Source: a virus (taxonomy: Duplodnaviria > Heunggongvirae > Uroviricota > Caudoviricetes). Taken from it: a DNA stretch of 27,580 nt. Under the pieces are notes generated by a model that was not told the origin of the DNA, did not search any database, and saw only the letters and a list, made by a program, of their open reading frames with translations. Of this stretch, positions 1 through 27,580 are shown piece after piece. The position numbers were made by a program, and so were the translations under genes. The stretch lies in IMG/VR virus record IMGVR_UViG_2671180903_000020; one strand, written 5' to 3'. The first letter of the stretch is position 1. The number at the start of each line of letters is the position of its first letter.

Positions 1-1074
1 TCATTTGTTGATTTCAATTTTGTCCCATTCTCTCCCTCGGCTGTCCCTATACCGCGCCGCCATTGAATCTGATTTATGTCCGAGAAGACGTTGGGCAAAC
101 TTATCGCCAATCTGATTGCGGTATAGTCTCGCCGACAGGCTACGCAGTTCATGGAATGTTGGCGGGTCTCCATCAAATGAGAGTCCAGATGCATTTCTCG
201 CCTTTGTAAAATACTTCGATACTGTTTTCGGGGAAAGTGGTTCGTGATGCGTTGATGCAATTATAGTGTCACTGCCGCTGGCCTCCCTGCATTTCTGTAG
301 TATATCAGCCAATGAGATATTGAGCGCGTCAATCGTTAGCGTCAGCGGAATGGCGAGCTTAGCCCCTGTTTTACCCTGTTCAATGTGAAGATGGTTGTCG
401 TTTATGTCTGACCATTTCATTTTGCACAAATCGCCGACTCTCTGACCTGTAACGACGGCCAAATCCATCGCAAGCCTCAGCCAGATTGGGAGAGGTTCGG
501 CTGCATGGTGAATCGCGACATACTCATTAGCTGTCAGCCTTGAGCGCCTTACTTCTGACTTTGCTGTGCGGGTTGCTGTTACCGGATTCGTAGCCACATG
601 CCCCTCGGCTATTGCCTCACGAAAAACGTCAACAAGGGTTGACCTGATTAATTTTGCGGAAGCCGTTTTACCTTCTGCTACGTAGGTGTTTAGCATTGCT
701 GCCACCTCTTTCGTTGATATGTCAGCGAGCGGTTTGTCCGGCAATTTTCTTCGGATTGCCCTGATTTTGCTGGCGTAGTCGAGTAGAGTTTTCGGCCTGA
801 TACCCCTCTCGCTGAGGATTGTTTCATATCGGTCAAGCCACGCATGAAGAGTGATTGCGTCAGCGCCTTTAATTCTGTCTATCAGTGACTCACGCCTGCT
901 CCCGGATAGCAACTCAATATTGGCCTGTATTGCTTCAGTGATTGCTATCCTCCTGTCTCGGCCTAATCCGAACTCTTTACCCGTCCTTGGGTCCCTGTAG
1001 CAGTAATATCCATTGTTTCTTATATAAAGGTTAGGGGGTAAATCCCGGCGCTCATGACTTCGCCTTCTTCCCAT
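1..1074 (-). CDS. int: Tyrosine integrase, lambda Int-like (357 aa); the window starts at its stop codon
   Basis: ORF-track protein begins MGRRRSHERRDLPPNLYIRNNGYYCYRDPRTGKEFGLGRDRR and ends ...HKSDSMAARYRDSRGREWDKIEINK, near-identical to my recollection of lambda Int; overlaps xis as in lambda. Confidence 0.95.
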   Translation of the reverse strand: MGRRRSHERRDLPPNLYIRNNGYYCYRDPRTGKEFGLGRDRRIAITEAIQANIELLSGSRRESLIDRIKGADAITLHAWLDRYETILSERGIRPKTLLDYASKIRAIRRKLPDKPLADISTKEVAAMLNTYVAEGKTASAKLIRSTLVDVFREAIAEGHVATNPVTATRTAKSEVRRSRLTANEYVAIHHAAEPLPIWLRLAMDLAVVTGQRVGDLCKMKWSDINDNHLHIEQGKTGAKLAIPLTLTIDALNISLADILQKCREASGSDTIIASTHHEPLSPKTVSKYFTKARNASGLSFDGDPPTFHELRSLSARLYRNQIGDKFAQRLLGHKSDSMAARYRDSRGREWDKIEINK

Positions 1075-1270
1075 TTCTGATCCTCTTCAAAAGGCTACCT
1101 GTTACTGGTCGATTTAAGTCAACCTTTACCGCTGATTCGTGGAACAGATACTCTCTTCCATCCTTAACCGGAGGAGGGAATATCCTGCATTCGCGCACCC
1201 ATCGACGAACTGTTTCAAGGCTTCTTGGGCGTCGCTGGCGTGCATTCCACTCCTGAAGTGTCAAGTACAT
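1052..1270 (-). CDS. xis: Excisionase (72 aa)
   Basis: Protein MYLTLQEWNARQRRPRSLETVRRWVRECRIFPPPVKDGREYLFHESAVKVDLNRPV... matches lambda Xis from memory; 23-nt overlap with int start. Confidence 0.9.
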   Translation of the reverse strand: MYLTLQEWNARQRRPRSLETVRRWVRECRIFPPPVKDGREYLFHESAVKVDLNRPVTGSLLKRIRNGKKAKS

Positions 1271-1560
1271 CGCAAAGTCTCCGCAATTACACGCAAGAAA
1301 AAACCGCCATCAGGCGGCTTGGTGTTCTTTCAGTTCTTCAATACAAATATTGGTTACGTCTGCATGCGCTATCTGCGCCCATATCATCCAGTGGTTATAG
1401 CAGTCGTTGATGTTCTCTGCTTCGATAACCCTGTTGAATGGCTCTCCATTCCATTCACCTGTGACTCGGAAGTGCATTTATCATCTCCATAAAACAAAAC
1501 TCGCCGTAGCGAGTTCAGATATAATTTCCACCAAAGGCAGTAGTTGCTTGATGCTAAGAA

Positions 1561-1989
1561 TTATTCAATATCTATTCCTGTAATATCTTTTATCTTTTTC
1601 CTTGCAAAGCCTTTTGCTAGTGATTTTGAAACACTCATAAGTGTACTAATTCCCTCATCCTTAAAGTTTGTTTTTATAGCTTGCCAGACATCCTTTTGAC
1701 GTAAGTCAGCAATAAAATCATGCCCTCTTGCTGTCAACCTCAGTGGTACTTCGATCCAACTATATCCAACACCTTCCCCTAACGCTTTGGACATTATATG
1801 ACCGAACCCAGGTTTTCCATCAACCCTGACTATTAATTCGTAGTCACATAATAATCGCATATGGAAAATAAAATCTTGGTCATATCTATTAAAGCCATTA
1901 TCCTCTAGTTCACTAAGCATCGTGTCAGGGCCACGAGTTTTTTCGAATGCGATAAGTAGATCTTTTAGATATTGCTGGTCTAATTTCAT
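1561..1989 (-). CDS. Hypothetical protein (142 aa), AT-rich accessory gene; family not recognised
   Basis: Intact ORF with GGAGGCGGC Shine-Dalgarno upstream of ATG at 1989; markedly lower GC than int/xis; 28-nt spacer to upstream gene suggests co-transcription. Confidence 0.6.
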   Translation of the reverse strand: MKLDQQYLKDLLIAFEKTRGPDTMLSELEDNGFNRYDQDFIFHMRLLCDYELIVRVDGKPGFGHIMSKALGEGVGYSWIEVPLRLTARGHDFIADLRQKDVWQAIKTNFKDEGISTLMSVSKSLAKGFARKKIKDITGIDIE

Positions 1990-2017
1990 TGCCGCCTCCG
2001 TGACATGTCACAGAGAT

Positions 2018-2356
2018 TTATATCATTAATTTTGTTTCGTGCCAGCCTTTGGTCACCCAGCATTGTGAGTCACCATTACACGGGCATGAATTAACAGGAA
2101 CTCTCTCGCCGCACTTACCGCAACGTTTTCTGCTGATCGATTTTATACGCCAGCGCACACGTGCATCATCCTGGCGGCTCAGTAACTCGATGTACTCACC
2201 AAACTCGCAAGGCGCACGCCTGAAGCGACGCGTGGCACAGTTACGCTCCAGCATTTCAATTTCCTGAGCATCAAGTACAAGCTCCAGCTTACGCATACCG
2301 GATGATGCTTGCTTGGCTCTCTGATCGGCTTTGTGCTCTGTTGCTGATTTAGCCAT
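2018..2356 (-). CDS. Hypothetical Cys-rich protein (112 aa) with possible ribbon-helix-helix-like N-terminus and C-terminal CxxC...CPC cluster
   Basis: ORF in track; motif KLELVLDAQEIEMLERN then RKRCGKCGERVPVNSCPCNGDSQC; function not recognised. Confidence 0.5.
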   Translation of the reverse strand: MAKSATEHKADQRAKQASSGMRKLELVLDAQEIEMLERNCATRRFRRAPCEFGEYIELLSRQDDARVRWRIKSISRKRCGKCGERVPVNSCPCNGDSQCWVTKGWHETKLMI

Positions 2357-2552
2357 TCTGCTTTTCCTGCATCAGGAGAAAGACAATCATGGCGGCGCGG
2401 ATACTTCCGGTATCTTTTTACGCGATATTCCCCTTCAATGGCACATACAAGAAGAGAGCCATCAACAGGAGTGATTGAGGAATCGACAACCAGCAACGCT
2501 TAATTATCTATAGTGTCGTATTTGCTTCATAAAATATGGCGAATAACACAAA

Positions 2553-2584
2553 GCCCGCAGCAGCTCATTGTGCGGGCTTTTCTT
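2553..2584 (-). terminator. Rho-independent terminator-like hairpin (GCCCGCA/TGCGGGC stem) with T/A runs on both sides; possibly bidirectional
   Basis: aaGCCCGCAgcagctcattgTGCGGGCtttt read directly; lies just downstream of the 2650..3264 gene on the minus strand. Confidence 0.5.
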
Positions 2585-2649
2585 ATACCTACCTCCTAGA
2601 GATAATTCTATGGAGGCATTAAATCAATACTGTCATTGGTGATATCATA

Positions 2650-3264
2650 TTATCTAAAAGTCTTTCCACTTTTAACATCTAGGTATATTCTGTTCGACAA
2701 CGTCATTCCTCCGCAATATGTGAAATAGATGTTTTCACCCTTATTGCTTGATGCCATCCACCCTCCGATTTCCTTAAAATCGCTTTCCGTGCAGACCCCT
2801 TCATTTATTAACTTCCTAGCTGCCGAAGAAAACTCTTTTTTGTATATACGGTAGTCATCAGATCCTTTGATTAAAGTATCATCTCCGCTCGCATTTTCAG
2901 CAGGATCTGATGGCCTTTCACTGCTAAGATCACTAAGTTTAACCCATTCTGAAAACTTGCCATTAACGATTCCATTTTTTCTTGTGCAGGATTTATTACC
3001 TTCTTTAATATATTCGCTTTCCCCTCCAACACATGAGGCTGAATATGGCTCAGTTATACGAACCCATTCACCTTTTTTTTCTAGAAAATCTACGCCTTCC
3101 CTGAAAAATAGTTTCCCAGCCACTCCACATTTACTTGAAGGGCAGGTATGTCTTTCCGTTCGATCAACAACAACCCATAGTTTTGATTCATTTTTTGCCA
3201 TTGCCGATGGTATTTGAGATGAGACAATTAACGTAAGCCCTAAAATTAGTATTGATTTTTTCAT
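2650..3264 (-). CDS. Secreted Cys-rich protein of unknown function (204 aa) with Sec-type signal peptide
   Basis: N-terminus MKKSILILGLTLIVSSQIPSAMA-KN; about eight Cys in mature part; AT-rich coding sequence compared with flanking phage genes. Confidence 0.65.
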   Translation of the reverse strand: MKKSILILGLTLIVSSQIPSAMAKNESKLWVVVDRTERHTCPSSKCGVAGKLFFREGVDFLEKKGEWVRITEPYSASCVGGESEYIKEGNKSCTRKNGIVNGKFSEWVKLSDLSSERPSDPAENASGDDTLIKGSDDYRIYKKEFSSAARKLINEGVCTESDFKEIGGWMASSNKGENIYFTYCGGMTLSNRIYLDVKSGKTFR

Positions 3265-3562
3265 TGTAATTTCCTTTTACTTTTTACAAAGCGTTTAATC
3301 ATGGCTGATTATCTCTAAGCGTAGTAACAGCCTTGTGCGAAACATGTTACCAAATCGCCATTTCAGTGTATCCGCAGTTAGGCTGCCACTTCAAGGATTC
3401 CTAATTACATGGTACGTAAGCGTAAAATCCCGTTGGTTGGCGGGTAATAACTCTGATCAAATCTCCCTTGTCTTTTGCTCTTACGTATGCAGCTCTTGTG
3501 TATTCAACCCAGGCCTCCAGTTCAGCAATACGCTTACTTCCATCCGAGATAACACCTTCTAC

Positions 3563-3814
3563 TCACGCTGCTCGTTGAGTTTTGATTTTTGCTGTCTCCA
3601 GCTCAACACGCAGTTTCCCCACCGTTAGCGCAATATCCTCGTTATCCTGGTCGCGGCGTTTGATGTATTGCTGGTTTCTTTCCCTTTCATCCAGCAGTGT
3701 CAGCACAATCGATGGTGTTACCAGCTCATGGAAATGGTCCGCGTCAAATCCCCAGTTGTCATGCATTGCCTGCTCTGCCGCTTCACGCAGTGCCTGAGAG
3801 TGAATTACGCTCAC
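3563..3814 (-). CDS. Hypothetical protein (83 aa) in the position lambda gives to ea22
   Basis: ORF in track, 4-nt overlap with upstream orf73-like gene; no family recognised. Confidence 0.45.
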   Translation of the reverse strand: MSVIHSQALREAAEQAMHDNWGFDADHFHELVTPSIVLTLLDERERNQQYIKRRDQDNEDIALTVGKLRVELETAKIKTQRAA

Positions 3815-4032
3815 TTCGAACCTCTCTGTTTACTGATAAGCTCCAGATCCTCCTGGCAACTTGCACAAGTCCGACAACCCTGAACGACCAAGCGTCTTCG
3901 TTCATCTATGGGATCGCCACACTCACAACAATGAGTGGCAGATATAGTCTGGTAGTTCAGACGACGCATTTTTATTGCTGTATTGCGCTGTAATTCTTCA
4001 ATTTCTGATGCTGAATCAATGATGTCCGCCAT
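3811..4032 (-). CDS. orf73: TraR/DksA-family C4 zinc-finger protein (73 aa), lambda Orf73-like
   Basis: CCECGDPIDERRRLVVQGCRTCASCQ = CxxC-17-CxxC spacing typical of TraR/DksA; 73 aa as in lambda Orf73. Confidence 0.75.
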   Translation of the reverse strand: MADIIDSASEIEELQRNTAIKMRRLNYQTISATHCCECGDPIDERRRLVVQGCRTCASCQEDLELISKQRGSK

Positions 4033-4083
4033 CTTTCATTAATCCCTGAATTGTTGGTTAATACGCTTGAGGGTGAATGCGAA

Positions 4084-4108
4084 TAATAAAAAAGGAGCCT
4101 GTAGCTCC
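4084..4108 (-). terminator. Rho-independent terminator-like hairpin (GGAGC-tacag-GCTCC followed by T7 on minus strand)
   Basis: Read directly from sequence between the 93-aa gene and orf73. Confidence 0.4.
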
Positions 4109-4130
4109 CTGATGATTTTGCTTTTCATGT

Positions 4131-4412
4131 TCACCGTTCCTTAAAGACGCCGTTTAACATACCGATTGCCAGACTTAAGTGAGTCGGTGTGAATCCCATC
4201 AGCGTTACCGTTTCGCGGTGCTTCTTCAGTACGCTACGGCAAATGTCATCGACGTTTTTATCCGGAAACTGCTGTCTGGCTTTTTTGATTTCAGAATTAG
4301 CCTGACGGGCAATACTGCGAAGGGCGTTTTCTTGCTGAGGTGTCATTGAACAAGTCCCATGTCGGCAAGCATAAGCACACAGAATATGAAGCTCGCTGCC
4401 AGAAAAATGCAT
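4131..4412 (-). CDS. Hypothetical protein (93 aa)
   Basis: ORF in track, co-oriented with early-left operon; family not recognised. Confidence 0.45.
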   Translation of the reverse strand: MHFSGSELHILCAYACRHGTCSMTPQQENALRSIARQANSEIKKARQQFPDKNVDDICRSVLKKHRETVTLMGFTPTHLSLAIGMLNGVFKER

Positions 4413-4422
4413 TCAGTGGTTG

Positions 4423-4620
4423 TCATACCTGGTCTCTCTCATCTGCTTCTGCTTCTGCTTTCGCCACCATCATTTCCAGCTTTTGTGAAAGGGATGTTGC
4501 GAACGTATGAAATTCTTCGTCTGTTTCTACTGGTATTGGCACAAACCTGACTCCAATTTGAGCGAGGCTATGTGCCATCCCGATACTCGTTCTTAATTCA
4601 ACAGGAGATGCTTTGTGCAT
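4423..4620 (-). CDS. Small protein (65 aa) at the lambda orf63 position
   Basis: 28-nt overlap with the next gene, the same overlap I recall for lambda orf63/orf60a; positional call only. Confidence 0.45.
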   Translation of the reverse strand: MHKASPVELRTSIGMAHSLAQIGVRFVPIPVETDEEFHTFATSLSQKLEMMVAKAEAEADERDQV

Positions 4621-4781
4621 ACAGCCCCTCGCTTATTATTTATCTCTTCAGCCAGCCGCTGTGCTTTCAGTGGATTTCGGATAACAGAAAGGCCGGGAAA
4701 TACCCAGCCTCGCTTTGTAACGGAGTAGACGAAAGTGATCGTGCCTACCCGGATATTATCGTGAGGATGCTTCATTACCAT
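4593..4781 (-). CDS. Small protein (about 60 aa) at the lambda orf60a position; start may be GTG 4778 or ATG 4775
   Basis: Immediately downstream of exo with overlapping stop/start; positional call only. Confidence 0.45.
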
Positions 4782-5452
4782 TGCTCCCCATATACAAAAC
4801 CAATTTCAGCCAGTGCCTCGTCCATTTTTTCGATGAACTCCGGCACCATCTCGTCAAAACTCGCCATGTACTTTTCATTCCGCTCAATCACGACATAATG
4901 CAGGCCTTCACGCTTCATGCGCGGGTCATAGTTGGCAAAGTACCAGGCATCTTTTCGTGTCACCCACATGCTGTACTGCACCTGGGCCATGTAAGCCGAT
5001 TTTATGGCCTCGAAACCACCGAGCCGGAACTTCATGAAATCCCGGGAGGTAAACGGGCATTTCAGCTCAAGGCCGTTGCCGTCACTGCATAAACCATCGG
5101 GAGAGCAGGCGGTGCGCATACTTTCGTCGCGATAGATGATCGGGGATTCAGTAACATTCACGCCGGAAGTGAACTCAAAGAGGGTTCTGGCGTCGTTCTC
5201 GTACTGTTTTCCCCAGGCCAGAGCCTTAGCGTTAACTTCCGGAGCCACACCGGTGCAAACCTCAGCCAGCAGGGTGTGGAAGTAGGACATTTTCATGTCA
5301 GGCCACTTCTTTCCTGATCGGGGTTTTGCTATTACGTTGTGAATTTCTGAAGCTGTGATGACGCCGAGCCGTAATTTGTGCCACGCATCATCTCCCTGCT
5401 CGATAGCTCTCACGTCGATCCCAGTACGCTGCAGGATAATGTCCGGTGTCAT
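4775..5452 (-). CDS. exo: Lambda exonuclease (Red alpha, 225 aa)
   Basis: Protein [65 protein letters not shown]... matches lambda Exo. Confidence 0.95.
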
Positions 5453-6234
5453 GCTGCCACCTTCTGTTCAGTGGCTTTTTGTTTCAGGAATCCAAGAGCT
5501 TTTACTGCTTCGGCCTGTGTCAGTTCTGACGATGCACGAATGTCGCGGCGAAATATCTGGGAACAGAGCGGCAATAAGTCGTCATCCCATGTTTTATCCA
5601 GGGCGATCAGCAGAGTGTTAATTTCCTGCATGGTTTCATCGTTAACCGGAGTGATGTCGCGTTCCGGCTGACGTTCTGCAGTGTATGCGGTATTTTCGAC
5701 AATGCGCTCGGCTTCATCCTTGTCATAGATACCAGCAAATCCGAAGGCGAGACGGGCACACTGAATCATGGCTTTATGACGTAACATCCGTTTGGGATGC
5801 GACTGCCACGGCCCCGTGATTTCTCTGCCTTCGCGGGTTTTGAATGGTTCGCGGCGGCATTCATCCATCCACTCGGTAACGCAGATCGGATGATTACGGT
5901 CCTTGCGGTAAATCCGGCATGTGCAGGATTCATTGTCCTGCTCAAAGTCCATGCCATCAAACTGCTGGTTTTCGTTGATGATGCGGGACCAGCCATCAAC
6001 GCCCACCACCGGAACGATGCCGTTCTGCTTATCAGGGAAGGCGTAAATTTCTTTCGTCCACGGATTAAGGCCGTACTGGTTGGCGACGATCAGCAATGCG
6101 ATGAACTGCGCATCGCTGGCATCACCTTTAAATGCCGTCTGGCGAAGAGTGGTGATCAGTTCCTGTGGGTCGACAGAATCCATGCCGACACGTTCAGCCA
6201 GCTTCCCAGCCAGCGTTGCGAGTGCTGTACTCAT
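5449..6234 (-). CDS. bet: Single-strand annealing protein Bet (Red beta, 261 aa)
   Basis: Protein [82 protein letters not shown]... matches lambda Bet; 4-nt overlap with exo. Confidence 0.95.
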
Positions 6235-6239
6235 CCGTT

Positions 6240-6536
6240 TTATACCTCTGAATCAATATCAACCTGGTGGTGAGCAATGGTTTCAACCATGTACCGGATG
6301 TGTTCTGCCATGCGTTCCTGAAACTCAACATCGTCATCAAACGCACGGGTAATGGCTTTTTTGCTGGCCCCGTGGCGTTGCAAATGATCGATGCATAGCG
6401 ATTCAAACAGGTGCTGGGGCAGGCCTTTTTCCATGTCGTCTGCCAGTTCTGCCTCTTTCTCTTCACGGGCGATCTGCTGGTAGTGACGCGCCCAGCTCTG
6501 AGCCTCAAGACGATCCTGAATGTAATAAGCGTTCAT
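6240..6536 (-). CDS. gam: Gam, RecBCD inhibitor (98 aa short form only)
   Basis: Protein [60 protein letters not shown]... matches lambda GamS; upstream in-frame region reaches a stop without another start codon. Confidence 0.9.
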
Positions 6537-6590
6537 GGCTGAACTCCTGAAAATGGCTGTGAAAATATCGCCCGCGAAATGCCAGGCTGA

Positions 6591-6755
6591 TTAGGAAAAC
6601 AGGAAAGGGGGGTAGTGAATGCTTTTGCTTGATCTCAGTTTCTGTATTAATATCCATTTTTTATAAGCGTCGACGGCCTCACGAAACATCTTTTCATCGC
6701 CAATAAAAGTGGCGATAGTGAATTTAGTCTGGATAGCCATAATTGTTTGATCCAT
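6591..6755 (-). CDS. kil: Kil (host cell-division inhibitor), 54 aa from internal Met of the tracked ORF
   Basis: [43 protein letters not shown]... resembles lambda Kil; start ATG 6755 overlaps the 3' end of cIII by 32 nt as in lambda. Confidence 0.75.
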
Positions 6756-6894
6756 TTTTCGGGACTCCTGGCTGATTAAGTATGTCGATAAGGCGTTTCC
6801 ATCCGTCACGTAATTTACGGGTAATTCGTTCAAGTAAAGATTCATTTAGTTGGAAGGCACCCATGCGAGCGCCTCCCGCGATTGCGTAAATCAT
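6724..6894 (-). CDS. cIII: cIII (56 aa), not in the ORF track (under 60 aa)
   Basis: Hand translation from ATG 6894: [56 protein letters not shown]; core [33 protein letters not shown] matches lambda CIII; AAGGAA Shine-Dalgarno 7 nt upstream. Confidence 0.8.
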   Translation of the reverse strand: MIYAIAGGARMGAFQLNESLLERITRKLRDGWKRLIDILNQPGVPKNGSNNYGYPD

Positions 6895-6918
6895 GGGTGG
6901 TTCCTTATGTTGGTTTTA

Positions 6919-7887
6919 TTAGTAGGTTATTTTTGTTGCGAATACTTCGCCTTTTACGATGGCTGTTATGATATTTTTAGCAACATCTTCTGATGCACCA
7001 ACCTTGATAAGGTCAGCAAGTATTTTGTTATTTACTTCTTTCCGGTGAGCTTTATCCTTTGCTCTACGCTCTTCTTCTTCCTTGATTCTTTTTTCTTCTG
7101 CTATTCTGGCTTGCTCTTTTGCTTCAGCCTCGCGCCGGATTCGTTCAGCCTCCTCCTGTGCTTTTCGGCGTTCTGCTTCAATTGCCGCCTGCTTTTCTCT
7201 TTCAGCTCGTTCTGCTGCCTCTTTTGCTTCGCGCTGTGCTCGTTGCTCGGCTTCAATGCGTTCACGCTCTGCACGTTCCGCTGCGGCCTTAGCTTCTGCT
7301 TCTCGCCTTGCTGCTGCTTCAATTTCGGCTTTTGCCTTTGCTTCGGCTTCTGCTCTGGCTTTCTCTTCAGCTTCTCTTTTTAAGCGTTCTTCATGCTCTC
7401 GCTTTTCCTGCTCCGCTTTGAGTCTTGCCTCTTCTCTTTTGCGGTCAAATTCGCGATCCATCAAAATCGCTATTTCATGGTCAGACTCAATTTGCTTTGC
7501 GAGAGCTTCAGCTGCTGCCTTAGCTTCTTCTTCGGCTTTAATCCGCGCCTGTTCTTCCTCATAATCAGTAAGAGGCTGGCGCGCCTTGGCTTTCAGCTCA
7601 TCAAGGCGATCACGCACTGTCTTGCGGTTGGCATCAATTAGCTTTGGAATTTCCTTCAGTTCAGCAACAAGGTCTTTGCCAAGACCATCGAGATATGTTT
7701 TCGTCTGCGCAACTTTATACGCCAGAGAAGCGATCTCCTTTCTGCCCTTTGCCGTTGTGATATCAGGCACAAAGGACATAACTTCACGTTCAACCTTTTG
7801 AAGGATTTCTTCAATCTGGTCGGCAGACTGAAATACAGTCATTGCATTTGCTTTTTCAATAACAACTAAATCTGTTACTTCACTCAT
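6919..7887 (-). CDS. Coiled-coil protein (322 aa) with a long low-complexity E/A/K/R-rich central region, in the position lambda gives to ea10
   Basis: ORF in track; central ~150 aa of EAKAKAE/AERAERE-type heptad repeats; produces the spurious Cys/Phe/Ser-rich antisense ORFs at 7045..7801. Confidence 0.7.
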   Translation of the reverse strand: MSEVTDLVVIEKANAMTVFQSADQIEEILQKVEREVMSFVPDITTAKGRKEIASLAYKVAQTKTYLDGLGKDLVAELKEIPKLIDANRKTVRDRLDELKAKARQPLTDYEEEQARIKAEEEAKAAAEALAKQIESDHEIAILMDREFDRKREEARLKAEQEKREHEERLKREAEEKARAEAEAKAKAEIEAAARREAEAKAAAERAERERIEAEQRAQREAKEAAERAEREKQAAIEAERRKAQEEAERIRREAEAKEQARIAEEKRIKEEEERRAKDKAHRKEVNNKILADLIKVGASEDVAKNIITAIVKGEVFATKITY

Positions 7888-7921
7888 ATATCCTCCTTCG
7901 TTGTATTCTTTAAAAACGCTC

Positions 7922-8290
7922 TCAGGCGGCTTTGATAGTCATATCATCTGAATCAAATATTCCTGATGTATCGATATCGGTAATTCTTATTCCTTCGCTA
8001 CCATCCATTGGAGGCCATCCTTCCTGACCATTTCCATCATTCCAGTCGAACTCACACACAACACCATATGCATTTAAGTCGCTTGAAATTGCTATAAGCA
8101 GAGCATGTTGCGCCAGCATGATTAATACAGCATTTAATACAGAGCCGTGTTTATTGAGTCGGTATTCAGAGTCTGACCAGAAATTATTAATCTGGTGAAG
8201 TTTTTCCTCTGTCATTACGTCATGGTCGATTTCAATTTCTATTGATGCTTTCCAGTCGTAATCAATGATGTATTTTTTGATGTTTGACAT
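7922..8290 (-). CDS. Strongly acidic hypothetical protein (122 aa)
   Basis: ORF in track; by my count 20+ Asp/Glu against fewer than 10 Lys/Arg; ends ...GIFDSDDMTIKAA; lies between ral and the coiled-coil gene. Confidence 0.55.
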   Translation of the reverse strand: MSNIKKYIIDYDWKASIEIEIDHDVMTEEKLHQINNFWSDSEYRLNKHGSVLNAVLIMLAQHALLIAISSDLNAYGVVCEFDWNDGNGQEGWPPMDGSEGIRITDIDTSGIFDSDDMTIKAA

Positions 8291-8310
8291 CTATTCATAT
8301 CCTCATAGAT

Positions 8311-8336
8311 AAAAAATCGCCCTCACACTGGAGGGC
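8311..8336 (-). terminator. Rho-independent terminator-like hairpin (GCCCTC-cagtgt-GAGGGC then U6 on minus strand)
   Basis: Read directly; located downstream of ral in the leftward transcription direction. Confidence 0.45.
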
Positions 8337-8472
8337 AAAGAAGATTTCCAATAATCAGAACAAATCGGCTCCTGTTTAGTTACGAGCGACATTGCTCCGT
8401 GTATTCACTCGTTGGAATGAATACACGGTGCAGTGTTTATTCTGTTATTTATGCCAAAAATAAAGGCCACTA

Positions 8473-8674
8473 TCAGGCAGCTTTGTTGTTCTGTTAACCA
8501 AGTTCTCTGGCAATCATTGCCGTCGTTCGTATTGCCCATTTATCGACATATTTCCCATCTTCCATTACAGGAAACATTTCTTCAGGCTTAACCATGCATT
8601 CCGATTGCAGCTTGCATCCATTGCATCGCTTGAATTGTCCACACCATTGATTTTTATCAATAGTCGTAGTCATA
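8473..8674 (-). pseudogene. ral: ral (restriction alleviation) carrying an apparent +1 frameshift and an in-frame TAA
   Basis: From ATG 8674: MTTTIDKNQWCG then the frame breaks at a CCC run (8639-8641); the +1 frame continues QFKRCNGCKLQSECMVKPEEMFPVMEDGKYVDKWAIRTTAMIARELG, then TAA (8494-8496), then QNNKAA and TGA at 8473. Total 202 nt versus the 201 nt I recall for lambda ral. Confidence 0.55.
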
Positions 8675-8744
8675 CGGATAGTCCTGGTATTGTTCCATCA
8701 CATCCTGAGGATGCTCTTCGAACTCTTCAAATTCTTCTTCCATA
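8658..8744 (-). CDS. 28-codon highly acidic ORF overlapping the ral start by 17 nt (lambda orf28 position)
   Basis: Hand translation MEEEFEEFEEHPQDVMEQYQDYPYDYDY*; AAGGTGA Shine-Dalgarno 4 nt upstream; geometry matches what I recall of lambda orf28. Confidence 0.4.
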
Positions 8745-8870
8745 TATCACCTTAAATAGTGGATTGCGGTAGTAAAGATTGTGCCTGTCTTTTAACCACA
8801 TCAGGCTCGGTGGTTCTCGTGTACCCCTACAGCGAGAAATCGGATAAACTATTACAACCCCTACAGTTTG

Positions 8871-9422
8871 ATGAGTATAGAAATGGATCCACTCGTTATT
8901 CTCGGACGAGTGTTCAGTAATGAACCTCTGGAGAGAACCATGTATATGATCGTTATCTGGGTTGGACTTCTGCTTTTAAGCCCAGATAACTGGCCTGAAT
9001 ATGTTAATGAGAGAATCGGTATTCCTCATGTGTGGCATGTTTTCGTCTTTGCTCTTGCATTTTCGCTAGCAATTAATGTGCATCGATTATCAGCTATTGC
9101 CAGCGCCAGATATAAGCGATTTAAGCTAAGAAAACGCATTAAGATGCAAAACGATAAAGTGCGATCAGTAATTCAAAACCTTACAGAAGAGCAATCTATG
9201 GTTTTGTGCGCAGCCCTTAATGAAGGCAGGAAGTATGTGGTTACATCAAAACAATTCCCATACATTAGTGAGTTGATTGAGCTTGGTGTGTTGAACAAAA
9301 CTTTTTCCCGATGGAACGGGAAGCATATATTATTCCCTATTGAGGATATTTACTGGACTGAATTAGTTGCCAGCTATGATCCATATAATATTGAGATAAA
9401 GCCAAGGCCAATATCTAAGTAA
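8871..9422 (+). CDS. sieB: Superinfection exclusion protein B (membrane protein); ATG 8871 (track starts at TTG 8868)
   Basis: Hydrophobic N-terminal half (MYMIVIWVGLLLLSPDNWPEYVNERIGIPHVWHVFVFALAFSLAINVH...) resembling lambda SieB; convergent with N, stop codons abut. Confidence 0.75.
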   Translation: MSIEMDPLVILGRVFSNEPLERTMYMIVIWVGLLLLSPDNWPEYVNERIGIPHVWHVFVFALAFSLAINVHRLSAIASARYKRFKLRKRIKMQNDKVRSVIQNLTEEQSMVLCAALNEGRKYVVTSKQFPYISELIELGVLNKTFSRWNGKHILFPIEDIYWTELVASYDPYNIEIKPRPISK

Positions 9423-9746
9423 CTAGGTAAGAGGAATCGATTTTCCCTTAATTTTCTGGCGTCCACTGCATGTTATGCCGCGTTCGCCAGGCTTGCTGTA
9501 CCATGTGCGCTGATTCTTGCGCTCAATACGTTGCAGGTTGCTTTCAATCTGTTTGTGGTATTCAGCCAGCACTGTAAGGTCTATCGGATTTAGTGCGCTT
9601 TCTACTCGTGATTTCGGTTTGCGATTCAGCGAGAGAATAGGGCGGTTAACTGGTTTTGCGCTTACCCCAACCAACAGGGGATTTGCTGCTTTCCATTGAG
9701 CCTGTTTCTCTGCGCGACGTTCGCGGCGGCGTGTTTGTGCATCCAT
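9423..9746 (-). CDS. N: Antitermination protein N (107 aa), internal start of the tracked 136-aa ORF
   Basis: MDAQTRRRERRAEKQAQWKAANPLLVGVSAKPVNRPILSLNRKPKSRVESALNPIDLTVLAEYHKQIESNLQRIERKNQRTWYSKPGERGITCSGRQKIKGKSIPL matches lambda N including the Arg-rich RNA-binding N-terminus. Confidence 0.9.
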   Translation of the reverse strand: MDAQTRRRERRAEKQAQWKAANPLLVGVSAKPVNRPILSLNRKPKSRVESALNPIDLTVLAEYHKQIESNLQRIERKNQRTWYSKPGERGITCSGRQKIKGKSIPLT

Positions 9747-9803
9747 CTGGATTCTCCTGTCAGTTAGCTTTGGTGGTGTGTGGCTGTTGTAGTCCTGAAC
9801 GAA

Positions 9804-9820
9804 CCCCCCCCCCCCCCCCC
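9804..9820. repeat. Homopolymer tract C17 (G17 on the N mRNA strand) in the N 5' leader
   Basis: Counted directly: gaac + 17 C + gcgattggcac; about 58 nt upstream of the N start codon. Confidence 0.9.
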
Positions 9821-9913
9821 GCGATTGGCACATTGGCAGCTAATCCGGAATCGCACTTCCGGCCAATGCTTCGTTTCGTATCACACACCCCAAAGCCTTC
9901 TGCTTTGAATGCT

Positions 9914-9944
9914 GCCCTTCTTCAGGGCTTAATTTTTAAGAGCA
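9914..9944 (-). promoter_or_regulatory. nutL: nutL (boxB hairpin GCCCTGAAGAAGGGC at 9914..9928 and boxA-like element at 9936..9944)
   Basis: Reverse complement reads TGCTCTTAAAAATTAAGCCCTGAAGAAGGGC, matching lambda nut boxA/boxB organisation. Confidence 0.75.
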
Positions 9945-9988
9945 TCACCTTCATGGTGGTCAGTGCGTCCTGCTGATGGTTTAAAATT

Positions 9989-10056
9989 ACAAGAAAGATT
10001 GTATGTTGTAAACAATAAATATTGTAAAAAGAGGTGTGCAAAACAAACTCCATTGT
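9989..10056 (-). promoter_or_regulatory. OL operators (three 14-bp ACAA-N6-TTGT sites, 434 type) overlapping pL
   Basis: ACAAGAAAGATTGT (9989..10002), ACAATAAATATTGT (10012..10025), ACAAACTCCATTGT (10043..10056). Confidence 0.7.
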
Positions 10057-10106
10057 TTTTAAACGGAAAATAGTTTGTTTTTTGGTTATTGAGATTGAGG
10101 TGGGGA

Positions 10107-11459
<1,353 letters not shown>

Positions 11460-11467
11460 GACATTCC

Positions 11468-11499
11468 CGCTCTTACACATCCCCGCCCTGAAAAAGGGC
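11468..11499 (+). promoter_or_regulatory. nutR: nutR (boxA CGCTCTTACA, boxB GCCCTGAAAAAGGGC), followed by tR1 region
   Basis: Read directly; matches lambda nutR. Confidence 0.7.
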
Positions 11500-11578
11500 A
11501 TCCAATTAAACCACACCTATGGTGTATGCATTTATTTGCATACATTCAATCAATTGTTATCTAAGGAAATACTTACAT

Positions 11579-11872
11579 ATGGTTCGTGCAAACAAACGCA
11601 ACGAGGCTCTACGAATCGAGAGTGCGTTGCTTAACAAAATCGCAATGCTTGGAACTGAGAAGACAGCGGAAGCTGTGGGAGTTGATAAGTCGCAGATCAG
11701 CAGGTGGAAGAGAGACTGGATTCCAAAGTTCTCAATGCTGCTTGCTGTTCTTGAATGGGGGGTCGTTGACGACGACATGGCTCGATTGGCGCGACAAGTT
11801 GCTGCGATTCTCACCAATAAAAAACGCCCGGCGGCAACCGAGCGTTCTGAACAAATCCAGATGGAGTTCTGA
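11579..11872 (+). CDS. cII: CII transcriptional activator (97 aa)
   Basis: MVRANKRNEALRIESALLNKIAMLGTEKTAEAVGVDKSQISRWKRDWIPKFSMLLAVLEWGVVDDDMARLARQVAAILTNKKRPAATERSEQIQMEF matches lambda CII. Confidence 0.9.
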   Translation: MVRANKRNEALRIESALLNKIAMLGTEKTAEAVGVDKSQISRWKRDWIPKFSMLLAVLEWGVVDDDMARLARQVAAILTNKKRPAATERSEQIQMEF

Positions 11873-11894
11873 GGTCATTACTGGATCTATCAAC
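11817..11894 (-). ncRNA. oop: oop antisense RNA, overlapping the cII 3' end
   Basis: Reverse complement reads GTTGATAGATCCAGTAATGACCTCAGAACTCCATCTGGATTTGTTCAGAACGCTCGGTTGCCGCCGGGCGTTTTTTATT, i.e. lambda oop with its terminator hairpin. Confidence 0.65.
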
Positions 11895-11904
11895 AGGAGT
11901 CATT

Positions 11905-12804
11905 ATGACAAATACAGCAAAAATACTCAACTTCGGCAGAGGTAACTTTGCCGGACAGGAGCGTAATGTGGCAGATCTCGATGATGGTTACGCCAGACTA
12001 TCAAATATGCTGCTTGAGGCTTATTCAGGCGCAGATCTGACCAAGCGACAGTTTAAAGTGCTGCTTGCCATTCTGCGTAAAACCTATGGGTGGAATAAAC
12101 CAATGGACAGAATCACCGATTCTCAACTTAGTGAGATTACAAAGTTACCTGTCAAACGATGCAATGAAGCCAAGTTAGAGCTCGTCAGAATGAATATTAT
12201 CAAGCAGCAAGGCGGCATGTTTGGACCAAATAAAAACATCTCAGAATGGTGCATCCCTCAAAACGAGGGAAAATCCCCTAAAACGAGGGATAAAACATCC
12301 CTCAAATTGGGGGATTGCTATCCCTCAAAACAGGGGGACACAAAAGACACTATTACAAAAGAAAAAAGAAAAGATTATTCGTCCGAGAATTCTGGCGAAT
12401 CCTCTGACCAGCCAGAAAACGATCTTTCTGTGGTTAAACCGGATGCTGCAATTCAGAGCGGCAGCAGGTGGGGGACAGCAGAAGACCTGACCGCCGCAGA
12501 GTGGATGTTTGACATGGTGAAGACTATCGCGCCATCAGCCAGAAAACCGAATTTTGCAGGGTGGGCTAACGATATCCGCCTGATGCGTGAACGTGACGGA
12601 CGTAACCACCGCGACATGTGCGTGCTGTTCCGCTGGGCATGCCTGGACAACTTCTGGTCCGGTAACGTGCTGAGCCCGGCCAAACTCCGCGACAAGTGGA
12701 CCCAGCTCGAAATCAACCGTAACAAGCAACAGGCAGTAGTGACAGCCAGCAAACCAAAACTCGACTTGACAAACACAGACTGGATTTACGGGGTGGATCT
12801 ATGA
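11905..12804 (+). CDS. O: Replication initiator O (299 aa)
   Basis: MTNTAKILNFGRGNFAGQERNVADLDDGYARLSNMLLEAYSGADLTKRQFKVLLAILRKTYGWNKPMDRITDSQLSEITKL... matches lambda O. Confidence 0.95.
   Translation: MTNTAKILNFGRGNFAGQERNVADLDDGYARLSNMLLEAYSGADLTKRQFKVLLAILRKTYGWNKPMDRITDSQLSEITKLPVKRCNEAKLELVRMNIIKQQGGMFGPNKNISEWCIPQNEGKSPKTRDKTSLKLGDCYPSKQGDTKDTITKEKRKDYSSENSGESSDQPENDLSVVKPDAAIQSGSRWGTAEDLTAAEWMFDMVKTIAPSARKPNFAGWANDIRLMRERDGRNHRDMCVLFRWACLDNFWSGNVLSPAKLRDKWTQLEINRNKQQAVVTASKPKLDLTNTDWIYGVDL
12253..12380. repeat. ori-lambda: four ~19-bp iterons (TCCCTCAAAACGAGGGA-like) plus adjacent AT-rich region, inside O
   Basis: atccctcaaaacgagggaaa / atcccctaaaacgagggata / catccctcaaattgggggat / tatccctcaaaacagggggac then aaaagaaaaaagaaaag. 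Confidence 0.8.
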
Positions 12805-13502
12805 AAAACATCGCCGCACAGATGGTTAACTTTGACCGTGAGCAGATGCGTCGGATCGCCAACAACATGCCGGAACAGTACGACGAAAAGCCGCAGGTAC
12901 AGCAGGTAGCGCAGATCATCAACGGTGTGTTCAGCCAGTTACTGGCAACTTTCCCGGCGAGCCTGGCTAACCGTGACCAGAACGAACTGAACGAAATCCG
13001 CCGCCAGTGGGTTCTGGCTTTCCGGGAAAACGGGATCACCACGATGGAACAGGTTAACGCAGGAATGCGCGTAGCCCGTCGGCAGAATCGACCATTCCTG
13101 CCATCACCCGGGCAGTTTGTTGCCTGGTGTCGTGAAGAAGCATCTGTTATTGCCGGACTGCCAAACGCCAGCGAGCTGGTTGATATGGTTTACGAGTATT
13201 GCCGGAAGCGTGGCCTGTATCCAGATGCAGAGTCTTATCCGTGGAAATCAAACGCGCACTACTGGCTGGTTACCAACCTGTACCAGAACATGCGGGCCAA
13301 TGCGCTGACTGACGCGGAATTACGGCGTAAGGCTGCCGATGAGCTGACCTGTATGACAGCGCGAATTAACTGTGGTGAGACTATACCTGAACCAGTAAAA
13401 CAACTTCCTGTCATGGGCGGCAGACCTCTAAATCGAGCACAGGCTCTGGCGAAGATCGCAGAAATTAAAGCTAAGTTCGGACTGAAAGGAGCAAGTGTAT
13501 GA
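12801..13502 (+). CDS. P: Replication protein P (DnaB helicase loader, 233 aa)
   Basis: MKNIAAQMVNFDREQMRRIANNMPEQYDEKPQVQQVAQIINGVFSQLLATFPASLANRDQNELNEIRRQWVLAFRENGITTMEQVNAGMRVARRQNRPFLPSPGQFVAWC... matches lambda P. Confidence 0.95.
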   Translation: MKNIAAQMVNFDREQMRRIANNMPEQYDEKPQVQQVAQIINGVFSQLLATFPASLANRDQNELNEIRRQWVLAFRENGITTMEQVNAGMRVARRQNRPFLPSPGQFVAWCREEASVIAGLPNASELVDMVYEYCRKRGLYPDAESYPWKSNAHYWLVTNLYQNMRANALTDAELRRKAADELTCMTARINCGETIPEPVKQLPVMGGRPLNRAQALAKIAEIKAKFGLKGASV

Positions 13503-13789
13503 CGGGCAAAGAGGCAATTATTCATTACCTCGGAACGCATAAGAGCTTCTGTGCACAGGACGTTTCCGCGCTAACAGGCGCAACAGTAACCAGCATAAAT
13601 CAGGCCGCGGCTAAAATGGCACGGGCAGGTCTTCTGGTTATCGAAGGTAAGGTCTGGCGAACGGTGTATTACCGGTTCGCTACCAGAGAAGAACGGGAAG
13701 GAAAGGTGAGCACGAACCTGATTTTTAAGGAGTGTCGCCAGAGTGCCGCGATGAAACGGGTATTGGCGGTATATGGAGTTAAAAGATGA
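13499..13789 (+). CDS. ren: Ren (96 aa)
   Basis: MTGKEAIIHYLGTHKSFCAQDVSALTGATVTSINQAAAKMARAGLLVIEGKVWRTVYYRFATREEREGK... matches lambda Ren. Confidence 0.85.
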   Translation: MTGKEAIIHYLGTHKSFCAQDVSALTGATVTSINQAAAKMARAGLLVIEGKVWRTVYYRFATREEREGKVSTNLIFKECRQSAAMKRVLAVYGVKR

Positions 13790-13862
13790 CCATCTACATC
13801 ACTGAGCTAATAACAGGCCTGCTGGTAATCGCAGGCCTTTTTATTTGGGGGAGAGGGAAGTC

Positions 13863-14303
13863 ATGAAAAAACTAACCTTTGAAATTCGATCTCCAGCACA
13901 TCAGCAAAACGCTATTCACGCGGTACAGCAAATTCTTCCAGACCCAACCAAACCAATCGTAGTAACCATTCAGGAACGCAACCGCAGCTTAGACCAGAAT
14001 CGAAAGCTTTGGGCTTGCCTTGGTGACGTCTCTCGTCAGGTTGAATGGCATGATCGCTGGCTGGATGCAGAAAGCTGGAAGTGCGTTTTTACAGCAGCAT
14101 TAAAGCAGCAGGACGTTGTTCCTAACCTTGCCGGGAATGGCTTTGTGGTAATAGGCCAGTCAACCAGCAGGATGCGTGTAAGCGAATTTGCGGAGCTATT
14201 AGAGCTTATACAGGCATTCGGTACAGAGCGTGGCGTTAAGTGGTCAGACGAAGCGCGACTGGCTCTCGAATGGAAAGCGCGATGGGGAGATCGGGCTGCA
14301 TGA
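13863..14303 (+). CDS. ninB: NinB (146 aa), start at internal Met of tracked ORF
   Basis: MKKLTFEIRSPAHQQNAIHAVQQILPDPTKPIVVTIQERNRSLDQNRKLWACLGDVSRQVEWHDRWLDAESWKCVFTAALKQQDVVPNLAGNGFVVIGQSTSRMRVSEF... matches lambda NinB. Confidence 0.85.
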   Translation: MKKLTFEIRSPAHQQNAIHAVQQILPDPTKPIVVTIQERNRSLDQNRKLWACLGDVSRQVEWHDRWLDAESWKCVFTAALKQQDVVPNLAGNGFVVIGQSTSRMRVSEFAELLELIQAFGTERGVKWSDEARLALEWKARWGDRAA

Positions 14304-14827
14304 CTATCAAATCAAATACGCCATCACACGACAAGGACTGCTGGCAAACGCCGCTCTGGCTTTTTGATGCACTGGATATTGAGTTTGGATTCTGGCTGGA
14401 TTCGGCAGCGAGCGACAAAAACGCTCTGTGCGCTCACTGGCTAACTGAGGCTGACGACGCGCTAAATTCTGAGTGGATAAGCCACGGTGCAATCTGGAAT
14501 AACCCACCGTACAGCAATATCAGGCCGTGGGTGGAAAAAGCCGCTGAGCAGTGCATACAACAACGACAGACGGTAGTGATGCTTGTGCCAGAGGATATGT
14601 CTGTCGGATGGTTCAGCAAGGCTCTGGAGAGTGTTGACGAAGTTCGCATTATCACTGATGGACGGATTAATTTTATCGAACCATCGACAGGGCTGGAGAA
14701 GAAGGGAAACAGCAAAGGCTCCATGCTGCTGATTTGGCGACCGTTCATCAGTCCTCGACGGATGTTTACTACTGTATCCAAAGCGGCATTGATGGCAATC
14801 GGGCATGGCGTCAGGAGGGCGGCATGA
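14300..14827 (+). CDS. Phage DNA N6-adenine methyltransferase (Dam-like, 175 aa)
   Basis: Catalytic motif NPPY ([10 protein letters not shown]); ATG 14300 overlaps ninB stop (ATGA); occupies the position of lambda ninC. Confidence 0.8.
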
Positions 14828-15006
14828 GGCGACAGCGACGAAGTATCACCGACATAATCTGCGAAAACTGCAAATACCTTCCAACGAAACGCTCCAGAAA
14901 TAAACGCAAGCCAATCCCAAAAGAATCTGACGTAAAAACCTTCAATTACACGGCTCACCTGTGGGATATCCGGTGGCTAAGACATTGTGCGAGGAAAACA
15001 AGGTGA
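14824..15006 (+). CDS. Small nin-region protein (60 aa), NinD/NinE-like
   Basis: [40 protein letters not shown]...; ATGA overlap with methylase stop. Confidence 0.6.
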
Positions 15007-15170
15007 TTGACCAAAATCGAAGTTACGAACAAGAAAGCGTCGAGCGAGCTTTAACGTGCGCTAACTGCGGTCAGAAGCTGCATGTGCTGGAAGTTCACGT
15101 GTGTGAGCACTGCTGCGCAGAGTTAATGGCAGACCCTAACGGACAAATGCTGGAGGAAGATGATGAGTGA
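15003..15170 (+). CDS. Small Cys-rich nin-region protein (55 aa), NinF-like; GTG start
   Basis: (M)[54 protein letters not shown]; GTGA overlap with upstream stop, GAGGAAAA Shine-Dalgarno. Confidence 0.6.
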
Positions 15171-15465
15171 GTTACGCGCAGGTGGCATCGCAATAGTCAT
15201 TTTTTCAGAAAACAAACCCGAAATTGGCAGATGCGTTGAGTTAATCGAAAAAGTAACAAACGGATATGTATTTAATTTTCCTGGTGCAGGTAAGCATAGT
15301 TGGCGTGATGACACCCCTGGGTGGCTAGTTAAAGGCGATGTATCGATTTATACAAACGAGCCTTCAGGTGGTTTCTCTTATTTTTACAGTGATGAACTCA
15401 TGCCAATCGACGGAGAAGACTTCTCTCACGAAGATGAGCAACAGAAGGAGCTGGCAAATGGCTAA
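15160..15465 (+). CDS. Hypothetical nin-region protein (101 aa)
   Basis: ORF in track packed between NinF-like and NinX-like genes; no family recognised. Confidence 0.5.
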   Translation: MMSELRAGGIAIVIFSENKPEIGRCVELIEKVTNGYVFNFPGAGKHSWRDDTPGWLVKGDVSIYTNEPSGGFSYFYSDELMPIDGEDFSHEDEQQKELANG

Positions 15466-15748
15466 TCTACGCAAAGAAGCGCGCGGAAGAGAATGTCAGG
15501 TGCGTATTTACGGCGTATGCAATGGCAATCCTGAAACTACAGTTCTGGCACATTACCGGATGGCTGGAATTTGCGGAACGGGAATGAAGCCTGACGACCT
15601 GATCGGCGCATGGGCTTGTAGCGCGTGTCACGATGAAATCGACCGACGCACCCATAATCTCGACAACAAAGACGCCAGACTTTACCACCTCGAAGGCGTG
15701 ATCAGGACGCAGGCGATACTGCTGAAGGAGGGGAAGATTAAGCCATGA
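15458..15748 (+). CDS. NinX / DUF1364-like Cys-rich protein (96 aa)
   Basis: MANLRKEARGRECQVRIYGVCNGNPETTVLAHYRMAGICGTGMKPDDLIGAWACSACHDEIDRRTH...; family call from memory. Confidence 0.6.
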   Translation: MANLRKEARGRECQVRIYGVCNGNPETTVLAHYRMAGICGTGMKPDDLIGAWACSACHDEIDRRTHNLDNKDARLYHLEGVIRTQAILLKEGKIKP

Positions 15749-16107
15749 ACGAATATCAGTTTGTGCTTCCATACCCGCCGTCGGTGAATACCTACTGGCG
15801 AAGACGGGGAAGCCAATACTACATCAGCGATAAAGGCCAGAAATACCGAAAAGACGTTCAGCAAATCATCCGCCAACTCAAGTTAGACATTTTCACCAAA
15901 TCACGACTACGAATCAAAGTCATCGCAGACGTTCCAGACTCCCGCCGCCGCGACCTCGACAACATTCTTAAAGGTTTACTCGACTCCCTTATCCACGCCG
16001 GATTTGCGGAAGACGACGAGCAATTCGATGACATTCGCGTAATTCGTGGTGTGAAAGTACCAGGCGGACGGCTTGGAATAAAAATCACCGAACTGGAGAA
16101 CGTATGA
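15745..16107 (+). CDS. rusA: Holliday-junction resolvase RusA (120 aa)
   Basis: MNEYQFVLPYPPSVNTYWRRRG...DVPDSRRRDLDNILKGLLDSLIHAGF...GGRLGIKITELENV shares conserved RusA motifs (PPS.N.YYR, DxRRRDLDN). Confidence 0.85.
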   Translation: MNEYQFVLPYPPSVNTYWRRRGSQYYISDKGQKYRKDVQQIIRQLKLDIFTKSRLRIKVIADVPDSRRRDLDNILKGLLDSLIHAGFAEDDEQFDDIRVIRGVKVPGGRLGIKITELENV

Positions 16108-16292
16108 ACGCCACAATTCAAACGATACCAGAGCTTCTTATCCAGACACGAGGAAATCAGACCGAAGTGGCGAGGATGCTTTCCTGCGCAAGAGGAACAG
16201 TGCTCAAGTACAACCGAGACAGCAAAGGCGAGCGTCACGTAATAGTTAACGGCGTCCTGATGGTCAAACAGGGCAAGAGGGGAAGACCATGA
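16104..16292 (+). CDS. NinH-like small DNA-binding protein (62 aa)
   Basis: ...GNQTEVARMLSCARGTVLKYNRDSKGERHVIVNGVLMV... resembles lambda NinH. Confidence 0.6.
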   Translation: MNATIQTIPELLIQTRGNQTEVARMLSCARGTVLKYNRDSKGERHVIVNGVLMVKQGKRGRP

Positions 16293-16912
16293 GACTCGAA
16301 AGCGTAGCTAAATTTCACTCGCCAAAAAGCCCGATGATGAGCGACTCACCACGGGCTACGGCTTCTGACTCTCTTTCCGGTACTGATGTGATGGCTGCTA
16401 TGGGGATGGCGCAATCACAAGCCGGATTCGGAATGGCTGCATTCTGCGGTAAGCATGAACTCAGCCAGAACGACAAACAAAAGGCTATCAACTATCTGAT
16501 GCAATTTGCACACAAGGTATCGGGGAAATACCGTGGTGTGGCAAAGCTCGAAGGAAATACTAAGGCAAAGGTACTGCAAGTGCTCGCAACATTCGCTTAT
16601 GCGGATTATTGCCGTAGTGCCGCTACGCCGGGCGCAAGATGCAGAGATTGCCACGGTACAGGCCGTGCGGTTGATATAGCCAAAACAGAGCAGTGGGGGA
16701 TAGTTGCTGAGAAAGAGTGCGGAAGATGTAAAGGCGTCGGTTATTCAAGAATGCCAGCAAGCGCCGCATATCGCGCTGTGACGATGCTAATCCCAAACCT
16801 TACCCAACCCACCTGGTCACGCACTGTTAAGCCGCTGTATGACGCTCTGGTTGTGCAATGCCACAAGGAAGAGTCAATCGCAGACAACATTTTGAATGCG
16901 ATCACACGTTAG
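16289..16912 (+). CDS. Q: Late-gene antiterminator Q (lambda type, 207 aa)
   Basis: MRLESVAKFHSPKSPMMSDSPRATASDSLSGTDVMAAMGMAQSQAGFGMAAFCGKHELSQNDKQKAINYLMQFAHKVSGKYRGVAKLEG... matches lambda Q. Confidence 0.9.
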   Translation: MRLESVAKFHSPKSPMMSDSPRATASDSLSGTDVMAAMGMAQSQAGFGMAAFCGKHELSQNDKQKAINYLMQFAHKVSGKYRGVAKLEGNTKAKVLQVLATFAYADYCRSAATPGARCRDCHGTGRAVDIAKTEQWGIVAEKECGRCKGVGYSRMPASAAYRAVTMLIPNLTQPTWSRTVKPLYDALVVQCHKEESIADNILNAITR

Positions 16913-16954
16913 CGCCATGATTGCCACGGATGGCAACATATTAACGGCATAATA

Positions 16955-17010
16955 TTGACTTTTTGAATAACTTTGGGGAAACTTGACACCAATAATGGGC
17001 GTTTTTTACA
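16955..17010 (+). promoter_or_regulatory. Late promoter pR' with Q-binding/qut region (by similarity to lambda)
   Basis: TTGACTTTTTGAATAACTTTGGGGAAACTTGACACCAATAATGGGCG resembles the lambda pR' TTGACT...TTGACT arrangement directly downstream of Q. Confidence 0.5.
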
Positions 17011-17149
17011 TGTCATTGATGAGTCTCAATAACCTGCCGCCGAGTAGTTTTTATGCTCTGAATTGTATTTGTGTAGTAAACATGCTGACTGCAATGTAAT
17101 AGAGTTTTTTTAGCCTGTAACCTCTTGACGGCATTGAATTGCTTTTGTT

Positions 17150-17908
17150 ATGAGTTGTAAGCCAATGTTATCATCTTGTATTGGGGTGGTTATGAAGGAT
17201 GGTGCGCTGCTCAGGAGTTCTTCACTTTTTATTGCCTACATGGGATGCCTTGGATGGGGGAGTGCTTATTTCTATGGATGGGGTACTTCTTTTTACTACG
17301 GCTTCCCATGGTGGATTGTAGGTGCAGGTGTTGATGATGTTGCCAGAAGTTTATTTTTTGCAGTTATCGTCATTGCTATATTTCTTATCGGTTGGGGTAT
17401 TGGTGTTGTATTCTTTTTCGCAGTGAAAAGAAAACATTCTATGCAAGAGCTAAATGTATTTCGCCTTTATTTTGCTGTGGAATTATTGTTTGTGCCGGCA
17501 ATTATTGAGTTTTCTATATTGAGACAGAAGATTCAGGTACCTCTTTTGCTACTGTCAGCAGCGATTGCGCTGGCGGTTACAATTTCGATAAGATCTTATG
17601 GGCGATTTTTATCGGTATCATGCTTCTATGATAAGCCATTTATAAAAAAACATTTTTTTGAGATTGTGATGATTGCTTTTGTGGCATATTTCTGGCTTTT
17701 TTCATTTCTGACAGGATATTACAAACCGCAGTTTAAGAAAGAATATGAAATGATTAATTATAATGATGGTTGGTATTATGTTCTTGCTCGTTATGATAAT
17801 TGTCTGGTTTTGTCTACTTCTTTCAATGCAGGTAGTAAAAGGTTTGTCATTTATCAATCAGCACAAGATAAGAATCTTCAGGTTGATATTGTAAGGACCA
17901 GAATTTAA
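17150..17908 (+). CDS. AT-rich multi-pass membrane protein of unknown function (238-252 aa; likely start ATG 17192 after GGGGTGG)
   Basis: At least four hydrophobic helix-length segments (e.g. LFFAVIVIAIFLIGWGIGVVFFFAV, VPLLLLSAAIALAVTISI, FFEIVMIAFVAYFWLFSFLTG) then a ~60-aa soluble tail; GC far below flanking phage genes. Confidence 0.6.
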   Translation: MSCKPMLSSCIGVVMKDGALLRSSSLFIAYMGCLGWGSAYFYGWGTSFYYGFPWWIVGAGVDDVARSLFFAVIVIAIFLIGWGIGVVFFFAVKRKHSMQELNVFRLYFAVELLFVPAIIEFSILRQKIQVPLLLLSAAIALAVTISIRSYGRFLSVSCFYDKPFIKKHFFEIVMIAFVAYFWLFSFLTGYYKPQFKKEYEMINYNDGWYYVLARYDNCLVLSTSFNAGSKRFVIYQSAQDKNLQVDIVRTRI

Positions 17909-18041
17909 TTGGCTGCATAAATAATATTTTAAGTTGCAAGTTGGCTATTCGTAGGAATAGAACCTTAGGCATGCTGAATGCGTTTTCTGAACATTGTTTT
18001 ATAAACTGTGTCTGCTTGCTGTTGTGATCCTGCTTTTAGTG

Positions 18042-18152
18042 ATGGTGATGATGGATTTCACCAGCAGGATAATGTTGGTACTGACTGATGGCGCTCTGGT
18101 CTGTGGCATTGTGGTATTGCTGTGGCCGATGATGAAAGAACAGAATGAATAA
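18042..18152 (+). CDS. Possible small hydrophobic peptide (36 aa); speculative
   Basis: Hand translation MVMMDFTSRIMLVLTDGALVCGIVVLLWPMMKEQNE*; no clear Shine-Dalgarno. Confidence 0.2.
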   Translation: MVMMDFTSRIMLVLTDGALVCGIVVLLWPMMKEQNE

Positions 18153-18338
18153 TTCTTGACTTTTTTGTTTACTGTTTATTAAAAAATCAACCGCATGGTG
18201 AATCCTCCTTGGAGGGGCTAAATGATCGAGTTTTAAGGGCACGTAGCGAGTTCTGTTTGATCATTGCAGAACTTAGCGGGAGGCGCCATGCGTACATCAC
18301 TAATGTTATTTCCTTCTATCATTTTCCTTGTGAGTTCT

Positions 18339-18365
18339 GGCTGCGCATGGCGCGGCCTTTTTTTT
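18339..18365 (+). terminator. Rho-independent terminator (GGCTGCGC-atg-GCGCGGCC stem with one G-U pair, then T8)
   Basis: Read directly; lies about 90 nt upstream of nanS-p. Confidence 0.55.
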
Positions 18366-18451
18366 ATGACCTGCCACTGGCAGATGGTCATCCTGTGATT
18401 TGATTCCGGTTCCGGCTTTTTAACTCTGTTCCTGTACACGGGAGAAATTCG

Positions 18452-20389
18452 ATGTCGATTAAACATTATGATGTTGTCAGGGCGGCGTCGCCGTCAGATC
18501 TTGCGGAAAAGCTGACACACAAACTGAAAGAGGGCTGGCAGCCGTTTGGTAGTCCTGTGGCCATAACCCCTTATACCCTGATGCAGGCGATTGCCGCGGA
18601 GGGGGATGTGACCACGCCAGTGGTTGTGCCCGGCACGGGGGATGGTGGCTATCCGGGAGTGGTCACCACGGAGCCAGATTATTACTACGTTATTCCACTG
18701 GCCGGGCAGTCGAACGGCATGGCTTACGGTGAGGGGCTTCCTCTGCCGCAGACATATGACCGTCCTGACCCGCGTATAAAGCAACTGGCTCGTCGCAGCA
18801 CAGTGACGCCGGATGGCGCTCCCTGTAAATATAACGACATTATTCCGGCAGACCACTGTCTGCATGATGTACAGGACATGAGCCGTCTTAACCATCCGAA
18901 AGCTGACCTGTCGAAAGGTCAGTACGGAACCGTGGGGCAGGGGCTGCATATTGCCAAAAAGCTGCTGCCGTTTATACCGGCGAATGCGGGTATTCTTCTG
19001 GTTCCGTGCTGCCGTGGTGGTTCAGCTTTCACCACCGGGGCAGATGGAACATACAGTGACGTGACCGGTGCCTCAGAGAGTTCTACCCGCTGGGGTGTGG
19101 GCAGGCCGCTGTATAAGGATCTCATCGGTCGTACAAAAGCCGCGCTGGCAAAGAACCCGAAAAATGTGCTGCTTGCCGTGGTGTGGATGCAGGGGGAATT
19201 TGACTTTGACGGAACGCCAGCAAATCACACAGCCCGTTTTACAGAAGTAGTGGAACAATATCGTACGGACCTTGCAGATATGGTGGGACAGTGCGCTGGT
19301 GGTTCTGCTGACGGTGTTCCCTGGATATGTGGAGACACAACTTATTTCTGGAAGCAGAAGAGCGAATCCACTTACCAGACGGTGTACGGCAGTTACAAAA
19401 ACAAAACGGAAAAGAATATTCACTTTGTGCCGTTCATGACCGATGAGAACGGAGCAAATGTCCCGACGAACAAACCGGAAGAAGACCCGGATATTCCGGC
19501 ATCAGGATATTACGGTGCGGCCTCCCGGACGTCGGCAAACTGGACGTCAGCAGACCGTGCGAGCCATTTCAGCTCATGGGCACGCAGGGGGATTATTTCT
19601 GACCGTCTTGCCTCAGCGATTCTTCTCCATGCAGGACGGACGGCTGAACTGGTGGGTGGGGAACAGGTTGTGATGCCGCCGGATGAGAAGCCGTCACCGG
19701 ACACACCATCAACACCGTCAACGGACGGGAAATCAGTGACAACGCTGCTTTATTACCGTGCAACAGAGTCAGGTGGTTTACTGAATCCGCAGGGATGGGG
19801 AGCTGAAGGAGGGCGTGCATTGGTAGTTGATGATGCAGGTGCTGCAGGAGGTAAGGCGCTGAGGTGGACCAAACAGACAGGAAGTTCCTCGTGGTTTATG
19901 CAGCATGATGTCGGTAATGGCGCAGACCTGCTGGAGAAGGGCGGGCTTATCAGTTGTCGTTTTAAAGTTGATGGCACACTGACAGCTAATCAGTACGCAC
20001 TGGCGCTGTACTGGCCGGTTTCTTCACTGCCTCAGGGCGTCACACTGGAAGGTAATGCCGGTCATAACCTGCTGGCGTCGTTTTACGTACAGAGCGATGC
20101 CACAGACCTTAATGTGATGTACCACAAGGGAAATGCTGGTCAGAACACGAAGCTGGGGTCATTCGGCGCATTTGATAACGAATGGCATACGCTGGGCTTC
20201 CGTTTTGCCGGTAACAACAGTATTGAGGTGACGCCGGTCATTGATGGTAAGGACGGGACGCCGTTCATGCTGTCACAGTCACCGGTCGGCACGTTTACGG
20301 CAGACAAATTGCGCGTGACCGATATCACTAGCGGTGCGACATATCCGGTGCTGATTGAAAGTATAACAGTGGAAGTGAATAACCCGTAA
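18452..20389 (+). CDS. nanS-p: Prophage sialate O-acetylesterase (NanS-p type, 645 aa)
   Basis: Recognised from memory as the esterase encoded downstream of stx in Stx phages; N-terminus MSIKHYDVVRAASPSDLAEKLTHKLKEGWQPFGSP; GGGAGA Shine-Dalgarno. Confidence 0.8.
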   Translation: MSIKHYDVVRAASPSDLAEKLTHKLKEGWQPFGSPVAITPYTLMQAIAAEGDVTTPVVVPGTGDGGYPGVVTTEPDYYYVIPLAGQSNGMAYGEGLPLPQTYDRPDPRIKQLARRSTVTPDGAPCKYNDIIPADHCLHDVQDMSRLNHPKADLSKGQYGTVGQGLHIAKKLLPFIPANAGILLVPCCRGGSAFTTGADGTYSDVTGASESSTRWGVGRPLYKDLIGRTKAALAKNPKNVLLAVVWMQGEFDFDGTPANHTARFTEVVEQYRTDLADMVGQCAGGSADGVPWICGDTTYFWKQKSESTYQTVYGSYKNKTEKNIHFVPFMTDENGANVPTNKPEEDPDIPASGYYGAASRTSANWTSADRASHFSSWARRGIISDRLASAILLHAGRTAELVGGEQVVMPPDEKPSPDTPSTPSTDGKSVTTLLYYRATESGGLLNPQGWGAEGGRALVVDDAGAAGGKALRWTKQTGSSSWFMQHDVGNGADLLEKGGLISCRFKVDGTLTANQYALALYWPVSSLPQGVTLEGNAGHNLLASFYVQSDATDLNVMYHKGNAGQNTKLGSFGAFDNEWHTLGFRFAGNNSIEVTPVIDGKDGTPFMLSQSPVGTFTADKLRVTDITSGATYPVLIESITVEVNNP

Positions 20390-20536
20390 GCAGGAAAAAA
20401 AGGCCGCCGGGGCAGGGAAAACAAGGAGCCAGAACCGGCGGCAAATGTCGTTATATCCAAAGCAAAACATGCAGGACACTTTTTTAACCAACAGGTATTA
20501 ACGATGTCAACACCATATCAATAACCGGGAGGGATA

Positions 20537-20719
20537 ATGAGATTTGTACAGCTTATTTTATTGTATTTCTGCACGGTGGTGTGCACGTTATATCTGGTAA
20601 GTGGCGGGTATAAGGTTATCCGGAACTATATACGCAAAAAGATTGATGCCGCGGCGGCGGAAAAAATCAGCGCCAGCCAGTCAGCCGGAACAAAACCCGA
20701 AGAGCCTCTCATTTCGTAG
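20537..20719 (+). CDS. Small membrane-anchored protein (60 aa)
   Basis: Strong Shine-Dalgarno GGGAGGGATA before ATG 20537; single hydrophobic segment LILLYFCTVVCTLYLVSGG. Confidence 0.45.
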   Translation: MRFVQLILLYFCTVVCTLYLVSGGYKVIRNYIRKKIDAAAAEKISASQSAGTKPEEPLIS

Positions 20720-20756
20720 CAACTTTCTTAACAACACCTTTCAACGAGAAAATCCT

Positions 20757-21026
20757 ATGTCAGAAATAAAATCTCTGGTCACTGCTGAAGCAGTGAAGGA
20801 CGTCCTGCGCTCTGAAGAAGTCAGAAGCGCACTGAAACAGCAACTCCGCCAGAATCTTGAGGCGCGTCTTGATGCTGAAGTGGATGCCATTCTGGATGAG
20901 CTGCTGGGGGGACCGGCTGCTCCTGAGCCTGAAGACGGCGCGGGTGACAGTGCTGTTTCAGATGGCGTTGTGTCTCAGCCTGACGGTAGCAGTGAGCCTC
21001 AGCCTGGCGGCGAAATGATGATGTAA
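20757..21026 (+). CDS. Hypothetical acidic protein (89 aa), start at internal Met of tracked ORF
   Basis: MSEIKSLVTAEAVKDVLRSEEVRSALKQQLRQNLEARLDAEVDAILDELLGG...; start choice uncertain. Confidence 0.4.
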   Translation: MSEIKSLVTAEAVKDVLRSEEVRSALKQQLRQNLEARLDAEVDAILDELLGGPAAPEPEDGAGDSAVSDGVVSQPDGSSEPQPGGEMMM

Positions 21027-21101
21027 CCATACGCAGGGGCTGTCGGTGTGAGCTGATGCCCCTCCTGTTGTTGTGAGCTTCCGGATTGCGGGAGACGGGG
21101 T

Positions 21102-21317
21102 ATGTACCAGATGGAAAAAATAACAACGGGTGTGTCATACACCACGTCAGCGGTGGGGACGGGATACTGGCTACTGCAGTTGCTGGACAAAGTCTCCCCA
21201 TCCCAGTGGGTGGCAATAGGCGTATTGGGTAGCCTGGTGTTTGGCTTGCTGACGTATCTGACAAACCTTTATTTCAAGATTAAAGAAGATAAGCGTAAGG
21301 CTGCGAGAGGTGAATAA
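21102..21317 (+). CDS. S: Pinholin, phage 21 S21 type (dual-start motif MYQM, 71/68 aa)
   Basis: ...[50 protein letters not shown] closely resembles S21 from memory. Confidence 0.85.
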
Positions 21318-21814
21318 TGTCGCCATCATTACGCAAGGCTGTTGCTGCTGCTATTGGTGGTGGGGCTGTTGCCATAGCGTCTGTGCTCATCACTGGTCCG
21401 AGTGGTGACGATGGCCTGGAAGGTGTCAGCTACATACCATACGAAGATATCGTTGGCGTATGGACTGTATGTCACGGACACACCGGAAAAGACATCATTC
21501 CCGGTAAAACGTATACCGAAGCAGAATGCAAAGCCCTCCTGAATAAAGACCTTGCCATGGTCGCCAGACAAATTAACCCGTACATCAAAGTCGATATACC
21601 GGAAACAACGCGCGGCGCTCTTTACTCGTTCGTTTACAACGTGGGCGCTGGTAATTTCAGAACATCGACGCTTCTTCGCAAAATAAACCAGGGTGATATC
21701 AAAGGCGCATGTGACCAGCTACGTCGCTGGACATACGCTGGCGGTAAGCAATGGAAAGGGCTGATGACCCGTCGTGATATTGAGCGTGAAGTCTGTTTGT
21801 GGGGGCAGCAATGA
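21317..21814 (+). CDS. R: SAR endolysin (lysozyme with N-terminal signal-anchor-release domain, R21 type)
   Basis: N-terminal Gly/Ala-rich weakly hydrophobic segment [20 protein letters not shown] followed by lysozyme-like body; directly follows the pinholin gene. Confidence 0.85.
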
Positions 21815-22278
21815 GCAGGGTAACCGCGATTATCTCCGCTCTGGTTATTTGCATCATCGTCTGCCTGTCATGGGCTGTTAATCATTACCGTGATAACGCC
21901 ATCGCCTACAAAGAGCAGCGCGACAAAAACGCCAGAGAGCTGAAGCAGGCGACCGCCACCATTACTGACATGCAGAAGCGCCAGCGTGCTGCTGATGCAC
22001 TCGATGCTAAATACACGAAGGAGTTAGCCAATGCGAAAGCTGAAAATGATGCTCTTCGGCGTAAGCTTGATAATGGTGGTCGGGTGCTCGTCAAAGGAAA
22101 ATGCTCTGTGCCATCCTCAGCCGAAACCTCCAGCGCCTCCGGCATGGGCAATGATGCCACCGTCGAACTCTCTTCAGTTGCTGGACGAAACGTTCTCGGT
22201 ATCCGGGACGGAATTATCCGTGACCAAACAGCACTGAGAACGCTTCAGGAGTACATCAGGACGCAATGCCTGAAATAA
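21811..22278 (+). CDS. Rz: Rz i-spanin
   Basis: [45 protein letters not shown]... similar to lambda Rz (N-terminal TM segment plus coiled coil). Confidence 0.85.
22031..22237 (+). CDS. Rz1: Rz1 o-spanin lipoprotein, embedded in Rz in the +1 frame
   Basis: [19 protein letters not shown] lipobox then proline-rich [10 protein letters not shown], like lambda Rz1. Confidence 0.8.
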
Positions 22279-22309
22279 TTTTTTTGCAAATCACAAAGTC
22301 AATTTAATG

Positions 22310-22333
22310 AGCCTCGCGATGCGGGGCTTTTTT
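22310..22333 (+). terminator. Rho-independent terminator after the lysis cassette (AGCCTCGC-gat-GCGGGGCT, T6)
   Basis: Read directly, 30 nt downstream of Rz stop. Confidence 0.5.
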
Positions 22334-22476
22334 ATGTCCGCAGTAAACGCGCATCTCACGCGCATATTAACGAGAGCCTTTCAGTAAGCGAGCCTGAGAA
22401 ATGCCGTTATAGGTGGCGACCTCTCTCGGGCGGCTTTTCTGTGAGACAGGCTCACTTTCTAAAAGGTAAAGACGCT

Positions 22477-23001
22477 ATGAATAATCATTCAGTTATTCCA
22501 GCCTTCGACTTCCGAGAAATGGTGCAAGCCAAAAACGGAGAGGTCGTTACCACATCCAGAAAAATTGCCAAGTACTTCGGCAAGCGACACGGTGATGTTC
22601 TCAGGAAAATCGAGCAGGTTAAGGTTGATTGCTCGCGTGAGTTTAGCCAACGCAATTTTGCGTCGGCTGATTATATCGATGAGCAGGGCAAGGTTCGCCC
22701 GATGTACAGCCTGACGAAAGATGGCTGGATCATGGTTGTGATGGGGTTCACCGGGAAAGCTGCTGCGGCAATCAAGGAGAGCTATATCGCAGCATTCAAC
22801 TGGATGGCAGAGCAACTGAGCCGCCGCATGGCAATTGGCGAAGAAATGCAGCACCGCTACGCCATCAAAGAAACACGCTCAAAGCTGAAAGGTACGATCG
22901 GCAGTCGGTTAATGAACGAACGGAAGAGAGAGAAGCGTGTCCTGGCTGTCGAGCATGAATACATTTTGCAGGTGACACAGCCTGAACTGCTGATTAATTG
23001 A
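22477..23001 (+). CDS. Rha-family phage regulatory protein (about 174 aa)
   Basis: N-terminal region ...VVTTSRKIAKYFGKRHGDVLRKIEQV... resembles the Rha domain from memory; moderate confidence in family. Confidence 0.55.
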   Translation: MNNHSVIPAFDFREMVQAKNGEVVTTSRKIAKYFGKRHGDVLRKIEQVKVDCSREFSQRNFASADYIDEQGKVRPMYSLTKDGWIMVVMGFTGKAAAAIKESYIAAFNWMAEQLSRRMAIGEEMQHRYAIKETRSKLKGTIGSRLMNERKREKRVLAVEHEYILQVTQPELLIN

Positions 23002-23409
23002 AGATGTCATTACAAAGCCTATCTACGGGTGGGCTTGATAATGGCTTATACCCTGCACGGGATAACTTAACTGATATCCCTTTTAACGGATAAAGGTATT
23101 CAGGCCTGACACATCATGCGCTGTATCGTCGCCGTATTCCCGCATTAACCATGACCGTAGCCCGACGGGGAACTCCTCTGCGCGAGTGTGCGGGAATAAT
23201 CAAAAACGATGCACACCGGGTTTTTACCGCGCTAATGATTCGCGGGTTTGTCCCTCATGCTCGCCAGTCTTGTGCGAGGGTGGAAGAAACAGGGCATGTA
23301 TTCAGGAGCGTGCGACCGTGGTCGCACGACGCTGGTCTGTCAGACATTGAATTCATTGCGAATAAACCAGAACGCTTGCGGGTCCTTTCCGGCAATCCGA
23401 CAGGTTACG

Positions 23410-23421
23410 GGGCGGCGACCT
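23410..23421. other. cosN: 12-nt cohesive-end sequence GGGCGGCGACCT (intact in the prophage)
   Basis: acaggttacgGGGCGGCGACCTcgcgggttttcgctatttatgaaaattttccgg matches the lambda cohesive end and adjacent left-end sequence. Confidence 0.8.
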
Positions 23422-23454
23422 CGCGGGTTTTCGCTATTTATGAAAATTTTCCGG

Positions 23455-23565
23455 GAACCATGTCCGGTTTCTCTTCAAGTTAACTATATGAAAAATATAA
23501 AAACAGGTCTTCTGTGAACCGGACATGCACAAAAAATAGACATGTAAGCCGGACATGACCGGTTT
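23455..23565. promoter_or_regulatory. cosB-like region with three CCGGACATG-type repeats (one inverted), probable small-terminase binding sites of non-lambda specificity
   Basis: accATGTCCGGttt (23458..23471), gaaCCGGACATGcac (about 23519..23530), aaGCCGGACATGacc (about 23549..23560). Confidence 0.5.
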
Positions 23566-23604
23566 TGTTGTGATTGTGAGGTGAGAGTTTTTGCGAGGTG
23601 AGGA

Positions 23605-24114
23605 GTGGCTACGCAGACTGAAGTTGCCAGGCATTTAAGTCTGACCGATCGCCAGCTTCGCAGATTGCAGAAATTGCCGGGTGCCCCGATATCAAATAAG
23701 CGAGGGCAACTGGATCTGGATGCCTGGCGCGATTTTTACATATCGTATCTGAGGAGAAGTAAAAACGATGTGCCTGATGGCGATAGCGAAGACGACTATG
23801 AGGAAAAATTGCTTATTGCCAGATGGGAACTGACAGCAGAACAGGCTGTTACACAGCAGTTAAAAAATGAGGTGTCAAAAGGAAAACTTATTGACACCGG
23901 GTTCTGTATTTTTGCCCTCAGTAAGCTGGCAATGGCGTTATCCAGTACGCTTGATTCCATCCCTTTATCCATGCAACGACAGTTTCCTGATTTAACACCG
24001 CGCCATCTTGACCATCTGAAAACCCTTATTGCGAAGGGGGCAAATCAGTGTGCGCGGGCGGGGGATAAATTACCGGATTTACTCGATGAATATATCAGAG
24101 CAACAACTGAATAA
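23605..24114 (+). CDS. Terminase small subunit (Nu1-like but divergent, probably phage 21 type); GTG start
   Basis: First gene after cos; GAGGTGAGGAG Shine-Dalgarno; MATQTEVARHLSLTDRQLRRLQ... is an HTH-like N-terminus; overlaps large-subunit start. Confidence 0.75.
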   Translation: MATQTEVARHLSLTDRQLRRLQKLPGAPISNKRGQLDLDAWRDFYISYLRRSKNDVPDGDSEDDYEEKLLIARWELTAEQAVTQQLKNEVSKGKLIDTGFCIFALSKLAMALSSTLDSIPLSMQRQFPDLTPRHLDHLKTLIAKGANQCARAGDKLPDLLDEYIRATTE

Positions 24115-26014
24115 TATGATGAGTGCTGTCACAACAGCATTACAGCCCCTGATAAGGGCATTGCCGGTGACGCCAGTTGAATGGGCTGATCAAAATTATT
24201 ATCTGCCGAAAGAATCTTCATATGGTGAGGGAGAATGGAAAACGCTGCCATTCCAGATCGCCATTATGAACTGTATGGGTAACGACCAGGTTCGCACGGT
24301 TAACCTGATTAAATCTGCCCGTGTTGGCTATACAAAGATGTTGCTGGGGGTGGTCGGGTATTTTATTGAGCATAAATCCCGAAACAGTCTGCTTTTTCAG
24401 CCCACGGATTCTGCCGCTGAAGATTTTATGAAGTCTCACGTGGAGGCGACGATTAGGGACGTGCCATGCCTGAAAGACCTTTCCCCATGGCTGGGTCGTA
24501 AACATCGTGATAATACCCTCACGCTGAAACGCTTTTCATCGGGTGTGGGCTTCTGGTGCCTGGGCGGCGCTGCCGCCAAAAACTACCGTGAAAAATCCGT
24601 GGACGTGGTCTGCTATGACGAACTTTCCTCGTTCGAGCCGGATGTCGAAAAAGAGGGCTCGCCAACCCTGCTGGGGGATAAACGTATTGAGGGCTCTGTA
24701 TGGCCAAAATCCATTCGCGGCTCGACGCCTAAAATCAAAGGCACCTGTCAGATCGAAAAAGCCGCTAACGAGTCGGCACATTTTATGCGTTTTTATGTGT
24801 CCTGCCCGCACTGTGGGGAGGCGCAGTATCTGAAATTTGGCGATGAGTCCACGCCTTTTGGCCTTAAATGGGAGAAGGACAGCCCCGAAAGCGTTTTCTA
24901 CCTCTGTGAACATCATGGCTGCGTGATCCATCAGTCTGAGCTTGACCAGAACAACGGGCGGTGGATCTGTGAAAACACGGGCATGTGGACCCGTGACGGC
25001 CTGATGTTTTTCAGCGCCCGGGGTGATGAAATTCCGCCGCCGCGCTCCATCACTTTCCACATCTGGACGGCGTACAGTCCGTTCACCACCTGGGTACAGA
25101 TAGTCTATGACTGGCTGGATGCACTGAAAGATCCCAACGGCCTGAAAACCTTTGTGAACACCACGCTGGGCGAGACCTGGGAAGAGGCCGTGGGCGAAAA
25201 ACTCGATCACCAGGTACTGATGGATAAGGTGGTGCGTTACACGGCGGCGGTGCCTGCCCGGGTGGTTTATCTGACGGCGGGCATTGACTCGCAGCGAAAC
25301 CGTTTTGAGATGTATGTCTGGGGATGGGCTCCGGGAGAGGAAGCCTTTCTGGTGGATAAAATCATCATTATGGGGCGTCCTGATGAGGAAGAGACGCTGT
25401 TACGTGTGGACGCGGCGATCAACAAAAAATACCGCCATGCGGATGGCACCGAAATGACCATTTCCCGTGTCTGCTGGGACACCGGGGGGATCGATGGCGA
25501 AATCGTTTATCAGAGGTCAAAAAAACACGGTGTTTTCCGGGTGCTGCCGGTAAAAGGCGCATCTGTCTATGGCAAGCCGGTGATCACCATGCCAAAAACC
25601 CGCAATCAGCGGGGCGTGTATCTGTGTGAAGTGGGGACGGACACCGCAAAAGAAATTCTCTATGCCCGTATGAAAGCCGATCCCACGCCTGTGGATGAAG
25701 CCACGTCGTATGCCATCCGTTTTCCTGATGATCCGGAGATTTTTTCGCAGACAGAGGCGCAGCAACTGGTCGCGGAAGAGCTTGTGGAGAAGTGGGAAAA
25801 AGGAAAGATGCGTCTGCTGTGGGATAACAAAAAGCGGCGTAACGAAGCGCTGGACTGCCTGGTGTATGCCTACGCGGCATTACGTGTGTCCGTGCAACGC
25901 TGGCAGCTTGATCTGGCTGTACTGGCAAAATCCCGGGAAGAAGAGACGACCCGGCCAACCCTGAAAGAACTGGCAGCGAAGCTGTCCGGAGGAGTGAATG
26001 GTTACAGTCGCTGA
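24086..26014 (+). CDS. A: Terminase large subunit (gpA-like, about 642 aa), start at internal Met MNISEQQ
   Basis: ...VEWADQNYYLPKESSYGEGEWKTLPFQIAIMNCMG...KSARVGYTKMLLG...FWCLGGAAAKNYREKSVDVVCYDEL... aligns with lambda gpA throughout. Confidence 0.95.
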   Translation: MNISEQQLNNMMSAVTTALQPLIRALPVTPVEWADQNYYLPKESSYGEGEWKTLPFQIAIMNCMGNDQVRTVNLIKSARVGYTKMLLGVVGYFIEHKSRNSLLFQPTDSAAEDFMKSHVEATIRDVPCLKDLSPWLGRKHRDNTLTLKRFSSGVGFWCLGGAAAKNYREKSVDVVCYDELSSFEPDVEKEGSPTLLGDKRIEGSVWPKSIRGSTPKIKGTCQIEKAANESAHFMRFYVSCPHCGEAQYLKFGDESTPFGLKWEKDSPESVFYLCEHHGCVIHQSELDQNNGRWICENTGMWTRDGLMFFSARGDEIPPPRSITFHIWTAYSPFTTWVQIVYDWLDALKDPNGLKTFVNTTLGETWEEAVGEKLDHQVLMDKVVRYTAAVPARVVYLTAGIDSQRNRFEMYVWGWAPGEEAFLVDKIIIMGRPDEEETLLRVDAAINKKYRHADGTEMTISRVCWDTGGIDGEIVYQRSKKHGVFRVLPVKGASVYGKPVITMPKTRNQRGVYLCEVGTDTAKEILYARMKADPTPVDEATSYAIRFPDDPEIFSQTEAQQLVAEELVEKWEKGKMRLLWDNKKRRNEALDCLVYAYAALRVSVQRWQLDLAVLAKSREEETTRPTLKELAAKLSGGVNGYSR

Positions 26015-26204
26015 ACTGCAGGCGCTGCGTCAGGCGCGCCTTGATTTATTAACCGGTAAACGGGTGGTGTCTGTCCAGAAAGATGGTCGCAGAATTGAAT
26101 ATACGGCGGCTTCTCTGGATGAGCTTAACCGGGCGATCAATGATGCGGAGTCGGTACTGGGGACAACCCGGCGTCGCCGTCGTCCGCTGGGAGTGAGGTT
26201 ATGA
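25998..26204 (+). CDS. W: Head-tail joining protein W (68 aa)
   Basis: ...LDLLTGKRVVSVQKDGRRIEYTAASLDEL... resembles lambda gpW. Confidence 0.8.
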   Translation: MVTVAELQALRQARLDLLTGKRVVSVQKDGRRIEYTAASLDELNRAINDAESVLGTTRRRRRPLGVRL

Positions 26205-27580
26205 AACGAACGCCTGTCCTGATTGATGTGAACGGCGTTCCGCTTCGTGAGAGTCTCAGCTACAACGGGGGCGGTGCAGGATTTGGCGGGCAAATGGCTG
26301 AGTGGTTGCCACCGGCGCAGAGTGCCGATGCGGCCCTGCTGCCCGCGTTGCGTCTGGGGAATGCCCGGGCAGATGATCTGGTGCGCAATAACGGAATAGC
26401 GGCTAATGCGGTGGCTCTGCATAAGGATCACATTGTCGGGCATATGTTTCTGATCAGCTACCGTCCGAACTGGCGCTGGCTGGGGATGCGGGAGACCGCA
26501 GCAAAAAGCTTTGTCGATGAGGTGGAGGCGGCCTGGTCGGAATACGCCGAAGGGATGTCTGGCGAGATCGACGTGGAAGGAAAACGCACGTTCACGGAAT
26601 TTATCCGTGAAGGTGTGGGCGTTCATGCGTTTAACGGCGAAATCTTTGTGCAGCCGGTCTGGGATACGGAAACCACGCAGTTATTCCGTACGCGTTTTAA
26701 AGCCGTGAGTCCGAAACGGGTGGACACGCCTGGACACGGTATGGGGAACCGTTTTCTGCGGGCCGGTGTGGAGGTCGATCGATATGGCCGTGCCGTCGCG
26801 TACCATATCTGTGAGGATGATTTTCCGTTCTCTGGTAGTGGACGATGGGAACGGGTCCCGCGTGAACTTCCCACCGGGCGTCCGGCCATGCTGCATATTT
26901 TCGAGCCGGTGGAGGACGGGCAGACCCGTGGGGCTAATCAGTTTTACAGCGTCATGGAACGGCTGAAGATGCTCGATTCCCTGCAGGCAACACAGCTTCA
27001 GTCGGCCATAGTGAAGGCGATGTATGCAGCGACGATTGAAAGTGACCTTGATACCGAAAAGGCCTTTGAATATATCGCCGGCGCGCCACAGGAGCAGAAG
27101 GATAATCCGCTTATTAATATTCTGGAGAAGTTCTCCAGCTGGTATGACACGAATAACGTGACACTGGGCGGTGTCAAAATTCCGCACCTTTTCCCTGGTG
27201 ATGATCTGAAACTACAGACTGCGCAGGATTCAGACAATGGATTTTCTGCGCTTGAACAGGCGCTGCTGCGGTATATCGCCGCCGGTCTTGGCGTTTCCTA
27301 CGAACAGTTGTCCCGTGATTACTCGAAGGTCAGTTACTCAAGTGCCAGGGCCTCTGCCAATGAGTCGTGGCGCTATTTTATGGGACGGCGAAAATTTATT
27401 GCGGCCCGGCTGGCCACGCAGATGTTTTCCTGCTGGCTGGAAGAGGCACTTCTTCGGGGGATTATTCGTCCGCCACGGGCACGTTTTGATTTTTATCAGG
27501 CGCGATCAGCCTGGTCACGGGCAGAGTGGATTGGTGCCGGAAGAATGGCCATTGACGGGCTCAAGGAGGTTCAGGAATCG
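26201..27580 (+). CDS. B: Portal protein (gpB-like), 5' partial; runs off the window end, not in the ORF track
   Basis: Hand translation from ATG 26201: MKRTPVLIDVNGVPLRESLSYNGGGAGFGGQMAEWLPPAQSADAALLPALRLGNARADDLVRNNGIAANAVALHKDH...; open to window end. Confidence 0.85.
   Translation, partial: MKRTPVLIDVNGVPLRESLSYNGGGAGFGGQMAEWLPPAQSADAALLPALRLGNARADDLVRNNGIAANAVALHKDHIVGHMFLISYRPNWRWLGMRETAAKSFVDEVEAAWSEYAEGMSGEIDVEGKRTFTEFIREGVGVHAFNGEIFVQPVWDTETTQLFRTRFKAVSPKRVDTPGHGMGNRFLRAGVEVDRYGRAVAYHICEDDFPFSGSGRWERVPRELPTGRPAMLHIFEPVEDGQTRGANQFYSVMERLKMLDSLQATQLQSAIVKAMYAATIESDLDTEKAFEYIAGAPQEQKDNPLINILEKFSSWYDTNNVTLGGVKIPHLFPGDDLKLQTAQDSDNGFSALEQALLRYIAAGLGVSYEQLSRDYSKVSYSSARASANESWRYFMGRRKFIAARLATQMFSCWLEEALLRGIIRPPRARFDFYQARSAWSRAEWIGAGRMAIDGLKEVQES

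Follow-up and report, generated by a model that had tools for sequence, protein, structure and literature searches.

The results indicate that the two-gene cassette at positions 1561-2356 of the window (the whole stretch of phage DNA analysed, 27,580 nucleotides) is probably a mosaic import into the lambda ea8.5 slot, in which the upstream, 112-aa gene is decaying and the downstream, 142-aa gene is kept, and not a two-component system. The two genes are independently mobile and form no obligate pair, and nothing in the analysis supports the toxin-antitoxin or defence/anti-defence pair that the first-pass annotation, made from the sequence alone, had proposed; that proposal is opposed by the lack of any PADLOC match, by the predicted winged-helix fold of the downstream protein, by the separation of the two genes in most loci, and by natural knock-outs of the upstream gene.

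The window contains the left arm of a lambda-like prophage, with exo and bet beyond the cassette in the ORF map. On the minus strand, ORF mapping places int at 1-1074, xis at 1052-1270, and a 55-aa ORF shared with lambda, as judged by lambda homology, at 1310-1477; a terminator scan places a terminator-like hairpin with an 8-bp stem and a T-run, also on the minus strand, at 1497-1516, 45 nt 3' of the stop codon of the 142-aa gene. The 142-aa gene (1561-1989) and the 112-aa gene (2018-2356; ORF intact) both lie on the minus strand, separated by a 28-nt intergenic spacer (1990-2017). The co-orientation and the spacing had been recognised correctly in the first-pass annotation, as had a Shine-Dalgarno sequence for the second gene: GGAGG at 1995-1999 on the minus strand, 5 nt 5' of the ATG, with GGAGGCGGCA immediately 5' of that ATG. 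The cassette does lie, as annotated, in the interval that runs from xis to the exo/bet portion of the leftward operon, but it is not next to xis: the 55-aa ORF and the hairpin intervene. Two features of the locus were absent from that annotation. The first is a perfect 12-bp palindrome, GTGACATGTCAC, at 2000-2011 (no strand), which abuts the GGAGG of the 142-aa gene. The second, assigned by profile matches, is a UmuD-like (peptidase S24) pseudogene remnant on the minus strand directly 5' of the 112-aa gene, at about 2389-2499.

Comparison of positions 1300-2700 with lambda yields 95.6% identity, confined to 1300-1525; the 55-aa ORF and the hairpin at 1497-1516 are therefore lambda backbone, outside the imported block. 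The foreign block starts just beyond that hairpin, at what we take, from the lambda gene map, to be the ea8.5 position; the earlier description of the site as an int-proximal variable cargo slot is supported. At its upstream edge, between the UmuD remnant and a 204-aa gene, the block is bounded by an inverted repeat (2551-2585; no strand), G+C-rich and terminator-like, whose strands each carry T-rich tails, for which the plus-strand half comes from the scan and the minus-strand reading was made by eye, the loop exceeding the scanner limit. Over the same 1300-2700 interval, phage Chlobot and the prophages of 139 complete E. coli genomes share 99.4% identity with the window; there RefSeq labels the 142-aa product 'DUF2513 domain-containing protein', the 112-aa product 'hypothetical protein', and the UmuD remnant an incomplete 'DNA repair protein' pseudogene. 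The UmuD-like similarity covers residues 1-37 of 54 only (Pfam, PHROG); a 105-aa ORF at 2179-2496, labelled 'UmuD-like protein' in Chlobot, enters the 112-aa gene out of frame. The lower GC content attributed to both genes relative to int and xis holds for the 142-aa gene (36.4%) and not for the 112-aa gene (49.9%), the values for int, xis, and the window being 48.8%, 48.9%, and 48.2%. A crude scan of positions 1200-3500 found no sigma-70-like promoter on the coding strand, so that expression is presumably by read-through from pL, and an Rfam search of positions 1-8000 found no family.

Both genes are real, each having hundreds of full-length homologues. The 142-aa protein, listed in the first-pass annotation as unrecognised, matches Pfam DUF2513 (PF10711) over its full profile (score 42.7 bits, gathering cut-off 29.6; residues 2-115 aligned to profile positions 1-100 of 100), as do all of its close homologues, and belongs to PHROG 585, catalogued as function unknown. 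An AlphaFold2 model built from a 25-sequence alignment (pLDDT 91.6, pTM 0.81) shows three helices, then a long beta wing of four strands, with three further helices at the C-terminus, and it superposes on MarR/PadR-like winged-helix regulators. We conclude that the 142-aa protein is, by structure prediction, a winged helix-turn-helix protein of MarR/PadR-like fold. A viral fold library searched with this model returned just weak generic helix-turn-helix matches, profile searches of the PDB with the 142-aa and 112-aa families returned no match for either, and the NCBIfam, Pfam, and PADLOC toxin families contain no match to the 142-aa protein, Pfam giving DUF2513 alone. The DUF2513 family is mildly acidic (median pI 5.7) and its 'recognition helix' is mostly hydrophobic, and DNA binding by DUF2513 is thus not assured. 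Most likely, the modelled fold suggests, DUF2513 is an accessory regulator that works without a partner and binds nucleic acid or protein; it may instead have a single-gene protective or counter-defence role. A search of a library of papers found no mention of DUF2513, PF10711, phrog_536, phrog_585, or the palindrome; the vB_EcoP_ZX5 paper has as its subject the repressor, anti-repressor, and integrase only.

The 112-aa protein belongs to PHROG 536 (E 1e-47), which carries the name 'transcriptional regulator'; a Pfam search returned no family for it. We found 394 homologues. The family is small, with 179 of its clusters (50% identity) in a set of 1.8 billion representatives. The ribbon-helix-helix-like (RHH-like) N-terminus suggested by the first-pass annotation is supported by profile alignment of the family (59 members) with E. 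coli YbfE, which gives an hhalign probability of 94.4% and an E-value of 8.7e-8 for residues 8-70 against residues 37-94 of YbfE. Sub-threshold matches to the YbfE NCBIfam model come from 19 of the 59 members, and some members also weakly match the RHH_5, RHH_1, and RepB models. The profile evidence thereby supports, for the N-terminal half (residues ~8-70), a predicted basic arm followed by a YbfE-like RHH domain. Structure prediction, proposed earlier for both proteins, succeeded for the 142-aa protein and failed for this one: the AF2 monomer model is poor (pLDDT 56; helices seen, no strand) and was left unused, the RHH assignment being taken from the profile alignment. The protein contains a KLELVLDAQEIEMLERN stretch and a CGKCG...CPC...C cluster, and weak zinc-ribbon matches (DksA/TraR, DZR_2) appear in some members. 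The C-terminal cysteine cluster noted at first pass holds up across the family as a four-Cys motif, in which C79 and C82 are conserved in all 59 members, at least one Cys occurs within residues 83-98 in all 59, and C99 is conserved in 58; C50 is specific to this lineage, with Tyr at that position in 52 of 59 members. We conclude that a C-terminal C4 motif (in the window's protein, putative ligands C79, C82, C91/C93, and C99) is a putative zinc motif and a hallmark of the family. The family is basic (median pI 9.2), and a pI of 9.4 was also computed for the 112-aa protein.

If the two genes formed a functional unit, the unit might be a regulator and its effector: that is, the RHH/zinc protein would bind the palindrome beside the ribosome-binding site and control DUF2513 as a defence, exclusion, or anti-defence effector. 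To assess the association of the two genes we sampled loci of DUF2513 relatives from genomes and viral contigs and of 112-family relatives from viral contigs, and scanned their ORFs with HMMs. DUF2513 is the next gene in 17 of 68 (25%) distinct intact 112-family genes and another gene follows in 51 of 68, a percentage which, like all co-occurrence percentages here, is biased by the routes of locus retrieval (DUF2513, 112-family similarity, palindrome plus GG), although the trend itself is plain. Conversely, for 72 distinct DUF2513 proteins of the subfamily, the directly upstream position is occupied by an intact 112-family gene in 19 and by a disrupted one in 5; a further 4 have the palindrome alone, 3 of them with a remnant of the last codons of a 112-family gene, and the remaining 44 (61%) have neither a 112-family gene nor the palindrome upstream. 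The modules that house DUF2513 are many and varied: it occurs after replication genes, before NinB-like genes (nin), after the lysis cassette, and before terS, and no family of neighbouring genes appears in as many as three of the 59 DUF2513 loci from bacterial genomes. A pair with a spacer of 25-28 nt is nevertheless kept in about 15 loci at 47-62% identity for the 112-aa protein and 54-73% for DUF2513, from which it follows that the arrangement is old. Adjacency in so many diverged loci exceeds chance for mosaic phages, and functional coupling could account for it.

The near-constant spacer in these loci is one of the points that favour a regulator and its effector, together with the direct abutment of the palindrome on the Shine-Dalgarno sequence of DUF2513, the status of the b-region as a known cargo site, and the resemblance of DUF2513 to selected cargo, with its low GC content and its freedom from premature stops (see below). 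Even so, we consider this explanation unlikely. The majority of DUF2513 genes, as just described, are without the regulator and without the palindrome; PADLOC-DB v2 (2023) contains no family matching either protein or the neighbours at E-values up to 1; and a winged helix would be atypical for an effector.

Comparison of sister E. coli prophages provides further evidence against an obligate partnership. In 21 distinct E. coli cassette sequences, the 112-aa gene carries a TGT>TGA nonsense mutation at C40 in 10 and a TGC>TGA nonsense mutation at C79 in 1; a 1-nt deletion is present in one of two indel variants kept out of the stop-codon tally; and, in other sister loci, which fall below the 700-nt alignment cut-off, the first 39 to 61 codons are lost or replaced in two different ways. 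Altogether, no fewer than five independent disruptions of the 112-aa gene are seen among the sister prophages of E. coli. The window's own copy has three substitutions at positions at least 90% conserved in close relatives: Y50C, A57E, and I60S. DUF2513, by comparison, has premature stops in 0 of 19 full-length, indel-free variants, and its sole lesion in the sister variants is a 7-nt duplication altering the last residues. The sister loci have 1-4 synonymous substitutions per gene, too few for informative dN/dS. Because TGA stands in place of a Cys codon at position 40, selenocysteine was considered and dismissed: with deletions and frameshifts as the other alleles, the TGA was taken to be a single inherited nonsense mutation. 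We conclude from these alleles that the 112-aa gene is decaying, apparently under relaxed selection in its lambda-like setting, and that DUF2513 appears to be maintained.

Since the upstream gene is disrupted and DUF2513 remains without premature stops, the 112-aa protein is neither an essential antitoxin nor an indispensable regulator of DUF2513. A classical type II toxin-antitoxin system, comprising an RHH antitoxin encoded upstream and a toxin encoded downstream, would account for the gene order, the small sizes, and the upstream RHH protein, all as in many such systems, but is highly improbable: the natural knock-outs of the upstream gene, by nonsense mutation, frameshift, and deletion, occur in many genomes; the downstream protein is predicted to be a MarR/PadR-like winged helix and matches no toxin family; the two genes are mostly found apart; and the palindrome lies downstream, not upstream, of the RHH gene. 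The same alleles weigh against a regulator of DUF2513: roughly one in two distinct E. coli variants has a knocked-out 112-aa gene, and DUF2513 is unchanged in them.

The distribution of the palindrome points to the 112-aa family and to module boundaries, and not to DUF2513. GTGACATGTCAC occurs once in the window and likewise once, in the cassette, in the near-identical 46.5-kb Chlobot. The palindrome (12-mer or 10-bp core) lies no more than 30 nt from the stop codon in 53 of 68 (78%) distinct intact 112-family genes, a fraction subject to the retrieval bias described above, and in 39 of those 53 it precedes a gene other than DUF2513. In phiV10-type 112-family genes the palindrome overlaps the stop codon (gtgTGA, then CATGTCAC), and in three loci (L005, L102, and L103) DUF2513 has in front of it the palindrome and a 112-family gene reduced to its final 12 codons (...GWHETKLVI and the stop). 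Beyond the palindrome, loci with the same sequence as far as that point diverge at once, into a 77-aa ORF, terS variants, DUF2513, or different reversed cargo genes. phiV10 has perfect palindromes at 2262, after the terL terminator, and at 19493, after the last structural gene, and a copy with one mismatch at the p55/terS junction; the chance expectation for the palindrome in phiV10 is 0.13. In TL-2011b, palindromes are found at the stop codon of the 112-family gene and at the junction where ant and gp43 converge. There are thus 2-3 copies per genome in phiV10 and TL-2011b versus 1 in Chlobot. An exact scan of the collection for GTGACATGTCACGG returned, among the matches listed, sites beside terminators of varied sequence in many ~40 kb contigs; the matches listed also include chance ones in unrelated high-GC contigs. 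We conclude that the palindrome marks mosaic junctions and, in phiV10-like phages, recurs where operons end. Since it occurs with other next genes and at other operon ends, it is not a DUF2513-specific operator, and the different next gene in the 39 distinct cases and the palindromes at other operon ends count further against a regulator and its effector.

In this lineage a 9-bp RNA hairpin is possible, in which the GGAGG of DUF2513 pairs with UCUCU on the upstream side of the palindrome. Sequestration of the Shine-Dalgarno sequence by this hairpin was considered and rejected: its energy is -10.8 kcal/mol, but its z-score against shuffled sequences, -1.45, is not significant, and the flanks elsewhere do not pair. 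The palindrome does not vary in sequence and shows no compensatory variants among loci; since it is invariant, and since the longer hairpin is neither conserved nor above shuffles, recognition of the sequence is likelier than a generic hairpin. Covariation of the RHH strand with palindrome presence showed no clear pattern.

The home of the 112-aa gene is probably the phiV10/epsilon15-like (Uetakevirus-type) podophages, in which the palindrome lies at or just past its stop codon. In phiV10, p55, a 112-family protein, is encoded by the final gene of the rightward early operon, immediately 5' of terS; in TL-2011b the 112-family gene likewise precedes terS; and in loci L123 and L118 the order is 112-family gene, palindrome, DUF2513, terS, terL. 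We propose that the palindrome served in such phages as a junction hosting varied cargo (nothing, a 77-aa ORF, or DUF2513), that DUF2513 arrived as cargo at this junction in a phiV10/epsilon15-like phage, and that the block comprising the 112-aa gene, the palindrome, and DUF2513 subsequently entered the lambda ea8.5 slot by recombination, alongside the UmuD-like remnant. In the lambda-like host phage the block would presumably be transcribed by N-antiterminated read-through from pL, and in this new setting the 112-aa gene would be dispensable and decay while the low-GC DUF2513 gene would be retained.

According to one refinement of this history, the 112-aa protein and the palindrome would form, in the home phages, a transcription-boundary or late-gene switch, of which the copy in the window would be a functionless relic with DUF2513 as unrelated cargo. 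This reading refines, and does not contradict, the best explanation, mosaic import, but we regard it as doubtful. It would fit the position of the 112-family gene, which in both phiV10 and TL-2011b closes the early-right genes and has terS right after it; the records of these two phages have no annotated Q-like antiterminator. It would also fit the phiV10 palindromes that follow the terL terminator and end the structural operon, the palindrome at the convergent junction in TL-2011b, the basic character of the 112-aa protein, and the decay of the relic in the lambda context; and an invariant palindrome without compensatory variants suits recognition by a protein over a mere hairpin. Against it, loci L006 and L127 keep the palindrome despite different predicted beta-strand residues (KLIATI vs KLELVL), the palindrome is absent from some 112-family genes, and the palindrome could be a plain recombination junction or an RNA element. 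In the wider form of this reading, likewise doubtful, the RHH/zinc protein and GTGACATGTCAC might constitute an operon-boundary system, so far undescribed, in temperate phages of the phiV10/epsilon15 type, the window's copy being a decaying, transplanted relic. Were this the case, a putative site-specific binder, made from the last early gene and with sites where early genes give way to late ones, as well as at other operon ends, would gate read-through into packaging and late genes and would incidentally create hotspots for the swapping of cargo such as DUF2513.

The cassette itself is ordinary, given that both families are catalogued and common in E. coli prophages, and its status as a toxin-antitoxin or defence candidate fails; it should not be carried forward as such. 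PHROG 536 gains a predicted YbfE-like RHH domain and a putative C4 zinc motif, both assigned by profile and alignment comparisons, and a home context directly before terS. DUF2513, stop-free while its neighbour decays, offers phenotype screens an uncomplicated candidate consisting of one gene. The palindrome, with its connection to the RHH/zinc protein, is the lead of greatest interest: short and invariant at mosaic junctions and operon ends, it provides a testable handle on module boundaries and cargo hotspots.

Among the known systems closest to the 112-aa family is E. coli YbfE, a LexA-regulated RHH protein (NCBIfam PRK11675) for which, to our knowledge, no function of its own has been established. 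The two share the predicted basic arm and the beta-alpha-alpha region, but YbfE is chromosomal and is without the C-terminal four-Cys motif that the 112-aa family has, and a score of 17 bits on the YbfE model against an equivalog cut-off of 62 bits indicates a related domain and not an orthologue. MatP, the organiser of the Ter macrodomain, also has an RHH domain; homology of the 112-aa family to MatP was considered and rejected (hhalign probability 0.2%). The MatP site matS, with consensus GTGACRNYGTCAC (PMC6907758), has half-sites in common with the palindrome (GTGAC/GTCAC), but the centre of the palindrome is 2 bp and that of matS is 3 bp, and because of this 2-bp centre there is no match to the matS consensus in the window, phiV10, TL-2011b, or Chlobot.

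DUF2513 resembles the MarR/PadR/HxlR winged-helix regulators in predicted fold, but it is without sequence relation to any solved structure and differs from them in its extended wing, its three extra C-terminal helices, and its mildly acidic character. The cassette as a whole resembles the lambda b-region and ea genes in its location, in the slot between the exo/bet side and xis, and the DUF2513 gene resembles phage morons in its deviant, low GC content and in its position, which varies among phages; the strict definition of a moron (promoter, gene, and terminator) would not seem to apply, since the crude scan detected no promoter of its own and the hairpin belongs to the lambda backbone. P2 Ogr and P4 Delta are small zinc-finger late activators that are without an RHH domain. 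The 112-aa protein has a likeness to them as a small Cys4 protein encoded, in its home phages, just upstream of the late/packaging genes.

The cassette formed by the 112-aa gene, a short palindrome and the winged-helix DUF2513 gene is separated from xis by a 55-aa ORF of PHROG 676, a family of unknown function (window 1310-1477, minus strand), that shows 95-98% conservation in lambda and many lambdoid phages and that carries no annotation in the original lambda record, J02459. Another minus-strand neighbour, a 204-aa gene of PHROG 8310 (window 2650-3264), has a low G+C content (38%) and encodes a protein with a signal- or lipobox-like N-terminus and a weak match to SH3_3; it appears to be a cargo gene in its own right. 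After this gene comes an inverted repeat (window 2551-2585) that is rich in G+C and has T-rich tails on either strand. The ea region contains, also on the minus strand, a 73-aa gene (window 3811-4032) labelled as a TraR/DksA-type C4 zinc-finger gene by both the Chlobot and the RefSeq annotation. Its product is a second small zinc protein of the operon besides the 112-aa protein, with no relationship to the 112-aa family.

A UmuD-like (peptidase S24) fragment (window 2389-2499, minus strand) corresponds to part of a 105-aa ORF (window 2179-2496), in which likeness to UmuD is limited to the first 37-54 residues and the remainder is an out-of-frame reading of the 112-aa gene. The annotation of Chlobot, a near-identical phage, enters the 105-aa ORF as a gene and shortens the 112-aa gene to 46 aa. 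In homologous loci L080-L082, L084-L096, L099, L100 and L104, an inherited nonsense mutation converts a conserved Cys codon of the 112-aa gene, codon 40 (corresponding to window positions 2237-2239), to TGA, and in locus L066 the Cys79 codon is likewise TGA. We read TGA at Cys codons 40 and 79 as pseudogenisation.

The spacer between the 112-aa gene and DUF2513 contains a perfect palindrome, GTGACATGTCAC (window 2000-2011). Across diverged phages, this palindrome is linked to the 3' ends of 112-family genes; its position coincides with mosaic breakpoints, and in phiV10 and TL-2011b further copies lie where operons end. In locus L122, an inserted 101-aa ORF (5653-5958) separates the 112-family gene from DUF2513 at a junction from which the palindrome is absent, which is another sign that the junction downstream of the 112-family gene is a cargo hotspot. 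In phiV10-like contigs (L173, 672-905, and relatives), an optional 77-aa ORF (MTCHEGVMPKIRYDLEDMRDN...), present in some and absent from other otherwise identical phages, lies between the 112-family gene and terS, and its start lies within the palindrome. Beyond the terL terminator lies a second copy of the palindrome, which is directly followed by reverse-strand cargo genes of 98-140 aa that differ by phage (phiV10, 2278-2649; L173, 3139-3558; L178, 2998-3294), every stop codon of which adjoins the palindrome. The palindrome has half-sites identical to those of matS, the MatP target site, but has a centre of 2 bp rather than 3 bp.

Follow-up and report, generated by a model that had tools for sequence, protein, structure and literature searches.

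A probable single-gene cargo unit of a lambdoid Escherichia coli prophage encodes a predicted exported SH3b protein with an undescribed, widespread C-terminal domain

Most prophage cargo genes are still labelled 'hypothetical'. Bor, Lom and SodC are examples of exported prophage products that can act in virulence or in the interaction with a eukaryotic host, and prophage morons whose exported product has an SH3b wall-binding module are a known kind of element. T4 Sp and Imm, T5 Llp and TP-J34 Ltp are exported superinfection-exclusion or immunity proteins, and Ivy, MliC/PliC, PliG and PliI are periplasmic lysozyme inhibitors. Exclusion proteins and lysozyme inhibitors of this kind are small and exported, often disulfide- or lipid-anchored, encoded by single phage genes, and periplasmic, and they have no partner genes. 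The gene described here encodes a 204-residue protein that shows no similarity, in sequence or fold, to the Ivy, MliC/PliC, PliG, PliI or Tai/Tsi families. It is best explained as a single-gene cargo unit (moron) occupying a hypervariable slot that extends from xis to a TraR/DksA-like gene. We tentatively propose that its product is a peptidoglycan-tethered binding protein that would protect the envelope by exclusion or immunity, a reading that we favour but hold with limited confidence.

The window, by which we mean the whole 27,580-nucleotide stretch of DNA that was analysed, is a lambdoid (lambda-like) E. coli prophage. Its minus strand carries int (1-1074), xis, exo, bet, gam and N (9423-9833), and its other genes include SieB, a cI-like repressor, Q (16289-16912), a NanS-like esterase and the terminase region. 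The cargo gene and the features around it are listed in Table 1. The PHROG 8310 profile matches the product over its full length (residues 1-204 of 204, E 1.8e-136) and belongs to a family with no annotated function. The dN/dS ratio is 0.075 against the copy in an Escherichia fergusonii P1-like phage-plasmid and 0.04-0.09 in other pairs, which rules out a chance ORF and marks a real, selected and functional gene.

Table 1. Cargo gene, protein domains, expression signals and flanking remnants, in window coordinates
Feature	Position	Strand	Basis or remarks
Complete CDS, 204 aa plus stop, ATG start	2650..3264	minus	PHROG 8310; RefSeq WP_000748282.1; both 'hypothetical protein'
Ribosome-binding site AAGGA	3272..3276	minus	7 nt before the ATG; kept in the E. 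fergusonii copy
Candidate weak sigma-70 promoter: TTGAAG (3394-3389), 18 nt, TACACT (3370-3365)	3365..3394	minus	Deduced from alignment with the E. fergusonii copy
Signal peptide, residues 1-23 (MKKSILILGLTLIVSSQIPSAMA)	3196..3264	minus	Hydropathy and -3/-1 rule; predicted SPase-I cut after A-M-A
SH3b domain, residues ~27-115, insertion at ~74-100	2920..3186	minus	Predicted disulfides C41/C46 and C78/C93
Conserved linker with RPxDP motif (R117, P118, D120, P121)	2875..2919	minus	Modelled at high confidence
C-terminal domain, undescribed family	2653..2874	minus	Helix-helix-helix-strand-strand-strand; ~75 residues
Intrinsic-terminator-like hairpin with U-rich tail	2540..2583	minus	3' of the gene; outside the block shared with E. 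fergusonii
Block shared with E. fergusonii P1-like phage-plasmid, 85% DNA identity	2648..3406	minus	142 bp upstream plus the ORF; ends at the stop
UmuD/HumD-like S24 peptidase gene fragment, flanking scar	2396..2499	minus	RefSeq annotation of an identical prophage: incomplete pseudogene
Truncated Ea22-like gene, flanking scar	3563..3814	minus	PF13935, E 3.3e-19; RefSeq: frameshifted, incomplete pseudogene

The first-pass annotation had described an AT-rich coding sequence, followed by a terminator hairpin, and had read it as lysogenic-conversion cargo. The low GC content, the hairpin and the status as cargo are borne out. The gene has a GC content of 0.380 against 0.482 for the window, and its GC3 is 0.298 against 0.57-0.62 for bet and exo. 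Downstream, a GC-rich hairpin formed by AAAGCCCGCA and TGCGGGCTTT occupies positions 2550-2583, 67-100 nt past the stop, and is followed on the minus strand by the U-rich tail GUGUUAUU. The 131-nt terminator region folds with a z-score of -3.7, an equally good fold being obtained in 1 of 200 shuffles; a consensus scanner called the hairpin on the plus strand only. In E. fergusonii the gene is also followed by a terminator-like hairpin, but not by the same one.

Cargo status is further supported by the patchy distribution of the gene relative to its surroundings. Of 5426 complete E. coli genomes, 4249 contain the xis-side and TraR/DksA-side flanks, 133 (about 2.5%) contain the gene, and only 118 match the whole 3.2-kb block at 80% coverage. 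The gene is thus present or absent between otherwise related phages and combines this with a distinct base composition and a terminator of its own, as morons do. It is flanked by two gene remnants, one from an Ea22-like gene that has been truncated, the other from an S24 peptidase gene of the UmuD/HumD-like type. A third remnant at 3443-3511 is a 69-bp match to the gene for a 221-residue hypothetical protein, and the E. coli plasmid NZ_CP020118 matches both the ~100-bp P1-type HumD/UmuD-like S24 fragment and this 69-bp piece, in the same order. Together the three scars suggest that the slot was assembled from P1-like plasmid DNA. The E. fergusonii P1-like phage-plasmid, an unrelated element, carries the same unit, and the ORF moves together with the 142 bp upstream of it.

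The slot contains a second low-GC gene (0.364) at 1561-1989 on the minus strand, which encodes a DUF2513 protein (PF10711, E 7.7e-11; phrog_585, unknown function), and an adjoining gene at 2018-2356 that matches phrog_536 'transcriptional regulator'; both could represent additional cargo acquired independently. The AT content of the window is highest immediately downstream of Q (GC 0.33-0.39). This region holds a 252-residue ORF with no Pfam match (17150-17908, plus strand), at the site classic for post-Q morons and upstream of the NanS-like esterase gene (18452-20389; DUF1737+SASA+DUF6645). In the pL operon, a 322-residue ORF at 6919-7887 on the minus strand, also with no Pfam match, has an extreme content of E, K, A and R, with long coiled-coil-like repeats of the REAE/AKAE type, and a strong AT-skew anomaly of -0.63 at 7001-7500 falls within it.

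Copies and homologs of the cargo gene occur on a wide range of vehicles. The isolated active phage Chlobot keeps the gene at the same place as this prophage, and E. coli isolates that have the gene were obtained from water, poultry, humans, a giant panda and elsewhere, without an evident link to pathotype. Copies with 100% identity are also found on Klebsiella and Citrobacter plasmids, and a conjugative plasmid of Enterobacter kobei contains the same prophage fragment (TraR to int) next to IS26. The Klebsiella, Enterobacter and Citrobacter plasmid copies were considered as independent vehicles and set aside, the one examined, in E. kobei, being a captured prophage fragment. Full-length homologs with 60-69% identity are found in Pseudomonas, Aeromonas and a Citrobacter plasmid. 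In an Aeromonas prophage, the homolog lies downstream of the Q antiterminator gene among other morons, and in Pseudomonas integrase islands of about 5-6 kb it is always the first gene after the integrase. A Citrobacter braakii ColRNAI plasmid of 5.3 kb (NZ_CP115736.1, 5310 bp) carries a 64%-identical homolog as one of four annotated genes; there it adjoins two unknown membrane proteins, making this plasmid a minimal natural vehicle. In diverse viral contigs, homologs lie beside terminase, portal, head or tail genes, and stand-alone C-terminal domains are encoded in Agrobacterium and Pararhodospirillum prophages. The copies in an Aeromonas hydrophila prophage and in Pseudomonas sp. BBP2017 share 86.5% DNA identity (dS 0.64, dN/dS 0.085), which indicates recent transfer between genera. 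In two genomes, NZ_AP027713.1 and NZ_OY754443.1, the 901-bp gene region is interrupted by IS1, and the match is split in two over about 1.68 kb.

No gene accompanies the cargo gene consistently across these settings. BLAST clustering of genes up to four positions from the target at 58 loci found no conserved neighbour, and only a tyrosine integrase recurs (6 loci). Among 150 neighbours, two genes on each side, Pfam detects Phage_integrase in four and everything else in two at most; a PHROG scan of 76 neighbours likewise revealed no conserved partner or functional class. The genes that follow the homolog in the Pseudomonas islands (6402-12411 in locus L002; also L006, L007, L008 and L009) are conserved unknowns of 208/236, 105/108, 130 (weak DUF6971) and 336 residues together with a KilA-N gene, and none of these matches an annotated phage structural family. 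A link to the pyocin genes that adjoin the P. monsensis island was dropped, as other islands do not have them.

The orientation of the gene bears on when it is used, and a protective role would require expression in lysogens. It lies on the strand of the pL operon and could therefore be an early lytic gene. Under this alternative, the product would be an accessory factor transcribed from pL with N antitermination, exported, and acting on the host wall, for example by tuning murein synthesis or turnover, by setting lysis timing, or by blocking superinfection during the lytic cycle only, rather than the product of a conversion gene expressed in the lysogen. The position within the operon, co-oriented with N, gam, bet, exo, xis and int, fits this reading, as does its retention at the same place in the active phage Chlobot; the promoter scanner, moreover, detected no consensus promoter on the cargo gene strand. 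The candidate promoter in Table 1 scores 8/12, under the scanner threshold of 9/12, and between the two mobile copies both of its hexamers are invariant, whereas the 18-nt spacer is variable. Against an early lytic role, the upstream 142 bp travel with the ORF, and the unit is found elsewhere after Q in Aeromonas, on the opposite strand beside head or terminase genes, after an island integrase, and on a 5.3-kb plasmid, non-equivalent sites that a lambda early role would not predict. We consider this alternative unlikely, and the interpretation of the gene as mobile cargo that protects the envelope is pursued below through its protein product.

The sequence of the N-terminus predicts export. 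An n-region MKK is followed by the h-region SILILGLTLIVSS and the c-region QIPSAMA, with alanine at -3 and -1 and a mature N-terminus that would begin KNESK. This arrangement, with a charged n-region, an h-region of at least 10 residues and small residues at -3 and -1, follows the sequence rules for Sec and SPase I. An 11-residue window within residues 4-15 has a mean Kyte-Doolittle value of 2.8, the most hydrophobic in the protein, and low confidence in the AlphaFold model is confined to residues 1-24, with pLDDT <50 at residues 1-14 and 19-24. Homologs carry a lipobox (L-x-x-C-G plus linker) or a transmembrane (TM) anchor in place of the signal peptide, which supports export at the level of the family. 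The 204-residue product is thus very probably exported to the periplasm.

The mature protein is predicted to consist of two domains. An AlphaFold2 model built from 39 homologs has a pLDDT of ~97 over residues 27-204, and the N-terminal domain adopts an SH3b beta-barrel fold. The Pfam SH3_3 model (PF08239) scores 16.2 bits on this protein (E 0.012), below its gathering threshold of 27; it matches 51 of 130 relatives at E<=0.01, the best at 1.6e-14, and is precomputed for several homologs. Peptidoglycan binding by this domain is assumed from the fold, and SH3b domains can also bind proteins. The linker that follows is modelled at high confidence, suggesting that the SH3b domain and the C-terminal domain (hereafter the C-domain) probably form one rigid unit. 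The C-domain is marked by the motifs SDD[YF], GGW.KS, YFTYCGG and NRIYL. Both C158 and C184 are found in every one of 130 diverse carriers. The polar residues S135, D136, D137, S172, T182 and N191 are also invariant and lie within the conserved motifs.

The cysteines of the mature protein number six (C41, C46, C78, C93, C158 and C184), all of them conserved, and not about eight as the first-pass annotation had counted. Its proposal of an exported, disulfide-bonded protein with a Sec signal peptide otherwise agrees with the present analysis. Cysteine co-occurrence was counted across 229 proteins: the four cysteines of the N-terminal domain occur together in 100 cases and are all missing from 26 SH3b domains that also lack the 74-100 insertion, and two sequences retain only C41 and C46. 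From this all-or-none pattern, we infer the disulfide pairs C41-C46, C78-C93 and C158-C184.

The C-domain belongs to a large family. A profile search among 1.84 billion representatives recovers at least 521 clusters at E<=0.001. In almost all of the 150 clusters listed, the C-domain lies at the extreme C-terminus, often alone behind a signal peptide, and its carriers show a signal peptide, lipobox or TM anchor at the N-terminus. It is therefore strongly supported as an independent module that is always extracytoplasmic. Its architectures include the C-domain alone (about 100 residues) behind a signal peptide or lipobox; SH3b plus C-domain, as in the 204-residue protein; either of these forms preceded by TM anchors that bear cytoplasmic zinc ribbons; ankyrin-repeat fusions; and one tandem duplication. 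One carrier (P0148) joins the C-domain to a membrane domain that Pfam identifies as Imm_superinfect (63 bits, cutoff 27.9), and another has an IalB domain. Two recurring, unannotated, cysteine-containing N-terminal domains are found in longer relatives, upstream of the SH3b plus C-domain module or, in P0099, of the C-domain alone. One has the motif 'AENIxACVK...' (P0099, P0117 and P0165) and the other 'PKEDCETxxxALGY...' (P0128, P0142, P0150 and P0210); these extra domains may be alternative targeting or partner modules.

All 66 recovered C-domain loci come from diderm phyla, namely Gamma-, Alpha- and Betaproteobacteria, Campylobacterota, Acidobacteriota, Vampirovibrionales, Gemmatimonadota and Bacteroidota. 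Free-living carriers from marine, soil and groundwater habitats include Rhodobacteraceae, Rhizobiales, Marinobacter, Vibrio, Sulfurimonas and Acidobacteriota. All sources label the proteins of this family 'hypothetical' or 'exported hypothetical'. The gene itself is catalogued (PHROG 8310, WP_000748282.1) and uncharacterised, and both the C-domain and its combination with SH3b are undescribed. The C-domain has no Pfam entry and no solved relative. No functional label for the 204-residue protein emerged from Pfam, NCBIfam, PADLOC or PHROGs, PADLOC-DB contains no defence-protein model that matches it at E<=1, and no homology in Pfam, NCBIfam or PADLOC links the C-domain to any function. A literature search found no paper on WP_000748282.1, PHROG 8310 or related keywords. 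Profile searches of PDB sequences returned only TIM barrels with a four-fold repeat that had been designed de novo, namely sTIM11 and its relatives (E about 1e-6). These matches are spurious, an artefact of weak one-helix matches summed over internal repeats, with no single stretch significant.

These features allow a mechanism to be outlined for the proposed envelope-protecting protein. After export, DsbA would form the three disulfides, and the SH3b domain would dock the protein on peptidoglycan stem peptides. The C-domain would then serve as a binding or blocking module, its most likely role, since it is too small, shows no motif recognisable as catalytic, is able to work by itself, and requires no more than a tether. 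Its target might be a part of the envelope that Gram-negative bacteria share. Alternatively, it might be a weapon that has to pass the wall on its way in, for instance a virion lysozyme, a peptidoglycan hydrolase from a competitor, or the apparatus (ejection or tape-measure) of a phage that superinfects the cell. The carrier cell and the mobile element would in this way be protected through superinfection exclusion or immunity. With no partner gene and with repeated recruitment by temperate phages and plasmids, protection of the carrier is the most economical role, and the Imm_superinfect fusion, a single case, is a weak pointer to exclusion. In a more far-reaching version, which we regard as rather improbable, the YFTYCGG C-domain is the effector of an unrecognised and widespread class of single-gene periplasmic exclusion or immunity proteins, tethered by SH3b, lipid or TM anchors. 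Such proteins, carried by temperate phages, phage-plasmids and islands throughout the Gram-negative phyla, would block phage genome delivery or wall-degrading weapons.

The same domain layout can be read differently. Cell-wall hydrolases usually combine SH3b with a second functional domain, and the invariant polar residues of the C-domain cluster in its conserved motifs, so S135, D136, D137, S172 and N191 could instead form an active site (T182 is likewise invariant). The C-domain would then be a small enzyme that modifies peptidoglycan or another envelope component and is targeted to the wall by SH3b; we judge this quite unlikely. A role as a virulence or eukaryotic-host interaction factor, that is, classical lysogenic conversion, is more doubtful still. 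The IalB domain of one carrier points in this direction, but the family is widespread in bacteria that live free in the sea, in soil and in groundwater, the sources of the E. coli carriers follow no obvious pathotype, and the protein has a Sec signal only, with no route beyond the periplasm. Matches to phage structural proteins were looked for in PHROGs and BFVD and none was found; the first-pass annotation had named a confident match of this kind as one that would refute its reading. A virion wall-binding, spanin- or endolysin-related protein is effectively refuted: SH3b is common in endolysins, which provide the only BFVD matches, and some diverged homologs adjoin head or tail genes, but those matches are weak (best E 0.024, none <0.02; TM-score normalised to the query <=0.27), PHROG 8310 is of 'unknown function', the gene lies a long way from the prophage's lysis and morphogenesis modules and is also found on plasmids and non-phage islands, and the protein has a Sec signal peptide and no catalytic domain.

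The envelope-protecting reading is open to experiment, as the gene encodes a small, confidently modelled two-domain protein, forms a clear mobile unit, and has an isolated carrier phage in Chlobot. It thus offers a tractable entry to a widespread unannotated periplasmic domain that comprises hundreds of clusters and recurs on mobile elements in Proteobacteria, Campylobacterota, Acidobacteriota and other phyla. If the C-domain is a periplasmic exclusion or immunity module, it would represent both a new domain family and a new compact, partner-free form of envelope defence. If the protein only binds murein, it would still be a new wall-targeting architecture for Gram-negative bacteria.

Compared with described SH3b wall-binding proteins, such as lysostaphin, phage endolysins and YkfC-type NlpC/P60 proteins (PDB 9ovi, 3pvq, 3h41 and 6rk4), the 204-residue protein has no catalytic partner domain, and unlike Gram-positive SH3b wall anchors it is predicted to reside in the periplasm of a Gram-negative host. 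It further differs from other SH3b domains in its ~25-residue insertion and four extra cysteines. Compared with the lambdoid morons Bor, Lom and Cor, the cargo gene has no sequence or fold kinship and occupies an early-left slot (xis to exo) rather than the late region. Like them, however, it is self-contained, has an atypical GC content and a terminator, is present or absent in related prophages, and encodes a product that is, here by prediction, bound for the envelope. Small periplasmic modules built from helices and a sheet (BLIP-like, PepSY/YpeB, cystatin-like, MapZ and the DsbC N-domain) are also among the nearest comparisons, and a weak link to the exclusion proteins is provided by the one C-domain carrier that is fused to an Imm_superinfect domain.

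Follow-up and report, generated by a model that had tools for sequence, protein, structure and literature searches.

Organization of the Early-Left Region

The window analyzed here, a 27,580 nucleotide stretch of DNA from a virus of the class Caudoviricetes (IMG/VR record IMGVR_UViG_2671180903_000020), was found to contain a lambda-like early-left region which is 98–99% identical to that of phage lambda. Within this region, the ORF list gives a gene of 122 codons, running from ATG to stop, at positions 7922–8290 on the minus strand. It was assigned as ea10, encoding a 122-aa protein of the Pfam family DUF2528, from the ORF listing, its identity to the lambda gene and its matches to PF10800 and phrog_646. 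A Shine-Dalgarno sequence (GAGGA) was recognized by sequence inspection on the same strand at 8300–8304, 9 nt 5′ of the ea10 ATG.

The neighboring ORFs are N (9423–9833, minus strand; from the ORF list), sieB (8868–9422, plus strand; Pfam SieB match), a 28-codon ORF designated orf28 (8657–8743, minus strand; from the ORF list), which overlaps the start of ral, and the restriction alleviation gene ral itself (8494–8673, minus strand; Pfam Ral PF11058, E = 4.4e-44). The gene order continues as ral, ea10, a coiled-coil-like ORF of 322 aa (6919–7887, minus strand; phrog_1376 match), cIII, kil and gam, with ea10 lying between ral and cIII on the same strand in the leftward early operon. The initial annotation had placed the gene downstream of ral and a 28-codon acidic ORF in the early-left operon, and had described this neighborhood as one devoted to counter-defense. 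The gene order was as described, and both ral and gam are found in the same operon as ea10. The product of orf28, MEEEFEEFEEHPQDVMEQYQDYPYDYDY, contains 12 Asp/Glu and no Lys/Arg, resulting in a net charge of −12 over its 28 residues.

When compared with lambda, the ea10 gene itself is the same, while the 322-aa ORF before cIII and a nonsense codon in ral differ. The 322-aa ORF is absent from lambda, in which the gap between cIII and ea10 is only 72 bp. It is rich in Glu, Lys and Ala, belongs to PHROG 1376 (unknown function) and has a 100% identical counterpart in phage HK544, being present also in phages HF4s and Huey and in some Stx1a phages. Its N-terminal ~110–150 residues recur in Pseudomonas and Vibrio phages, and a Klebsiella match reaches only 39%. 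In ral, codon 60 is changed from AAA in lambda to TAA (8494–8496), giving a Ral protein of 59 aa without its last seven residues (KQNNKAA); the Pfam Ral match to the truncated protein covers positions 1–59 of 66. A 1-nt insertion 5′ of the internal Gam start (6505–6660, minus strand) breaks the long Gam frame, which is 138 aa in lambda, and only the 98-aa short form of gam (6240–6536) is intact here. A 119-aa protein of Escherichia coli (P0026) was also found in which residues 1–87 of Ea10 are fused to the last ~32–36 residues of Gam, which implies that some prophages have lost cIII, kil and the greater part of gam by deletion.

Expression Signals of ea10

The interval between ea10 and ral (8300–8490) is 98.7% identical to lambda. 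A terminator scan identified an intrinsic terminator directly upstream of ea10 on the minus strand (8307–8338), composed of a stem at 8338–8317 and a T-run which stops just short of the ea10 ribosome-binding site, and predicted a second terminator-like hairpin just downstream of ral (8466–8481, minus strand). In lambda, the Hfq-binding sRNA LPR1/PreS and the terminator tL2a have been located between ea10 and ral (10.1101/2024.10.31.621285; PMC12197685), and the terminator at 8307–8338 corresponds to tL2a and to the 3′ end of this sRNA, the interval with its two hairpins as a whole being equivalent to the tL2 terminators and LPR1/PreS. LPR1/PreS is Hfq-dependent and has been reported to target host dnaN (10.1101/2024.10.31.621285; PMC12197685). 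No Rfam 15 family matched anywhere in the window. The gene is read leftward from pL, and with the hairpins between ral and ea10 in the way it is expressed only once the polymerase has been modified by N. It follows that ea10 is a delayed-early gene and not one of those expressed first on entry.

Identity and Occurrence of ea10

Judged by its sequence, the acidic 122-aa protein is Ea10 of phage lambda, a known gene product of the known family DUF2528. Over 122 aa its identity to the lambda reference protein (lambdap45, NP_040621) is 100%, and the DNA agrees at 368 of 369 nt. Its match to PF10800 scored 160.6 bits against a Pfam gathering cutoff of 22 and covered all 104 profile positions (1–104), while the match to phrog_646 (PHROG 646, "unknown function") extended over residues 1–122 of 122. 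By tblastn, Ea10 was detected in 215 phage records, with an identity of ≥99% in 181; V00638, in which it is described as "reading frame ea10", and the lambda reference are among the records. The statement in the initial annotation that no direct homology could be seen was thus mistaken. The gene is widespread in E. coli, occurring at ≥95% nucleotide identity in 1479 of 5426 complete genomes, and is near-invariant there, with ≥99% nucleotide identity in 1316 of the 1488 matching records.

Ea10 contains 22 acidic residues (14 Asp and 8 Glu) and eight basic residues (6 Lys and 2 Arg), in agreement with the earlier estimate of more than 20 against fewer than 10. Its pI and net charge, the computation of which had been recommended at that stage, are 4.28 and −14.1 at pH 7, the latter equivalent to −0.116 per residue. 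Among the products of the window's 54 ORFs which reach 80 aa, it is the most acidic.

Although the gene is part of the best-studied phage, the literature search returned no tested function or phenotype for Ea10. GenBank record J02459 labels it "ea10 (ssb;122)", and the description "single-stranded DNA-binding protein" has been copied into many later records; no primary evidence for the "ssb" label or for ssDNA binding was found in the literature search. A CRISPRi essentiality map lists it as a non-essential "DUF2528 family protein" (PMC10695390), and prophages carrying a (sieB-ea10)<>cat replacement have been in use without apparent problems (PMC3961180). The latter study also states that an abundant protein formerly credited to kil is Ea10 (PMC3961180). 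One interaction was recorded for Ea10 in the lambda two-hybrid map (PMC3224144). According to a preprint of 2024, the role of the gene "is not fully understood" (10.1101/2024.10.31.621285).

Predicted Structure of Ea10

The AlphaFold2 model of Ea10, obtained with a 62-sequence alignment, has a mean pLDDT of 95.4 and a pTM of 0.87. It consists of a hairpin of two strands (residues 4–11 and 15–22), four helices (28–37, 41–48, 51–70, and 74–80), a long ordered loop (81–100) and a third strand (101–107). The protein is therefore confidently predicted to form a compact, strongly acidic alpha/beta domain. The initial annotation had drawn attention to an acidic C-terminal tail. The acidic C-terminus does exist, the last 13 residues being GIFDSDDMTIKAA, but it is not floppy in the model, in which the last two blocks have mean pLDDT values of 92 and 87 and a short helical turn is found at 114–116. 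This ordered segment would consequently form part of the domain and would not be a flexible tail of the SSB type. The motif FDSDDM was considered as a counterpart of the SSB C-terminal tip and was rejected, as the motif does not lie at the C-terminus and the segment is ordered in the model.

A Foldseek search of the PDB with the model yielded no match with E < 2. The fold matches included none of the known DNA mimics, such as Ocr, ArdA, Gam, and Ugi, and no OB-fold SSB, and the viral structure library yielded a single relative, which is uncharacterized. The weak resemblance to the SPFH/band-7 domain (HflK/C, stomatin, prohibitin) was judged too slight to be kept as a lead. At the sequence level, a single-sequence search of PDB chains gave no match, and the one profile-search match among these chains, DotZ, was discarded as a chance result (E = 0.9). 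No match to Ea10 was obtained in PADLOC or NCBIfam, and DUF2528 was the sole Pfam family matching at E up to 0.1. When 67 distant members were scanned for a second Pfam family with E values as high as 1, only scattered chance matches appeared (e.g., V-ATPase_H_C in 5 of the 67).

Conservation and Genomic Context of the DUF2528 Family

An exhaustive profile search recovered 594 cluster representatives at E ≤ 0.001, nearly all of which are single-domain proteins of 105–145 aa. The longer members showed no recognizable extra domain and no informative fusions. Acidity was found throughout the family, with a pI below 5 in 97.5% of 204 full-length relatives and a median net charge of −13. In the alignment, 17 columns are at least 50% Asp/Glu, compared with five which are at least 50% Lys/Arg; the hairpin, helices 1 and 2, the loop and the C-terminal segment all contain acidic columns. 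On this evidence, the acidity of Ea10 is a conserved family trait which exceeds chance and is under selection.

The strongest conservation is nevertheless located in a Gly/Trp/Pro-rich loop and not in the acidic positions alone. Among 128 diverse members, identity is 82% or higher at each of Y7, D22, F37, W38, R44, E90, G91, D96, G97, S98, and G100, with E90, G91, D96, G97, and G100 reaching at least 91%; L56, L59, and F81 are also highly conserved. The conserved loop reads E90-G91-W92-P93-x-M95-D96-G97-S98-x-G100-I101. Conservation of this kind indicates a single, specific site of binding or activity; a generic DNA-shaped surface would not need it.

The genomic contexts of the family were examined at diverse loci, 12 of 23 being Mu-like early operons. 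In these, the DUF2528 gene usually lies immediately or shortly after the gene for the transposase B ATPase, near Mu Gam and upstream of GemA and Mor. The hosts of the Mu-like elements comprise Burkholderia, Stenotrophomonas, Salmonella, Serratia, Citrobacter, Oceanobacter, Pseudoalteromonas, and several metagenome-assembled genomes. Elsewhere, single DUF2528 genes were found behind DNA polymerase A in the replication module of a lytic-type phage, behind a Toprim primase-helicase (L105), ahead of a C5 DNA methylase (L121) and beside an RdgC-like gene. No conserved partner gene was found among these loci, the neighbors varying with the type of phage. Their common denominator is an early same-strand module for phage DNA transactions and host takeover. 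DUF2528 was not found on conjugative plasmids: the plasmid hits were lambda-sized or lambda-like records or records bearing prophages, apart from a single weak hit (35%) in Aeromonas.

Comparison with Known Acidic Phage Proteins

In the initial annotation the protein was proposed as a candidate DNA mimic or anti-defense factor of the Ocr or ArdA kind, and it was therefore compared with known acidic and anti-restriction proteins. Ocr of phage T7 (gene 0.3) is, like Ea10, a small (117 aa), acidic and non-essential early phage protein. Ocr is also the first gene product expressed on entry and is all-helical and dimeric; Ea10, by contrast, depends on N for its expression and is predicted to be alpha/beta. 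There is no sequence-family or fold similarity between the two, and the charge per residue of Ea10 (−0.116) is half that of Ocr (−0.240), a comparison which concerns bulk charge only. ArdA and the anti-restriction proteins of conjugative-plasmid leading regions resemble Ea10 in being acidic, non-essential and carried on mobile elements, but differ from it in that neither a Pfam nor a fold match connects them and in that DUF2528 does not share their conjugative-plasmid location.

A closer parallel in charge is the short form of lambda Gam, the RecBCD inhibitor which is regarded as a DNA mimic. The Gam short form in the window is encoded in the same operon as Ea10, is similarly non-essential and has a comparable charge per residue (−0.101 against −0.116). 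The two sequences are, however, unrelated, and no Gam chain appeared among the fold matches of Ea10. DUF2528 genes are often located near Gam genes of the lambda or Mu type.

In the pL operon of phage P22, the place corresponding to that of ea10, with ral on one side and c3/cIII on the other, is occupied by gene 17 (positions 4415–4726 of the P22 record, L129), which encodes a 103-aa protein even more acidic than Ea10 (pI 4.05, net charge −17). The record annotates it with "allows growth on phage Fels2 lysogen". Homology between Ea10 and gene 17 was rejected (hhalign probability 0.15%), and the analogy is one of position only. By this analogy, it is suggested that the slot between ral and c3/cIII of lambdoid pL operons may collect acidic accessory proteins. 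The ral–c3 slot of P22 also contains orf78 (L129, positions 5077–5313), which encodes an unrelated small acidic protein with a pI of 4.38.

Possible Role of Ea10

A DNA-mimic or counter-defense role for Ea10 is plausible. The reading preferred here, which is put forward tentatively, is that Ea10 serves as a stoichiometric acidic decoy against a conserved host DNA-handling protein. Made abundantly after N antitermination, it would act stoichiometrically and not catalytically, docking on a host DNA-handling protein, conserved across the Proteobacteria, at the positively charged surface where that protein binds nucleic acids. Candidate classes of target would be a nuclease or defense component, or a nucleoid or repair factor. 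Recognition would take place through the invariant site, which comprises E20-I-D22 as the last residues of strand 2, the pair F37-W38, residue R44 and the loop E90-G-W-P-x-M-D96-G-S-x-G100-I. With the host protein neutralized, replicating or transposing phage DNA would be protected or favored. The binding to a host protein, the identity of the target and the consequence are what we infer, while the results above show the identity of the gene, its place in the operon, its acidity and the conservation of this acidity, the confident fold prediction and the distribution and contexts of the family. The proposal is based on the conserved acidity, the specific conserved site, the abundance of the protein, its single-domain form and the early DNA-transaction contexts of the family, and in addition on the Gam-like charge density and on the acidic analog in P22, gene 17, with its counter-exclusion annotation. 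Such a decoy would explain why ea10 is dispensable on laboratory K-12 and yet has been kept by lambdoid, Mu-like and some lytic phages.

Some observations weigh against the decoy. The near-invariance of ea10 in E. coli does not look like the outcome of an arms race, and the searches described above brought up no solved structure of a DNA mimic or inhibitor which Ea10 resembles. A wider formulation, in which Ea10 and DUF2528 as a whole would be an unrecognized phage counter-defense or host-takeover family with a fold of its own, common to lambdoid, Mu-like and certain lytic phages of Proteobacteria and directing an acidic nucleic-acid-like surface and the EGWPxMDGSxGI loop against a conserved host DNA-targeting factor, is possible but must be regarded as somewhat doubtful.

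The invariant D22, E90, D96, and S98 and the accompanying glycines could equally form a metal, ligand or catalytic site. Ea10 might then be a binder of small molecules or metals, or a small enzyme, such as a sponge for a signaling molecule or a cation-dependent hydrolase, which is considered unlikely. To the same low degree of probability, the site may be a pocket in which D22, E90, D96, S98 and the glycines G91, G97, and G100 are brought together with the aromatic residues Y7, F37, W38, and W92. The focusing of conservation on specific polar and glycine residues, in place of the whole surface, is in keeping with this alternative, as are the small size, single-domain form and early expression of the protein, and the large amounts in which it is made would fit a sponge. 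With a net charge of −14 and R44 as its single invariant basic residue, Ea10 is, on the other hand, poorly suited to binding anionic nucleotides. Tad, Acb and other sponges gave no fold match (the Foldseek probability for Acb4 was 0.02), nor was any enzyme family matched.

That Ea10 is a mimic of the Ocr/ArdA type, which would occupy the DNA-binding groove of type I (or type III) restriction-modification enzymes and so relieve restriction, is judged improbable. The strong and conserved acidity, the position of ea10 next to ral in an operon which also contains gam, and the one DUF2528 relative adjoining a phage C5 methylase are all compatible with such a function. Against it stand the sole assignment of the protein to DUF2528 with no match to the Ocr or ArdA families or folds, a charge density half that of Ocr on a predicted compact alpha/beta domain, late, N-dependent expression in place of expression first on entry, the absence of the family from conjugative plasmids and the dominance of the Gly/Trp/Pro loop in the conservation pattern.

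It is very improbable that Ea10 modulates host physiology or the lysis-lysogeny decision in the manner of cIII and kil, possibly through the FtsH/HflKC axis, an idea prompted by the weak SPFH-domain resemblance and by the neighboring cIII.

Least probable of all is that the "ssb" designation is literally correct and that Ea10 is a true ssDNA-binding protein aiding Red recombination or replication; the J02459 label, the many records which copy "ssDNA binding protein" and the recombination or replication neighborhoods of the family, including the relative next to an RdgC-like gene, are set against a predicted arrangement of three strands and four helices (beta-beta-alpha4-loop-beta) which is not an OB-fold, the lack of any SSB match in Pfam or NCBIfam and of any solved SSB among the fold matches, a net charge of −14 which is unfavorable for DNA binding, and the fact that Red recombineering constructs in which N through kil, including ea10, are deleted are fully functional.

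The result is a re-discovery of a known gene to which a reasonable hypothesis has been attached. What is new is that the "ssb" label is without structural support, that the predicted fold is without a solved relative, that several hundred sequence clusters have retained both the acidity and one particular loop and that lambdoid and Mu-like phages share DUF2528 in their early operons. Lambda is the best-studied phage, and Ea10 is an abundant early orphan present in the prophages of about a quarter of complete E. coli genomes, while databases continue to propagate a "ssDNA-binding" label which the predicted fold does not support. Should the counter-defense or host-takeover role prove true, it would supply a missing entry in the lambda gene map, Ea10 being one of its last abundant orphans, and would provide an annotation for several hundred Mu-like and lambdoid sequence clusters, and it might add a new anti-defense fold.

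Lambda-Identical ea10 in Public Assemblies

The first scan of viral contigs for relatives of Ea10 returned lambda-identical loci only, and in the genome scan for related loci a part of the matches was attributable to lambda contamination in unrelated assemblies. In these, lambda-identical ea10 was located on short or ~48.5-kb contigs (loci L089–L102, L106, L111, and L114; plasmid hits H59–H61). The contaminated-looking assemblies included those of Pseudoxanthomonas, Enterococcus, Paenibacillus, Shewanella, Bradyrhizobium, and Kitasatospora, together with a Stenotrophomonas "plasmid". Such contigs almost certainly represent lambda DNA contamination or spike-in in the public assemblies.

Follow-up and report, generated by a model that had tools for sequence, protein, structure and literature searches.

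Analysis of a 27,580-nucleotide stretch of virus DNA (Caudoviricetes; IMG/VR record IMGVR_UViG_2671180903_000020), hereafter the window, indicated that it carries a lambda-type ral gene whose reading frame is intact and which carries one nonsense substitution, K60*, that is probably inherited. The 59-aa Ral specified by this allele is probably still active, or nearly so, and the allele itself is probably an ordinary inherited polymorphism. The lost residues, KQNNKAA, lie wholly outside the conserved core, whose last position is L58, and all the invariant positions and the four cysteines are kept. The substitution would have arisen once, and recombination would have carried the allele into many lambdoid phages and prophages. 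As in the case of full-length Ral, the short Ral would alleviate restriction by driving EcoKI and similar type IA restriction-modification enzymes to methylate DNA that is unmodified. The sequence itself is established, as are the frequency of the allele, the distribution of conservation along the protein, and the fact that viable phages carry the allele, and from these we infer that the 59-aa Ral most likely retains its alleviation and modification activity.

The elements of the window that are needed to follow the analysis are these:

8494 to 8673, minus strand: ral as it stands, 59 codons plus TAA, with the product MTTTIDKNQWCGQFKRCNGCKLQSECMVKPEEMFPVMEDGKYVDKWAIRTTAMIARELG (from the list of open reading frames and its translation)
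8494 to 8496, minus strand: ochre TAA at codon 60, in place of the lambda AAA (Lys) (from column 265 of the alignment to lambda and from the translation)
8473 to 8493, minus strand: former codons 61 to 66 (QNNKAA) and the ancestral TGA, now untranslated 3' sequence, identical to lambda
8657 to 8743, minus strand: orf28, 28 aa, MEEEFEEFEEHPQDVMEQYQDYPYDYDY, with a 17-nt overlap with the start of ral in another frame, identical to lambda
9423 to 9833, minus strand: N, of the lambda type
8868 to 9422, plus strand: sieB
7922 to 8290, minus strand: ea10/DUF2528

The start codon of ral was located at 8673-8671 on the minus strand, and from there 59 Ral codons run without interruption until the TAA at 8496-8494. 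Past this stop, the same frame encodes QNNKAA and then reaches a TGA at 8475-8473. The first-pass annotation had reported both the in-frame TAA in place of Lys and the sequence behind it, and these were indeed seen, the former in the translation as well as in the alignment to lambda. The Ral sequence that it had given for lambda was also right, with Lys at codon 60 of lambda and agreement with the 66-aa translation, and so was the length of 201 nt, which agrees with the lambda annotation (34087-34287). The truncated Ral is then 59 aa long versus 66, and its missing part is the C-terminal KQNNKAA. No second copy of ral was found within the window, where the gene is single-copy.

The same annotation had proposed a single-base insertion in a C-run, and this part did not survive re-reading. 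It had placed the ATG at 8674, one base away from the actual start, and had counted a total span of 202 nt, when the interval 8473-8673 contains 201 nt. The supposed CCC run at 8639-8641 reads CCA on the plus strand, and the coding strand there is TGT GGA CAA. Translation from 8674 gives YDYDY followed by two stops, which belongs to the end of the orf28 frame that overlaps ral (orf28 is annotated at 34271-34357 in lambda). Thus, when the start is taken at 8674, the orf28 frame is read, and this generated the unrelated codons and the stop that had been described. Of the two lesions claimed, the TAA is real and the frameshift was an off-by-one reading error. A fusion of orf28 to ral was observed in public assemblies, where one cluster of relatives (P0016, 89 aa, 76 member sequences) consists of MEEEFEEFEEHQQDVMEQYQTIR plus the full Ral, and this implies a small change that brings orf28 in frame with ral.

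Comparison with lambda was in agreement with these results. The 361-nt stretch around ral showed a 99.4% match to lambda and many lambdoid phages, and its alignment to NC_001416 contained 0 gaps and two substitutions, at window positions 8496 and 8427. An alignment to lambda ral was the check that the first-pass annotation itself had put forward, and its outcome was divided: it is gapless and contains no extra base, and lambda does differ at 8496, where the TAA is real. No frameshift or indel was therefore present relative to this functional reference. Position 8427 is non-coding, with C here and T in lambda, and the sole coding difference from lambda ral is AAA to TAA at codon 60, whose source is a single A to T change of the coding strand at window position 8496. 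This change also makes the palindrome GTTAAC at 8491-8496, an HpaI/HincII site that is missing from lambda ral and could be a simple diagnostic for the TAA allele.

Next, we analyzed how widespread the allele is. The window Ral is identical (59/59 aa) to WP_000213971.1, 'antirestriction Ral family protein' of E. coli/Shigella prophages, which is annotated as intact. The unrelated E. coli strains PM4-5 and ECE170 have this 180-nt gene with an intact annotation, in prophages whose neighbouring genes differ. By exact-sequence look-up, at least 1000 contigs were found to encode the 59-aa protein, under a name of the form 'MULTISPECIES ... [Enterobacteriaceae]', and the protein shares a 90% cluster with lambda Ral. 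In a position index of an assembly collection, it was found in 5191 blocks. Among the ten of these blocks that were listed, the repressors were of 210, 217, 231, and 237-238 aa, the N proteins were of the lambda N36 type and of the PF25694 type, and the integrases were of at least two kinds, with differing prophage-adjacent genes. Among 5426 complete E. coli genomes, 67 carried the TAA allele (their sources included humans, pigs, cattle, poultry, and water) and 768 carried the AAA version found in lambda, which means that TAA represents about 8% of the ral carriers. These searches were based on a 55-mer centred on the variant base, with which megablast cannot seed on the other allele.

In IMG/VR, an exact 23-mer detected 28 contigs with TAA and at least 120 with AAA; the Ral relatives in this collection total 381, and the best 80 of the 381 were all full-length, and thus unusable for allele frequency. 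The allele was also found in isolated phages: SfI and phi458 contain exactly the 59-aa allele, with the SfI copy annotated as "restriction alleviation ral", and mEp332 has the TAA allele plus M53I. K60* is a natural variant already known from RefSeq and from published phage genomes.

The position of the variant within its neighbourhood was informative about its origin. At nucleotide 192 of ral, 14 nt downstream of the variant, A was present in 28/28 of the IMG/VR TAA copies, and the 118 AAA copies of the same collection had A in 75 cases and G in 43. Recurrent mutation was considered as the origin of TAA and was discarded in view of this complete linkage to 192A. The TAA copies from IMG/VR fell in seven upstream and six downstream flanking-sequence groups, and upstream of the stop they showed 21G, 78T, K7T, F34L, and other variants that are also found on AAA alleles. 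This pattern is suggestive of a single origin of the TAA allele and of its later spread by recombination among many lambdoid phages and prophages, with the reservation that the samples are not independent.

The name ral given in the first-pass annotation was correct, as the product matched both Pfam PF11058 (Ral), with 148.3 bits for a cut-off of 25 and over profile positions 1-59 of 66, and PHROG 1055, 'restriction alleviation ral', with E = 2.2e-45. In NCBIfam, no model matching Ral was found. The sequence relatives of Ral formed 81 clusters, all from Enterobacterales, and conservation was read from family alignments of 31 and 33 representatives. In these, C11, C17, C20, C26, and positions up to R56, E57, and L58 were invariant or nearly so, and the window protein keeps the invariant M27, P30, D44, W46, R49-T51, M53, I54, R56, and L58 along with the four cysteines. 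The last invariant column of the family is L58, and none is conserved beyond it; the tails that follow vary from about 3 to 9 residues, for example KQNNKAA, NQKKQQDA, KLKAA, and QQKNEHS. With 59 aa, the window protein is shorter than the usual family length of 64-67 aa (profile 1-66), and the premature stop, at codon 60 of 66 and past L58, removes no conserved sequence.

The spacing of the cysteines, C-x5-C-x2-C-x5-C (11, 17, 20, 26), was invariant or nearly so across the family, and this suggests that they may form a small metal-binding knuckle. Variants with C26Y were observed on both the 66-aa and 59-aa backgrounds (clusters P0020 and P0007). Clusters of 56 aa ending in ...MIAR (P0026 and P0058) were considered as shorter functional forms and were discarded, since some carry a partial label and may be contig-end fragments.

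The AlphaFold2 prediction from the 33-sequence alignment was a weak model, with a mean pLDDT of 61.7 and a pTM of 0.37. This low-confidence model contained a C-terminal helix spanning residues 45-65, of lower confidence at its very end, with residues 60-65 inside it, and in these terms K60* would shorten the predicted terminal helix rather than remove an obviously floppy tail. The search of PDB sequences yielded no relative. In the literature, lambda Ral is described as an alleviator of restriction by type IA enzymes (EcoKI/EcoB) and an enhancer of their modification activity, under which they methylate unmodified DNA faster (PMC12707154), and a recombineering study reported that its effect was small compared with those of ArdA and Ocr (PMC9410887). 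The literature found on lambda Ral covered the mechanism, and nothing was found in it on the C-terminal tail or on truncated or shortened forms.

The context of ral in the window also matched the lambda map. The gene is in the N-antiterminated early leftward (pL) operon, with N and sieB on one side and ea10 on the other, and its place downstream of N and upstream of ea10/cIII is that of the Ral family. We would expect no effect of K60* on downstream genes, because the new stop is just 21 nt before the old one. Several other elements were observed in this region. Between ral and ea10, a very stable RNA hairpin was predicted at 8389-8436 on the minus strand (core stem 8397-8428; -27.1 kcal/mol, z = -6.9), with no T-run after the stem. 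The window-private C at 8427 turns a G.U pair of lambda into a G-C pair, and T was found at this position in all 13 other loci compared. In addition, two terminator-like sites were found versus 0.3 expected in shuffles, both on the minus strand: at 8466-8481, a weak 5-bp stem over the ancestral TGA of ral, followed by CTTTATTTTT, and at 8317-8338, immediately upstream of ea10, a stem of 8 bp with TTTTTTAT after it.

Between ea10 and gam, there is a 322-aa ORF (6919-7887, minus strand) with Glu/Ala/Lys/Arg repeats and a coiled-coil-like appearance; the lambda counterpart of this stretch contains only cIII and kil, and in the window a gap of about 380 nt is left to gam. This ORF had no match in Pfam or NCBIfam, and it matched PHROGs 1376, 21365, and 17211, all families of unknown function. 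Downstream of the Q-like region, the segment 17150-20389 (plus strand) contains a 252-aa ORF of PHROG 1521, another function-unknown family, and after it a 645-aa DUF1737/SASA esterase/DUF6645 protein, of a type labelled 'SASA family carbohydrate esterase' in E. coli prophages. The window as a whole was found in none of the complete E. coli genomes, the best match having 70% coverage and 96% identity.

Decay of the gene was assessed in the IMG/VR copies, as additional lesions would be expected in the carriers of an old null allele. Codons 1-59 were intact in 26/28 TAA copies, with one of the disrupted copies carrying G19* and the other having its 5' half replaced, and in 97/118 AAA copies, where the 21 disrupted ones included 17 rearranged or deleted, 3 with nonsense changes, and 1 with a lost start. 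The proportions of disrupted cores, 2/28 for TAA versus 21/118 for AAA, did not differ significantly in this small sample (Fisher p = 0.25). Synonymous and nonsynonymous core variant sites were in a ratio of 6:3 in the TAA copies and 15:10 in the AAA copies, a comparison of low power in which most sites are shared between the classes. The TAA copies thus appear to show no sign of faster decay, and the test is weak because they are few and because variants are shared through recombination. Behind the TAA, no tail variants were found in the 26 intact-core copies, and in the 97 intact-core AAA copies the tail had just two amino-acid-changing variants, A65V and a stop loss (TGA>TGG). The tail sequence is then mostly kept among close relatives, and it may not be constraint-free.

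It should be considered that genuine disruption of ral is frequent in prophages, and W10*, W46*, and G19* are among the nonsense alleles. A recurrent 103-nt deletion allele, which joins ...AATCAATGGTG to TGGGCAATACG with the frame shifted, is a true pseudogene; it was observed in many IMG/VR loci (among L122-L200) and represents most of the copies seen in full among the 17/118 rearranged or deleted AAA-type ones. In phage ECP1 (L244, 1051-1251), the 103-nt deletion is found together with the TAA and a second TAA at codon 61.

These broken copies bring forward the possibility that K60* is a null allele, i.e., that Ral is unstable or inactive without its seven final residues and alleviation is lost in all the carriers. 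We regard this as possible but rather unlikely. The first-pass annotation had proposed that, if the lesions were genuine, the restriction-alleviation function was lost, and this is the less likely reading of a stop that removes only seven residues past the last conserved position. A null allele could persist, given that a dispensable and often broken gene may be maintained by linkage to useful neighbouring genes or by hitch-hiking, and ral is non-essential and elsewhere often disrupted, by the 103-nt deletion and by W10*, W46*, and G19*. Moreover, residues 60-65 are within the C-terminal helix of the model, ECP1 joins the TAA to a second stop and the 103-nt deletion, and mEp332 adds M53I at an invariant position. 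However, the cut falls past the last conserved column, and natural homologues finish just two residues later. There is also no excess of secondary lesions in the TAA copies (2/28 versus 21/118 in the AAA copies), their nine core variant sites are synonymous in 6 cases and nonsynonymous in 3, and the allele is kept in plaque-forming phages.

A change of function, which we consider improbable, would give the lost residues another role: the Ala-Ala tail would be a regulatory or turnover signal of the ClpXP type, its loss would generate a Ral that lasts longer or acts more strongly, and selection would maintain the allele as a polymorphism. ClpX recognises C-terminal motifs, and Ala-Ala ends resemble a ClpXP-type tag. 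In line with this, about one-third of the family representatives end in -AA, more have AA in the last three residues, and the allele frequency is stable at about 7-8% in two independent collections. On the other hand, many homologues end in -HS, -TA, -AI, or -AM, and the motif is thus not general; the frequency of about 7-8% is equally consistent with neutrality. As for the proposals that the TAA or an extra base came from sequencing or assembly error, or that the frame is rescued by programmed frameshifting or readthrough, these are effectively excluded. There is neither an extra base nor a homopolymer run at 8639-8641, and the same T recurs across thousands of independent assemblies as well as finished phage genomes, as befits a widespread catalogued allele. 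A slippery homopolymer or heptamer with two overlapping frames was not found at the proposed shift site, where the frame is continuous through TGT GGA CAA, and the absence of anything to slip over leaves programmed slippage without a basis. No readthrough signal was seen either, and UAA terminates translation efficiently in E. coli.

The result matters little: a false frameshift alarm is corrected, and the stop is a common polymorphism of a small accessory phage gene. For annotation, it follows that a length of 59 aa does not by itself justify labelling a Ral gene as a pseudogene or a sequencing error. The natural truncation in viable phages such as SfI and mEp332 would moreover be a ready-made probe of the need for the C-terminal tail and for mapping the contact with the EcoKI methylase. 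Should the improbable change of function be true, K60* would be an alternative anti-restriction setting, held at about 8% among lambdoid phages.

Finally, the window gene was compared with known systems. Lar of the Rac prophage is likewise reported to alleviate EcoKI restriction and to enhance modification, according to the statement in PMC6158711 that cites King and Murray 1995, and it was absent from the 81 sequence relatives of Ral. Lambda Ral (RAL_LAMBD, NP_040622.1, 66 aa, PF11058) is one of the closest known systems: the 201-nt gene is identical except for one base, residues 1-59 are identical, and lambda has Lys60 where the window protein ends without KQNNKAA. The two genes also share their place in the pL operon, flanked by sieB/N and ea10, and the overlapping orf28. 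Shigella phage SfI gp42 (YP_009147488.1) has 59/59 identical residues and the same TAA, and it is annotated as intact. Relative to the WP_000213971.1 and SfI loci, two non-coding bases downstream of the gene (8427 and 8364) are private to the window, and the downstream neighbourhood is different, with the 322-aa ORF beyond ea10. The Ral homologues of Pantoea and Erwinia, which share about 66-71% identity with lambda Ral, are also of 59 aa and, like the window Ral, combine the conserved core with a very short tail. They end in ...RELAAM or ...RELAAK, three residues past L58 and two beyond the end of the window protein, and lack two residues near the N-terminus. Their shortness is ancestral to the lineage, whereas that of the window Ral came from a nonsense change.

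Follow-up and report, generated by a model that had tools for sequence, protein, structure and literature searches.

What is a perfect run of 17 cytosines doing in the leader of a phage antitermination gene, and is it a genuine feature, a regulatory device or simply an overgrown repeat? The run occupies positions 9804-9820 on the + strand of the stretch of DNA analysed here (27,580 nucleotides in full, referred to as the window) and is read as G17 on the leftward transcript. Its presence in the sequence is confirmed and it is far above chance, as about 4e-7 runs of C17 would be expected in the window from its base composition; the longest other C run is of 4 nt and the longest G run of 6 nt. 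The window has the look of an ordinary lambdoid prophage of the lambda-N / immunity-434 kind, apparently intact. The 434 cI and cro genes come after phage-434-type oL operators and pL promoter region (9980-10050), and lambda-type integrase, Q, a NanS-p-like esterase and the large terminase subunit are also encoded.

The earlier note had placed the run inside the N leader, between nutL and the N start codon, and this was borne out because the pL start, boxA and boxB could be positioned by homology to annotated records. The pL transcript probably starts at the A of AUCAGCAGG at position 9977 (- strand), which is homologous to the base annotated as 'first nt of left transcript' in the phage 434 record OL657226. 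The annotated records of mEp332 and lambda served to locate, by homology, the boxA-like octamer of nutL (UGCUCUUA, 9937-9944, -); both this octamer and boxB (GCCCUGAAGAAGGGC, 9914-9928, -) align with the annotated nutL of lambda, 434, mEp332 and Sf6. The G17 homopolymer spans +158 to +174 of the pL transcript and is followed by UU (9802-9803, -), the remnant of an ancestral U4 (G6T4 in lambda) in which two Ts are now G. The Shine-Dalgarno sequence of N (AGGAG, 9754-9758, -) corresponds by alignment to the annotated ribosome-binding site of the lambda imm434 and 434 records. The N gene itself (9423-9746, -) encodes a lambda-type antitermination protein of 107 aa ending in ...SIPLT, with its start codon at 9744-9746 (-), at +232 of the pL transcript; the run is separated from this AUG by 57 nt, close to the 'about 58 nt' given earlier. 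The product matches Pfam N36 and an identical 107-aa protein is widespread, being present in 4102 blocks of the protein collection. The locus has what a lambda-type N leader has, namely boxA and boxB downstream of pL and the N gene about 200 nt beyond nutL.

An upstream in-frame ATG opens a 136-aa 'long N' (9423-9833, -) in which the run encodes five glycines. Its counterpart in lambda is the 133-aa N of an annotation now obsolete (J02459), and the net gain of 9 nt in the run happens to preserve its frame. This is the sole ORF which reads through the run and it is spurious. The exact 136-aa product, used as a proxy for other G17 assemblies, had no record in the protein collection.

The leader has the same architecture as that of lambda and nearly the same sequence (boxA/boxB, 16-bp basal helix, Shine-Dalgarno sequence and N gene), whereas it differs in having G17T2 in place of G6T4 in the hairpin tip and promoter and operators of the phage-434 type. 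Lambda and phage Chlobot carry CGC-G6T4-CGTTC at the position of the run, in agreement with the short C-run after AAAA which the earlier note gave for lambda (AAAA followed by C6 on the + strand), while phage 434 and lambda imm434 carry G4TGT4. The window reads CGC-G17T2-CGTTC, a net gain of 9 nt over lambda with two Ts changed to G; apart from the run, its leader differs from that of lambda at three point positions. Flank-anchored scans in which the tract length was left free recovered 18 viral and 22 genome contigs. Together with Chlobot and lambda, these 40 gave G6T4 in 35 cases, G4TGT4 in three, and G7T3, G7T4, G6T3 and G10T2 in one case each.

Long alleles are rare by every route that was followed. 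None was present in 52 phage records or in the 529 complete E. coli genomes with full-length matches, where the best matches span the short length, and a query built with G8T2 gave neither an exact match nor a long allele in the 422 complete E. coli genomes with full-length matches to it. Metagenome scans yielded no long allele with the left flank; seven metagenome matches to G7+TTCGTTCAGGAC were rejected as unrelated chance matches. Relatives sampled through the exact N and Ral products had short alleles or other leader types only, the Ral marker being spread too widely over mosaic backgrounds to target the lineage. Only two long alleles, of 10 and 17, are known among several hundred leaders, and no other G or C run longer than 8 was found in about 320 kb of related loci. 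Copies of the lambda leader whose flanks match exactly were also met on tiny, often low-coverage contigs in assemblies of unrelated taxa such as Marinifilum, Nocardioides, Shewanella, Paenibacillus and others (L025-L046 among the genome-contig matches); these contigs almost certainly represent contamination by lambda control DNA.

The G10T2 allele belongs to an IMG/VR prophage, L015, which is 99.7-100% identical to window positions 7593-15608. Over these 8 kb the run is shorter by 7 nt in L015; apart from that, the two are separated only by one SNP and a two-iteron duplication, and there is no other homopolymer indel between them. The comparison shows that run expansion is not confined to one assembly, as L015 was assembled independently, that run length varies between near-identical prophages, and that homopolymers of the window are not noisy as a rule. 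The earlier note had expected such a tract to be hypermutable and had proposed a comparison with homologous prophages as a check. The expectation holds, with 10 Gs against 17 in near-identical prophages, and the comparison places G10T2 in L015 and G17T2 in the window beside short alleles in the relatives. The iterons in question are those of the replication origin inside the O gene, four in the window (12253-12339) and six in L015 (4653-4777), where a 39-nt segment with two iterons is duplicated.

When haplotypes were called from the leaders after removal of the run, the background {35C>T, 120T>G} carried G6T4 at seven loci and G7T3 at one (L009). The derived background, to which 176T>A is added, carried G7T3 (L061 and L054), G10T2 (L015) and G17T2 (the window). 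Since the leaders form nested haplotypes, stepwise lengthening along a single lineage is indicated, and G8T2 is the only unobserved step of the series G6T4, G7T3, G10T2, G17T2. In the closest complete-genome relative (L054, from E. coli 2022H047) G7T3 is accompanied by an extra T>G change giving CGGTC and not CGTTC; this change lies two bases past the run, corresponds to about position 9798 of the window and falls within the same few bases as the T>G changes of the run.

A plausible mutational route for this series can be proposed from the sequences. Among over 100,000 mutations analysed in E. coli, an A directly 5' of three or more Cs was the strongest A:T>C:G hotspot; it was ascribed to transient misalignment, by which the neighbouring base becomes the base of the run, and it escapes both proofreading and mismatch repair (PMC13250602, 2026). 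As the same study points out, it is chiefly for slippage, giving insertions and deletions, that runs are known as hotspots (PMC13250602). The ancestral + strand AAAACCCCCC presents exactly an A adjoining a C6 run. The hotspot would have turned As into Cs, from A4C6 to A3C7 to A2C8 (on the RNA G6T4 to G7T3 and presumably G8T2), and from a length of about 8 replication slippage would have extended the run to 10 and then to 17. The series A4C6, A3C7, A2C(n) of the window lineage is exactly the run-extending A:T>C:G change predicted for such a hotspot, whereas the published hotspot concerns substitutions and the growth from about 8 to 10 to 17 needs insertion slippage, which is our own addition. 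On these grounds, an AC-run hotspot followed by slippage is the probable mutational mechanism.

The foremost competing explanation is that the strain really has a short run (G6-G8), or one of quite another length, and that C17 is a mis-called homopolymer produced in sequencing or assembly. Long G/C homopolymers are error-prone on all platforms, and poly-G/C runs of at least 17 in public phage contigs are mostly end artefacts; of 120 such runs sampled in IMG/VR, 93 were no more than 150 nt from the end of the sequence retrieved. Old drafts show error-like single-base variants on a pure lambda background, G7T4 (L030) and G6T3 (L035), and the difference between 10 and 17 in near-identical prophages could itself reflect measurement. 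However, the present run is internal, with perfect collinear flanks homologous to lambda and the relatives. The conversions from T4 to T2 are common to the independent assembly of L015, G7T3 is found in several complete genomes of the same lineage, and no other homopolymer indel separates the window from L015 over 8 kb. Moreover, the reads should have contained the run, because 17 nt is shorter than the usual assembly k-mers. We give the mis-called homopolymer a low probability for these reasons, and a pure artefact is unlikely. The expanded run is real in the lineage, because its T-to-G conversions are shared with L015 and G7T3 occurs in complete genomes of that lineage, and the length of exactly 17 is provisional at the level of the assembly. 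A dG:dC homopolymer-tailed cloning junction was also considered and rejected; there is no junction, both flanks are contiguous N leader and natural prophages share the haplotype.

In our reading, the run is probably a hypermutable repeat which has grown in one lambda-N / immunity-434 sub-lineage and is tolerated because it is located in the dispensable tip of the N-leader hairpin. In lambda this hairpin brings nutL near the ribosome site of N for N autoregulation. Folding of the window leader gives a large hairpin closed by a 16-bp basal helix, and the inverted repeat of its arms was detected independently. The 5' arm (GGCUUUGGGGUGUGUG, 9882-9897, -) corresponds to +81 to +96 of the RNA and the 3' arm (CACACACC-A-CCAAAGCU, 9766-9782, -) to +196 to +212. 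Between them lies the apical, evolutionarily plastic part of the hairpin (9783-9881, -), and the run falls in its apical multiloop; the basal helix is kept in all the alleles folded. No curated Rfam family was matched in the leader.

The N leaders compared (window, L003, L005, L006 and L055-L064) are modular, with nutL, the 16-bp basal helix and the Shine-Dalgarno sequence conserved around a hairpin tip that exists in at least four unrelated versions across lambdoid phages, ranging from 78 to 236 nt. A covariation count on a single MAFFT alignment was dropped, as the leader types lie in different registers, and the modules were folded independently instead. All four of them (lambda-like of 126 nt, 434-like of 125 nt, Sf6-like of 236 nt and mEp332-like of 78 nt) share the basal helix with compensatory differences.

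Partition-function folding of alleles from G6 to G24 showed no change in the probability of the basal helix (0.98-1.0), and the earlier suggestion that the run impedes RNase III processing thus finds no support from folding. The same is true of the suggestion that it impedes translation initiation, as the unpaired probabilities of the Shine-Dalgarno sequence (0.36) and the AUG (0.45) stayed constant over this range, along with the boxB pairing probability of 1.0. The unpaired probability of boxA was also constant across the alleles, the pairing partners of the run were all local, and the G run was not predicted to pair at long range with boxA, boxB or the Shine-Dalgarno sequence. The run is clear of the ribosome-binding site, from which the basal helix divides it. 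The sole length-dependent feature was a predicted local G-quadruplex (ViennaRNA G-quadruplex model), with two tiers from n of at least 11, three from at least 15 and four by n = 20. For G17 the three-tier quadruplex brings a large stabilisation (minimum free energy of -122.9 against -89.5 kcal/mol), and in this respect the stable G-rich RNA structure anticipated in the earlier note is supported in silico. The quadruplex potential is not conserved, all other alleles having 10 Gs or fewer and lying under the predicted threshold.

Since the basal helix, nutL and ribosome site are all predicted to be unaffected, the run most likely has no effect, or shifts the level of pL-operon expression modestly, for which an RNA G-quadruplex formed locally or a G-rich non-template strand might be responsible. 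By these equilibrium thermodynamic models the run would be close to neutral. RNase III reportedly cuts the lambda basal helix at about +88 and about +197 and thereby uncouples nutL from the N message, in work attributed to Steege et al. 1987 and Wilson et al. 1997 and 2002. If the lambda cuts hold here, the run would fall in the excised fragment and would then be absent from the processed N mRNA; its removal by RNase III is thus suggested by analogy with lambda. It has further been described that N and Nus factors bound at NutL repress N translation and that the intervening leader is highly structured (PMC5725501).

A functional alternative is that the run acts as a rheostat, its length heritably and reversibly tuning the expression of N and the pL operon and hence the efficiency of induction, either by means of an RNA G-quadruplex or by a G-rich non-template strand with an R-loop which slows RNA polymerase or alters RNase III processing. 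The prediction of a three-tier quadruplex only at n of 15 or more would place a threshold between the G10 and G17 alleles, the length is polymorphic between sister prophages, and the run is carried on the transcript of a key early regulator. Against this, the run belongs to no length-sensitive element, neither a promoter spacer nor a genuine ORF; the basal helix, boxA, boxB and the accessibility of the Shine-Dalgarno sequence and AUG are predicted to be constant; the run sits within a hairpin tip that varies freely among phages; and RNase III is said to remove this tip from the N message. The reading is disfavoured because long alleles are extremely rare, with 2 among several hundred leaders and no hint of selection for them. 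It is quite doubtful as it stands, and the present evidence does not favour run-length tuning of N expression.

Two stronger forms of regulation can be set beside it. A self-elongating contingency element, in which the quadruplex or R-loop would throttle N and the early-left operon once the run grows past about 15 nt and so make lysogens heterogeneous in inducibility, is very unlikely. An on/off switch for N, as the earlier note had suggested, is also unlikely; the run is non-coding and only the spurious 'long N' crosses it, and no promoter-like site was found near it, so it has no promoter-spacer role. The switch is unsupported because no reading frame or promoter spacing depends on the run. 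Like a phase-variable locus, the tract exceeds the length of about 8 at which slippage becomes frequent and its length differs in near-identical genomes (two observations only), but it lies in neither a real coding frame nor a promoter spacer.

Finally, we regard it as highly improbable that the other strand is the relevant one, with Rho loading onto the C17 of the rightward sieB read-through RNA and thereby curbing antisense transcription into pL and the immunity region; sieB (8868-9422, +) does converge on N and rightward transcripts would cross the run as poly-C, the preferred ligand of Rho, but Rho utilisation sites are typically much longer than 17 nt, a structure resembling a terminator (antisense boxB and a T run) stands about 100 nt downstream on the + strand, and the run is missing from nearly all relatives. 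The antisense boxB (9914-9928, +), followed by the T-rich TTAATTTTTA, scores as intrinsic-terminator-like for rightward transcription, although a single site of this kind is no more than shuffling of the region would give. Read-through from sieB could be halted there before it reaches pL.

In comparison to known systems, a slippage-prone homopolymer is a feature of a known kind and its setting is a well-known regulatory leader. The run shares a long G/C tract, length polymorphism and expected slippage with the poly-G/C contingency tracts of Neisseria, Haemophilus, Campylobacter and some phages. In contrast to them, the present one is outside any real frame or promoter spacer, has no obvious binary output and belongs to E. 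coli, a species in which runs of this sort are very uncommon. As in the RNA G-quadruplexes of bacterial 5' leaders, G17 would be able to form an intramolecular three-tier quadruplex by the ViennaRNA model; on the other hand, the run is not conserved, lies off the ribosome site and is placed by folding inside a hairpin tip.

If the run is a passenger repeat, it provides a clean natural example of a homopolymer born by an AC-run hotspot and then grown by slippage. It would also show that the N-leader hairpin tip is free to vary, and it marks a position at which discrepancies between assemblies of the prophage family are to be expected. If instead the run length should prove to tune N, a temperate phage would be seen to vary its induction frequency by a new route.

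Elsewhere in the window, two ORFs have no Pfam match, one of 322 aa (6919-7887, -) which is extremely rich in Glu, Ala, Lys and Arg, and one of 252 aa (17150-17908, +) downstream of Q. The late region encodes a 645-aa protein (18452-20389, +) with DUF1737, sialate O-acetylesterase (SASA) and DUF6645 domains, which we take to be of the NanS-p type, presumably typical of Stx-phage-like late regions.

Follow-up and report, generated by a model that had tools for sequence, protein, structure and literature searches.

A TfpB/STM1630-family membrane protein gene in the pR′-proximal cargo slot of a lambdoid prophage

Genes and transcription signals between Q and the esterase gene

The window, that is the whole analyzed stretch of viral DNA (IMGVR_UViG_2671180903_000020, 27,580 nucleotides), carries an AT-rich gene for a predicted inner-membrane protein of the TfpB/STM1630 family between an antiterminator gene and a sialate O-acetylesterase gene. 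The open reading frame 17150–17908 (+), on which a preliminary description of this locus was based, is present in the window as listed, but its start had been placed too far upstream. The methionine at residue 15 of this frame (ATG 17192) is invariant in an alignment of 29 homologs, nearly all of which are 236–238 amino acids long, and the true coding sequence is therefore 17192–17908 (+), encoding 238 amino acids. The first 14 codons of the longer frame are consequently noncoding; the ATG at 17150 falls within a conserved −10-like element, and a Shine-Dalgarno-like GGGGTGG (17183–17189, +), read from the sequence, lies ahead of the conserved start codon. Besides the invariant methionine, the annotation of 17192–17908 is based on matches to phrog_1521, on PF27470 tags, on dN/dS ratios and on an AF2 model.

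As had been noted before, the gene is markedly poorer in GC than its flanks, with a value of 0.364 compared to 0.51 for the Q gene and 0.54 for the esterase gene. The GC content is 0.375 for the region 17031–18160 and 0.482 for the whole window, only 1.4% of all 717-nt segments are equally low in GC as the gene, and the minimum of the entire window is located inside it. The gene is under strong purifying selection, with dN/dS values of 0.053 and 0.089 against close alleles from E. albertii and Escherichia MOD1, and of 0.14–0.20 against the copies from ETEC, Shigella, and Salmonella.

The upstream boundary of the slot is formed by a lambda-type antiterminator Q (16289–16912, +; PF03589, E = 1.2e-57), the 3′ end of which matches, together with pR′, phages of the HK97/mEp234 type. 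Alignment to the annotated pR′/qut region of mEp234 predicts a pR′/qut-like late promoter, TTGACT-N17-GAAACT, at 16955–16983 (+), with a −10 hexamer (GAAACT) that deviates from the mEp234 sequence TAAATT in two bases. It is followed at 17031–17052 (+) by what the alignment identifies as the degraded remnant of an 82-type terminator, which also marks the left edge of a cassette common to phage 434 and E. albertii, as DNA homology with 434 starts at about 17031 and homology with E. albertii at 17031. Compared to the terminator of phage 434 (locus 3482–3507), three stem changes were found and four Ts are lost in the window, and the predicted folding energy is −4.6 kcal/mol (z −0.2, with a different pairing) vs. 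−13.3 kcal/mol (z −3.2) for the intact element of 434. The absence of a recognizable tR′ hairpin ahead of the gene, as originally described, is thus borne out, since no such structure was found between pR′ and the gene apart from this degraded copy and the sole terminator-like hairpin in the region 16700–18600 is located at 18339–18365. The leader between pR′ and the gene showed no special RNA structure (z 0.05).

It had been suggested that the gene is expressed either with the late genes or from its own promoter, and the signals described here leave room for both. Because the intervening terminator is degraded, pR′ transcripts may read into the gene in this prophage, and since the −10 element of pR′ is altered as well, late-promoter control of the cargo may differ between prophages sharing the same cassette. 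A candidate sigma-70 promoter belonging to the gene itself is found at 17125–17154 (+), consisting of TTGACG (17125–17130), an 18-nt spacer, and an extended −10-like TGt-TATGAG (17146–17154). A generic promoter scan returned no excess over the shuffled expectation, and the candidate is based on conservation. In the copy on ETEC elt plasmids, DNA homology is restricted to the gene and about 70 nt upstream of it, beginning at 17121, and both TTGACG (17125–17130) and TGT-TATG (17146–17152) are kept there while neighboring bases diverge. Expression from an own promoter is therefore plausible, given that the −35/extended −10-like element has stayed with the gene in the ETEC plasmid copies as well. 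The candidate −10 is overlapped by a TTGT-N6-TTGT sequence (17145–17158), which is recorded for phage 434 as a CII-binding consensus, one of several such sites assigned there by consensus only.

Downstream of the gene, a small membrane protein of 52 amino acids with a DUF3927 domain is encoded at 17994–18152 (+; TTG start, “TciB-like”; PF13064, E = 3.4e-14; phrog_1470). This small gene was found only in the window, in phages 434 and 2B8, in O26, and in the contig JAIITD010000172.1, with degraded matches in E. albertii (in two pieces) and Escherichia MOD1. It was considered as an obligate partner of the TfpB/STM1630 protein and rejected as such, as the two co-occur only within the Escherichia prophage cassette. 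Likewise, the idea of a “tci locus” in phage 434 had to be dismissed: tciA/B/C are genes of phage P1, and the “TciB” label in 434 reflects nothing but DUF3927 homology.

The block is closed by an element resembling the PasD/STnc100 sRNA (18163–18368, +; RF02076, 37.7 bits, E = 3.7e-6, a score below the gathering threshold) that includes a strong intrinsic terminator (stem 18339–18357 plus T8; −16 kcal/mol for 18339–18365). No Rfam family reached its gathering score over the whole window. According to a 2026 preprint, pasD immediately precedes the esterase gene in phage 2B8, whose sequence agrees with that of the window at 98.6% identity in this region, and, judged from this match, the element appears to correspond to the PasD sRNA. 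This is in line with an earlier description of the region 3′ of pR′ as a moron insertion site, in which the moron is separated by sRNA genes from a conserved ORF farther downstream (Tree et al., 2014). A small ORF at 18209–18403 (+), which the phage 434 annotation names a “putative membrane protein” (CPT_434_70), extends across both the sRNA-like element and the terminator and is probably not a real coding sequence. The downstream boundary, which is common to Stx phages, is a NanS-p-like sialate O-acetylesterase gene (18452–20389, +; SASA/DUF1737/DUF6645; PF08410, PF03629, and PF20350) that is about 83% identical to the Stx-phage yjhS gene from about 18459 on. It is followed by a DUF1378 gene, an S21 holin, and a lysozyme gene, the true holin at 21102–21317 matching PF04971. 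tRNA genes were not found in the window.

Cargo status and distribution in prophages

Comparison of the junction between Q and the holin across related phages shows a variable slot in which the gene is by no means universal. The Stx1 phage BP-4795 has stxA1B1 in the equivalent position, its Q gene being followed by stxA1B1, a small ORF, the esterase gene yjhS, DUF1378, and the holin gene, in agreement with the earlier placement of the gene at the stx locus. Phage mEp234 has the same type of Q and pR′ without the cassette, while in phage 434 and O157:H7 an identical protein (CPT_434_68 and WP_001302581.1, respectively; 100% over 238 amino acids) is encoded after LpxR, YlcG, and an antiterminator of the Q82 type. 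Two hallmarks of a lambdoid moron in the sense of Juhala and Hendrix, presence or absence at the same position and a deviant base composition, were observed. With regard to a third, a promoter and terminator of its own for expression from the repressed prophage, the gene has the candidate promoter element at 17125–17154 and the strong terminator at 18339–18365. The absence from mEp234, the other Q type in 434 and O157:H7, stx in BP-4795, and the low GC content together support the view of the gene as horizontally acquired, optional cargo of the pR′-proximal slot, and the corresponding proposal of the preliminary description can thus be upheld.

In a collection of 50,697 phage records, a gene for the protein was found in just two distinct phages, 434 and 2B8. 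The esterase gene is common to 339 of these records, mostly Stx phages, and none of those Stx phages contains a TfpB/STM1630 gene. The gene and stx were never found together and are alternative cargo in this phage collection. In complete E. coli genomes, the region 16900–18460 was detected at a coverage of at least 80% in 682 out of 5426. The gene alone has matches in 1197 of these 5426 genomes, 679 of them at an identity of at least 99%, with up to four copies per genome. Carriers include O157:H7, O26, O103, and O111 strains, in which multiple copies are frequent. A protein with 100% identity was also found on the aforementioned JAIITD010000172.1, a 3-kb contig of a Veillonella MAG, the DNA of which is 98.9% identical to 16279–18567 of the window; this contig must almost certainly be regarded as part of an E. 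coli prophage that was assigned to the wrong bin.

Family membership and relatives outside phages

The family had not been recognized when the locus was first described, a gap that is closed by several matches. The protein is a member of the TfpB/STM1630 family, which is catalogued as Pfam PF27470, PHROG 1521, and RefSeq “STM1630 family”. PHROG 1521, to which no function is assigned, matches it with E = 2e-154, and the cluster of 100% identical proteins (P0001) as well as all 103 homolog matches in a large protein collection bear the precomputed tag PF27470 (“TfpB”). A family profile search retrieved the Moraxella “protein tfpB” (P0241; E = 6e-63), a tblastn search against M. bovis yielded E = 1e-19, and some E. 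coli copies are named “STM1630 family protein” in RefSeq. The identity of the Salmonella relative follows from a published STM1630 deletion primer, which encodes NSSMLLAYLGGLGWG, the N-terminus of homolog P0075; P0075 is therefore STM1630. According to a supplementary gene table, STM1630 has a length of 717 bp and adjoins sseJ. The search for remote homologs thus led to Moraxella TfpB and Salmonella STM1630 as relatives and revealed no homology to lysis or structural proteins.

A copy of Pfam without the PF27470 model, NCBIfam, PADLOC, and a PDB sequence search yielded no match to the protein, and divergent family members provided no Pfam link either. The family is small: at 50% identity, it comprises 72 representatives out of 1.84 billion proteins. 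Its members share an architecture of about 236–261 amino acids with an N-terminal aromatic motif, multiple TM helices, and a C-terminal beta domain, of which the aromatic motif and a C-terminal block can still be made out in members at about 12–29% identity. The literature retrieved under the name “TfpB” deals mostly with chemistry, anaesthesia, or an unrelated type IV pilus ATPase. To our knowledge, the function of tfpB has never been established since it was first seen in Moraxella around 1990. The protein is accordingly a catalogued member of a functionally uncharacterized family and nothing new in kind.

Homologs are carried by 156 plasmids, 106 of which are Shigella pINV plasmids, including pWR100 of strain M90T. 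In ETEC, a homolog is located about 870 bp from eltAB in divergent orientation, with STb and EAST1 nearby, and in Salmonella it lies between steB and sseJ. The homolog of Glaesserella parasuis is directly adjacent to a cdtABC islet, the insertion site of which lies between tsaB and tgt, and the one of Mesocricetibacter is convergent with an RTX toxin-HlyB-HlyD operon. M. bovis encodes a homolog of 261 amino acids between two inverted pilin gene segments, and the truncated copy of M. lacunata is flanked by a Piv-type recombinase gene and pilin genes; these surroundings of Moraxella tfpB we take to be the classical pilin-inversion locus. Other copies from Pasteurellaceae and Neisseriaceae form single-gene islets between housekeeping genes, and about half of the non-enteric copies stand alone. 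In these comparisons, for which a trimmed alignment was used to locate divergent homologs since the most divergent alignment was too variable, no neighboring gene conserved across genera was found. The observed adjacency to virulence loci may only reflect the clustering of AT-rich foreign DNA.

On Shigella pINV and on one E. coli plasmid, the homolog is preceded at a distance of 0.6–1 kb by fragments of IS110-family transposases (4031–4417 and 4337–5035 of the respective loci), in an order reminiscent of piv-tfpB in Moraxella. A specific linkage to Piv/IS110 was rejected, as identity between the Shigella fragment and Piv is as low as 27.6% and the IS110 gene on the P0090 plasmid gave no match to it, and the fragments near the plasmid homologs are probably IS clutter. 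On pWR100, an ORF of 138 amino acids (6257–6673 of the locus, +) with a signal-peptide-like N-terminus and without a Pfam match is located about 540 bp downstream of the homolog. In Salmonella, STMMW_16291 is a neighboring transporter gene and not the family member itself.

Predicted topology, possible role and comparison with known systems

An AF2 prediction from an enteric-only alignment was poor (pLDDT 59.7) and improved to a pLDDT of 76.8 and a pTM of 0.69 when sequences from Neisseria, Mannheimia, and Moraxella were added. This model contains helices at 3–36, 47–78, 89–111, 116–136, and 155–181 and five strands between residues 187 and 232, which agrees with the hydrophobic segments and the soluble C-terminal tail of the preliminary description. 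In 48 family members, the mean number of K and R residues is 1.25 for the N-terminus, 2.25 for loop 2–3, and 3.38 for loop 4–5, compared to 0.08 for loop 1–2 and 0.33 for loop 3–4. Based on this distribution (positive-inside rule), the N-terminus is predicted to be cytoplasmic and to be followed by five TM helices, which would place the aromatic motif and the C-terminal beta domain of about 55 amino acids in the periplasm. The motif, GWGSAYFYGWGxSFYYGFPWW, is strongly conserved and would be situated at the periplasmic end of TM1. Invariant residues of the family are mostly aromatic or glycine, in addition to one Arg-Ser pair, and conserved residues of a catalytic type are not evident in the family alignment. 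This pattern suggests that the protein is more likely to bind an envelope partner than to act as a catalyst. Comparison of the model with PDB and BFVD yielded no structural relative.

Most of what can be said about a possible role comes from published work on STM1630 of Salmonella Typhimurium, which lends indirect support, by analogy, to the earlier suggestion of a virulence-associated factor. STM1630 is bound by H-NS, belongs to the SPI-2-co-regulated virulence genes, and has a TSS and a −10 box of its own. In strain 4/74, expression was observed in macrophages as well as in SPI-2-inducing medium, whereas two SNPs in the −10 box silence the gene in ST313. Mutants were attenuated in calf and chick models. 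Deletion has no effect on growth in LB; it increased intramacrophage replication in 4/74 and had no effect on it in D23580. A deletion was hypermotile in a screen (1.72-fold in swimming, 1.62-fold in swarming), and in a follow-up with clean deletions the motility effect of STM1630 was not singled out. These data are modest and in part unconfirmed, and they concern a homolog with 46% identity to the protein encoded in the window.

Taken together, the explanation we tentatively prefer, without regarding it as established, is that of a TfpB/STM1630 moron encoding a periplasm-facing inner-membrane binding protein that would serve lysogenic conversion and modulate host-associated fitness. According to this explanation, an AT-rich moron, accompanied by the DUF3927 mini-protein and a PasD-type sRNA, fills the pR′-proximal cargo slot of a lambdoid prophage. 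The gene would probably be transcribed from its own promoter and, by analogy to the Salmonella homolog, probably be silenced by H-NS and become active in the lysogen when conditions resemble those in the host, and pR′ transcripts could also enter it in this prophage. Its product would bind an envelope partner from the periplasmic side rather than catalyze a reaction, and its role in the lysogen might lie in colonization, motility, or the restraint of intracellular growth, as extrapolated from STM1630. A part in phage lysis or morphogenesis is not assigned to the gene. The interpretation originally given to the locus is thereby partly supported, and the observation on which it was built is confirmed with a corrected start codon.

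Among the alternatives, superinfection exclusion or abortive infection, which had also been proposed initially, is unlikely but still deserves some weight. The protein would then block DNA entry or kill infected cells like HK97 gp15, P22 SieA/SieB, T4 Imm, or lambda RexB, and the moron position in a prophage, the inner-membrane location, and a promoter that is probably active in the lysogen would all be suitable for such a function, as would the fact that defense genes are often AT-rich cargo of many kinds of mobile elements. However, no PADLOC family was matched at E ≤ 0.1, Pfam and NCBIfam gave no match, no partner gene is conserved, and the Salmonella homolog is regulated together with SPI-2 virulence genes. 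The distribution points in the same direction, with just 434 and 2B8 among the 50,697 phage records compared to the 156 plasmids (including the 106 Shigella pINV plasmids) and numerous islets in chromosomes, so that most copies reside on virulence plasmids or in islets. The analysis yielded no positive support for a phage-defense role.

The protein might also support neighboring exotoxin, effector, or pilin loci for example by envelope remodeling, by vesiculation or release, or by growth restraint while the toxin is expressed, and might in this prophage have remained in the toxin slot without a toxin. Such a role is improbable. Homologs do adjoin eltAB, steB/sseJ, cdtABC, the RTX toxin-HlyB-HlyD operon, and the Moraxella pilin genes, and the slot occupied here is that of stx. 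Nevertheless, no toxin gene was found between Q and the lysis genes of the window, the sequenced Stx phages do not carry the gene, many copies are solitary islets, and joint mobility of foreign DNA would suffice as a null explanation. The neighboring toxins use type I, type II, or type III secretion or phage lysis, and because these routes are unrelated to one another, a direct role in toxin export is unlikely. The more general notion of the TfpB/STM1630 protein as a novel-fold companion of acquired virulence loci (AB5, CDT, RTX, type III effectors, pilin) across four families (Enterobacteriaceae, Pasteurellaceae, Moraxellaceae, and Neisseriaceae) seems rather doubtful as well. If it were true, bacteria expressing such virulence factors might, for example, need an envelope-level brake or remodeler, and the prophage copy would represent a conserved virulence-modulating conversion gene instead of random cargo.

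Very little speaks for an accessory role in lysis, for example as an antiholin-like membrane protein, or one controlling the time of lysis, that is produced along with the late gene products. The gene does lie downstream of pR′ in the late transcription unit and upstream of the holin and endolysin genes, but it is separated from the lysis cassette by the strong terminator, the sRNA element, and the esterase gene. With these elements intervening, and with many non-phage contexts in which lysis genes are absent, a lysis role is unlikely; in addition, no holin family was matched and related phages lyse without the gene. An accessory factor of type IV pili, as the name TfpB suggests, is hardly credible either. 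The founding member is indeed located inside the Moraxella pilin-inversion locus, and many host genera of the family are piliated mucosal bacteria, yet no pilin or pilus-assembly genes were found in the window or beside the enteric, Pasteurellaceae, and Neisseriaceae copies examined, the association was seen only in Moraxella, and the published “TfpB” motor ATPase of Acinetobacter is an unrelated protein. That the gene is a functionless, decaying hitch-hiker, as the lack of a known function, the truncated M. lacunata copy, and the inactivated promoter in Salmonella ST313 could indicate, is highly improbable in view of dN/dS values of 0.05–0.20, motifs conserved down to 20% identity in three bacterial families, and the 679 E. 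coli genomes with a copy at least 99% identical.

What was found is a hypothetical protein that is already catalogued, encoded in a moron slot that has been well described, and no sign of a new mechanism emerged. Still, the family is present in about a fifth of the complete E. coli genomes, the gene sits where Shiga-toxin phages carry their toxin, and since phage 434 with its identical protein grows on E. coli K-12, the function of the family is directly testable in a simple genetic system.

Among the closest known systems, phage 434 CPT_434_68 and O157:H7 WP_001302581.1 represent a 100% identical protein in the same cassette of the gene and DUF3927. They differ from the window by LpxR, YlcG, a Q82-type antiterminator, and an intact terminator, whereas the window has a lambda-type Q and a degraded terminator, and in O157:H7 and O26 no esterase gene follows the cassette. 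STM1630 of Salmonella Typhimurium (SL1344_1560; 46% identity, 238 amino acids) shares the same motifs and is likewise an AT-rich single gene with its own promoter between acquired virulence genes. In contrast to the gene in the window, it resides in a chromosomal steB-sseJ islet and not in a prophage late region, and the expression and mutant data are those of STM1630. TfpB of Moraxella bovis and M. lacunata, the founder of PF27470, is homologous over nearly the full length at 27–29% identity, including the aromatic motif and the C-terminal beta domain, but belongs to an invertible pilin segment beside the Piv recombinase gene and has 261 amino acids. HK97 gp15, P22 SieA/SieB, and lambda RexB are comparable as small to medium-sized inner-membrane proteins encoded by accessory cargo of prophages. 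This is a functional analogy only, since no sequence or fold similarity was found and these proteins are confined to phages, whereas the TfpB/STM1630 family is mostly found on plasmids and in chromosomal islets. Finally, stxAB shares the insertion position between Q/pR′ and the yjhS/nanS-p esterase gene as well as the character of low-GC foreign cargo, with the difference that Stx is a secreted AB5 toxin and the TfpB/STM1630 protein an integral membrane protein.
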